Notes under the pieces: generated by a model
Databases searched by the model: none
Seen by the model: only the letters and a program-made list of their open reading frames with translations
What the model was told of the DNA's origin: nothing
Assembly (NCBI RefSeq): GCF_003428155.1
Contig: NZ_QLIR01000003.1
Coordinates: 1 to 32,000, forward strand
DNA length: 32,000 bases
Source: Fastidiosibacter lacustris
GTDB taxonomy: Bacteria; Pseudomonadota; Gammaproteobacteria; Francisellales; Francisellaceae
Direction of reading: 5' to 3'
Program-made: the position numbers and the translations under genes
Shown here: piece by piece, positions 1 to 32,000 of the stretch
How the letters are laid out: every line of letters starts with the position of its first letter
How positions within the stretch are numbered: the stretch's first letter is position 1

Positions 1-290
1 GACGGCTGTTTTAACAGATACGGGCTATCAGGGGATACAGAAAATTCATGCTAACAGTCAACTTCCAAAGAAAAGAACTAAAAAAAATTCTTTCACGAAA
101 GAGGATAAAAAATCTAATAGAAAATTACCCAGTCTCCGTGTACTAAATGAAAACGTAATAGGCATGTTAAAACGTTTTAAAATTATTGCCGACAAATATC
201 GGAATAGACGAAAAAGGTTTGGACTTCGATTTAATTTAATAACGGGAATTTACAACTTTGAATTGACTAATTGAGGTTTGGAAAGAACTC
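1..290 (+). mobile_element. 3' end of an IS element: C-terminus of an IS4/IS5-superfamily DDE transposase (cut by the window edge) plus a probable terminal repeat
   Basis: Reading from position 2 to the TGA at 272-274 gives TAVLTDTGYQGIQKIHANSQLPKKRTKKNSFTKEDKKSNRKLPSLRVLNENVIGMLKRFKIIADKYRNRRKRFGLRFNLITGIYNFELTN. It contains a D-x-G-Y block (second catalytic Asp region) and the R-x3-E-x6-K signature (RVLNENVIGMLK) typical of the C1 region of IS4/IS5 DDE transposases. It is absent from the ORF track because there is no start codon in the window. GGTTTGGAAAGAACTC (275-290) followed by TAA could be the terminal inverted repeat plus target site, but the exact end is uncertain. Confidence 0.7.
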
Positions 291-321
291 TAATAAAGTG
301 AGTAAGCCCAATAACTGATAT

Positions 322-558
322 TTATTTGCGTAAAGATTTAAACCATTTATAGCGAAAGGTGTTCACGCTGGCATCGATTAAAAAGAAAATGACTGCAAGT
401 TCAGGTGAGAGAATATCACCAGTAATGGCATAAAGGAAAATGGCAAAAATAAGAATAAAAATTAATGAACGTACAGCCGCTTTGGCACCATTGAGTTTGA
501 ACAGTTCCATATGCGTCATCTTTGATTGGCGTTTAATTTCTTGTTCTTTGTCAGTCAT
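322..558 (-). CDS. small hypothetical membrane protein (about 78 aa, two predicted TM helices)
   Basis: The ORF track gives 322..570 from a TTG. An in-frame ATG at 556-558 lies 1 nt downstream of the mnmE stop (560-562) and gives MTDKEQEIKRQSK... The hydrophobic stretches LIFILIFAIFLYAI and LAVIFFLI support membrane localisation. I recognise no family. Confidence 0.45.
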   Translation of the reverse strand: MTDKEQEIKRQSKMTHMELFKLNGAKAAVRSLIFILIFAIFLYAITGDILSPELAVIFFLIDASVNTFRYKWFKSLRK

Positions 559-559
559 G

Positions 560-1909
560 TTATTTCCCAATACAAAAATTACTAAATATTTCTCCTAGGA
601 GGTCATCAGCGTTGAATTCACCAGTAATACTTGAAAGCTGCCCTTGAGCAAGGTTAAGCTCTTCGGCTAATAATTCTCCATCTTTATGTTGTAAATGCAG
701 TTGAGCAATTTCAAGGTGTTCTTTGGCTGCATTTAGAGCATTGATATGACGTTTCCTTGCGGTAAAAACACCTTCATTTGTTTGTGTATAACCAATAGCC
801 CTTAAAAGGTAATCACGTAGTTTATTGATACCAATACCATGTTTAGCAGAAATATATAGGTAATTATCATGATTTTGTGGATCATTATCTCTTAAATCAA
901 TCTTGTTATAAATATAAGTAATTGGAATGTAGTTAGGGATATGTTTAAAAAATTCAGGCGCAAGCTCAGTAATTTCTTTATCAATGGTATCTCTAATATC
1001 AGCAACAAGAAGAATATGATCGGCTTTCTTAATGGCTTCAAGTGCACGTCTAATTCCTTCGTTTTCAACTACATTGTCACTTATACGTAATCCTGCTGTA
1101 TCAATAATATGCACAGGTATACCGTTAATTTGGATATATTCACGTAAAGTGTCACGTGTGGTGCCTTCGATGTCAGTGACAATCGCTGTTTCTTTACCTG
1201 CTAAAGCATTGAGCAAACTTGACTTACCTGCATTGGGTTTGCCTGCAATCACAATTTCAACACCTTCACGCAGAAGTGCTCCTTGTTTTGAGTTTTCTAA
1301 AGTGAAGTTAAGTTGTTGATATAAGGTATTAAGTTGCGCCTCAATGTATGGATCTGCTAAAAAATCAATTTCCTCTTCTGGAAAGTCGATAGCTGCTTCA
1401 ACATGTACGCGCAGTTGAATAAGTGCGTGTACTAATGTGTCAATGTGTTTAGAAAATTCACCTTGTAAGGAGCGCATGGCTGACTTGGCAGCTTGCTCAG
1501 ATGAAGCATCAATAATATCAGCAATTGCTTCTGCTTGAGCAAGATCAATTTTGTCATTTAGATAGGCGCGCTCTGTAAACTCTCCAGGTTTGGCAAGACG
1601 CGCGCCATATTCCAGAGTTGTTTGTAAAATAAGATTCAAGAGTATAGGACCGCCATGAGCCTGTAATTCAACCACGTCTTCACCGGTATAGGAGTAGGGA
1701 GCTTTAAAATAGATCGCAATGCCTTGATCAAGTAGTTCATCTTGATGATTTTTAAATGTAAGAAAATGTGCATAACGTGGCTTAAGCCATGTTTTTGTCA
1801 CATTATAGGCAATAGCGTAGGCTTTTTCGCCAGAGATGCGAATAATACCAACACCTCCACGACCTGGGGCGGTTGCGATGGCAGCAATGGTGTCATTAGT
1901 TACACTCAT
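560..1909 (-). CDS. mnmE: tRNA modification GTPase MnmE (TrmE)
   Basis: 449 aa. G-domain motifs GKPNAGKSSLLNAL and DTAGLR are present, along with the hallmark C-terminal CIGK tail and the N-terminal IAAIATAPGRGGVGIIRISG block. Confidence 0.95.
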   Translation of the reverse strand: MSVTNDTIAAIATAPGRGGVGIIRISGEKAYAIAYNVTKTWLKPRYAHFLTFKNHQDELLDQGIAIYFKAPYSYTGEDVVELQAHGGPILLNLILQTTLEYGARLAKPGEFTERAYLNDKIDLAQAEAIADIIDASSEQAAKSAMRSLQGEFSKHIDTLVHALIQLRVHVEAAIDFPEEEIDFLADPYIEAQLNTLYQQLNFTLENSKQGALLREGVEIVIAGKPNAGKSSLLNALAGKETAIVTDIEGTTRDTLREYIQINGIPVHIIDTAGLRISDNVVENEGIRRALEAIKKADHILLVADIRDTIDKEITELAPEFFKHIPNYIPITYIYNKIDLRDNDPQNHDNYLYISAKHGIGINKLRDYLLRAIGYTQTNEGVFTARKRHINALNAAKEHLEIAQLHLQHKDGELLAEELNLAQGQLSSITGEFNADDLLGEIFSNFCIGK

Positions 1910-1965
1910 GGATTATGTTTTATAAGTTTCTATTTTTAAATATAACTTAGAATAGCGGATTTTAA

Positions 1966-2565
1966 TTACCAGAACCAGCTTTTTGAAGGGATATTACAAC
2001 GGCGTAGTTGATAAGCATAATTGTAGGCGGTATCTTGTGTTTTGCGTGCATAGTTGAGTAGGAATTGATTATTACGATAATTACCACGCAAATAACCTCC
2101 AATGCCTTGATTATATGCAAGATAAAGTTCATAGGCATTAGATTTAGAAATACCCGCTTTTTTATGTGCATAGTTACCATACCAACCTATAAAGTCAACA
2201 GCATCAGCAAAGTTCGTTCTATCTGCCCAACTATTTCCAGTAGATTTTTGGTAATGATCCCATGTACCATTTAGGGCTTGAGCATAACCGTAAGCCGTTG
2301 ATTGGCGACCGGTTGGAATAAAACCAAATGCATATTGCATAGGTGTTTTAGCATCGGCAATAAAGCTTGATTCATTACGAATGATCGCCCATTGCACACT
2401 AATGGGGATACCCCATTTTTTATATGAATTCAGCGAGTCGTAATACCAATTAGGATATTGTTGTGCCATAGTACAAGCATTATTGATGTTTTTAGGAGGA
2501 ACGGTTACACAGCCAGCTAAAGCTAAAATAGGGATAAGTAATAAGGGTTTTTTCTTAACTTTCAT
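1966..2565 (-). CDS. lipoprotein with a transglycosylase SLT-like (lytic murein transglycosylase) domain
   Basis: Signal peptide with lipobox LALAGC. IIRNESSF supplies the catalytic-Glu context, and AYGYAQALNGTW resembles SLT-domain motifs. 199 aa. Confidence 0.65.
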   Translation of the reverse strand: MKVKKKPLLLIPILALAGCVTVPPKNINNACTMAQQYPNWYYDSLNSYKKWGIPISVQWAIIRNESSFIADAKTPMQYAFGFIPTGRQSTAYGYAQALNGTWDHYQKSTGNSWADRTNFADAVDFIGWYGNYAHKKAGISKSNAYELYLAYNQGIGGYLRGNYRNNQFLLNYARKTQDTAYNYAYQLRRCNIPSKSWFW

Positions 2566-2716
2566 TAAAAAATAATTATTTAGTTTAATCTTTAATATAT
2601 TACAGACTAACGGATTTTATGATGAAGGCGAACAGTTTTTGAGATTTTTTTATTTCAACTTAGGCAAGGATGAGCTAAGTTATGGCGATATTAAAATAAG
2701 TGATCAATTTTTAAGT

Positions 2717-3295
2717 ATGGCAAAACTTCACTTTTATTATTCGACAATGAATGCGGGTAAAAGCACAACTTTGTTGCAATCGGATTATAATTACCGTGAG
2801 CGAGGCATGTATACTTTATTGTTTGCCCCAAAATTTGATGATCGTTATGGTTTGGGTAAAATTACTTCACGTTTAGGTTTGCAAGCAGATGCGGTTTTAT
2901 ATGACAAAGATACAGATCTTTACGCTTATGTATATGCACACGTCAGAAATTATGCACTCCATTGTGTGTTAATTGATGAAGCACAGTTCTTGACAAAAGC
3001 ACAAGTGTTGCAATTAAGCGATGTTGTTGATGTGCTTAATATCCCTGTGCTTGCATATGGTTTAAGAAACGATTTTCAGGCAGAACCTTTTGAAGGTAGT
3101 AAATATTTGCTTACTTGGGCTGATCAGCTAATTGAAATAAAAACCATTTGCCATTGTGGTAAGAAAGCAACCCATGTATTACGTTTAGGTGAGAATGGAC
3201 AAGTAGTGAAAGAAGGTGATCAATTACAAATTGGTGGCAATGATCACTATGTGTCGGTATGTCGTAAGCATTTTAAAGATAATTTGATTGATTAA
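2717..3295 (+). CDS. tdk: thymidine kinase
   Basis: [20 protein letters not shown] (P-loop), VLIDEAQF, and C-terminal zinc-ribbon cysteines CHCGKKA...VSVCRKHF. The track ORF starts at a TTG at 2639. The ATG at 2717 gives the canonical TK N-terminus and a length of 192 aa. Confidence 0.9.
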
Positions 3296-3377
3296 TGCCT
3301 TTACCTGCTGTCAATTTTCAATAAAACTCTGTTACACTTTAAATATCTTAAGAGCTTATAATTGGAGAATATAACAA

Positions 3378-4613
3378 GTGAAATCGTATTTAGCTGCACG
3401 TGCAGCTTTATTTAAAAATATATCGTTTACCTGTGCGTGTGTGATGGGGTTTTTCTCAGCTATTGCTATTGGCGTGGCTTATGTGTCTTTTAGTTGGCAT
3501 TTATTAAGTCTTTATAATAGTGTTAATGCTATTATTATTTTTATGTTTAGTTGGTGGGTATTTGGTGCAGTGCTTTCACCAATTACAGGATATTTTGCCG
3601 ATAAGTTTCCACGTCAGAAAATCATAGTTGTCACAAATAGTGCACGTGTGTTATTAATTTCTATTTTCTTGTTATTTGGAAGTTTGGACAGTTTAATGGA
3701 AGTTTATATTTTCACCAGTTTATGGGGGGTTATCCTGGCATTTTATATGCCAGCGATGCTTATTATGATACGTGAAATTTTGATTGATGATAGTAGGTTA
3801 TTATATGCCAATAGCACTATGGATGGCATATTTGAGATTGGGATGGTAGCTGGTATGTCTTTAGGTGGTTTAATGGTTGCCATTTTTGACATGCACGAGA
3901 TTTTATATTTTCTTTTAGCTGGAACGAGCATTGCCCTTATTGCAAGCGTAGGTGTGAAACCTGCTCGAGAAGTAGAAAAAAATGAAGGTGGATTTATTGA
4001 AAATTGGCGATTAGTTTATAGGTTTTTATGTGCTAGACGTTTTGTTTTCTGGTTTTATACTGCCCAAATTGGATTTACTTGTTTGTTTATGGTAGTGCCA
4101 ATTTTTATTGCACCTTATGCCAAGAATATATTACAAGCAAGCTCATGGGAGTTTGGCTTGATCGAAACAGGATTCTCAGTCGGTTTTATCATTGGTTCTT
4201 TGTTTTTACCATGGATTGCTGATAAAAAGGGTGAAGTAAGTACGATTATAGTTGCTTTGGCTGTGTCATCATGCTTATATTTAGCGTTAGCTTTGATTCA
4301 TAGTGTTACCTTAGCATTTATACTTTACTTTTTTATTGGGATGTGTATTTCATGTTGGGCAATTGTTGTAACTTTGGCACAGAAAAATACGGATATTACT
4401 TTACAAGGTAAGGCTCAAGGGATGAGTTATGGTTTGTCGGGTATGATGGTAATGTGTGTCTATATGAGTTTTTTCATCATCAATAATGTTACGCATTTAC
4501 CAAGTAATCGATGGTTTTATTTCATTATTGTGTTGGCTTTATTGATCATGTATCCATTGTTCAAAGGTCAATATCTACAAAAGCAGGTATTGAAAGAGCT
4601 AATAAAAAATTAA
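3378..4613 (+). CDS. MFS-type transporter (about 12 TM), substrate unknown
   Basis: 411 aa, highly hydrophobic throughout, with an MFS-like GYFADKFPRQK loop after TM2. GTG start. Confidence 0.6.
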   Translation: MKSYLAARAALFKNISFTCACVMGFFSAIAIGVAYVSFSWHLLSLYNSVNAIIIFMFSWWVFGAVLSPITGYFADKFPRQKIIVVTNSARVLLISIFLLFGSLDSLMEVYIFTSLWGVILAFYMPAMLIMIREILIDDSRLLYANSTMDGIFEIGMVAGMSLGGLMVAIFDMHEILYFLLAGTSIALIASVGVKPAREVEKNEGGFIENWRLVYRFLCARRFVFWFYTAQIGFTCLFMVVPIFIAPYAKNILQASSWEFGLIETGFSVGFIIGSLFLPWIADKKGEVSTIIVALAVSSCLYLALALIHSVTLAFILYFFIGMCISCWAIVVTLAQKNTDITLQGKAQGMSYGLSGMMVMCVYMSFFIINNVTHLPSNRWFYFIIVLALLIMYPLFKGQYLQKQVLKELIKN

Positions 4614-4687
4614 CTAATGCCATTTGAAAAAAAACACATTAAAATGATGGTGTCAAAATATAACAAGTATGATTTTAAAAAAGCATT

Positions 4688-5704
4688 ATGAAAACCTGTT
4701 TGATTGTAAAAACTTCTTCCTTAGGCGATATTTTGCATACATTGCCTGCGTTAACTGAAGCAAAGCAACATGAACCTAATCTTAAATTTGATTGGGTAAT
4801 AGAAAAGTCATTTGCAGAAATTCCGCGTTGGCATGAAGCAGTTGATGAAGTGATAGAAATTGAGATTCGCAAATGGCGTAAGAATATCTTTAAATACTTT
4901 TCAGAGATTCGAGCATTTAAAAAAAGGCTTAAAGCTAAGCATTATGATTATGTAATTGATGCACAAGGTTTGTTAAAAAGCGCTTGGATTACAAAAACTG
5001 CTAAAGGCATAAAATATGGTTTAGACAAGGAATCAGCAAGAGAGCCAGCAGCAAGTTTCTTTTATAATAAAAAGTTAAAAGTAGAAAAAGCAATGCACGC
5101 TATTATACGCGTGAAGTATTTATTTGCTAAAGTTTTTGGTTATGAATCGTCGTCTAACGTTGGCTATGGTATCAAATATGAATGGTCAGTGACTCAAGCT
5201 AAAAAGCAAGTGGTTTTTTTACATGCAACGACTTGGTCCAGTAAGCATTGGGCGCTATCGCATTGGCAAAGTCTTGCAAAATTATTAGCAAAAGCTGATA
5301 TAAAAGTATTACTACCGTGGGGAAATGAGCAAGAGCGAAAACAAGCCAACTTGATTGCTCACAACAATTCTAATACGATTGTGCTTGAGAAAATGCAGTT
5401 ATCACAATTGGCCGAATTATTTTCTCAAAGTCAGGCGGTTGTTGCAGTGGATACTGGTCTTGCTCATTTAGCAGCAGCTTGTGGTGCACCAGTCATTGGT
5501 ATTTATGGCTCAACTTCAGCAAAATTAACAGGTGCACTTGGTAAGCAAGTGATTCATCTATCATCTACGTTGACATGTTCACCTTGTTTGAAAAAAGTGT
5601 GTCCGATTACCAAGGACCTTTTTGCACCTTGTGAAGTATCAATAGCAACACAATCGGTATATGATAAATTAATGAGTATAATTCAAGCTTCTATTGTTCA
5701 CTAA
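4688..5704 (+). CDS. waaC: ADP-heptose:LPS heptosyltransferase I
   Basis: The N-terminus LIVKTSSLGDILHTLPALTEAKQ...KFDWVIE, plus VIDAQGLLKSA, AREPAASFFYN, VFLHATT and VDTGLAHLAAA, align block by block with E. coli WaaC as I recall it. 338 aa. Confidence 0.85.
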   Translation: MKTCLIVKTSSLGDILHTLPALTEAKQHEPNLKFDWVIEKSFAEIPRWHEAVDEVIEIEIRKWRKNIFKYFSEIRAFKKRLKAKHYDYVIDAQGLLKSAWITKTAKGIKYGLDKESAREPAASFFYNKKLKVEKAMHAIIRVKYLFAKVFGYESSSNVGYGIKYEWSVTQAKKQVVFLHATTWSSKHWALSHWQSLAKLLAKADIKVLLPWGNEQERKQANLIAHNNSNTIVLEKMQLSQLAELFSQSQAVVAVDTGLAHLAAACGAPVIGIYGSTSAKLTGALGKQVIHLSSTLTCSPCLKKVCPITKDLFAPCEVSIATQSVYDKLMSIIQASIVH

Positions 5705-5734
5705 AATGGATAAATTAAAGCGAAGGAAAAGAAT

Positions 5735-7147
5735 GTGAAAAAGTATTTTTTATATATAGGTATTGCTTTTACCTTATCGATTTGCGCATATGCTAAGCAA
5801 TATACTTCTCTAACAGAGAACGTTAACCAACTGATTAAGAGTAATGGGCTTAATTCAGCATCGATTGCAATTAAGGTGTTGGATGCAAGCACAGGAGAAA
5901 ATGTGTTTTCACTCAATGAATATAAAAATCATATGCCTGCAAGTAACACAAAGCTTGTAACTGCAGTATCTGCCTTGTTAGTTCTTGGGCAGGATTATCA
6001 GTATCAGACCAAACTTTATTATGATAGTAAAGTTAGTTCAACTGAAATTCATAATCTCTATATCGATTTCTCAGGTGATCCAAGTCTGACAACTAAATCT
6101 ATGACAAACTTACTGCAAGCGTTAGTAAGAGCTAACATAAAAAATATAAAAGGTGACGTCTTTCTAGTTAATCGCTTCTTTCAAGGGCGTGATTATCCAA
6201 TTAACCAAAGTCAAAGTGATTCTATATTTGGGTATGGTGCACCATCGTCAATTTATAATTTAAATGAAAATGCAGTGGCTTTATCGTTTACCCCGAAAGT
6301 GCATGGCTTTGATGTTAAGCAAGTCGAAGGTGAGTCTATTATCTACCAAAATGAAGTGGTTGCGGCTAACGATAAGATGCTTAAAACTTGTCAATTTAAT
6401 GCCAAGAGTGATCAAAATAACGTGCTTATTTTAGCAGGTTGCTTACCTAAAGCACCGTATACATTTCGCCTTGCTATTCCAGATCCTACATTGATGATGC
6501 AAACCTTTGTTAAACAGAAGATCAAAGCACTTGAAATAGGCTTAGTAGGTGAGGTGAGAATAACGACAAGCTTGCCTGAAAAAGCTAAGCAAATTGCAAC
6601 ACATTTTTCACCTAAGCTTTCGGTTTTGACAAAACATATGTTACAGACTTCAGATAATTTATATGCACAGACGCTAGTTAGAACAATTGGTTATTATCAC
6701 TATGGTGTAGGGAGTATTGTAGCAGGTAAAAATGCAATGCTTGAAATACTTAAAGATAAACTTGACTTAGATGTGAGTAGTATTCAACTGGAAGATGGTG
6801 CAGGAATGTCAGCAAATAACCTTTTGAGTACTGATTTTCTAAGTGATCTATTGTATAAGATGCAAACACAAAAAGTGTTTGATGTTTTTGAACAAGCATT
6901 ACCTGTTTATACTAAAAATGCAATTCCCGCTCATCGCAAAAATGAGTGGTTAAAAGGAAAGGTTATTGCTAAAACAGGTACAGGAACAACTGTAAGTGCA
7001 TTATCTGGCTACCTATGTACAAAAGATAGAAAGCGTTACGTGTTCTCTATTTTAATTTCAGATCTAACAAATCATCAAAGAAAAACGGCATTGGTATTTC
7101 AGTCACAGTTTTTGGAAAGTCTATATGAGCTTAAGTTTCAGCATTAA
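5735..7147 (+). CDS. dacB: D-alanyl-D-alanine carboxypeptidase/endopeptidase (PBP4 family)
   Basis: Signal peptide, SxxK active site (PASNTKL), a late KTGT motif (AKTGTGT), 470 aa. GTG start at 5735. Confidence 0.85.
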   Translation: MKKYFLYIGIAFTLSICAYAKQYTSLTENVNQLIKSNGLNSASIAIKVLDASTGENVFSLNEYKNHMPASNTKLVTAVSALLVLGQDYQYQTKLYYDSKVSSTEIHNLYIDFSGDPSLTTKSMTNLLQALVRANIKNIKGDVFLVNRFFQGRDYPINQSQSDSIFGYGAPSSIYNLNENAVALSFTPKVHGFDVKQVEGESIIYQNEVVAANDKMLKTCQFNAKSDQNNVLILAGCLPKAPYTFRLAIPDPTLMMQTFVKQKIKALEIGLVGEVRITTSLPEKAKQIATHFSPKLSVLTKHMLQTSDNLYAQTLVRTIGYYHYGVGSIVAGKNAMLEILKDKLDLDVSSIQLEDGAGMSANNLLSTDFLSDLLYKMQTQKVFDVFEQALPVYTKNAIPAHRKNEWLKGKVIAKTGTGTTVSALSGYLCTKDRKRYVFSILISDLTNHQRKTALVFQSQFLESLYELKFQH

Positions 7148-7234
7148 ACAGCTAGACAATTAGGCGTGCAAATTATAAACTTTGACGCTGAATAAAACCT
7201 TGAAAGAAAATGATAAATTAAATAAGGAAAAACA

Positions 7235-8551
7235 ATGCAAGTATCTGTTGAGAGAAAAGAGGGCATTCACTGTGTATTGAATATTGAGTTGCCTGCTGGT
7301 GAAATTGAACAAGAAGTCTCTAAGCGCATTCAGCGCATTGCAAGAACAGCTAAAATTGATGGCTTTAGACCAGGTAAAGTGCCAACAGGTATGATTAAGA
7401 AAAAATATGGTGAACAAGTCCGTTTTGAAGTTTTAGGTGATTTATTACCCATCAAGTATTCAAAGGCATTAAAAGATGAAAAACTTGAAGCAGCTGGAGT
7501 TGAAATTGAAATCCTTCAAAACGAAGAAGGTAAGGCACTTAAATTTAATGTTAATATTGAGCTTTTCCCTGAAGTGATAATTAAAGATTTAGATAAAATT
7601 GAAGTGAAAAAACCAGTCGTTGAATTATCTGAAGTACAGACGGACAAGATGATTGAAAACTTACGTAAACAACTTGCAGTTTGGAATGAAGTTGATCGTG
7701 AAGTTAAAAAAGACGATCGAGTAATCATTGATTTTGTTGGTCGGGTTGATGGGCAAGTCTTTGAAGGAGGTTCTGTAAATGCTTATGAGATAGTTATTGG
7801 TTCAGGTCAAATGATTCCTGGATTTGAAGATGGCATTATTGGCATGAAAAAAGATGAAGATAAAACAATTCACGTTACTTTCCCTGAGGACTATCAAAAC
7901 GATGAACTTAAAAGTAAAGCAGCACAATTTAACGTCGTTGTTAAAAGTATAAAAGAGGCGGTTTTACCAGAAATCAATGATAAATTTGTTGAGCAGTTTG
8001 GTATTAAAGGTGGCGTTGAAGAATTTTACGCTGAAATTAAACAAAATATGGCACGAGAACTTAAAAATGCAATCCATAAGACAATCAAGCAGCAAGTGTT
8101 TGAACAATTGGTTAAACTTATTGAGTTTGAAGTACCAAAAGCCTTGATTCAACGTGAAATTGATCGTGCTAAGCAGGACTTAATTAAGCGCATAGATGGC
8201 AAAAAAGCGCAAGTTAAAGCTGAAAATTTATCGGATGATTTATTTAGAGATCGGGCTGAACACACTGTAAAGCTTGGTTTAATTTTCCAAGCAATCGTAC
8301 ATGAACAGCGGTTTGAAGCGGATCAAGCAAGCATTGATGAACTAATTGAAGAAATGGCATCTATTTATGAAGATGCGCAAGAAGTCCGTGATCACGTTAA
8401 AAATAACAAACAAGAATTTGATAATATCAAGAACGTTGTGATCGAGAACAAGTTGGTGGATTGGGTCGTTGAGCAAGGTAAATCAATCGAAAAAGAAGAA
8501 GATTTTTTTGATTTAATTCGAAATGCTTTACCTCAAGGACTCACGTTCTAA
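7235..8551 (+). CDS. tig: trigger factor
   Basis: MQVSVE... N-terminus, GFRPGKVP ribosome-binding signature, central FKBP-like PPIase block (GGSVNAYEIVIGSGQMIPGFEDGIIGMK). 438 aa, positioned upstream of clpPX-lon. Confidence 0.95.
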   Translation: MQVSVERKEGIHCVLNIELPAGEIEQEVSKRIQRIARTAKIDGFRPGKVPTGMIKKKYGEQVRFEVLGDLLPIKYSKALKDEKLEAAGVEIEILQNEEGKALKFNVNIELFPEVIIKDLDKIEVKKPVVELSEVQTDKMIENLRKQLAVWNEVDREVKKDDRVIIDFVGRVDGQVFEGGSVNAYEIVIGSGQMIPGFEDGIIGMKKDEDKTIHVTFPEDYQNDELKSKAAQFNVVVKSIKEAVLPEINDKFVEQFGIKGGVEEFYAEIKQNMARELKNAIHKTIKQQVFEQLVKLIEFEVPKALIQREIDRAKQDLIKRIDGKKAQVKAENLSDDLFRDRAEHTVKLGLIFQAIVHEQRFEADQASIDELIEEMASIYEDAQEVRDHVKNNKQEFDNIKNVVIENKLVDWVVEQGKSIEKEEDFFDLIRNALPQGLTF

Positions 8552-8626
8552 AGGTGATGTGGCTTCAATCATTCATTTTTGTGCCAGTAAAACACTGGTG
8601 AAAATGTTTTAATAAAATTAAACTAA

Positions 8627-8650
8627 GGCCACGTTTGTGGCTTTTTTATT
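8627..8650 (+). terminator. rho-independent terminator after tig
   Basis: Stem GCCAC (8628-8632) / GTGGC (8637-8641) with loop GTTT, followed by TTTTTT. Confidence 0.6.
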
Positions 8651-8665
8651 ATTAGTATTTTAGAG

Positions 8666-8687
8666 TGGTACAAATTTCTTTGTACCA
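8666..8687. promoter_or_regulatory. perfect 9-bp inverted repeat TGGTACAAA-N4-TTTGTACCA upstream of clpP (candidate operator)
   Basis: Arms at 8666-8674 and 8679-8687 are exact reverse complements. There is no trailing T-run. A TAAAAT -10-like hexamer lies at 8692-8697, about 40 bp upstream of the clpP start. Confidence 0.4.
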
Positions 8688-8726
8688 TAGATAAAATACG
8701 TAAAATATGGATGTAAGGTGAAAAAT

Positions 8727-9338
8727 ATGATTACAAATAATTTAGTACCAATTGTTGTAGAGCAAACTGCGCGTGGAGAGCGCTCATATGACATATACTC
8801 ACGTTTATTAAAGGAGCGTATTGTCTTTTTAAATGGCGAGGTTCACGATGTATCTGCAAATTTGGTAATTGCACAATTATTATTCTTAGAGTCTGAAAAC
8901 CCAGACAAAGATATTTATTTTTATATTAATTCACCAGGTGGTTCGGTCACGGCTGGAATGGGAATATATGATACTATGCAATTTATTAAACCAAATGTAA
9001 GTACGATTTGTATTGGGCTTGCTGCAAGTATGGGAGCCGTATTACTAGCTGCTGGCGAAAAAGGAAAGCGTTATAGTTTACCTCACTCCCAAATTATGAT
9101 CCATCAACCATTAGGTGGGTTTAGAGGTCAAGCTTCCGATGTTGAGATTCATGCTCGCAATATGCTTAGAATTAAAGAACGCTTAAATCAAGTACTAGCT
9201 CGCCATACAGGTAAAGATTATGAGCAGATGGTAAAAGATACAGATCGTGATAACTTCATGATGGCAGAAGAATCCAAAGAGTATGGTTTAATTGATCAAG
9301 TGATTGAATCACGATTAAGTATTCCTGGAACAAAATAA
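8727..9338 (+). CDS. clpP: ATP-dependent Clp protease proteolytic subunit
   Basis: Catalytic triad contexts GLAASMGA (Ser), MIHQP (His) and DTDRDNFM (Asp). The track starts at a GTG at 8718, but the ATG at 8727 is preceded by AAGGTG at 6-nt spacing and gives the MITNNLVP N-terminus. Confidence 0.95.
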
Positions 9339-9348
9339 ATTTTATTAG

Positions 9349-9376
9349 CTTGAATTTATATTACTTAAACCCATTT
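9349..9376 (+). promoter_or_regulatory. sigma-32-like heat-shock promoter upstream of clpX
   Basis: CTTGAAT (9349-9355), a 13-nt spacer, then ACCCATTT (9369-9376), compared with the E. coli sigma-32 consensus CTTGAA ... CCCCATNT. Located in the clpP-clpX intergenic region. Confidence 0.4.
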
Positions 9377-9410
9377 CTTTGAGGTTTTAAAGTGTTAAAG
9401 AGAGGTTTTT

Positions 9411-10715
9411 ATGCCAAGAAAAAGACGTGGCGATGGGGATGGTAGCAGTATGCGTACACTTTATTGTTCATTTTGTGGAAAATCTCAGCAGGAAGTGCGT
9501 AAACTGATTGCAGGTCCTTCTGTGTATATTTGTAATGAATGTGTTGTATTATGTGAAGATATTATTGGTAAAGACGTTAGTTATAGTCCAGAGCATGATT
9601 TTTCAACACCTGAAGGAAAAAAGAAACTACCAAAACCAGCTGAGATTAAAAAGCATCTTGACGAATATATTATTGGTCAAGATGTGCCTAAAAAAATATT
9701 ATCCGTTGCTGTTTATAATCATTATAAACGTATCTATAACAAACAATCTCAAGATGAAGACGTAACATTAGCAAAAAGCAACATTTTGCTATTAGGACCT
9801 ACAGGATCAGGTAAAACGTTATTAGCACAAACGCTTGCGAAAATGCTTAATGTACCTTTTGCAATTGCAGATGCAACCACCTTAACTGAGGCAGGTTACG
9901 TGGGTGAAGATGTTGAGAATGTCATACAAAAGCTGTTACAGAATGCAGATTATGACACCAAAAAAGCAGAGTGTGGAATCATTTATATTGATGAGATCGA
10001 CAAAATTGCACGTAAATCTGAAAACCCATCAATTACACGAGATGTCTCTGGCGAAGGTGTGCAGCAAGCCTTGTTAAAACTCATTGAAGGCACGATTGCA
10101 TCTGTGCCACTAAAAGGTGGGCGCAAGCATCCAAATCAAGATTTAGAACAAGTTGACACAACAAATATTTTATTTATTTGTGGTGGTGCATTTGCTGGAA
10201 TTGAATCAATTATTCAGCAACGTACCGAAAAATCAGGAATTGGTTTTGGTGCAGAAGTATTTGGACGTAATGATCAAGTATCTCACAATCGGTTATTAAA
10301 ACAGGTTGAACCTGGAGATTTGGTTAAATTTGGGATTATTCCAGAATTGATTGGTCGGTTACCAGTTATGGCAATTCTTGAGGAGTTAGATGAAGAAGCA
10401 CTCGTTCAAATTTTAACTAAACCTAAAAATGCGCTTATTAAACAATATACTAAGCTGTTCGATATGGAAGAGGTTAACGTTGAATTTACACCAGAAGCGA
10501 TCAGGGCTACAGCGCACAATGCAGTGAAACGTAAAACAGGTGCACGTGGATTACGATCTATATTAGAAAATGCACTTTTAAATATCATGTTTGAAGCACC
10601 TTCAATCGATAACGTTGAAAAAGTCGTGATTGATGATTCTGTAATAAATGGTTTTGATGAACCGCTTATTATCTTAAAGGATCAAGCACATTTTAGATTA
10701 GCATCAGGTCAATAA
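9411..10715 (+). CDS. clpX: ATP-dependent Clp protease ATP-binding subunit ClpX
   Basis: N-terminal zinc-binding CSFCGK...CNEC, Walker A GPTGSGKT, Walker [10 protein letters not shown]. 434 aa. Confidence 0.97.
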
Positions 10716-10729
10716 GGTCGGATAAACTC

Positions 10730-13081
10730 ATGAATTTATATTCTAATGAAAAAATGGATATCACAGAGCTTGTCCCTGTTATTCCACTGCGTGACATTGT
10801 GGTATGTCCATATATGGCTGTTCCACTTTTTGTTGGACGGGAAAAATCGATTGCCGCAATTAGTGAAGCACATGCTACGCGCCAAAAGGTATTGCTTGTC
10901 ACCCAAAAAATAGATGATGTAGATAGCGTACATGTTAAAGATTTATATATGCTTGGTACTTATGCCAAGGTTTTACAGCTTATGAAGTTACCAGATGGTA
11001 CTTATAAGGTATTAGTAGAAGGCATAAGACGTGCTAAAGTTGAAAAATACTACGAAGATACACCCTTTATTGCTGCACAAATTCAATTAATAGAGACCAT
11101 AAATGATTTAAGTGAAGCTGATGAAAGTGGTTTTGTCCGAGCGTTACTTTCTAGTTTCAAGTCCCTTGCTGATATGGGTGGACAGGTACCAAAAGAAATA
11201 CTTTCCTCTATTTTGTCGGATAATCAGTTACCAAGAGTGATTGATACGATTCTTGCACAAGTGCAAGCATCAGTGGCTAAAAAGCAAGAAGTATTGGAAG
11301 CTCCAAATTTGCAATTAAGAGCTTCTTTGTTGCTGAAGCTTTTAGTTGCTGAAACAGAAATATTGGAGCTTGAGCGTAGTATCAAAGATCGCGTGAAGTC
11401 TCAGATTGAGCGTAATCAGCGTGAATATTACCTTAATGAGCAGATTAAAGCCATTTATAAGGAAATGGGTGATGTGGATGAAGCGCAGGAATTTGATCAG
11501 CTTAAAGAGAGGATTGAAGCGGCAAAAATGTCAAAAGAGGCTACAGAAAAAGCATTGTCTGAGATTAAAAAGTTAAAAACAATGCCGCAAGCTTCTGCTG
11601 AATCTTCAGTATCACGTAATTATATAGAAACTCTTGTTAGTCTGCCTTGGTCGAAGCGCACTAAAATCAAGAAAGATCTTAATCATGCACAAGAAATTCT
11701 AAATAGGGATCACTATGGTTTAGAAAAAGTCAAAGAACGAATCTTAGAGTATTTAGCAGTCCAACAAAGGATGCGTAAGTTAAAAGGACCGATTCTGTGT
11801 TTAGTAGGTCCTCCTGGTGTGGGTAAAACTTCGCTTGGTCAGTCGATTGCTAAAGCAACGGGTAGACGATATGTGCGTATGGCATTAGGTGGTGTTAAAG
11901 ATGAAGCCGAAATTCGTGGACATAGACGCACCTATATTGGTGCATTACCTGGTCAGATTATGCAGAAAATCAATAAGGCTCAAGTTAATAATCCATTATT
12001 TCTATTAGATGAAATAGATAAAATGTCGTCAGATTTTCGAGGTGATCCTGCTTCTGCCATGTTAGAAGTGTTAGATCCAGAACAAAACAACACTTTTAAT
12101 GATCATTATTTAGAAATTGATTATGATTTATCTGATGTAATGTTTGTAGCGACGGCTAATAGTCTTAACATTCCAGATGCGCTGCGTGATCGGATGGAAA
12201 TCATCTATCTGTCAGGTTATACCGAAGATGAGAAGCTAAACATTGCTACACGCTATCTTCTACCAAAAGCAATAAAAGATAATGGTTTAAAGCAGAATGA
12301 ACTTAGTGTATCGGCACAGGTTATTGAGGATATTATTCGCTATTATACGCGTGAGGCAGGTGTGCGGCGTTTGCAGCAAGAAATCAGTAAGCTGTGTCGC
12401 AAAGCGGTCAAACATATTTTGTCAACAAAAGATGGTAAAAAGGTATCGATTACCAGTAAGAATCTACATGAGTACCTTGGAGTACGCCGCTATGATTTTG
12501 GTTTGGCACAGAAAGAGAATAAAGTTGGACAAGTAACAGGTTTGGCTTGGACAGAGGTTGGTGGAGATTTATTGACAATTGAAGCTGTATCGACCGTGGG
12601 TAAAGGTAAGTTGAAAATAACAGGTAAGCTTGGTGACGTGATGCAAGAGTCAGTTCATGCTGCTTTTACTGTAGTTAGGACCAAAGCTCAAGAGTATGAT
12701 GTAGAAGAAGCTTTCTATGAGAAGCGTGATTTTCATATTCATGTACCAGAAGGTGCTACACCTAAAGATGGACCCAGTGCAGGTATTGCAATGTGCACAG
12801 CAATGTTATCTGCATTAACAGGTATTCCAGTAAGAAAAGATATTGCAATGACAGGTGAGATCACTTTACGTGGAGATGTGCTTGCAATTGGTGGTTTAAA
12901 GGAGAAACTACTAGCCGCACTTCGTGGTGGAATTAAGACTGTTTTAATTCCATTTGATAACAAAAAAGACTTACAAGAGATTCCACAGAACGTCAAAGAA
13001 GGTTTGGAGATTATCGCAGTAAAAACCATAGATGAAGTGTTAAAACGTGCACTTTTGCTAAAAAAAGGTCAAAAAACTTAA
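10730..13081 (+). CDS. lon: Lon protease
   Basis: Walker [10 protein letters not shown], catalytic Ser context PKDGPSAG, catalytic Lys context GGLKEK. 783 aa. Confidence 0.97.
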
Positions 13082-13109
13082 AAAAAGGTGTAAATAGCAA
13101 TAAACCGTG

Positions 13110-13138
13110 TTGACGTGTGAAGTGACGCTTGCTATAAC
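13110..13138 (+). promoter_or_regulatory. sigma-70 promoter for hupB
   Basis: TTGACG (13110-13115), a 17-nt spacer, then TATAAC (13133-13138), about 70 bp upstream of the hupB start. Confidence 0.6.
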
Positions 13139-13207
13139 TTAGTCGAGTTGGCTAGGCAAGCCTAGTTACCAGCATAATGTTATTCAACAACGAAAGAGGA
13201 AAATATC

Positions 13208-13480
13208 GTGAATAAGAGTGAACTAGTAAAAGCAATCGCAGAAAAAGCTGATGTAACCAAGGATGTTGCGCAGCGCACATTGGATGCAACGACTGAGGCG
13301 TTGACTGAGGCGTTGACATCAGGTCAAACAGTAACTTTGGTTGGTTTTGGTTCTTTTCAAGTACGTGAAAGAGCTGCGCGTGAAGGTCGTAATCCTAAAA
13401 CAGGTGAAAAAATGAAAATTAAAGCTTCTAAATCACCTACGTTTAAAGCGGGTAAATTATTAAAAGATGCAGTAAATTAA
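13208..13480 (+). CDS. hupB: DNA-binding protein HU-beta
   Basis: 90 aa. [20 protein letters not shown] and [12 protein letters not shown] are colinear with E. coli HupB without gaps. GTG start preceded by AGAGGA. Confidence 0.95.
13291..13317 (+). repeat. perfect 12-bp tandem repeat (GACTGAGGCGTT x2 plus GAC) inside hupB
   Basis: Read directly: 13291-13302 equals 13303-13314, followed by GAC. It encodes TEALTEALT. Confidence 0.9.
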
Positions 13481-13559
13481 TTACAGTTTTATATTAGGAT
13501 ATATGGCTAGTAAAGGTAGCTTTAAAAACTGTTTACAAAGCTTTCCTCTCAGTATCATA

Positions 13560-13592
13560 AAGGCATGCTAAAGCGCATGCCTTTTTCGTTTT
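13560..13592 (+). terminator. rho-independent terminator after hupB
   Basis: Stem AAGGCATGC (13560-13568) / GCATGCCTT (13575-13583) with a 6-nt loop, followed by TTTCGTTTT. Confidence 0.8.
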
Positions 13593-13653
13593 AACATGTT
13601 AAGATGTCGCCAATTGTTATTTAAGCTAAATGAAAATAGGGTAGTTTTTTCAT

Positions 13654-15387
13654 ATGTTGCAATTGATTAACGATAAGTTTAAAGGTTGGGTGACATGGAT
13701 TATTATTGTTGTCGTTAGTGCAGTTTTTATATTAACGGGGATTAGTTATTTTTTTGTCTCAAGTGGAGTATCTCCTCAAGCTGTTGCTAAAGTAGGTGAT
13801 ATTCAGGTTTCACAAAATACTTACCAGCAAATGCTTACACAGAACATGCAATCTGAACCTTCAGCTAATTCGAAAGCATTGCAGCAAAAAACGCTACAAC
13901 AGCTAGTGGATCAAGCGCTTTTACAACAAGATGCAACTGCTTCACATATTATGGTAACCGAGTCTGCTATTTCAGCTGCTATTTTTCAAAACCCAGCATT
14001 TATTGAGAATGGTCAATACTCAGCTAAACGGTTTGATGAGATCGCTAAGCTTTATGGTGGAGCTGTGCCTATCAAATCAATGATTGCTAATAGCCTTTTG
14101 ACGTCAAGTATAGTAAGTCCAATTATGCAAACCCAGTTTGTGCTGAAAGATGAAATTCAAGCAGTGAGTGCGTTAATGGGACAAAAGCGAGAAATAAAAT
14201 ATTATAGTTTTGCAGCTAAAGATTTTAGTAAAGACGTCCAAATAAGTGATGAAGCATTACAGGCTTATTACCATGAGAATAGTACAGCTTACCAAAAGTC
14301 AAAAGAAGCCATCGTTTCATATGTGGAGCTTACATCAAAGGACTTTATAAGTAATGAACCGATTACTACAGAGGAAATTGCATCTTATTATGAAGCAAAC
14401 AAAGATGCACTCTTTACTCAGGAATTAAGATCAGGTGAAATCATAACCATTAAAAAAGATGCAAAAAATAAAGAAATCGTTGCTCAAGCATTGAAAACAA
14501 ATATGCTTTTAACGGCAGATCAGCAGAAAGACGTGACAATTGAAGCTATTAAGCCATTGTCTCAAGATCAAGCTTCCACTTATGCGCAATTTGCATTATT
14601 TAATTTAACGATGAGTTCATCTGTGAAAGAAACTTCAGATAATGAGTTTGTCAAGCTTACAAATATTGATATACCTAAAGAAATGACTTTAGAACAAGCT
14701 ACACCTATTATCAAAAGGATTTTAACCAATCGAGCAGCACTTCAAAAATTCAATGAGGTTTTAACGAGTATCAATAACAACAGCTTTGAACAAGTGGTTA
14801 AAACAAATAACTTAAAGGTTAGTACAACGAAGCCATTTAATCTGCAAACAACAGGTAATCAAGTGGAAGGGAATGCTAAATTACAAGAAGCTGTTCTAGG
14901 GTATAACAAAACCCAAGGTTTTATTAGTCAAGGTCAAACCGAAGGAATACTATATAAAGTTGATAAAATCACGCCTCAACGTACTTTGAGCTTTGCTGAA
15001 GTCAAAGACAAAGTCAAAAAAGCCTATATTGATCAGCAAGCATTAAAGCTGGCACAGCAAAAGGCGGAAGCTTTTTCACAAATACTTAATAAAGAGAAAA
15101 TAGATAGTAGTAAAGAAAAAGCAAAAATAGAGAAAATTTCACGTAACGATTTTGGTTTAGATCAGGCATTGAAAACAGCAATCTTCAGTGATGAGTTAAA
15201 TCAATATAAAACTATCCAAAATGGTGATGCCTATTGGGTATATGAAGTCACCAAAGTCATTCCAGGTGATAATGAGTTATCAATTCAAATGGTACAAAAT
15301 AATTATGTAACCATTGAGTTAAATGACTACCTTACTGCACTTAAAAATCAATATCCAGTTGAGATTAATCATCAGCTGATTGAATAA
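13654..15387 (+). CDS. ppiD: periplasmic chaperone / peptidyl-prolyl isomerase PpiD
   Basis: N-terminal membrane anchor (WVTWIIIVVVSAVFILTGISYFF), a long SurA/PpiD-like periplasmic region, and the conserved position after hupB. 577 aa. Confidence 0.8.
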   Translation: MLQLINDKFKGWVTWIIIVVVSAVFILTGISYFFVSSGVSPQAVAKVGDIQVSQNTYQQMLTQNMQSEPSANSKALQQKTLQQLVDQALLQQDATASHIMVTESAISAAIFQNPAFIENGQYSAKRFDEIAKLYGGAVPIKSMIANSLLTSSIVSPIMQTQFVLKDEIQAVSALMGQKREIKYYSFAAKDFSKDVQISDEALQAYYHENSTAYQKSKEAIVSYVELTSKDFISNEPITTEEIASYYEANKDALFTQELRSGEIITIKKDAKNKEIVAQALKTNMLLTADQQKDVTIEAIKPLSQDQASTYAQFALFNLTMSSSVKETSDNEFVKLTNIDIPKEMTLEQATPIIKRILTNRAALQKFNEVLTSINNNSFEQVVKTNNLKVSTTKPFNLQTTGNQVEGNAKLQEAVLGYNKTQGFISQGQTEGILYKVDKITPQRTLSFAEVKDKVKKAYIDQQALKLAQQKAEAFSQILNKEKIDSSKEKAKIEKISRNDFGLDQALKTAIFSDELNQYKTIQNGDAYWVYEVTKVIPGDNELSIQMVQNNYVTIELNDYLTALKNQYPVEINHQLIE

Positions 15388-15389
15388 AT

Positions 15390-16343
15390 ATGTCTTTATT
15401 ACAAAAACAAGTCTTTGCTTTGGCTGGTCCCACTGCTTCTGGAAAAACAAATCTTGCGATCAAACTTGCAAAAGAAATTGATGCAGAGATCATTAGCGTT
15501 GATTCAACGCTTGTTTATAAGGGATTAGATATAGGTTCCGCAAAGCCGACAATTAAAGAGATGCAAGGTATTTACCATCATTTGATTGATATTATTGATC
15601 CTTGGTTAAGTTATTCAGTCAATGATTTTTTAATCGATGTACAATCTTTGATTATTGATATTCAGGCACGAAATAAAAATGTATTGTTGGTGGGTGGGAC
15701 AATGATGTATTTTAAAGCTTTAGAAGAAGGAATTTCTATTTTGCCAGAAGCAAATGAGGCAACTCGTGCACAGCTAAAAGAAAAAACCTTAACCTACTGG
15801 TATGATTTTTTACAACATGCAGATCCTGTAACAGCGGTACGTTTAAATCCAGCTGATCGCCAGCGTATAGAACGAGCAGTAGAAATTATTTTGCTAACAA
15901 ATAAGCCTTATTCTATAGTCATACAGCAAAACAAAAAACAAGGTGGCTTAGGACAGAGACTCACCATATGCGCTTTAGTTCCACAAGATAGAAAAAAGCT
16001 ACATGATGATATTGATAAACGTTTCCACAAAATGCTTGATGCGGGTTTTTTGCACGAAGTAAAACAGTTAAAAGAAAACCCAAAAATAAACGAGAATTTG
16101 CCTGCTATGCGCAGTGTGGGTTATAGGCAAGCATGGCAATATTTAGAAGGGCAGTATGATTATCAAGCTTTTATTGATAAAGGCATTGCAGCAACAAGAC
16201 AACTTGCTAAACGTCAGCTTACATGGATTCGCAATTGGCCTTATCAGCTTAAAGCAATCGATACAAGTTTAATGGATAAAGAAAAACTTGAGCAGATAAT
16301 AAGTTACCTATACTCCAAATGTCCGACAAAAACGTATCCATGA
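15390..16343 (+). CDS. miaA: tRNA dimethylallyltransferase
   Basis: P-loop GPTASGKT, VDSTLVYKGLDIGSAKP, GGTMMYFKAL. 317 aa. The start is 2 nt after the ppiD stop. Confidence 0.95.
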   Translation: MSLLQKQVFALAGPTASGKTNLAIKLAKEIDAEIISVDSTLVYKGLDIGSAKPTIKEMQGIYHHLIDIIDPWLSYSVNDFLIDVQSLIIDIQARNKNVLLVGGTMMYFKALEEGISILPEANEATRAQLKEKTLTYWYDFLQHADPVTAVRLNPADRQRIERAVEIILLTNKPYSIVIQQNKKQGGLGQRLTICALVPQDRKKLHDDIDKRFHKMLDAGFLHEVKQLKENPKINENLPAMRSVGYRQAWQYLEGQYDYQAFIDKGIAATRQLAKRQLTWIRNWPYQLKAIDTSLMDKEKLEQIISYLYSKCPTKTYP

Positions 16344-16646
16344 CTTTGAATGGGTTCGAGTACATTGGCTTGTTTATTATTGATTCTGGTGCATAGGCAG
16401 TTATATAAGTTTTATAACTGAAAAGGCTATTAAGCTATAACTGCAAAATGATTTGCGATTTGGTGTGTATAGAAATTTTAAGTATAACCTAAAGTTTTTT
16501 AAGTAACTGTAATGTCAAATAAAAAAGGCTTGTGTTTAAGTCAAGTCTTTGTACAAAAATATAGGAGAAAAAAGCACCACATTTAATTTAAAAAATGGGT
16601 AAAATAACCAAATATTTTATTGTTTTTAATAATAAAGGAGATGGTT

Positions 16647-18782
16647 GTGTCTTTGACAGAAGCAGTACCAGAAATTGAATTACAAGTAGCGTCACTAGAT
16701 ATTTGGGATAGTAAATATCGCCTTAAAACACGTTTAGGTCAACCAGTTGACAAAGACATTGATGATACTTATCAGCGTGTAGCTAAGGCATTATCAGAAG
16801 TTGAGAAAACATCAACGCTTCAACAAAAGCATTATGAGGAATTTCTTTGGGCACTAAGAAATGGAGCAATTCCAGCAGGTAGAATCATCTCAAATGCAGG
16901 TGCACTTGAACATAAACCTGCAACTTCAACGATCAATTGTACAGTATCAGGCACTATTCATGATTCTATGGATGATATTTTACAGAAAGTACATGAGTCT
17001 GGCTTAACCTTGAAAGCAGGCTGTGGCATTGGTTATGAGTTTTCAACACTACGTCCTAAAGGTGGGTTTGTTGCAGGAGCAGGTGCTCATACGTCAGGTC
17101 CGTTATCTTTTATGGATATCTATGACAAAATGTGTTTTACCATAGCCTCAGCAGGTGGTAGGCGTGGTGCACAAATGGGAACATTTGATGTGGGACATCC
17201 AGATATATTTGACTTTATACGTGCTAAGCGTGAAAACGGACGTTTGCGTCAATTTAATTTATCTTTGCTGATTACCAGAGATTTCATGTATGCGGTTGAA
17301 AACGATCAGGTGTGGCATTTGGCATTTCCAATGACTGAGGCTGAGCGAAAAGCACATCAAATTGACTTAAATGATTCAACAAAAGTGTTGTGGCGTGAGT
17401 GGTCGATTAGGGATGACTATATTACCGATGATTCAGGGCTTGTGGCATGTAAAATTTATAATACTGTCAAGGCTCGTAGATTATGGGATATGATTATGTC
17501 TTCCACCTATGACTATGCTGAACCTGGATTTATTTTGATTGATAAGGTCAACGAAGAAAATAATAACTGGTTCTGTGAAACGATTCGTGCTACTAATCCA
17601 TGTGGCGAACAACCACTGCCACCTTATGGTTCATGCCTTTTAGGTTCAATTAATTTGACTAAATTTGTCGAGCATCCATTTACCAATCAAGCAAGTTTTA
17701 GTTGGGAAAGGTATCGTAAAGTGGTGCGTATCTTCACACGTATGCTTGATAACGTGGTTGAGATTAATGGCTTACCATTGCAAGAACAGCGTAATGAAAT
17801 TGAATCAAAACGTCGTCATGGCATGGGATTTTTAGGTCTAGGCTCAACGTTGAGTATGCTTAAGATGAAATATGGCGAAAAAGCTTCAATTGACTTTACA
17901 GAAGAAGTTGCAAGGCAGATGGCGCTAGAAGGTTGGCGTGAAGGTGTAGCATTGGCTAAAGAAAAAGGGAGTGCCCCTGTTTTAGAGAAAGATTATATCA
18001 TAACGGAAGAATTTTTACGTTTACGTCCCGAAATAACTGCTGATGGAATCAAAGTGGGTGATTTGGTAAAAGGACGAGTTTTACATGCAAGATACAGTCG
18101 TTATATGCAGCGCATTGCTAAAGAAGATATTTCAATCATTGATGCAATTTGTGAGCATGGTTGTCGATTTACTCACCACACCTCAATTGCTCCAACAGGT
18201 ACAATCTCGTTATCACTTGCCAATAATGTCAGCAATGGCATTGAACCAAGTTTTGCGCACCACTATTCGCGTAATGTGATAAGAGCAGGTAAAAAATCAA
18301 AAGAAAAAGTGGATGTATTTTCATATGAGCTATTAGCTTATCGTCATTTTGTCAATCAGAATGCAATACCGCATGCTAAAGATGAGGTCAATAAGTTACC
18401 AGATTACTTTATTGCAGCGGATAATGTGACGCCTAAACAACATGTTGATATTCAAGCGGCAGCTCAAAAATGGGTAGATTCGAGTATTTCTAAAACAGCA
18501 AATGTGCCAACAGACTTTCCATTTGCTGATTTTAAAGATATCTACCTTTATGCCTATCATCAGGGGCTTAAAGGCTGTACGACGTTCAGATTTAACCCTG
18601 AAGTTTTCCAAGGCGTGCTGGTTAAAGATGAGGATTTGGAAAAAACTATGTATCGCTTTACCCTCGAGGATGGCTCTGTGCTTGAGTTAAAAGGTAATGA
18701 AATGATTGAATACGATGGCGAACAGCACAGCGCTGCAAATCTCTATGATGCTTTGAAGGAGGGATATTATGGGAAATTCTAG
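16647..18782 (+). CDS. nrdJa: class II (adenosylcobalamin-dependent) ribonucleotide reductase, large N-terminal subunit NrdJa
   Basis: Active-site block TNPCGEQPLPPYGSC, SGLTLKAGCGIGYEFS, GGRRGAQMG. The track ORF starts at a TTG at 16620, but the GTG at 16647 follows AAGGAG (16635-16640) at 6-nt spacing. It ends ...LYDALKEGYYGKF without the Cys-rich C-terminal region, which is encoded separately (see nrdJb). Confidence 0.9.
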   Translation: MSLTEAVPEIELQVASLDIWDSKYRLKTRLGQPVDKDIDDTYQRVAKALSEVEKTSTLQQKHYEEFLWALRNGAIPAGRIISNAGALEHKPATSTINCTVSGTIHDSMDDILQKVHESGLTLKAGCGIGYEFSTLRPKGGFVAGAGAHTSGPLSFMDIYDKMCFTIASAGGRRGAQMGTFDVGHPDIFDFIRAKRENGRLRQFNLSLLITRDFMYAVENDQVWHLAFPMTEAERKAHQIDLNDSTKVLWREWSIRDDYITDDSGLVACKIYNTVKARRLWDMIMSSTYDYAEPGFILIDKVNEENNNWFCETIRATNPCGEQPLPPYGSCLLGSINLTKFVEHPFTNQASFSWERYRKVVRIFTRMLDNVVEINGLPLQEQRNEIESKRRHGMGFLGLGSTLSMLKMKYGEKASIDFTEEVARQMALEGWREGVALAKEKGSAPVLEKDYIITEEFLRLRPEITADGIKVGDLVKGRVLHARYSRYMQRIAKEDISIIDAICEHGCRFTHHTSIAPTGTISLSLANNVSNGIEPSFAHHYSRNVIRAGKKSKEKVDVFSYELLAYRHFVNQNAIPHAKDEVNKLPDYFIAADNVTPKQHVDIQAAAQKWVDSSISKTANVPTDFPFADFKDIYLYAYHQGLKGCTTFRFNPEVFQGVLVKDEDLEKTMYRFTLEDGSVLELKGNEMIEYDGEQHSAANLYDALKEGYYGKF

Positions 18783-18793
18783 GGAGCACAAAA

Positions 18794-19036
18794 GTGGGTA
18801 TTAATCTATTACCTGAATATGTTCGCAGGTACTACGAAATCTATGAATATAAACATGCTTGTACGATTCTCAAAGAGGACTTCCCAAATGAGTGGGCAGA
18901 TATAGTTTCGTTGCTAGAAGCCTTTAGGTTAAAGAAGAGCTGGATTATTCAATCTGGAGGGCGTAAGTCAAAGGTTGCTGAGTATATTGACAACTATTTG
19001 TACGCCATGGGGTGGGTTGAAAAGCAATTTGTTTGA
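18794..19036 (+). pseudogene. 80-aa N-terminal fragment of a BglII/BamHI/BstYI-like type II restriction endonuclease (catalytic core missing)
   Basis: YEIYEYKHACTILKEDFPNEWADIVSLLEAF...KVAEYIDNYLYAMGWVEKQF follows the N-terminal pattern I recall for BglII and BstYI (Y-x-H-x4-L ... W-x-E/D-I ... L ... GW-x-E). In those enzymes the catalytic D...E-x-Q/E block comes after this point, whereas this ORF stops at 19036 and the methyltransferase begins 13 nt later. The family assignment is from memory, not a search. Confidence 0.4.
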
Positions 19037-19049
19037 AGAGGATATTTAG

Positions 19050-19670
19050 GTGGGTGTTAAAGAAGATTTTATGAACGAACTCAAGGGGCGAAAGTTTAAA
19101 ACCATTTTAGCCGACCCTCCCTGGCAGTTTCACAATCGAACAGGTAAGGTGGCGCCAGAGCATAAAAGATTAACTCGCTATCCGACTTTGGTTTTGGATG
19201 AAATTAAGAAACTTCCTGTCGTAGAGATCGCGGATGAGACTGCACATTTGTATCTATGGGTACCCAATGCGTTGCTGGCTGAGGGACTTGAAGTCATGCA
19301 AGCCTGGGGATTTACTTATAAAACTAATTTGGTGTGGTATAAGGTGCGCAAAGATGGTGGTCCTGATCGTAGGGGCGTCGGTTTTTATTTTAGAAATGTC
19401 ACGGAAGTAATATTGTTTGGTACGCGTGGAAAAAATACACGGACTTTGCCTCCTGGGAGAAGTCAGGAAAATATTGTGTTATCAAGAAAACGCGAGCATA
19501 GCAGGAAACCTGATGAACAATATGATTTGATTGAGTCCTGCAGTGCAGGTCCTTATTTAGAGTTATTTGCCAGAGGGAGCCGAGAGAATTGGCATGCCTG
19601 GGGAAATCAAGTAGAAAATTACAGCCCTGATTGGGAGACCTATGCCAATCATTCACAGGTGTCAAAATAA
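19050..19670 (+). CDS. MT-A70 family DNA N6-adenine methyltransferase (DPPW)
   Basis: ILADPPWQF catalytic motif near the N-terminus, then HLYLWVPN, AWGFTYKTNLVWYK, FYFRNVTEVILFGTRG, EHSRKPDE and ELFARG. This is the typical block order of about 200-aa MT-A70 enzymes. The start could be the GTG at 19050 or the ATG at 19071. Confidence 0.85.
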   Translation: MGVKEDFMNELKGRKFKTILADPPWQFHNRTGKVAPEHKRLTRYPTLVLDEIKKLPVVEIADETAHLYLWVPNALLAEGLEVMQAWGFTYKTNLVWYKVRKDGGPDRRGVGFYFRNVTEVILFGTRGKNTRTLPPGRSQENIVLSRKREHSRKPDEQYDLIESCSAGPYLELFARGSRENWHAWGNQVENYSPDWETYANHSQVSK

Positions 19671-19685
19671 CTTTTGGAGCATAAA

Positions 19686-20378
19686 ATGGTCATGAAAATA
19701 GAAAAGAAAATTATTGAATTTAAAATCGTGAAACCTGAGGAAAAACTAACAAATGTTACAGTAAAGTCATTAAAAAAAGAAAAATTACATCAGCAGATGA
19801 GTGAAAATATCAAACGCCCTGAATCATTGATAGGGGAAACTTATAAGATCAAACCACCTAATGCAGAACATGCCTTATATGTCACAATCAATGATATTAT
19901 ATTGAATGAAGGTACTGAACATGAAGTACGCAGACCTTTTGAGATTTTCCTAAGTTCTAAGAATATAGAGCATTTTCAATGGACTATTGCGTTGACACTG
20001 ATTATTTCAGCTGTCTTTCGAAAAGGGGGCGACATTACTTTCCTAGTTGAGGAATTACGCTCGGTATTTGATCCAAATGGTGGATATTTAAAGCGTGGTG
20101 GTAAATATATTCCGTCCCTAGTATCAGAAATTGGCGATGTCATTGAAAAACATTTAAAGAAAATTAACATGTTACCAGCGGGTGATTTGGATGAAAGTCA
20201 AAAGCTTTTTATTGCCGCTAAACGTGAGGAATTGGATAAGCGACAGCAGCCAAGTAATGATGCAACAACTAATTTTCCACCTGAATCTCAACTGTGTACT
20301 AAGTGCAATACTAAGGCAATGATAAATATGGATAACTGTTTGACTTGTCTAAATTGTGGCTACTCTAAGTGTGGTTAG
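19686..20378 (+). CDS. nrdJb: class II ribonucleotide reductase small C-terminal subunit NrdJb
   Basis: ETYKIKPP...ALYVTINDI...RPFEIFLSSKN..HFQW..ALTLIISAVFRKGGD..FLVEEL..VFDPNGGY matches the conserved C-terminal region of long class II RNRs. The Cys-rich tail is CTKCNT...CLTCLNCGYSKCG. The ATG at 19686 follows GGAG (19676-19679), while the track starts at a TTG at 19674. Confidence 0.85.
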   Translation: MVMKIEKKIIEFKIVKPEEKLTNVTVKSLKKEKLHQQMSENIKRPESLIGETYKIKPPNAEHALYVTINDIILNEGTEHEVRRPFEIFLSSKNIEHFQWTIALTLIISAVFRKGGDITFLVEELRSVFDPNGGYLKRGGKYIPSLVSEIGDVIEKHLKKINMLPAGDLDESQKLFIAAKREELDKRQQPSNDATTNFPPESQLCTKCNTKAMINMDNCLTCLNCGYSKCG

Positions 20379-20381
20379 ACA

Positions 20382-20876
20382 ATGCTTTACGCTTTTTTCT
20401 ATCTTGCCTTTTGCACTTATCTTGGCTTATTTCTCAAAAATAAAATTGCCATCACTTTTTTAGCAGTTTCAGTACTTAGTTGGTTTATTGTCAGAATTCC
20501 TGAAATCAATGCTGATTTATGGTATCGCTTTGTGCTGATGAGTTTGTCATATGCCACAGAGTTAGCTGTTTTACTTTATTTTTTGCCAAAAAAGGTTATT
20601 GAACTTACAAGACCTAATATACAAAAAAGTTTAATTATAGCCGCTGTTTTGCTGGTAATGTTTAGCTTAGCTGTTTTTGTTAGTAGCATTTTGATTCCTT
20701 ATATGCAACAGACTCTCATGCAACAAGCAAATGTAGACATTAACGGATTATTAAGCCAAATTGGTTGGTTGTATCGCTTTGGTTCATTCGCTGGCTGGTT
20801 AAGCTTTTTTACTTATCTATACCTTTGGATTGGCTTGACAAGGTTTAATGTAAAAATTCCAGTAAGCGTTATTTAG
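20382..20876 (+). CDS. hypothetical polytopic membrane protein (about 5 TM)
   Basis: 164 aa, starting 3 nt after the nrdJb stop. About five hydrophobic helices. I recognise no family. Confidence 0.5.
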   Translation: MLYAFFYLAFCTYLGLFLKNKIAITFLAVSVLSWFIVRIPEINADLWYRFVLMSLSYATELAVLLYFLPKKVIELTRPNIQKSLIIAAVLLVMFSLAVFVSSILIPYMQQTLMQQANVDINGLLSQIGWLYRFGSFAGWLSFFTYLYLWIGLTRFNVKIPVSVI

Positions 20877-20973
20877 CATTTCCTACTAAAAAACATTGAC
20901 CTATTATCGACTGTTATCAAATCGTACTATAAAACACCATGAAAACAAAATTTGAGTTCCTGACTATTTGGGC

Positions 20974-21001
20974 TTACATGGTTTTTACATGTTGATATAA
21001 T
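20974..21001 (+). promoter_or_regulatory. sigma-70 promoter (extended -10) for cydDC
   Basis: TTACAT (20974-20979), a 16-nt spacer ending in TGA, then TATAAT (20996-21001), 35 bp upstream of the cydD ATG. Confidence 0.55.
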
Positions 21002-21036
21002 GCCGCCATGAATTGTACGCTTTATAGATTGAATAG

Positions 21037-22830
21037 ATGTCAAATACTGCGCTTGAGCGTAAAAGTGCGCGCTTGTGGTTAAAATCAAAAGCAAAACCAG
21101 CAAAGCGATGGATCCAATTGACTGTTTTTGTGAGTTTTACAAGTGGTTTATTGTTAATTGGTCAGTTGTATTTATTAGCACACATTTGCTATGCCGCTTT
21201 TATCGAGCACTTATCGCAAACTCAACTTATTACTTATTTTATTGGAATTGCCATGATCGTATTGATTCGGGCAGGCTTATCATGGTTAAAAGAAATAGTA
21301 AGCTTTCAGGCAGCAGCATGTGTTAAACAGCAATTAAGAGAAGATATCATCTTGCATATTAATCGCTTGGGACCCATAAAGGCATCTACAATGAGTAGTG
21401 GTGAGCTCGTAAGCTCGGCAATGGAACAAGTAGAGGGAATGAATAATTTCTTAACTCATTTTTTACCACAGGTGACACTAGCTGGACTTATGCCTTTTGC
21501 AATTTTAATATTCGTCTTTCCACAAAGCATTGTTTGTGGATTGATTTTACTTATTTGTGCGCCACTTATTCCTTTGTTTATGATGTTGGTGGGATTGGGT
21601 GCTGAGAGCGAAAATCAGAAACATTTTAAAACTTTAGGACGGATAAGCTCAGTTTTTTTAGATACATTACAAGGCTTGGCAACGATTAGGTTGTTTAACC
21701 GGAGTAAGCAGCATGCTAAAGTCATCTTTAATTACTCAGATGAATATTGTATAAAAACAATGAAAGTACTAAGAATGGCTTTTTTATCTTCGGCAGTACT
21801 AGAGGTTTTCTCAGCTGCATCTATTGCACTTGTTGCGATTTATTTGGGCATGGGATTTATCAATAGTGCAAATACACATACCATTTGGTGGGTGTTTGAT
21901 AATATGACTTTACAAGGTGGACTGTTTATTTTGCTATTAGCACCTGAGTTTTTCCTACCATTGCGTGAGTTAAGTACACATTACCATGCTAAAGCCGAAG
22001 CAGTAGGTGCTGCTCTTGAGTTGCAAAAAATATTTGATTTACAGGAGGATAAAGGAGGCGTTCAACTTCCTTTTACTGAAAACATTCAATCCATTTCATT
22101 TAATCAATTAAGCTATAGTTATCATGGTAAAAGCCAATCGGCATTAAATAATATTTCATTAACAATAACAAAAGGACAAAAGATAGCAGTTATAGGTGCA
22201 AGTGGTGCGGGTAAAACAACTGTGCTTAATTTATTGATGAAATTTATACATGAAAAAAATAATAAACTCCTTATTAATGGATATACGCCTTTAAATGACA
22301 TAAACGAAAAAGATTGGCTTAAGAAAATCAGTTGGCTTGGTCAACATGCAGGTTTATTTAAAGGTAGTATAAGGTATAACTTATTGCTTGCTAAAGAACA
22401 TGCAACAGATGATGAATTATGGCATGCGTTGACGTTGGCAGCTTTAGATAAGGAAGTCAAAACATTTGCTGATGGATTGGATACGGAGCTAGGTGAACAA
22501 AACTTAGGTTTATCAGGTGGTCAAGCCCAGCGTTTAGCATTAGCACGAGCTTACCTTAAACCATGTGAATTACTGTTATTAGATGAGCCAACAGCAAGTT
22601 TAGATGAAAAAAACGAAACACTTATCATGGAAAGTCTAATTCGAAATTGGACGGATAAAACGGTGATCATGCTCACCCATCGTTTGGCTTTTTTGTCTAA
22701 AATGGATCACATTGTGGTCATGAATGAAGGTAAGATCGTCCAGCAAGGCAGCTTAGAAAGCTTATTAGCAGAAAAGTCAGGTTTTTTTAATGCATTATAT
22801 GCGTATCATATTGATAGAGAGGTGCATTAA
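21037..22830 (+). CDS. cydD: thiol reductant (cysteine/glutathione) ABC exporter subunit CydD
   Basis: Strong block identity with E. coli CydD as recalled: APLIPLFMMLVGLGA, LRMAFLSSAVLEVF..SIALVAIYLG, APEFFLPLRELSTHYHAKAEAVGAA. Walker A GASGAGKTT, signature LSGGQAQR, Walker B LLLLDEPT. Confidence 0.9.
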   Translation: MSNTALERKSARLWLKSKAKPAKRWIQLTVFVSFTSGLLLIGQLYLLAHICYAAFIEHLSQTQLITYFIGIAMIVLIRAGLSWLKEIVSFQAAACVKQQLREDIILHINRLGPIKASTMSSGELVSSAMEQVEGMNNFLTHFLPQVTLAGLMPFAILIFVFPQSIVCGLILLICAPLIPLFMMLVGLGAESENQKHFKTLGRISSVFLDTLQGLATIRLFNRSKQHAKVIFNYSDEYCIKTMKVLRMAFLSSAVLEVFSAASIALVAIYLGMGFINSANTHTIWWVFDNMTLQGGLFILLLAPEFFLPLRELSTHYHAKAEAVGAALELQKIFDLQEDKGGVQLPFTENIQSISFNQLSYSYHGKSQSALNNISLTITKGQKIAVIGASGAGKTTVLNLLMKFIHEKNNKLLINGYTPLNDINEKDWLKKISWLGQHAGLFKGSIRYNLLLAKEHATDDELWHALTLAALDKEVKTFADGLDTELGEQNLGLSGGQAQRLALARAYLKPCELLLLDEPTASLDEKNETLIMESLIRNWTDKTVIMLTHRLAFLSKMDHIVVMNEGKIVQQGSLESLLAEKSGFFNALYAYHIDREVH

Positions 22831-24482
22831 TGCGCGAGTTAATTCCTTTTTTAAGCCTTTTTAAAAATCAAGCAAAATGGATGTTTATTGGCACGGGTTT
22901 AGCATTTCTGGCGATTTTAGCTAGTATCGGTTTGTTATCCTTGTCAGGATGGTTTATTTCAGCCACTGGTTTTGTTGCAATTTCAAGTTATGCTGTTATG
23001 CAGGAGTTTAACTATTTTTACCCAGCTGCGGGGGTTCGCACTTTTTCTTTATTTCGAATTGTCACACGTTATGGTGAGCGGGTATTTACCCATGAAGCAA
23101 CGTTTAAAATTTTGACAGATGTGCGTGTATGGGTATACCAAAAACTTACTCCATTAGCCCCTGTACATTTGACACAATACAAAAGTGGAGACTTATTAAA
23201 TCGCTTAGTGAATGATGTCAATGCGCTTGATAATTTATACATTCGAATTATTTCACCAAGTTGTGTGCTTTTTTTATCAATTTTGGTTATTGGTATTTTC
23301 TTTAGTTTCTTTAGCATAGGGCTTGCGATCACTACGATGCTCTTGGCTTGTGTTGCAGGTTTTTTTATTCCAGTTGGTGTTGGAACACTATCGGCAAAGT
23401 ATGCGGCAAATTTAGCACAAGAGAGTGCGGAACTTAAAACAGCTATTACTGAACATATTCAATCTTTAGCAGAGCTTAAAGTTTTTGCAGCTGAAGATAA
23501 GCATAATAAGTTAATCCAAATACAAAATATGTCACTGATTCAAAGTCAGCAAAAGATGAGTTGTTATACTGGATTAAGTGCAGCATTAATGACTTTATTT
23601 TTAGGTTTAACTTTATGGTTTGGCGTTTGGATTGCTGTGGGACTTGTGCATAGTGGACATCTAAATGGTGCATTTATTGCCTTAATTGCATTGGCAATTA
23701 TGGGACTTTTTGAAGCGATAATGCCGTTACCTGTGGCGTATCAGTATTTAGGAGGTACATTGACCTCAGCTAAACGTTTACTACAAATTATTGATCAAAA
23801 GCCTACAGTTAGTTTTCCAGAGGGAAGTAGTGATAAAAAACCAGTTGATAATAGCATTCATTTTGAGGATATTGATTTTTGTTATCAAAATCGGACAAAG
23901 ATTTACCATCGTTTTAATCTTGCGTTAAAACCCAATGAGAAAGTAGTACTTTTTGGTACAACAGGTTGTGGTAAATCAACTTTGGTGAATTTATTAGCTC
24001 GATTTTTTGTACCACAAAAAGGTTGTATTTTGATCGGTGGAGTAGATATTAGTAAATTAAGTGAAAATCAGTTACGTCAACAAATGACGATTATTACGCA
24101 GCAGCCACATATTTTCAATGGCAGTATTCGTAATAATTTGTTGTTAGCAAATGAAGGTGCAACAGACGATATGCTTTGGGATGCGCTTGATGTCGTTGAT
24201 TTAAAGATATTTGTCGCAACCCTTGCAAATGGCTTAGACACATGGGTTGGTGAGCATGGTAAACATTTATCAAAGGGGCAAAAACGACGCTTGTCGTTGG
24301 CACAAGCAGTACTGTCACACAATCCAATATTAGTCTTAGATGAACCAACAGAAGGTCTGGATAAAGTGACGGAAGATCGGGTAATAAAAGCATTAAAAAC
24401 GGTTATGGACAATAAAACGGTTATTTTAATCACGCATAGCCGTAAATTGTTAACCTATGTAGATAGAGTAATTTATCTATAA
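22830..24482 (+). CDS. cydC: thiol reductant ABC exporter subunit CydC
   Basis: The ATG overlaps the cydD TAA (TAATG). Six-TM domain plus NBD with GTTGCGKST, LSKGQKRR and ILVLDEPT. 550 aa, the canonical partner of CydD. Confidence 0.85.
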   Translation: MRELIPFLSLFKNQAKWMFIGTGLAFLAILASIGLLSLSGWFISATGFVAISSYAVMQEFNYFYPAAGVRTFSLFRIVTRYGERVFTHEATFKILTDVRVWVYQKLTPLAPVHLTQYKSGDLLNRLVNDVNALDNLYIRIISPSCVLFLSILVIGIFFSFFSIGLAITTMLLACVAGFFIPVGVGTLSAKYAANLAQESAELKTAITEHIQSLAELKVFAAEDKHNKLIQIQNMSLIQSQQKMSCYTGLSAALMTLFLGLTLWFGVWIAVGLVHSGHLNGAFIALIALAIMGLFEAIMPLPVAYQYLGGTLTSAKRLLQIIDQKPTVSFPEGSSDKKPVDNSIHFEDIDFCYQNRTKIYHRFNLALKPNEKVVLFGTTGCGKSTLVNLLARFFVPQKGCILIGGVDISKLSENQLRQQMTIITQQPHIFNGSIRNNLLLANEGATDDMLWDALDVVDLKIFVATLANGLDTWVGEHGKHLSKGQKRRLSLAQAVLSHNPILVLDEPTEGLDKVTEDRVIKALKTVMDNKTVILITHSRKLLTYVDRVIYL

Positions 24483-24514
24483 ACGATGATTTAGAAACAT
24501 GACGAAGAAATATC

Positions 24515-25432
24515 ATGCAATCTTTAATACAAAGTAAAAAAGGTAAAAAAACGCATTTAAACTGCAAAGTTATGTTGGTTGTGCTTTTACTTCATATATT
24601 ACCTTATATTGCAGGTGCCAATACGACCAAAGTCATTTCGTTATCACCCAATACCACAGCAATTATTCGTAACGTTATTATGTTCGCTCAAAAAACTTCA
24701 GAAGAGGATAATGCCAAACTCATTGCCACAATTTACTATCCAGGTCAGCCAGAATATTATCAGCAATATGAAAATATCGGTTCATTCCAAGCATTAAACG
24801 TTACAAAAATATTGATGCTTAAACCAGATATTGTAATTACTTGGCAAGGGCAAACACAACCTCAAACCATCACATTGTTAGAGCGTTTTGGTATTAAAGT
24901 TAAGATATTTAATGCAGATAATTTAGAAGAACTAGGTAAGACATTTGTTGAAATAGGAACAGCTATTAATCTCAATCAAGCTGCAACTAAGTTGCAGCTT
25001 GATTTTATGCATAAAATCAATCAAGCCACCCAAAACAAAAACAAACCAAAACGTAGCATAACTTTACTTTTTCAATTAGCAGAAAAGCCCATTTTTGTAG
25101 CTGGTGGCAGTGGTATTTTAAATGACATTATCACGCGTTGTGGCGGAGAAAACGTTTTTAAAAGCATAAAGAAAGTCAGTTTTGAAACCGATGTCAGTGC
25201 GATATTAAAAGAAAATCCACAATTGATTATCATGCTTGGTACGATGAAGACAGCATGGCAAAAACAGCCAAATAGTATGTGGCAACAATGGACGTATCTT
25301 AAAGCTGTAAAAAATCACTTCGTTTATCAGCTATCATCCGATGAAATCTCCCAATTTTCCCCACAAATTGTAACTGGAATAATAAGCATGTGTGATATAC
25401 TCTCTAGCGCAAACTCACAACTACATCCTTAA
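24515..25432 (+). CDS. btuF: periplasmic substrate-binding protein, BtuF-like (vitamin B12-binding; Peripla_BP_2 type)
   Basis: VISLSPNTTAI, LKPDIVITWQG, LLERFGIKV, CGGENVF and SPQIV are colinear with E. coli BtuF as recalled. A signal-peptide-like segment MLVVLLLHILPYIAGA suggests the alternative start at 24572. Confidence 0.65.
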   Translation: MQSLIQSKKGKKTHLNCKVMLVVLLLHILPYIAGANTTKVISLSPNTTAIIRNVIMFAQKTSEEDNAKLIATIYYPGQPEYYQQYENIGSFQALNVTKILMLKPDIVITWQGQTQPQTITLLERFGIKVKIFNADNLEELGKTFVEIGTAINLNQAATKLQLDFMHKINQATQNKNKPKRSITLLFQLAEKPIFVAGGSGILNDIITRCGGENVFKSIKKVSFETDVSAILKENPQLIIMLGTMKTAWQKQPNSMWQQWTYLKAVKNHFVYQLSSDEISQFSPQIVTGIISMCDILSSANSQLHP

Positions 25433-25446
25433 GTGTAGGGGGATAT

Positions 25447-26183
25447 ATGTTACATAGTGCTTTTTTGGGGAATTATTAGGTTGTATAGTATTGATTTTAC
25501 TTGGTGGAGGTGTTGTTGCAGGGGTGCTATTAAAGCAGTCTAAAGCTGAAAATAGCGGTTGGATGGTGATTACAGCTGGCTGGGGATTTGCGGTAATGAT
25601 GGCTGTTTTTGTCGCACAAGCAGCAGGCTCAGATCAAGCAGATATTAATCCGGCAGTTACCTTGGCTAAATATTTATTAGGAGGAATTTATAACTCCATG
25701 TGGCAAGTAATTTCATTATGGTTTGCTCAGTTACTTGGCTGTTTTTTAGGAGGTGTTTTGGTATGGCTTAGCTATTACCCCCATTGGCAATATACTAAAA
25801 ATTCTCATTTTAAGCTGATGATATTTTCTACTCATCCTGCTATGCGCCATAAAGGTAGTAATTTTTTGACTGAGCTTATTGCGACAACACTTTTAATTAT
25901 TTTTGTTGGAGCGTTGATCAATTATGGCAATAAACTCCCTTTTGCTAATGGCAGCTTACCTTATGTATTTGGCTTTGCGGTGTGGGGAATTGGTCTATCT
26001 TTAGGCGGACCCACAGGTTATGCAATTAATCCAGCTAGGGACTTAGGTCCTAGAATTGCACATATGATCTTACCTATCAAAGGCAAAGGCTCAAGTGACT
26101 GGGGTTATGCCTGGGTGCCTATTTTAGCACCACTAACTGGGGCTGTTTTAGGTGTAATATTAATTCGAGTATTTATGTTTTAA
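25447..26183 (+). pseudogene. glpF: MIP-family aquaglyceroporin (GlpF-like) with a 1-nt frameshift near the 5' end
   Basis: Both NPA motifs are present (INPAVTLA, INPARDLGPR). The ATG at 25447 gives MLHSAFLGNY-stop. The main frame, readable from 25458 as CFFGELLGCIVLILLGGGVVAG, has a stop just upstream (TAG 25455-25457) and no ATG. One extra base in the T6G4 run (25461-25470) would give MLHSAFLGELLGCIVLILLGGG..., a normal MIP N-terminus. The track ORF 25491..26183 starts at an internal TTG. Confidence 0.7.
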
Positions 26184-26383
26184 AGCTGATTTTCCACTCA
26201 AATAAACTGTACTGTCAGATGTGTTATGACATTAATATGGATATATTTTAAAGCTTTTTTTGCCAAGTCTATGTGATAGAATACCAGCCTGAATTTTTGA
26301 TCTACTCCTATCATTAGTTATTTTGCATAAGTTTTTGCAAAGTAGTTTGTGATGGATATAAGCTAACAAACAGGACAATTAAG

Positions 26384-29152
26384 ATGTCAGAAATACAAAA
26401 AAATTATGATCCAAAATTACTAGAACAAAAATGTTATGAAACGTGGGAAAAAAAAGGTTTATTTAGATGTGGTCAAACTAAGGGTGTGCCTTTTACTATC
26501 ATGCTTCCTCCACCTAATGTGACCGGAACTTTACACATGGGGCATGGTTTTCAGCAAACCTTAATGGATTTATTAATACGTTATCATCGGATGATGGGCG
26601 ATAATGCTTTATGGCAGCCTGGAACCGATCATGCAGGTATTGCAACACAAATGGTAGTTGAGCGTAATTTAAACGCAGAAGGGGTTTCGCGCCATGATTT
26701 AGGACGGGAAAAGTTCATAGAGAGGATTTGGCAGTGGAAGGAGTATTCAGGTGGTACAATTGCTAAGCAAATGCGTCGCTTAGGGGCATCTTGTGATTGG
26801 TCTCGTGAGCGTTTTACTATGGATGATGGTTTATCTAAAGCCGTACAAACATGCTTTATTAAATTGTATGAAGATGGTTTAGCTTATCGTGGTGAGCGCT
26901 TAGTCAATTGGGATCCAGTACTATTAACAGCTGTTTCTGATTTAGAGGTGGTTCAAGAAGAAGAAAATGGTTCACTTTGGCATTTTCGTTATCCATTAGT
27001 AGATGACAGTGGTAGTATTGAAATTGCAACAACTCGTCCTGAAACGATGTTAGGAGATGTGGCAGTAGCAGTTAATCCAGAAGATGAACGTTATAAGCAT
27101 TTAATTGGTAAGCTAGTTAAGCTACCTTTAACAGAGCGAGAAATTCCTATAATTGCGGATGAATACGTTGATGTTGAGTTTGGGACAGGTTGCGTTAAAA
27201 TTACACCTGCACATGACTTTAATGATTATGAAATTGGTAAACGCCACCATTTACCAATAATTAACATCTTAGCAAACGATGCCAAATTAAACACAAATGT
27301 TCCCAAAGTCTATCAGGGTTTAGACCGTTTTGAAGCACGTAAAAAGATCGTGATTGATATGGAAGCGCAAGGCTTTTTAGTTAAAGTTGAACCACATGTT
27401 TTAAAAGTGCCTAAAGGTGATAGGACAGGTGCGATACTTGAACCCTATTTAACTAAACAGTGGTTTGTTAAAGCAGGTGAATTAGGAAAACCAGCACTTG
27501 AAGCAGTTGAAAATGGTAGTGTGCGCTTTGTACCAGATAATTGGAAAAATACGTATTATTCGTGGATGAATGATTTGCAAGATTGGTGTATTTCACGTCA
27601 ATTGTGGTGGGGGCATCGAATCCCCGCCTGGTACGATCTAAATGGCAAGGTATACGTTGGTAGTTCTGAAGAGGATGTACGGACTAAATATGGTTTATCA
27701 CTTGAGTTAATCTTACAGCAAGATGAAGATGTATTTGATACCTGGTTTTCAGCAGCACTTTGGCCATTTTCAACTTTAGGTTGGCCTGAAAATACACCTG
27801 AACTTAAAAAGTATTACCCTACAAGCGTATTGGTAACGGGTTTTGATATTATCTTTTTTTGGGTGGCCAGAATGATGATGTTTGGTCTTTATTTTATGAA
27901 AGATGTGCCATTTAGGGATATCTACATCACAGGACTCATTCGCGATGCAGAAGGGCAAAAGATGTCAAAATCAAAAGGAAATGTATTGGACCCAGTTGAT
28001 TTGATTGATGGTATTTCCTTGGAGGACTTAATTTCAAAACGCACTCAAGCTTTGATGCAGCCACAAATGAAAACAAAAGTCGAAAAGCAAACCCATAAAC
28101 ATTTTCCTAACGGAATTGAGGCATATGGCACCGATGCGCTGCGCTTTACCTTTACTGCCCTTGCTTCAACTTCGCGTGATATTTGTTTTGATGTGGCGCG
28201 CATGGAAGGTTATCGTAATTTTTGTAACAAGCTATGGAACGCTTCGCGCTTTGTGATGATGAACCTTGAAGACTACGATGCCAACGATAATCAATATAAA
28301 ATCGGGATTGCTGAGCATTGGATTTGGCATAAGCTTAATCAAACAATTGTTGAAGTACATAAACACATTGCTCAATATCGTTTTGATCTATTGGCGCAAA
28401 CGATATATGAATTTGTTTGGAATCAATATTGTGATTGGTACGTTGAATTTGCCAAAGCAAGCTTAAACGATGAAAACGTTACTCCAGAACAAAAGCAAGG
28501 CGTTCAATATACCTTAATTACCGTACTAGATAAAATTTTGCGCTTAGCTCACCCGATCATACCATTTATTACTGAGGAAATTTTTAGTCAAGTGAAAGTG
28601 TTTACCCTGGATAGCATAACATCAATTATGACTAGCAACTTCCCTGTATTTGATCAAAACCTTGTCAATGAAAAAGCTTCAAATGAGATAGAGTGGGTTA
28701 AAAGAATCATTGTAGCAATAAGAACTATTCGTTCAGAAATGAACGTTAAGCCAAGCTTAAACATTTTACTTTATATCAAAAATGCAACTACAGATGAACT
28801 GGTCAAATTACAGGTAATGAAATCACTCATTCAGTCAATGGCTAAAGTGTCTGATATTATAGTAAATAACGACGTACCGATGTCGGCAACAACTTTGGTT
28901 GATAATATGGAATTACATATTCCATTGGCAGGTTTGATAGACGTTACAGCCGAGCAAATGCGCCTAAAAAAAGAGCAAGAAAAATTAGAAAAAGAAATTA
29001 TTCGCTTGAGAGCTAAATTAAGCAATGAAAAATTTGTTGCCAATGCTCCACTTGATGTTGTTGAAAAAGAGAAAACAAAGCTTTTTGAATACCAAAGCAC
29101 TCAGGCTAAATTGGTAAAACAGTTTGAAAAATTAGAAGCTTTATTACCATAA
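26384..29152 (+). CDS. valS: valine--tRNA ligase
   Basis: HIGH-type motif (TLHMGHGF), KMSKS, and a C-terminal coiled coil. 922 aa. Confidence 0.97.
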   Translation: MSEIQKNYDPKLLEQKCYETWEKKGLFRCGQTKGVPFTIMLPPPNVTGTLHMGHGFQQTLMDLLIRYHRMMGDNALWQPGTDHAGIATQMVVERNLNAEGVSRHDLGREKFIERIWQWKEYSGGTIAKQMRRLGASCDWSRERFTMDDGLSKAVQTCFIKLYEDGLAYRGERLVNWDPVLLTAVSDLEVVQEEENGSLWHFRYPLVDDSGSIEIATTRPETMLGDVAVAVNPEDERYKHLIGKLVKLPLTEREIPIIADEYVDVEFGTGCVKITPAHDFNDYEIGKRHHLPIINILANDAKLNTNVPKVYQGLDRFEARKKIVIDMEAQGFLVKVEPHVLKVPKGDRTGAILEPYLTKQWFVKAGELGKPALEAVENGSVRFVPDNWKNTYYSWMNDLQDWCISRQLWWGHRIPAWYDLNGKVYVGSSEEDVRTKYGLSLELILQQDEDVFDTWFSAALWPFSTLGWPENTPELKKYYPTSVLVTGFDIIFFWVARMMMFGLYFMKDVPFRDIYITGLIRDAEGQKMSKSKGNVLDPVDLIDGISLEDLISKRTQALMQPQMKTKVEKQTHKHFPNGIEAYGTDALRFTFTALASTSRDICFDVARMEGYRNFCNKLWNASRFVMMNLEDYDANDNQYKIGIAEHWIWHKLNQTIVEVHKHIAQYRFDLLAQTIYEFVWNQYCDWYVEFAKASLNDENVTPEQKQGVQYTLITVLDKILRLAHPIIPFITEEIFSQVKVFTLDSITSIMTSNFPVFDQNLVNEKASNEIEWVKRIIVAIRTIRSEMNVKPSLNILLYIKNATTDELVKLQVMKSLIQSMAKVSDIIVNNDVPMSATTLVDNMELHIPLAGLIDVTAEQMRLKKEQEKLEKEIIRLRAKLSNEKFVANAPLDVVEKEKTKLFEYQSTQAKLVKQFEKLEALLP

Positions 29153-29620
29153 CCCTTCCAGTATCATTTTAATGCGTGCGCGATAAACGCCTTTAAGAGA
29201 TTGAGTAGTACTTTTAGTCTTGATTTGTATGGTGTGAAGTGTATTTTGGGTAAGCTCAGTGCCCAGTTGAGATATATCTTTACCATCCGCGGTCACGATA
29301 AGTGGTAATGTAGGAGGTGATTCAGGACTATTTTTATGCGAGGATAGTTTTATTAAGCTTGGTTCTGCTTTTAAGCGTAGCTTGGCAGGATCTTTTAATT
29401 GTAATTTCCAGAAATCTTCTTCACTTGTCAAATACATCCCATCACGCTGTTGATTTTTATTCATTATATGAAAGTTTTGTTTTGAAACAAATTGAGCTTC
29501 TGTTGTTACTGTCGGAATGTATACAGTTGCAGTAATCCTGATTTGAGTGCTTTGTTGTTCTGCAAAGTGTGGGTTTATAGTCATAAATATACCTAAGAGT
29601 ATTAAGTTAACAGGTTTCAT
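29144..29620 (-). CDS. small secreted protein, possibly a pilin-like (CS1/CFA-I-type) beta-sandwich subunit
   Basis: Strong SD (AAGGAGAG) before the ATG and a signal peptide MKPVNLILLGIFMTINPHFA. Mature N-terminus QIRITATVYIP and C-terminal GVYRARIKMILEGLW loosely resemble the N- and C-terminal strands of class 5 pilins (from memory only). No chaperone or usher gene is present in the window. Confidence 0.55.
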   Translation of the reverse strand: MKPVNLILLGIFMTINPHFAEQQSTQIRITATVYIPTVTTEAQFVSKQNFHIMNKNQQRDGMYLTSEEDFWKLQLKDPAKLRLKAEPSLIKLSSHKNSPESPPTLPLIVTADGKDISQLGTELTQNTLHTIQIKTKSTTQSLKGVYRARIKMILEGLW

Positions 29621-29884
29621 ATTTTACTCTCCTTGTTAGATTGAATTAAGCTAATTCTAATCAGAGTATAGGATTAATTTAGGCAAATAATGTATTTTGT
29701 GTAGCCAGAAAATATTTTTTCACTTTTTTATAATTTATATTTTTAAAAAAATATCTAAAAGCATCTTTAATTTGACCATTTAATTTTAAAAAGGCTATAA
29801 ACACCGTATTTTTTTAAAATTTAATACGGTTATATAAAAAGGAAGTTTCATTTATAATTTAACTCGTAGGATATTGGGGAGTTT

Positions 29885-29894
29885 GCGTTAACGC
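29885..29894. promoter_or_regulatory. perfect 10-bp palindrome GCGTTAACGC in the divergent intergenic region upstream of the NHL lipoprotein gene
   Basis: Read directly. It is GC-rich relative to the surrounding about 350 bp of AT-rich DNA. It abuts a second imperfect inverted repeat, CTTGTTATA (29894-29902) / TATAACAGG (29918-29926). Confidence 0.35.
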
Positions 29895-29969
29895 TTGTTA
29901 TAGTCTGTTTGAGGATATATAACAGGTCGAAATACAAGTTAAAAAAGCTTAAATTGTATAAGGTGGGGG

Positions 29970-32000
29970 ATGATAAATTATTCATATTTGAAAGCTGGTC
30001 ATAAAGGAATTCGTTTAGTTATTTGTACAGCAATTTTAACTGCTTGTGGTGGTAGAAGCGATACAAGCAGTGCACCAATCAAGGCAGAAATTAACCCAAG
30101 CAAAAGTGTATTATTAACAACGGTTTCAGGTGGTCAGCCACTAATATTAAGAACAAATCCAAGTCATATTTTACCGTATGATCTTTTGTGGACATTAGAA
30201 GGTCCGGGTAGCTTAGCTATGATTGATAGATTTAGCCCTAATGCCATCAACAATACGCATTATGGGATGGCGATTAGATATACGCCACCTGAATTTGGCG
30301 TTTCAGATACAGATACAATTGCAAAAGTGACAGTATTCCATAAAAAATCAACTGATAAAGTAGGTCTTTTAGACCAGCGTAACATTGCGTCAGCAGATGC
30401 TTATACCTTTGAAATTAAACTTAATCCTAAAGTGGATTCTAGTTTTTCAATGCCTTATGGTATTGCGTATGATTCTGTTTATAACAGATTATTCGTAACA
30501 GATATTAAATCAGGTAATTTGCGTATTATTGATGGCAAAGGAGTTGTTACGACAGCTGATCTGAAATCTGTCAATCGTGATGGATCGTTGGTAGGATATA
30601 AACTTGTTCGCCCGACTGGCATTACGGTTCACCCAAAAACCGGCAATGTTTTTATTGCTGAGTCTAACCGTAATATTGTGGAACTTTCAAAAGTGAATAA
30701 AAATGACTCAAGCCAATGGATTGTTCGTACGGTTTGGCAAGAGCAAGATGAAACAATATTAGTAGAAAATATATTTGAGGACCCCAAACACTCTAATGCG
30801 CGCGTAGAATATAATCCACATAATCGTCCAGCAAAAACAGGCTATACGATCGATGGTGTGGCTTTGTCTATTACTGAACAAGGTGATCAAAAAGCCAGGC
30901 TGAATTTTCAATTACCTGGTGATAATAGTTTATTTTCAGCTACCTTGCTTAGCACCCTTGAAGATGCGTCATATTCGTATGATGTGTTAAGTTCAAGTTT
31001 AACAGGTAACAATGCCACTCAATATCGACCGGGATTAAAAATTGAAACATCCTTCCCTTATTACACATATTTAGTATATGAACCTTATAACAACGTAAAT
31101 TCATTCATCGGTCGCATTATTCCATGGTCAGCAACCATCAGTAATGTATTAACTCAAAATTGGTGGAGTTCAAGGGCTATCTTAAATTTGGCAGCTGGTG
31201 CTGGTGGTCCCCCATTTGCAACTATCCCAACGGTTGCTTTAAATAACCCTACTATCCAAGCCTATAATAATACAGGTGTTCATATTGGGATTGGCTCGAG
31301 TGGGAATTCATGGAAAAGTGACTTGGATATTAGAATTCATAGCGCAATGATAAAACGTAAAGATGAGAAAGCTTTAAGATACGTCTTTAGTCGTGCTTTT
31401 GGTCAGATCACTTTTGATCAAGATGGTCATTTATATCTAGCAGACACCATGAATAATCGTATTGCGAAATTATCACAAAATGATGAAGGTATATGGCAGA
31501 TGTCTGTAATTGCAGGGGGGGGGAGCGGACAGTGGTCATCGTTCAGGGTTTGTGGACGGTGATGCACTGACTGCAAGGTTTAACCAGCCATCAGGTATTG
31601 CTGTTGATTATAGTGGTAATATTTTTATTGCTGATACCAATAATCATGCAATCCGTTTAATCACAACAAAAGACGAGAGTGTAATGGTGAAAACAATTGC
31701 AGGCAAAGGAGCAAATAATAATTGCACGCGTAATTTTAATGGCTCTGGCGATTGTGATGGAGATGAATCAACAGCAACGGCATTTAGTTATCCTACTCAA
31801 TTGTCGTGGGATGATGATACTAATCATTTATGGGTTACAGATAGTGGTAACCATAAATTGCGGAAAATAACAAATATCAATCAGAACAAAGAAGCTGATC
31901 AAGCTAATTCTGTCAATGAGGTGACTAGTGCTATAGGTCAGGGATCATCTCAGCCAGGTTGCATAGACGGTTTTGGTTCAAATAATTCTGAAAGTCAGCA
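29970..32000 (+). pseudogene. large NHL-repeat surface lipoprotein, interrupted by a frameshift in a G9 tract; continues past the window end
   Basis: Lipobox AILTAC|G. NHL-type repeats: FSMPYGIAYDSVYNRLFVTD, LVRPTGITVHPKTGNVFIAE, FGQITFDQDGHLYLADTMNNRIAKL. After the frameshift, in frame +1: FNQPSGIAVDYSGNIFIADTNNHAIRLI and FSYPTQLSWDDDTNHLWVTDSGNHKLRKI. The first frame stops at 31560-31562. The second frame is open from 31510 to 32000. Confidence 0.8.
31515..31523 (+). repeat. G9 homopolymeric tract at the frameshift point of the NHL lipoprotein gene
   Basis: Counted directly: nine consecutive G at 31515-31523 in an AT-rich genome. G8 (or G11) would fuse the two reading frames into ...VIAGGGADSGHRSGFVDGDALTARFNQPSGIAVD... 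Confidence 0.9.

Follow-up and report, generated by a model that had tools for sequence, protein, structure and literature searches.

Nearly all Gammaproteobacteria with a class II ribonucleotide reductase (RNR) have it in split form, and the reason is unexplained. The split genes of Pseudomonas aeruginosa, nrdJa and nrdJb, were described as one operon with no intervening genes mentioned, and the advantages of the split were called 'less obvious' (Crona et al. 2015, PMC4520616). In Fastidiosibacter lacustris, two genes of restriction-modification (R-M) type lie between the two halves of the enzyme. How did they come to be there, and what does their position tell us about the split site? We addressed this question in a window of 32,000 nucleotides (assembly GCF_003428155.1, contig NZ_QLIR01000003.1) and in related loci. 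The reading that we prefer, and consider probable, is that the spacer between nrdJa and nrdJb is a slot for accessory cassettes, which here holds a disarmed type II R-M system brought in by recombination.

The cassette between nrdJa and nrdJb

The cassette is composed of an endonuclease fragment (R') and a methyltransferase gene (M) and fills the junction between nrdJa and nrdJb (Table 1). All four genes are on the + strand; the spacers measure 11, 13 and 15 nt, counting nrdJb from its ATG. The coordinates thus confirm both the co-orientation with these gaps and the precise placement of an R-M module in the junction, which the original prediction had proposed. Both subunits of the split RNR were found, with NrdJa as the catalytic barrel and NrdJb as the TSCPD/Cys-rich module. 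NrdJa matched TIGR02504 (568 bits) and PF02867 (425 bits). Its ATG at 16641 is the likely start (the mechanical ORF opens at TTG 16620), and the 713-aa product is identical to WP_116963427.1 of F. lacustris in NCBI. NrdJb, whose mechanical ORF opens at 19674, matched TSCPD (PF12637, 27 bits), was aligned to the C-terminus (positions 585-759) of the fused NrdJ model PRK08665, and is named 'NrdJb' in NCBI (WP_116963429.1). The gene of the 164-aa membrane protein, which starts 3 nt past nrdJb, is likely the last member of the operon. This protein had no match in Pfam; an ORF of 160-166 aa is also found downstream of nrdJb in Fangia, in L090, in Cysteiniphilum (163 aa, 70.6% aa identity) and in a second F. 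lacustris assembly.

Table 1. Features of the nrdJ locus in the window (positions of the window).
Feature	Position	Strand	Description
Conserved motif AGTCAAGTC...N8-9...AAAATAT	16539..16566	+	About 105 nt upstream of nrdJa
nrdJa	16641..18782	+	Catalytic subunit, split class II (B12-dependent) RNR
Putative recombinant nrdJa 3' tract	18480..18782	+	Last ~300 nt; from GC3 and identity to Caedibacter
Left spacer GGAGCACAAAA	18783..18793	+	R' ribosome-binding site; near copy of the nrdJb RBS-spacer
R'	18794..19036	+	80-aa fragment of a BglII/BstYI-family type II restriction endonuclease
Deletion joint GAAAAGCAATTT	19019..19030	+	From alignment to the intact Caedibacter R gene
Leftover 3' end of the original R gene	19029..19049	+	Out of frame; from translation and alignment to L001 and L251
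M	19050..19670	+	206-aa intact MT-A70-family (DPPW) type II N6-adenine DNA methyltransferase, predicted
Right spacer	19671..19685	+	Native nrdJb RBS, GGAG at 19676-19679
nrdJb	19686..20378	+	TSCPD/Cys-rich subunit, 230 aa from ATG
ORF downstream of nrdJb	20382..20876	+	164-aa predicted membrane protein

The profile searches agreed with the earlier description of the cassette as an endonuclease fragment followed by an intact methyltransferase. R' (WP_116963428.1 in NCBI) matched Endonuc-BglII (PF09195) with 31.8 bits at a cut-off of 26 and covered only positions 1-58 of 163. The intact R of Cysteiniphilum scored 151.6 bits over positions 1-163/163. The 90% cluster of R' includes an intact 196-aa protein of Caedibacter (WP_100551193.1), and R' represents residues 1-79 of a 196-aa endonuclease plus one frameshifted residue. 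Over codons 2-79, it has 97.0% nt identity to the Caedibacter R gene (dS 0.094).

The loss of the remaining part can be followed in the alignment. The Caedibacter R gene (locus L251) contains two imperfect 12-nt direct repeats 335 nt apart, GAAAAACAATTT (8226-8237) and GAAAAGTAATTT (8561-8572), and the window aligned to L251 over 7967-8237 and then over 8564-8672. A 335-nt deletion between these repeats would have taken out R codons 80-190. The length of 335 nt (3n + 2) leads to a frameshift and to the TGA stop at 19034-19036. In the old frame, the leftover 3' end of R reads LFEEDI*, and its TAG directly adjoins the GTG start of M. In the window, 57% of the endonuclease is missing, and with it the conserved D98/E107/E109 block; the catalytic core is complete in the orthologous R of Caedibacter and Cysteiniphilum. 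Because the deletion would have removed the D...ExE core, R' is presumably unable to cut DNA. The truncated R was seen in one assembly. The AlphaFold model of R had low confidence (pLDDT 58.6, pTM 0.65), and its top fold matches were three BstYI structures with weak scores (E 0.12-0.24, TM 0.31-0.34), which we take simply as consistent with the Pfam assignment; a sequence search of the PDB with R gave nothing significant.

M matched MT-A70 (PF05063) over the full profile (113 bits, 1-172/172) with the DPPW motif present, and matched the PADLOC model MTase_II with 291 bits. A cognate methyltransferase with complete motifs is therefore adjacent to R, and its N-terminus from the GTG start is kept in homologs. 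M shares 96% aa and 95.0% nt identity with the Caedibacter M (dS 0.169), and the dN/dS of 0.14 in this comparison indicates purifying selection. Since M has been kept intact and under purifying selection, it is predicted to be an orphan methyltransferase now.

In 6 of the 7 Fastidiosibacteraceae/Francisellaceae loci examined, the motif with AGTCAAGTC is found 103-143 nt before nrdJa; it may be a promoter or operator for the nrdJ operon. No motif of this type was found before nrdJb. The sole promoter-like match there (19659-19687) was rejected, because it overlaps the nrdJb start codon and could not serve this gene. Two weak terminator-like matches of hairpin plus T-run lie inside M (19537-19549 and 19360-19376; −8.7 and −7.3 kcal/mol), and the number of hairpins in the region was at chance level (5 found, 3.5 ± 1.7 in shuffled sequence), which is in line with the earlier remark that no terminator could be seen. 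As every ORF is preceded by a ribosome-binding site, and as none of the candidate terminators or internal promoters was convincing, the most likely source of the transcripts of R', M and nrdJb is the nrdJa promoter. A point against such read-through comes from Cysteiniphilum, where nrdJb is located away from nrdJa and is therefore presumably expressible without nrdJa upstream. The window gave no cobalamin riboswitch or other RNA family at gathering thresholds, and no tRNA.

Composition and probable exchange with Caedibacter

We calculated GC3 for the cassette and for the 22 other ORFs of the window. The values for R' (0.420, z = 7.2) and M (0.391, z = 5.8) were far above those of the other ORFs (0.270 ± 0.021, maximum 0.303). 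In Caedibacter, GC3 is 0.37-0.38 for the cassette and 0.37-0.43 for host genes. The GC3 of the cassette is foreign to F. lacustris and native to Caedibacter. Hand counts of GC had already suggested such a difference, and they were reproduced for the lines in M (46.7, 46.7 and 48.3%), the first nrdJb line (25.0%) and an nrdJa line (38.3%); the signal was strongest at third codon positions.

The DNA identity between the window and Caedibacter was 95-97% in the cassette and 76-78% in the flanking nrdJ genes (nrdJa 78.3%, dS 2.15; nrdJb 75.7%, dS saturated). According to segment analysis and sliding identity, the stretch of high identity extends from about 18500 to 19570. In both F. lacustris strains, GC3 is 0.39 in the final ~300 nt of nrdJa and 0.27 in the body of the gene. 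This tract is 88.7% identical to Caedibacter, and the 600 nt before it are 75.5% identical; dS is ~0.70 in the tract and >2 upstream of it. This part of nrdJa is probably a recombinant tract that moved along with the junction cargo. At the other end, the last 99 nt of M were more divergent from Caedibacter (dS 0.50) and appear to mark the right edge of the latest exchange. Because of this higher divergence, a resident M would already have been there when the exchange occurred.

We suggest that the cassette entered F. lacustris by recombination, in which the highly conserved final part of nrdJa and the beginning of nrdJb would have served as arms. The exchange probably had two or more layers: the older would include the last ~300 nt of nrdJa, and a recent one would have re-homogenised R and most of M. 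The transfer into the F. lacustris lineage appears to be recent, and its direction, judged by composition only, would be toward F. lacustris from a Caedibacter-like donor. C. taeniospiralis is an obligate endosymbiont, and thus a free-living relative of it is more likely to have been the donor. A plasmid or phage as carrier was rejected; matches in these sequences had 65-71% nt identity and were confined to M.

Occupancy of the junction and origin of the cassette

The same two genes occupy the same position in two related genera. The order in Caedibacter taeniospiralis (L251) is nrdJa, 11 nt, an intact R of 196 aa, M, 15 nt and nrdJb. In Cysteiniphilum (L001), it is nrdJa, 10 nt, an intact R and M, with nrdJb elsewhere in the genome. 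The cassette may therefore have been present at precisely this site in the Caedibacter/Cysteiniphilum lineage. Neighbour joining of 121 M proteins made the three alleles of the Fastidiosibacteraceae reciprocal nearest neighbours. One insertion in a common ancestor of Caedibacter and Cysteiniphilum would be the parsimonious reading, but the M alleles were united in only 40/100 bootstraps. A DNA test of vertical against independent origin for the Cysteiniphilum and Fastidiosibacter cassettes was dropped as uninformative, since synonymous sites are saturated (4-fold sites 26-45% identical).

The second F. lacustris assembly (L253, GCA_024208055.1) has flanks 99.76% and 99.86% identical to the window and is wholly different between window positions 18776 and 19673. 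Homology is resumed at 19674, 12 nt ahead of the nrdJb ATG. The slot holds 898 nt (R'-M) in the window and 1,971 nt in L253, so that two close genomes carry non-homologous cargo between conserved flanks, as in a hotspot. Mismatches are concentrated beside the slot: the left flank has 17, of which 8 are in its last 325 nt. The 602-aa product of the L253 slot gene matched the PADLOC model ATPase-Toprim_I-B (57.8 bits), also PtuA and AriA, and Pfam AAA_21 (51.7 bits), which suggests an OLD/PARIS-like ATPase-Toprim gene of defence type.

Other relatives have an empty junction, as the proposed comparison of synteny was meant to reveal: Fangia (31 nt), Facilibium (22 nt), L090 (28 nt) and Francisellaceae MAGs (12-27 nt). 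The junction of Thiotrichales 19S9-11 is empty too. The original prediction knew of no description of the arrangement in the window; it is shared with Caedibacter and Cysteiniphilum and is not unique, but the cassette is still accessory and of foreign composition here. Relatives with the same two genes had been named in advance as an argument for native operon members. Such relatives exist; the native composition that was part of the argument does not hold for F. lacustris. Because the cassette is foreign, missing in other relatives and replaced in the sister strain, we regard it as accessory and not as a native member of the operon.

Could the cassette itself be a site-specific mobile element that inserted independently in each lineage and duplicated the nrdJb ribosome-binding site as its target? 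The shared insertion point in three genera would fit this explanation, as would the direct repeat GGAGCA(C/T)AAAA that flanks the cassette. The left spacer GGAGCACAAAA and the sequence at 19676-19686 (GGAGCATAAAA) match at 10/11 positions, and 23 of 20,000 shuffles were as good (p about 0.001). The unrelated cassette of L253 also bears a copy, GCATAAAA, at its left edge, and R-M insertions with target duplications over start/stop sites have been described (Furuta et al. 2010, PMC2853133). However, the likeness of the two spacers could be target duplication or functional convergence, since both copies are ribosome-binding sites. The cassette consists of R and M alone, with no integrase, transposase or recombinase gene and no inverted repeats, and none of 160 other loci with the M family adjoins nrdJ. 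The diverged last 99 nt of M imply an earlier resident M. Moreover, raised identity and foreign GC3 run about 300 nt into nrdJa, and therefore the flanking tract fits homologous recombination and not precise insertion. We consider independent insertion of a mobile element unlikely. It is very unlikely, in our view, that the nrdJ operon of this family has long included R and M by vertical descent, with M domesticated (e.g., as an epigenetic regulator linked to dNTP supply) and R decaying. The arrangement is common to Caedibacter, Cysteiniphilum and Fastidiosibacter, M is under purifying selection, and its identity to the Cysteiniphilum M (82.5%) is near that of NrdJa (87%) and NrdJb (85%); at L002 and L003, elsewhere in the family, R has likewise decayed and M has been kept. 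Against this, dS to Caedibacter is 0.09-0.17 for the cassette and >2 for its flanks, and GC3 is 6-7 standard deviations over host genes. A sister strain with 99.8% identity has a different gene in place of the cassette, and the junction is empty in Fangia, Facilibium and others. These contrasts in divergence and composition largely refute vertical descent for F. lacustris.

Recombination into an accessory slot, which remains our preferred reading, takes R' as debris. It is highly improbable that the 80-aa R' has instead been kept as a small protein that took on another function, for instance as a regulator or as a dominant-negative partner. Its ORF is intact with a good ribosome-binding site, 3 of 78 compared residues differ from the Caedibacter R (dN/dS 0.17), and the first 80 residues are helical in the R model and were the part predicted best. 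However, a recent origin (dS 0.09) accounts for the low divergence, and a frameshifted end two codons past a repeat-mediated deletion is a typical signature of an accident. The best 120 R homologs contained no stand-alone N-terminal fragments; all were 195-207 aa.

A general link of this R-M family with nrdJ was rejected, as no nrdJ was found near the M genes in 80 metagenome and 80 viral loci. In one of them (L130), class I nrdAB lies 1-3 kb upstream, which is roughly the chance expectation. Most M genes in these 160 loci have a BglII-like neighbour and some do not, and the automatic call of R as intact or decayed is too crude for divergent R genes.

Age of the split and comparison with known systems

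The original prediction offered the option that the R-M module had created the split in nrdJ. This was not borne out. The split lies at the specific site of the nrdJ family, the NrdJa C-terminus LKEGYYGKF* is identical in six genera, and tblastn alignments extend to query residue 720 in 80/80 of the proteobacterial nrdJa-nrdJb loci listed, mostly without R-M genes. The split is therefore widespread and older than the cassette. The view that the two genes are normally adjacent was also too strong. Among the 74 loci listed with a junction length, the junction was ≤70 nt in 28 and >70 nt in 46. The cargo elsewhere includes toxin-antitoxin genes of the types HigB (92 and 98 bits), HicA (70 bits) and MqsR/MqsA, then DUF4160/DUF2442 and an IS200-like gene, together with a low-complexity protein in Lysobacterales and a dienelactone hydrolase in L030, so that the tally comprises both defence/addiction and non-defence genes.

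The split site, domain content and gene order of the window genes are like those of P. aeruginosa NrdJa/NrdJb, and the difference is the extra DNA or genes between them here and in the 46 loci above. The R-M system resembles the BglII/BstYI type (PF09195; 1SDO, 1VRR, 2P0J), in that the R of the intact relatives is a full-length match and lies head-to-tail with a methyltransferase as in classical type IIP systems. The partners of BglII, BamHI and BstYI are N4-cytosine methyltransferases. Here, in contrast, the partner is an MT-A70 (DPPW) adenine methyltransferase and the window endonuclease is truncated.

Both R-M insertion into operons and defence hotspots are already known, and the nrdJ slot is a further variant. 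Like defence islands, it has conserved flanks and strain-variable cargo (R-M or ATPase-Toprim), with toxin-antitoxin (TA) modules at the site in other lineages; unlike them, the slot measures 12-31 nt when empty, is located within an operon instead of between transcription units, mostly carries one small cassette, and lacks a tRNA or integrase. Furuta, Abe and Kobayashi have shown that R-M complexes insert into operon-like clusters and that allelic substitution occurs at R-M loci (Furuta et al. 2010, PMC2853133). The nrdJ cassette shares with these systems a gene pair without mobility genes between co-oriented genes, start-spanning repeats and an unrelated substitute in a sister strain. However, the host 'operon' here is two halves of one enzyme, and the exchange would cross genera via enzyme-coding flanks.

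Another RNR gene interrupted by a nuclease gene is known from Aeromonas phage Aeh1. Friedrich et al. reportedly described in 2007 that Aeh1 nrdA is in pieces, split by the homing endonuclease gene mobE. The enzyme still assembles from the pieces around mobE (Crona et al. 2011, PMC3045599). In both cases, a large-subunit gene of the reductase is in two pieces (co-transcribed in Aeh1) with a selfish nuclease gene between them. However, the endonuclease insertion made the split in Aeh1, and the nrdJ split predates its cassette and is usually empty. Instead of a homing endonuclease, the nuclease here is a restriction enzyme that has a cognate methyltransferase. The locus was therefore not placed among the homing-endonuclease 'genes-in-pieces', as its R is of BglII/BstYI type and the split has an empty junction in most relatives.

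We also considered, as a rather unlikely extension, that the nrdJ split itself was made by a selfish insertion, as by mobE in Aeh1 nrdA, and is an ancient and still active landing pad. The NrdJa tail of ~60 residues and the NrdJb head of ~33 residues, which have no counterpart in fused NrdJ models, would then be relics that hold the halves together, and the conserved flanks would since have been homology arms for R-M, TA and other defence cassettes across genera. The NrdJa C-terminal tail and the NrdJb N-terminus showed no homology to any Pfam family or PDB chain.

The slot reading gives a concrete, testable link between the nrdJ split and the traffic of selfish elements, in which the split site would not be a silent 20-nt spacer but a recurrently filled, strain-variable slot for R-M, TA and other defence genes. 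The locus would offer a natural example of a defence cassette inside a one-enzyme operon, where imprecise loss would harm host genes, of spread across genera via recombination in conserved coding flanks with no mobility gene, and of an R-M system disarmed by loss of R with an orphan methyltransferase remaining. The two F. lacustris strains, one with R'-M and the other with the ATPase-Toprim gene, are a ready pair for determining the methylation motif and the effect of the cargo on nrdJb expression.

Gene layout and the endonuclease remnant

We examined the junction between nrdJa and nrdJb, the two halves of a split class II (B12-dependent) ribonucleotide reductase. ORF calling placed an 80-aa ORF (R') and a 206-aa ORF (M) between them, with successive spacers of 11, 13 and 15 nt, and the four-ORF layout of the original prediction was recovered with the same coordinates, strand and gaps. 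Its assignments of a BglII-like fragment and an MT-A70 methyltransferase agreed with the profile searches: R' matched PF09195 (Endonuc-BglII; 31.8 bits) at profile positions 1-58 of 163 only, and M matched the MT-A70 profile over its full length (113 bits) and PADLOC MTase_II (291 bits). NrdJa matched TIGR02504 (568 bits), and NrdJb matched TSCPD and the C-terminal portion of fused NrdJ models. All four products (M, R' and both reductase subunits) were 100% identical to NCBI proteins of F. lacustris, the species from which the window comes.

Features of the nrdJ region in the window
Feature	Position	Strand	Basis or sequence
Motif upstream of nrdJa	16539-16566		AGTCAAGTC-N8/9-(A/G)AAAATAT
nrdJa	ends 18782	+	ORF call
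Putative Shine-Dalgarno of R'	18783-18786		GGAG
R' (80 aa)	18794-19036	+	ORF call
Putative Shine-Dalgarno of M	before M GTG		AGAGGA
M (206 aa)	19050-19670	+	ORF call
Putative Shine-Dalgarno of nrdJb	19676-19679		GGAG
nrdJb	ATG at 19686, ends 20378	+	ORF call
Hydrophobic ORF (164 aa)	20382-20876		

The 90%-identity cluster of R' includes an intact 196-aa protein (R) of Caedibacter taeniospiralis, a 'BglII/BstYI family type II restriction endonuclease'. In Caedibacter (L251), R (196 aa) starts 11 nt after nrdJa, M (206 aa) comes next, and 15 nt separate M from nrdJb. In Cysteiniphilum sp. QT6929 (L001) the gap between nrdJa and R (196 aa) is 10 nt, M again follows R, and this R matches PF09195 over the full length (151.6 bits). 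The window aligns to L251 7967-8237 and then to 8564-8672, with 335 nt absent from the window. In the intact gene, two imperfect direct repeats of 12 nt, GAAAAACAATTT and GAAAAGTAATTT, flank the break. A deletion of this length (3n+2) shifts the frame and brings in a stop two codons on; the original end of R (LFEEDI-stop) is still legible out of frame, immediately 5' of the M GTG. On these alignments, R' is the product of a recent deletion. The deleted part held D98, E107 and E109, which are invariant in 27 family members and, from the PD-(D/E)XK pattern, are likely the catalytic residues. The structure model of intact R was of low confidence (pLDDT 58.6), and three BstYI structures were its only consistent PDB matches.

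Foreign origin and exchange of the cassette

We compared the window with Caedibacter gene by gene. Nucleotide identity was 78.3% for nrdJa (dS 2.15, dN/dS 0.04) and 75.7% for nrdJb (dS saturated, dN/dS not estimable), and reached 97.0% for codons 2-79 of R' (dS 0.094, dN/dS 0.17) and 95.0% for M (dS 0.169, dN/dS 0.14). M is intact and under purifying selection. Sliding identity and segment dS delimited a young tract at about 18790-19570 and an older layer (dS 0.5-0.7) formed by the final ~300 nt of nrdJa and the final 99 nt of M.

The original prediction also held that the cassette is foreign in composition. This was borne out by GC3 (R' 0.420, M 0.391, against 0.270 ± 0.021 in the window's 22 other ORFs), and its hand counts of GC proved accurate on recount. 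The Caedibacter cassette has a GC3 of 0.37-0.38, which matches its host genes (0.37-0.43). In both F. lacustris strains GC3 rises from 0.27 in the body of nrdJa to 0.37-0.39 in its final 300 nt; the identity of this stretch to Caedibacter is 88.7%, compared with 75.5% for the sequence immediately before it. The searches and comparisons described so far show the identity of the cassette, the deletion in R, a foreign composition and a recent exchange between genera. The simplest reading would be repeated homologous recombination with a Caedibacter-like donor, with crossovers within the conserved 3' end of nrdJa and, on the right, at the end of the cassette or inside it. A search for plasmids or phages carrying a near-identical copy of the cassette found none. 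In sum, the observation of the original prediction stands, and its interpretation, a selfish module that landed in or itself created the split, is only partly supported.

The junction as a cassette slot

A second F. lacustris assembly (L253, GCA_024208055.1) shares the window's neighbours, with identities of 99.76% over window 13001-18775 and 99.86% over window 19674-22500. In place of window 18776-19673 it has 1,971 unrelated nt coding for a 602-aa protein, which matches PADLOC ATPase-Toprim_I-B (57.8 bits), PtuA, AriA and AbiLi, and Pfam AAA_21. The left breakpoint falls in the final two or three nrdJa codons and the right one 12 nt 5' of the nrdJb ATG. Mismatches between the strains crowd the slot: the final 325 nt of nrdJa hold 8, and the 5,460 nt before them hold 9. 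The two assemblies, as aligned, show a strain-level replacement of the slot cargo. The 602-aa gene (L253 7210-9018; OLD/PARIS/PtuA-like) has a native-like GC3 of 0.28, and GGCATAAAAG, a degenerate copy of the nrdJb RBS, follows the nrdJa stop immediately in this strain.

The original prediction had asked whether the junction is empty in close genomes. Empty junctions of 12-31 nt were found in Fangia, Facilibium, the relative L090, Thiotrichales 19S9-11 and two Francisellaceae MAGs. In Cysteiniphilum the operon has come apart physically: an unrelated gene follows nrdJa-R-M, and another locus holds nrdJb together with a 163-aa downstream partner. The break is at the M/nrdJb boundary (L085/L086 6001-6693, L001 6625-8520). 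The gene after M encodes a 609-aa PNP_UDP/abhydrolase protein, and nrdJb and its partner sit behind two very large proteins without Pfam matches (1,018 aa and 1,918 aa, the latter called as two genes in L086).

We then scanned genomes with the NrdJa C-terminus as anchor and obtained at least 80 loci in Gamma- and Zetaproteobacteria. NrdJa ends at one and the same residue in all 80 loci listed. Among the 74 listed loci with both genes, the nrdJa-nrdJb distance was 70 nt or fewer in 28, 71-300 nt in 17, 301-1,200 nt in 25 and >1,200 nt in 4. Junction cargo included HigB toxins (L022, L026), HicA with a DUF1902 (HicB-like) partner (L013), MqsR/MqsA (L082), DUF4160/DUF2442 pairs (L048, and L080 by sequence similarity only), an IS200-like gene (L022), and a C70 protease with a GrlR-like partner and a dienelactone hydrolase (L030). 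The listed nrdJ loci, taken alone, suggest an enrichment of selfish genes at nrdJ junctions. Judging by these junctions, the nrdJ split site is a slot that cassettes occupy repeatedly and whose content varies between strains. This slot view is the more interesting part of the finding, and it makes the origin of the nrdJ split testable.

Other junctions hold different elements. Lysobacterales have a conserved Ala/Lys-rich low-complexity protein of 100-250 aa between nrdJa and nrdJb, which looks like a lineage-specific slot resident. Its ORFs begin MSNGNG in L018, L047, L059, L068, L073 and L084, and similar inserts of ~820-1,170 nt occur in L027, L043, L054, L057, L071, L074 and L077; the one member tested (L018) gave a weak, sub-threshold HC2 histone-H1-like match. 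In Zetaproteobacteria, junctions of 170-470 nt contain a conserved peptide-like element, W[AP]E[LM][KR]FPP[IVL]NLW, legible in ten loci (L009, L012, L017, L021, L024, L037, L040, L052, L056, L058), which may represent either a short conserved reading frame or an element conserved as RNA or DNA. Methylovulum miyakonense HT12 has a 636-aa protein without an above-threshold family after nrdJa (L011 10699-12609), and nrdJb was not found within 10 kb downstream of nrdJa; the operon may be broken here too, or the insert may be very large.

M itself has more than 8,000 homologs, the best 120 of which are 74-100% identical to it and come from many phyla; the 196-aa R family is similarly widespread (70-77% identity). 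Across 160 loci from metagenomes and viruses, the usual neighbour of M is a BglII-like gene, which sits either 5' of M in the same orientation or 3' of M and convergent with it. R is missing from about 27 of the loci whose flanks are long enough to tell. None of the 160 M loci was at an nrdJ junction, so this placement is a feature of Fastidiosibacteraceae and not of the R-M family. R is also decayed beside an intact M at L002 4407-4992 and L003 185-770 (pieces of 76 aa and 131 aa, or uncalled), and thus R loss with M retention recurs in the family. Members of the MT-A70 methyltransferase family keep 74-80% identity from phylum to phylum, an unusual degree of conservation, and their BglII-like neighbours are 27% to 81% identical to Cysteiniphilum R (L001 5411-5998), in two gene orientations; this pairing hints at one methylation specificity common to diverged nucleases. 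One contig of an unrelated bacterium (L130 1-5594, Ga0299912_10000008) carries, in this order, class I nrdA-nrdB, an M78/IrrE-like peptidase gene, a 276-aa BglII-like R and an M of the same family, all co-oriented. As one case in ~160 loci, it is compatible with chance.

Precedents and expression

In the description by Crona et al. (2015, PMC4520616), one operon comprises both nrdJa and nrdJb, the split falls at a specific site and both subunits are required in vivo; nothing between the two genes is mentioned. Furuta et al. (2010, PMC2853133) reported R-M insertion into operon-like structures, target duplications across start or stop sites, and allelic substitution at R-M loci. The closest precedent is phage Aeh1, where mobE, a homing endonuclease gene, splits nrdA (PMC3045599). 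A nuclease gene likewise lies between reductase halves there; however, the split in Aeh1 was made by the insertion itself. Our search, which covered part of the literature, found no paper on cargo in the nrdJ junction. The kinds of phenomena involved (R-M mobility into operons, defence hotspots, orphan methyltransferases) are known.

Each ORF probably has its own Shine-Dalgarno sequence. Near nrdJb, the single promoter-like match runs across the start codon of that gene and therefore cannot serve it, and terminator-like matches are weak, with a frequency at chance level. The motif upstream of nrdJa recurs 103-143 nt 5' of nrdJa in six related loci (L251, L001, L087, L005, L253, L255) and is likely its control region, a promoter or operator; no cobalamin riboswitch was detected within the window. 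Together, the Shine-Dalgarno sequences, the lack of a usable promoter-like match at nrdJb, the weak terminator-like matches and the conserved motif suggest that R', M and nrdJb are transcribed from the nrdJa promoter. Its position between the enzyme halves would give the cassette expression and shield it from sloppy deletion, and the highly conserved nrdJ flanks could serve as homology arms for its spread. R loss would be a safe disarming of the R-M system, with M left as an orphan.

The hydrophobic ORF 3 nt downstream of nrdJb has no Pfam matches and is possibly an unrecognised operon member. An ORF of 160-166 aa follows nrdJb also in Fangia, L090, Cysteiniphilum and L253, and not in Caedibacter.

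Follow-up and report, generated by a model that had tools for sequence, protein, structure and literature searches.

The gene and its G tract

The window analysed here, i.e. the whole stretch of 32,000 nucleotides, matches Fastidiosibacter lacustris, whose near-identical sister is 'Ca. Nebulobacter yamunensis', a ciliate endosymbiont. An open reading frame of 530 aa (P0001; 29970..31562, + strand) ends at the TGA at 31560-31562. As read from the sequence, a Shine-Dalgarno-like AAGGTGGGGG (29958..29969, +) abuts its ATG. The 530-aa frame comprises a signal peptide, an N-terminal region of ~130 aa, NHL blades 1-3 and an insertion of ~230 aa. A preliminary description of this DNA called the product a lipoprotein, and inspection of the translation by eye bears this out: MINYSYLKAGHKGIRLVICTAILTAC fits the lipobox [LVI][ASTVI][GAS]C, with L-T-A-C at residues 23-26 (30036..30047, +), and is preceded by a basic n-region (K8, K12, R15) and a hydrophobic h-region. 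The gene product is a predicted lipoprotein, and its surface exposure is putative.

The reading frame is closed by a G9 homopolymer at 31515..31523 (+); these coordinates, first given in the preliminary description, are exact on re-reading of the window sequence. The tract encodes the Gly-Gly-Gly of 'IAGGG', which opens NHL blade 4, and the stop lies 13 codons past it. Removal of one G had been said to fuse the ORF to a downstream frame, and a G8 reading is indeed open to the window end (676 codons), as is G11, while G6, G7, G9, G10 or G12 leads to a stop at codons 529-533. With G8 or G11 the full gene encodes ~737 aa (736-737 codons). Unit changes in length toggle between a full-length and a truncated product, as in contingency genes. 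It should be pointed out that phase-variable repeats are typically enriched toward the 5′ end, or N-terminal part, of a gene (PMC3315296), whereas this tract occupies codons 516-518 of about 737, i.e. 70% of the ORF. Reassignment of UGA is irrelevant, as a TAA comes 6 codons past the OFF-frame TGA.

The downstream part in the G8 reading (31525..32000, +) holds blades 4-6 and continues beyond the window. The annotation of the genome to which the window belongs makes it a protein of its own, of 224 aa (P0084), with a TTG start at 31510 and the ending ...DKDGVAVGF; beyond position 32000, the sequence of this strain is known from P0084 alone. The joined sequence matches the Pfam NHL family (PF01436) with E = 7e-24 and 83 bits (cut-off 20), in four stretches, the best of which (residues 537-562) lies downstream of the tract. 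The NHL identity proposed earlier for the joined frame is in agreement with this. Six NHL repeat units, or blades, were mapped, with the ~230-aa insertion between blades 2 and 3. Three of the six lie upstream of the tract, and the truncated form does carry about half the repeats, as had been stated.

Structural modelling refines the picture of that truncated form. In the AlphaFold model, which covers the protein without its last 60 residues (outside the window), the blades have pLDDT values of 80-93, and the N-terminal region and the insertion are of low confidence. Foldseek matches the model to the whole of the six-bladed Pizza6 and PknD, with TM scores of 0.72-0.79 over ~480 alignment columns that span the tract, and on this evidence the repeats are predicted to form a single six-bladed propeller. 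The OFF product is probably half of that propeller and not an independent domain, and as a propeller it is probably non-functional. The truncated OFF lipoprotein envisaged earlier does keep three blades, but these are half of one modelled propeller. In its NHL repeats and fold (model TM 0.72-0.79) the protein resembles the sensor domain of PknD (1RWI), the designed Pizza6 and Bacteroides 3TC9 and 4HW6; unlike these, it has the ~230-aa insertion between blades 2 and 3 and the ~130-aa N-terminal region. The Bacteroides NHL 'auxiliary nutrient binding' proteins (3TC9, 4HW6) are lipoproteins as well. Protein searches, both word-indexed and exhaustive (HMMER, 1.84 billion representative proteins), returned NHL-repeat matches only, and the exhaustive search detected no homologue of the N-terminal region or the insertion.

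The neighbouring genes begin 32 nt downstream, with no terminator between, and consist of a TagA/M66 lipoprotein protease and a TcpQ-secretin-T2SSE pilus cluster. They are of colonisation type; the protease is mucinase-like and the cluster resembles that of a type IVb pilus.

How unusual is the G run? It is the only G/C run of at least 7 in the 32-kb window, where the runner-up is a single G6. A first-order Markov model predicts 0.022 runs of at least 9 G/C in 32 kb, and the earlier statement that the tract is unlikely by chance holds for the window. It does not hold genome-wide: scaled to a genome of 2.07 Mb (PMC9837558), about 1.4 such runs are expected, and G9 is therefore not significant by itself. 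Its weight comes from the coincidence with the frame break, the difference in length between strains, and the choice of codons. GGG is rare here (8.8% of Gly codons), and none of the 39 Gly-Gly pairs in 21 other ORFs of the window is GGG-GGG. The tract codons GGG-GGG-GGA are unusual for the gene also, in which the remaining Gly-Gly pairs are GGT-GGT. The protein sequence does not demand a G run. A search for further poly-G/C tracts, suggested in the preliminary description, covered the ~32-kb window and ~35 kb of the sister strain (~67 kb) and gave no second G/C run of at least 7; thus nothing in this sample points to a larger repertoire of phase-variable genes.

Tract length and gene integrity in two strains

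At the same site 'Ca. Nebulobacter yamunensis' has G7 between identical flanks; this too breaks the frame, but shifts it into the alternative that G9 does not use. The comparison with a related strain that had been proposed thus yields a tract polymorphism, G7 in the sister against G9 in the window, in two strains (n=2) that are ~99% identical and were sequenced independently. A Logan assembly of run SRR18916696 reproduces the G7: its contig L085 matches L001 at all of 1464 nt (100%), G7 included, and runs through the tract without a break.

Indel errors classically arise at homopolymers, and database records have been found to give G-tract lengths other than those of the actual population (PMC9187656). 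It could be argued, then, that at least one of the two strains really has G8 and that the deposited G9 and G7 are homopolymer miscalls. We regard this as very improbable. It would take errors of opposite sign in the two assemblies, and the independent Logan assembly reproduces G7. Coverage is 100x and 46x, and the Illumina homopolymer error is low at 7-9 nt (PMC4514472). The homopolymers of the aligned 19.2 kb serve as a control: only one of the 61 A/T runs of at least 6 differs between the assemblies (T6/T7), and since the other 60 agree, homopolymer error is not widespread in either.

The assembly alignment of 19,162 nt has 52 substitution columns, a divergence of about 0.27%, and three of its four indel events fall in or at the NHL lipoprotein gene. 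Two slippage steps set against about 0.27% substitution would imply that the tract changes hundreds of times as fast as a single base is substituted. Outside the tract the gene is intact in both strains: 736-737 codons can be reconstructed with no stop and no out-of-frame indel, and its two non-tract indels are both multiples of 3. Further disabling mutations downstream, named in the preliminary description as a sign of a plain pseudogene, were looked for in both strains and none is present.

The substitutions are unevenly spread. Every inter-strain substitution of the gene lies in one segment, 30364..31109 (+), with about 10 events in 745 nt, eight of them protein-changing (one an in-frame replacement, SFPYY->LSPY) and two synonymous. 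The 210-224 codons past the tract have no protein differences between the strains; had the downstream part changed as fast, on average, as the N-terminal part, about 4 events should be present there, and none is observed. The ratio of replacement to synonymous changes is 8:2 in the gene vs 4:7 in the flanking genes. A ratio of 8:2 fits a protein that is exposed and diversifying, although neutral decay would give the same ratio. In Nebulobacter a 3-nt insertion before the start changes it to ACA-TTG.

These data bear on the possibility that the gene is a young pseudogene, inactivated at a mutation-prone run in the ancestor or in each strain, in which the tract drifts neutrally and the rest is still intact because little time has passed. 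Both known alleles are out of frame, the replacement ratio is compatible with relaxed constraint, and the Nebulobacter start is weakened to TTG. Chance alone would place one or two long G runs in each genome. Predicted pseudogenes number 129-191 per genome, of which 79 are common to both (PMC9837558); the present gene is not recognisable by name in the supplementary pseudogene tables of that paper. Decay of this kind is nevertheless unlikely. The part that would go untranslated is the best conserved, every non-tract indel keeps the frame, and the substitutions are clustered in the 745-nt segment and not scattered. In addition, the two alleles flank the in-frame length, one at +1 and the other at -1, and the run-creating codon choice, together with a selected-looking hairpin described below, suggests function.

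Neither an in-frame G8 or G11 allele nor heterogeneity within a population was seen in the assembled sequences of the two strains, and the protein, genome-contig and metagenome collections searched held no in-frame allele either. The genome contigs and metagenomes yielded no related gene; in the genome-contig collection that was scanned, the nearest genomes are at most 59-62% identical by valS. On the whole, the strain comparison supports a real, hypermutable frameshift site of contingency-locus type.

An RNA hairpin adjoining the tract

Folding of the sense-strand RNA reveals a hairpin at 31525..31574 (+) that the preliminary description had missed. Its 20 bp, of which 3 are G.U pairs, give a predicted energy of -27.4 kcal/mol. 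An outer stem (31525-31528) is followed by the main stem (31530-31545), a loop (31546-31552) and the 3′ arm (31553-31574). The structure begins 1-6 nt past the tract, with the main stem 6 nt past the run and 5 nt past the heptamer G_GGG_GGA, and both out-of-frame stops (31560-62 and 31568-70) are inside the 3′ arm. In stability it ranks first of 6388 + strand windows (z = -5.55) and beats everything on the - strand of the 32 kb. None of 5000 synonymous recodings is as stable. The antisense RNA folds at no better than -12 kcal/mol, and the minus-strand ssDNA has z = -0.7. The hairpin is identical in both strains, and hence there is no covariation evidence for it. Its presence points to an additional or alternative layer at this locus, that of ribosomal frameshifting or pausing.

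Several other roles were considered for the hairpin and rejected. An intrinsic terminator is not indicated, as there is no U tract and the terminator scan reports none there. With both OFF stops in the 3′ arm, ribosomes would melt the stem in every allele, which makes it unlikely that the hairpin acts in ON/OFF-specific polarity or as a substrate of RNase III. The 3 G.U pairs make the structure strand-specific, which argues against a DNA-level cruciform as the main explanation. Nor does the hairpin arm belong to a repeated element, and a pseudoknot with the hairpin loop would have about 4 bp only, as judged by eye. No nearby template was found for quasi-palindrome templating of the clustered substitutions.

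The geometry invites the proposal that the G run and hairpin are primarily a programmed frameshift site, similar to that of dnaX or of IS elements, which sets a fixed ratio of truncated to full-length protein, and that the G7/G9 difference is a mutation of this site and not a switch. The position and strength of the hairpin are canonical and specific to the mRNA strand. Stimulatory structures of -1 frameshifting generally begin 5-8 nt past the slippery motif (PMC4066793), and the hairpin lies within this spacing. The heptamers of the different alleles are not equivalent. G9 presents G_GGG_GGG, where slipping by -1 ends in a dead-end frame; G7 presents an imperfect A_GGG_GGG, where a -1 shift would give the full-length protein; and a hypothetical G8 presents G_GGG_GGA, which re-pairs fully at -1, with a stop 12 codons on and inside the hairpin. 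That both strains are out of frame is also reminiscent of fusion genes of the orfA-orfB type.

Yet programmed sites keep their length, and this run differs by 2 nt between ~99% identical strains; nor is the required shift conserved, G7 needing -1 and G9 needing -2 or +1. In E. coli, heptamers of the G_GG.G_GG.N type are among the poorest -1 shifters, and G_GG.G_GG.U shifts at 0.018% without a stimulator (PMC4066793). Because all-G heptamers shift so poorly and the alleles need different shifts, an efficient programmed frameshift is doubtful. An SD-like stimulator is absent 6-17 nt upstream of the run, as read from the sequence, the window has no Rfam match, and the protein searches (1.84 billion representatives) found no homologue for a conservation test. 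Recoding as the primary function seems unlikely to us. The locus does share with the dnaX and IS3/IS911 orfAB cassettes a potentially slippery homopolymer, a short spacer, a stable stem-loop and an early stop in the alternative frame. Short and long products from one gene are the outcome in those systems, and the same is predicted here. It is unlike them in its all-G run, the unconserved length, the lack of an upstream SD-like stimulator and a shift that depends on the allele.

Proposed contingency-type slippage and its parallels

The reading we lean towards is that a slippage-prone tract of contingency type sits in an otherwise functional NHL lipoprotein gene of ~737 aa, with an adjacent hairpin that may promote ribosomal slippage. 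Gain or loss of G at DNA replication would place the ribosome either in the full-length frame (G8 or G11) or in one of two dead-end frames, which would stop 13-16 codons past the tract. The known alleles lie on the two sides of the in-frame length, each a single step away: G9 belongs to the cultivable Fastidiosibacter-type strain and G7 to the ciliate endosymbiont. The main product of either strain would therefore be a truncated lipoprotein that holds three of the six blades (1-3). Switching would presumably be reversible and might proceed at the high rate suggested by the two strains. The phase-variable interpretation given in the preliminary description is strengthened by the strain difference in length, the intact gene, the lipobox, the colonisation-type neighbours and the dispensable G run; it is weakened by the failure to find an in-frame allele in the two strains or in the collections searched and by the position of the tract at 70% of the ORF.

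The hairpin may add to this at translation. A ribosome decoding the G residues would be held at the base of the stable hairpin, and its slippage on the run may be promoted. There are two ways in which this might matter. The OFF alleles could be leaky, with the full-length frame reached by -1 on G7 and by -2 or +1 on G9. Alternatively, a G8 allele, with its G_GGG_GGA heptamer, 5-nt spacer and stem, could give a second, truncated isoform, as in dnaX.

Intragenic poly-G/C tracts are found in phase-variable genes of Campylobacter jejuni, Neisseria and Helicobacter. As in such contingency loci, a G run of at least 7-9 lies within the ORF of a putative envelope or host-interaction protein, changes of +/-1 toggle the frame, close strains differ in length, and the allele that predominates in sequenced material is out of frame. 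The last property has precedents. The CT166 cytotoxin of Chlamydia trachomatis has an intragenic G9/G10 tract whose majority sequenced allele is out of frame (PMC4514472), and among the pilus genes of Bifidobacterium breve with intragenic G tracts, the majority sequenced allele of bbr_0113 is out of frame (PMC9187656). The present locus differs from poly-G/C contingency loci in having its tract so far into the ORF, no in-frame allele among the sequences searched, no second tract in the ~67 kb sampled, and a very strong mRNA hairpin adjoining the tract. No report of such switching in Fastidiosibacteraceae was found in the literature searched.

A further parallel concerns endosymbionts. Tamas et al., writing in PNAS in 2008, reportedly described frameshifted endosymbiont genes that are rescued by polymerase slippage at poly(A) tracts. 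Here too a homopolymer frameshift is present in an endosymbiont genome and the downstream frame is intact, but the free-living sister is frameshifted also and the run is of G, not A, for which reason weaker slippage by RNA polymerase is expected. A slippery tract whose length varies in the DNA itself, set in the geometry of a frameshift cassette, is a combination of which we know no earlier description.

A bolder view would treat the locus as a two-layer device, in which DNA slippage sets the allele (G7, G8 or G9) and hairpin-stalled ribosomes slip on the tract, so that every allele would yield its own mixture of full-length and truncated lipoprotein, graded and not on/off, or G8 a dnaX-like pair of isoforms. 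We consider this speculative and rather improbable. It would have a bearing on an unexplained difference in lifestyle, F. lacustris being cultivable and 'Ca. Nebulobacter yamunensis' an obligate ciliate endosymbiont, with genomes that are 99.4% identical (PMC9837558). If the two-layer view is true, the 'undetected' differences that set the cultivable Fastidiosibacter apart from its obligately endosymbiotic sister could include sites of this kind. The locus alone does not explain the puzzle, because both strains are out of frame here. A G tract of variable length is, however, the kind of strain difference that a comparison of gene content overlooks. The variation seen at the tract is of the slippage type and provides a cheap and testable marker in the Fastidiosibacter/Nebulobacter lineage, and the hairpin next to it is of separate interest to the recoding field.

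The G tract and its reading frame

In Fastidiosibacter lacustris, the NHL lipoprotein gene starting at 29970 on the forward strand is broken by nine consecutive G's at 31515–31523, in the context ...ATTGCA-GGGGGGGGG-AGCGGACAG... The open reading frame (29970..31562, + strand) encodes 530 aa and stops 13 codons past the G run; both the run and the frame break were correctly placed in the preliminary description. Of the versions rebuilt in silico with 6 to 12 G's, those with G8 and G11 alone leave the frame open up to the window end (676 codons), and the others stop at codons 529–533. One G fewer does join the 530-aa frame to the downstream frame, as had been proposed. The joined protein matches Pfam NHL at 83 bits, its best repeat (residues 537–562) lying past the tract, and the statements first made from the sequence are correct.

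The tract is the sole G/C run of at least 7 within the 32-kb window (36.1% G+C), the runner-up being a single G6. A first-order Markov model predicts 0.022 runs as long as G9 in the window, and here the earlier statement that the run is unlikely by chance stands. It does not stand genome-wide: the same expectation scaled to the 2.07-Mb genome is ~1.4 runs, so that finding one long G run in a whole genome means little on its own. The amino-acid sequence does not dictate the run, because GGG is rare (in the 21 other window ORFs it accounts for 8.8% of the 525 Gly codons), none of the 39 Gly-Gly pairs in these ORFs is GGG-GGG, and the remaining three Gly-Gly pairs of the NHL gene are all GGT-GGT.

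The N-terminus, MINYSYLKAGHKGIRLVICTAILTAC, carries the lipobox L-T-A-C, and a lipoprotein is predicted. NHL units 1–3 (residues 157–187, 204–237 and 479–501) are upstream of the tract and units 4–6 (residues 518–565, 590–633 and 668–708) follow, with the G tract encoding the ‘IAGGG’ that opens unit 4. Thus the truncated form retains three of six units, half of one propeller, in keeping with the ‘about half the repeats’ first estimated. The AlphaFold model has a mean pLDDT of 53, with 80–93 in the blades and <50 in the N-terminal ~130 aa and in a ~230-aa insertion separating blades 2 and 3. It superposes on whole six-bladed propellers (Pizza6, PknD, and the TRIM and teneurin NHL domains) with TM 0.72–0.79, and the superpositions cover both sides of the tract. 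Because a single propeller model extends over both sides, the predicted out-of-frame product is half a propeller plus unmodelled regions, with no self-contained domain. Two protein database searches found no homologues of the non-NHL parts.

A second tract length in the sister strain

The cluster of the 530-aa product has one further member only, a 531-aa protein ending ...VIAGGERTVVIVQGLWTVMH, which is the reading from a G7 or G10 tract. It is encoded on JAMBMW010000007.1 (GCA_024208055.1) of ‘Candidatus Nebulobacter yamunensis’, which lives as an obligate endosymbiont in the ciliate Euplotes aediculatus; F. lacustris SYSU HZH-2 is its cultivable sister strain, and the two share an ANI of 99.38% (PMC9837558). 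The Nebulobacter NHL locus (L001) has G7 at the position of the window G9, with identical flanks. The comparison with a related strain that the preliminary description called for thus gives differing tract lengths, G9 being one step above and G7 one step below the in-frame length, in different wrong frames.

Deposited G-tract lengths are known to misrepresent mixed populations (PMC9187656). An assembly error behind G9/G7 is very improbable here, as it needs opposite miscalls in two assemblies, repeated by a third assembler, which is an unlikely combination. The third is Logan contig L085 (1483 bp, an independent assembly from run SRR18916696), which shows no difference from L001 across the site (100% identity, G7 included) and is continuous through the tract with no contig break there. 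Reported assembly coverage is 100x and 46x (PMC9837558). As a homopolymer control, 19.2 kb common to the window and Nebulobacter loci were aligned: 1 of 61 A/T runs of at least 6 differs in length (T6/T7 at 25455–25460), and three of the four indel events are in or at the NHL gene.

With G8, the gene has 736 codons in Nebulobacter and 737 in the window strain and contains no further stop. Additional disabling mutations downstream of a fixed tract, proposed earlier as the mark of a plain pseudogene, are absent in both strains. The separately annotated downstream product of the window strain (P0084, 224 aa) is identical to the Nebulobacter sequence from the tract onward. Every inter-strain substitution in the gene falls within 30364–31109 (745 nt), the remaining ~1.4 kb having none. 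These ~10 events comprise 8 replacement and 2 synonymous changes, dinucleotide changes among them; the flanking genes show 4 replacement vs 7 synonymous (valS alone 1 vs 5). Such clustering points to diversifying selection or to a patch brought in by recombination. Both non-tract indels are of 3 nt. One is an in-frame SFPYY to LSPY replacement inside 30364–31109, and the other is at the translation start (window 29965–29972; L001 9996–10006), where ATG becomes ACA-TTG. At this start the window reads GGGGG-ATG and Nebulobacter GGGGG-ACA-TTG, the insertion giving a TTG start and a longer SD spacing.

The part after the tract has 0 events vs ~4 expected at the mean rate of the N-terminal part; the best conserved part of the gene is thus the untranslated stretch after the frameshift. 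A young pseudogene with a drifting tract length is therefore unlikely, since a decaying gene should have changed in this stretch no more slowly than elsewhere, and the opposite is seen. We lean, with slightly better than even confidence, towards a genuine hypermutable contingency-type frameshift site in a lipoprotein gene otherwise kept intact, each of the two known strains then representing one of the out-of-frame states. Similar sites have been documented in C. trachomatis CT166, with a G9/G10 tract whose out-of-frame allele dominates in isolates (PMC4514472), and in the B. breve pilin genes split by G tracts (PMC9187656). The literature searches turned up neither repeat-mediated switching in Fastidiosibacteraceae nor a phase-variable NHL protein. 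As both strains are out of frame, the locus alone does not explain their difference in lifestyle.

An mRNA hairpin 3′ of the tract

The mRNA around the tract was folded as a test of ribosomal frameshifting as a rival explanation, and a hairpin emerged unexpectedly. The stem-loop (31525–31574, + strand) has a 4-bp outer stem, a 16-bp main stem with one bulge on the 3′ side, and a 7-nt loop, with three G.U pairs in all. Its energy is −27.4 kcal/mol (z = −5.55 vs dinucleotide shuffles). It ranks first of 6388 local + strand folds in a 60-nt window scan of the 32 kb; the second has −23.4 kcal/mol, and the best − strand fold, at −23.0 kcal/mol, is also weaker. When its 18 amino acids are recoded with window codon usage, the energy averages −12.7 kcal/mol (sd 3.0) and none of 5000 variants is equally stable (0.1% with uniform synonymous choice). 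The stem is built from the rare codons GCG, GAC (twice), GGG and CTG. The antisense RNA reaches −12.0 kcal/mol (z = −1.8); as ssDNA, the plus strand gives −10.9 kcal/mol (z = −3.3) and the minus strand z = −0.7. The hairpin looks selected at the mRNA level, because the structure is strand-specific and goes beyond synonymous recoding. Its 3′ arm holds both out-of-frame stops (31560–62 and 31568–70).

A repeat search ruled out a repeated element, the structure is not terminator-like, and no Rfam family matches it. The hairpin is real and probably functional, and we infer its effect: it may cause ribosomes to slip or pause on this G run as well, as the base of the main stem would sit at the entry channel of a ribosome decoding the G's. 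Such a hairpin is a feature of the NHL gene, whereas the known tract examples are not described with one.

Bacterial −1 frameshift cassettes consist of a run allowing tRNA re-pairing, a 5–8 nt spacer and a stable stem (PMC4066793); the main stem here starts at such a distance from the G run. At G8, the heptamer G_GGG_GGA with a 5-nt spacer and the stem could direct some ribosomes into a frame stopping after 12 codons, with a dnaX-like pair of products. At G7 a −1 shift would lead to the full-length frame; at G9 it would be a dead end, full length requiring −2 or +1. Recoding as the main function of run and hairpin is improbable, however: heptamers of G alone belong to the weakest in E. coli (0.018% for G_GG.G_GG.U with no stimulator; PMC4066793), an upstream SD-like element is absent, and the run length differs between the strains and so is not conserved.

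Two other strong coding-region hairpins occur in the window. One, at ~24970–25005 in the Peripla_BP_2 gene, is a perfect ~14-bp palindrome with a 3-nt loop (~−23 kcal/mol on either strand); the other, at ~11310–11350 in lon, has a 15-bp stem (−23.4 kcal/mol) and adjoins a 16-nt tandem repeat.

Neighbouring genes and other strain differences

In Nebulobacter (L001 12243–21596), the gene starting 32 nt past the NHL gene encodes a 1048-aa lipoprotein with Peptidase_M66 and TagA domains, and genes for TcpQ, a secretin and a T2SSE ATPase come after it. This gene order corresponds to a toxin-coregulated-pilus-type (type IVb) cluster; the M66/TagA and pilus genes recall tagA plus the toxin-coregulated pilus operon of Vibrio cholerae. 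tcpT_2 is listed as a pseudogene in Nebulobacter and as intact in Fastidiosibacter (table, PMC9837558). A terminator scan found no terminator-like site between the NHL and protease genes. It is possible that the two are co-transcribed and that out-of-frame alleles are polar on the protease gene.

A block immediately before the NHL gene also distinguishes the strains: in window 29361–29721 (360 nt) it includes part of a minus-strand ORF (158 aa, no Pfam match), and in L001 6413–9749 (3.3 kb) it has two ORFs of unknown function as well as an Xre-HTH/RES toxin–antitoxin pair. Gene content also differs between window 18776–19673, with an MT-A70 family DNA methyltransferase ORF (19050..19670; Pfam E = 1.4e-32), and the same place in a second Nebulobacter locus (L082 7322–9292), with a 602-aa AAA_21/ABC-type ATPase. 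The site has the look of an exchanged variable island, with a possible role in defence.

The window has an intact MIP/GlpF channel gene (25491–26183, 230 aa), with the T6/T7 difference (25455–25460) just upstream. Its Nebulobacter counterpart (L001 2634–3235) is split into 55-aa and 121-aa ORFs, with ~126 nt missing (window 25611–25735), in agreement with the glpF_1/glpF_2 entry in the published pseudogene table (Table S2d, PMC9837558). The ABC transporter gene at 21037..22830 ends at 22828–22830 with TAA in the window and reads TCA there in Nebulobacter, giving 597 vs 601 aa. Run SRR18916696 contains Nebulobacter, as L085 is identical to that assembly; a second Logan contig from it, L083, is identical to window 19799–20910, a stretch without inter-strain differences.
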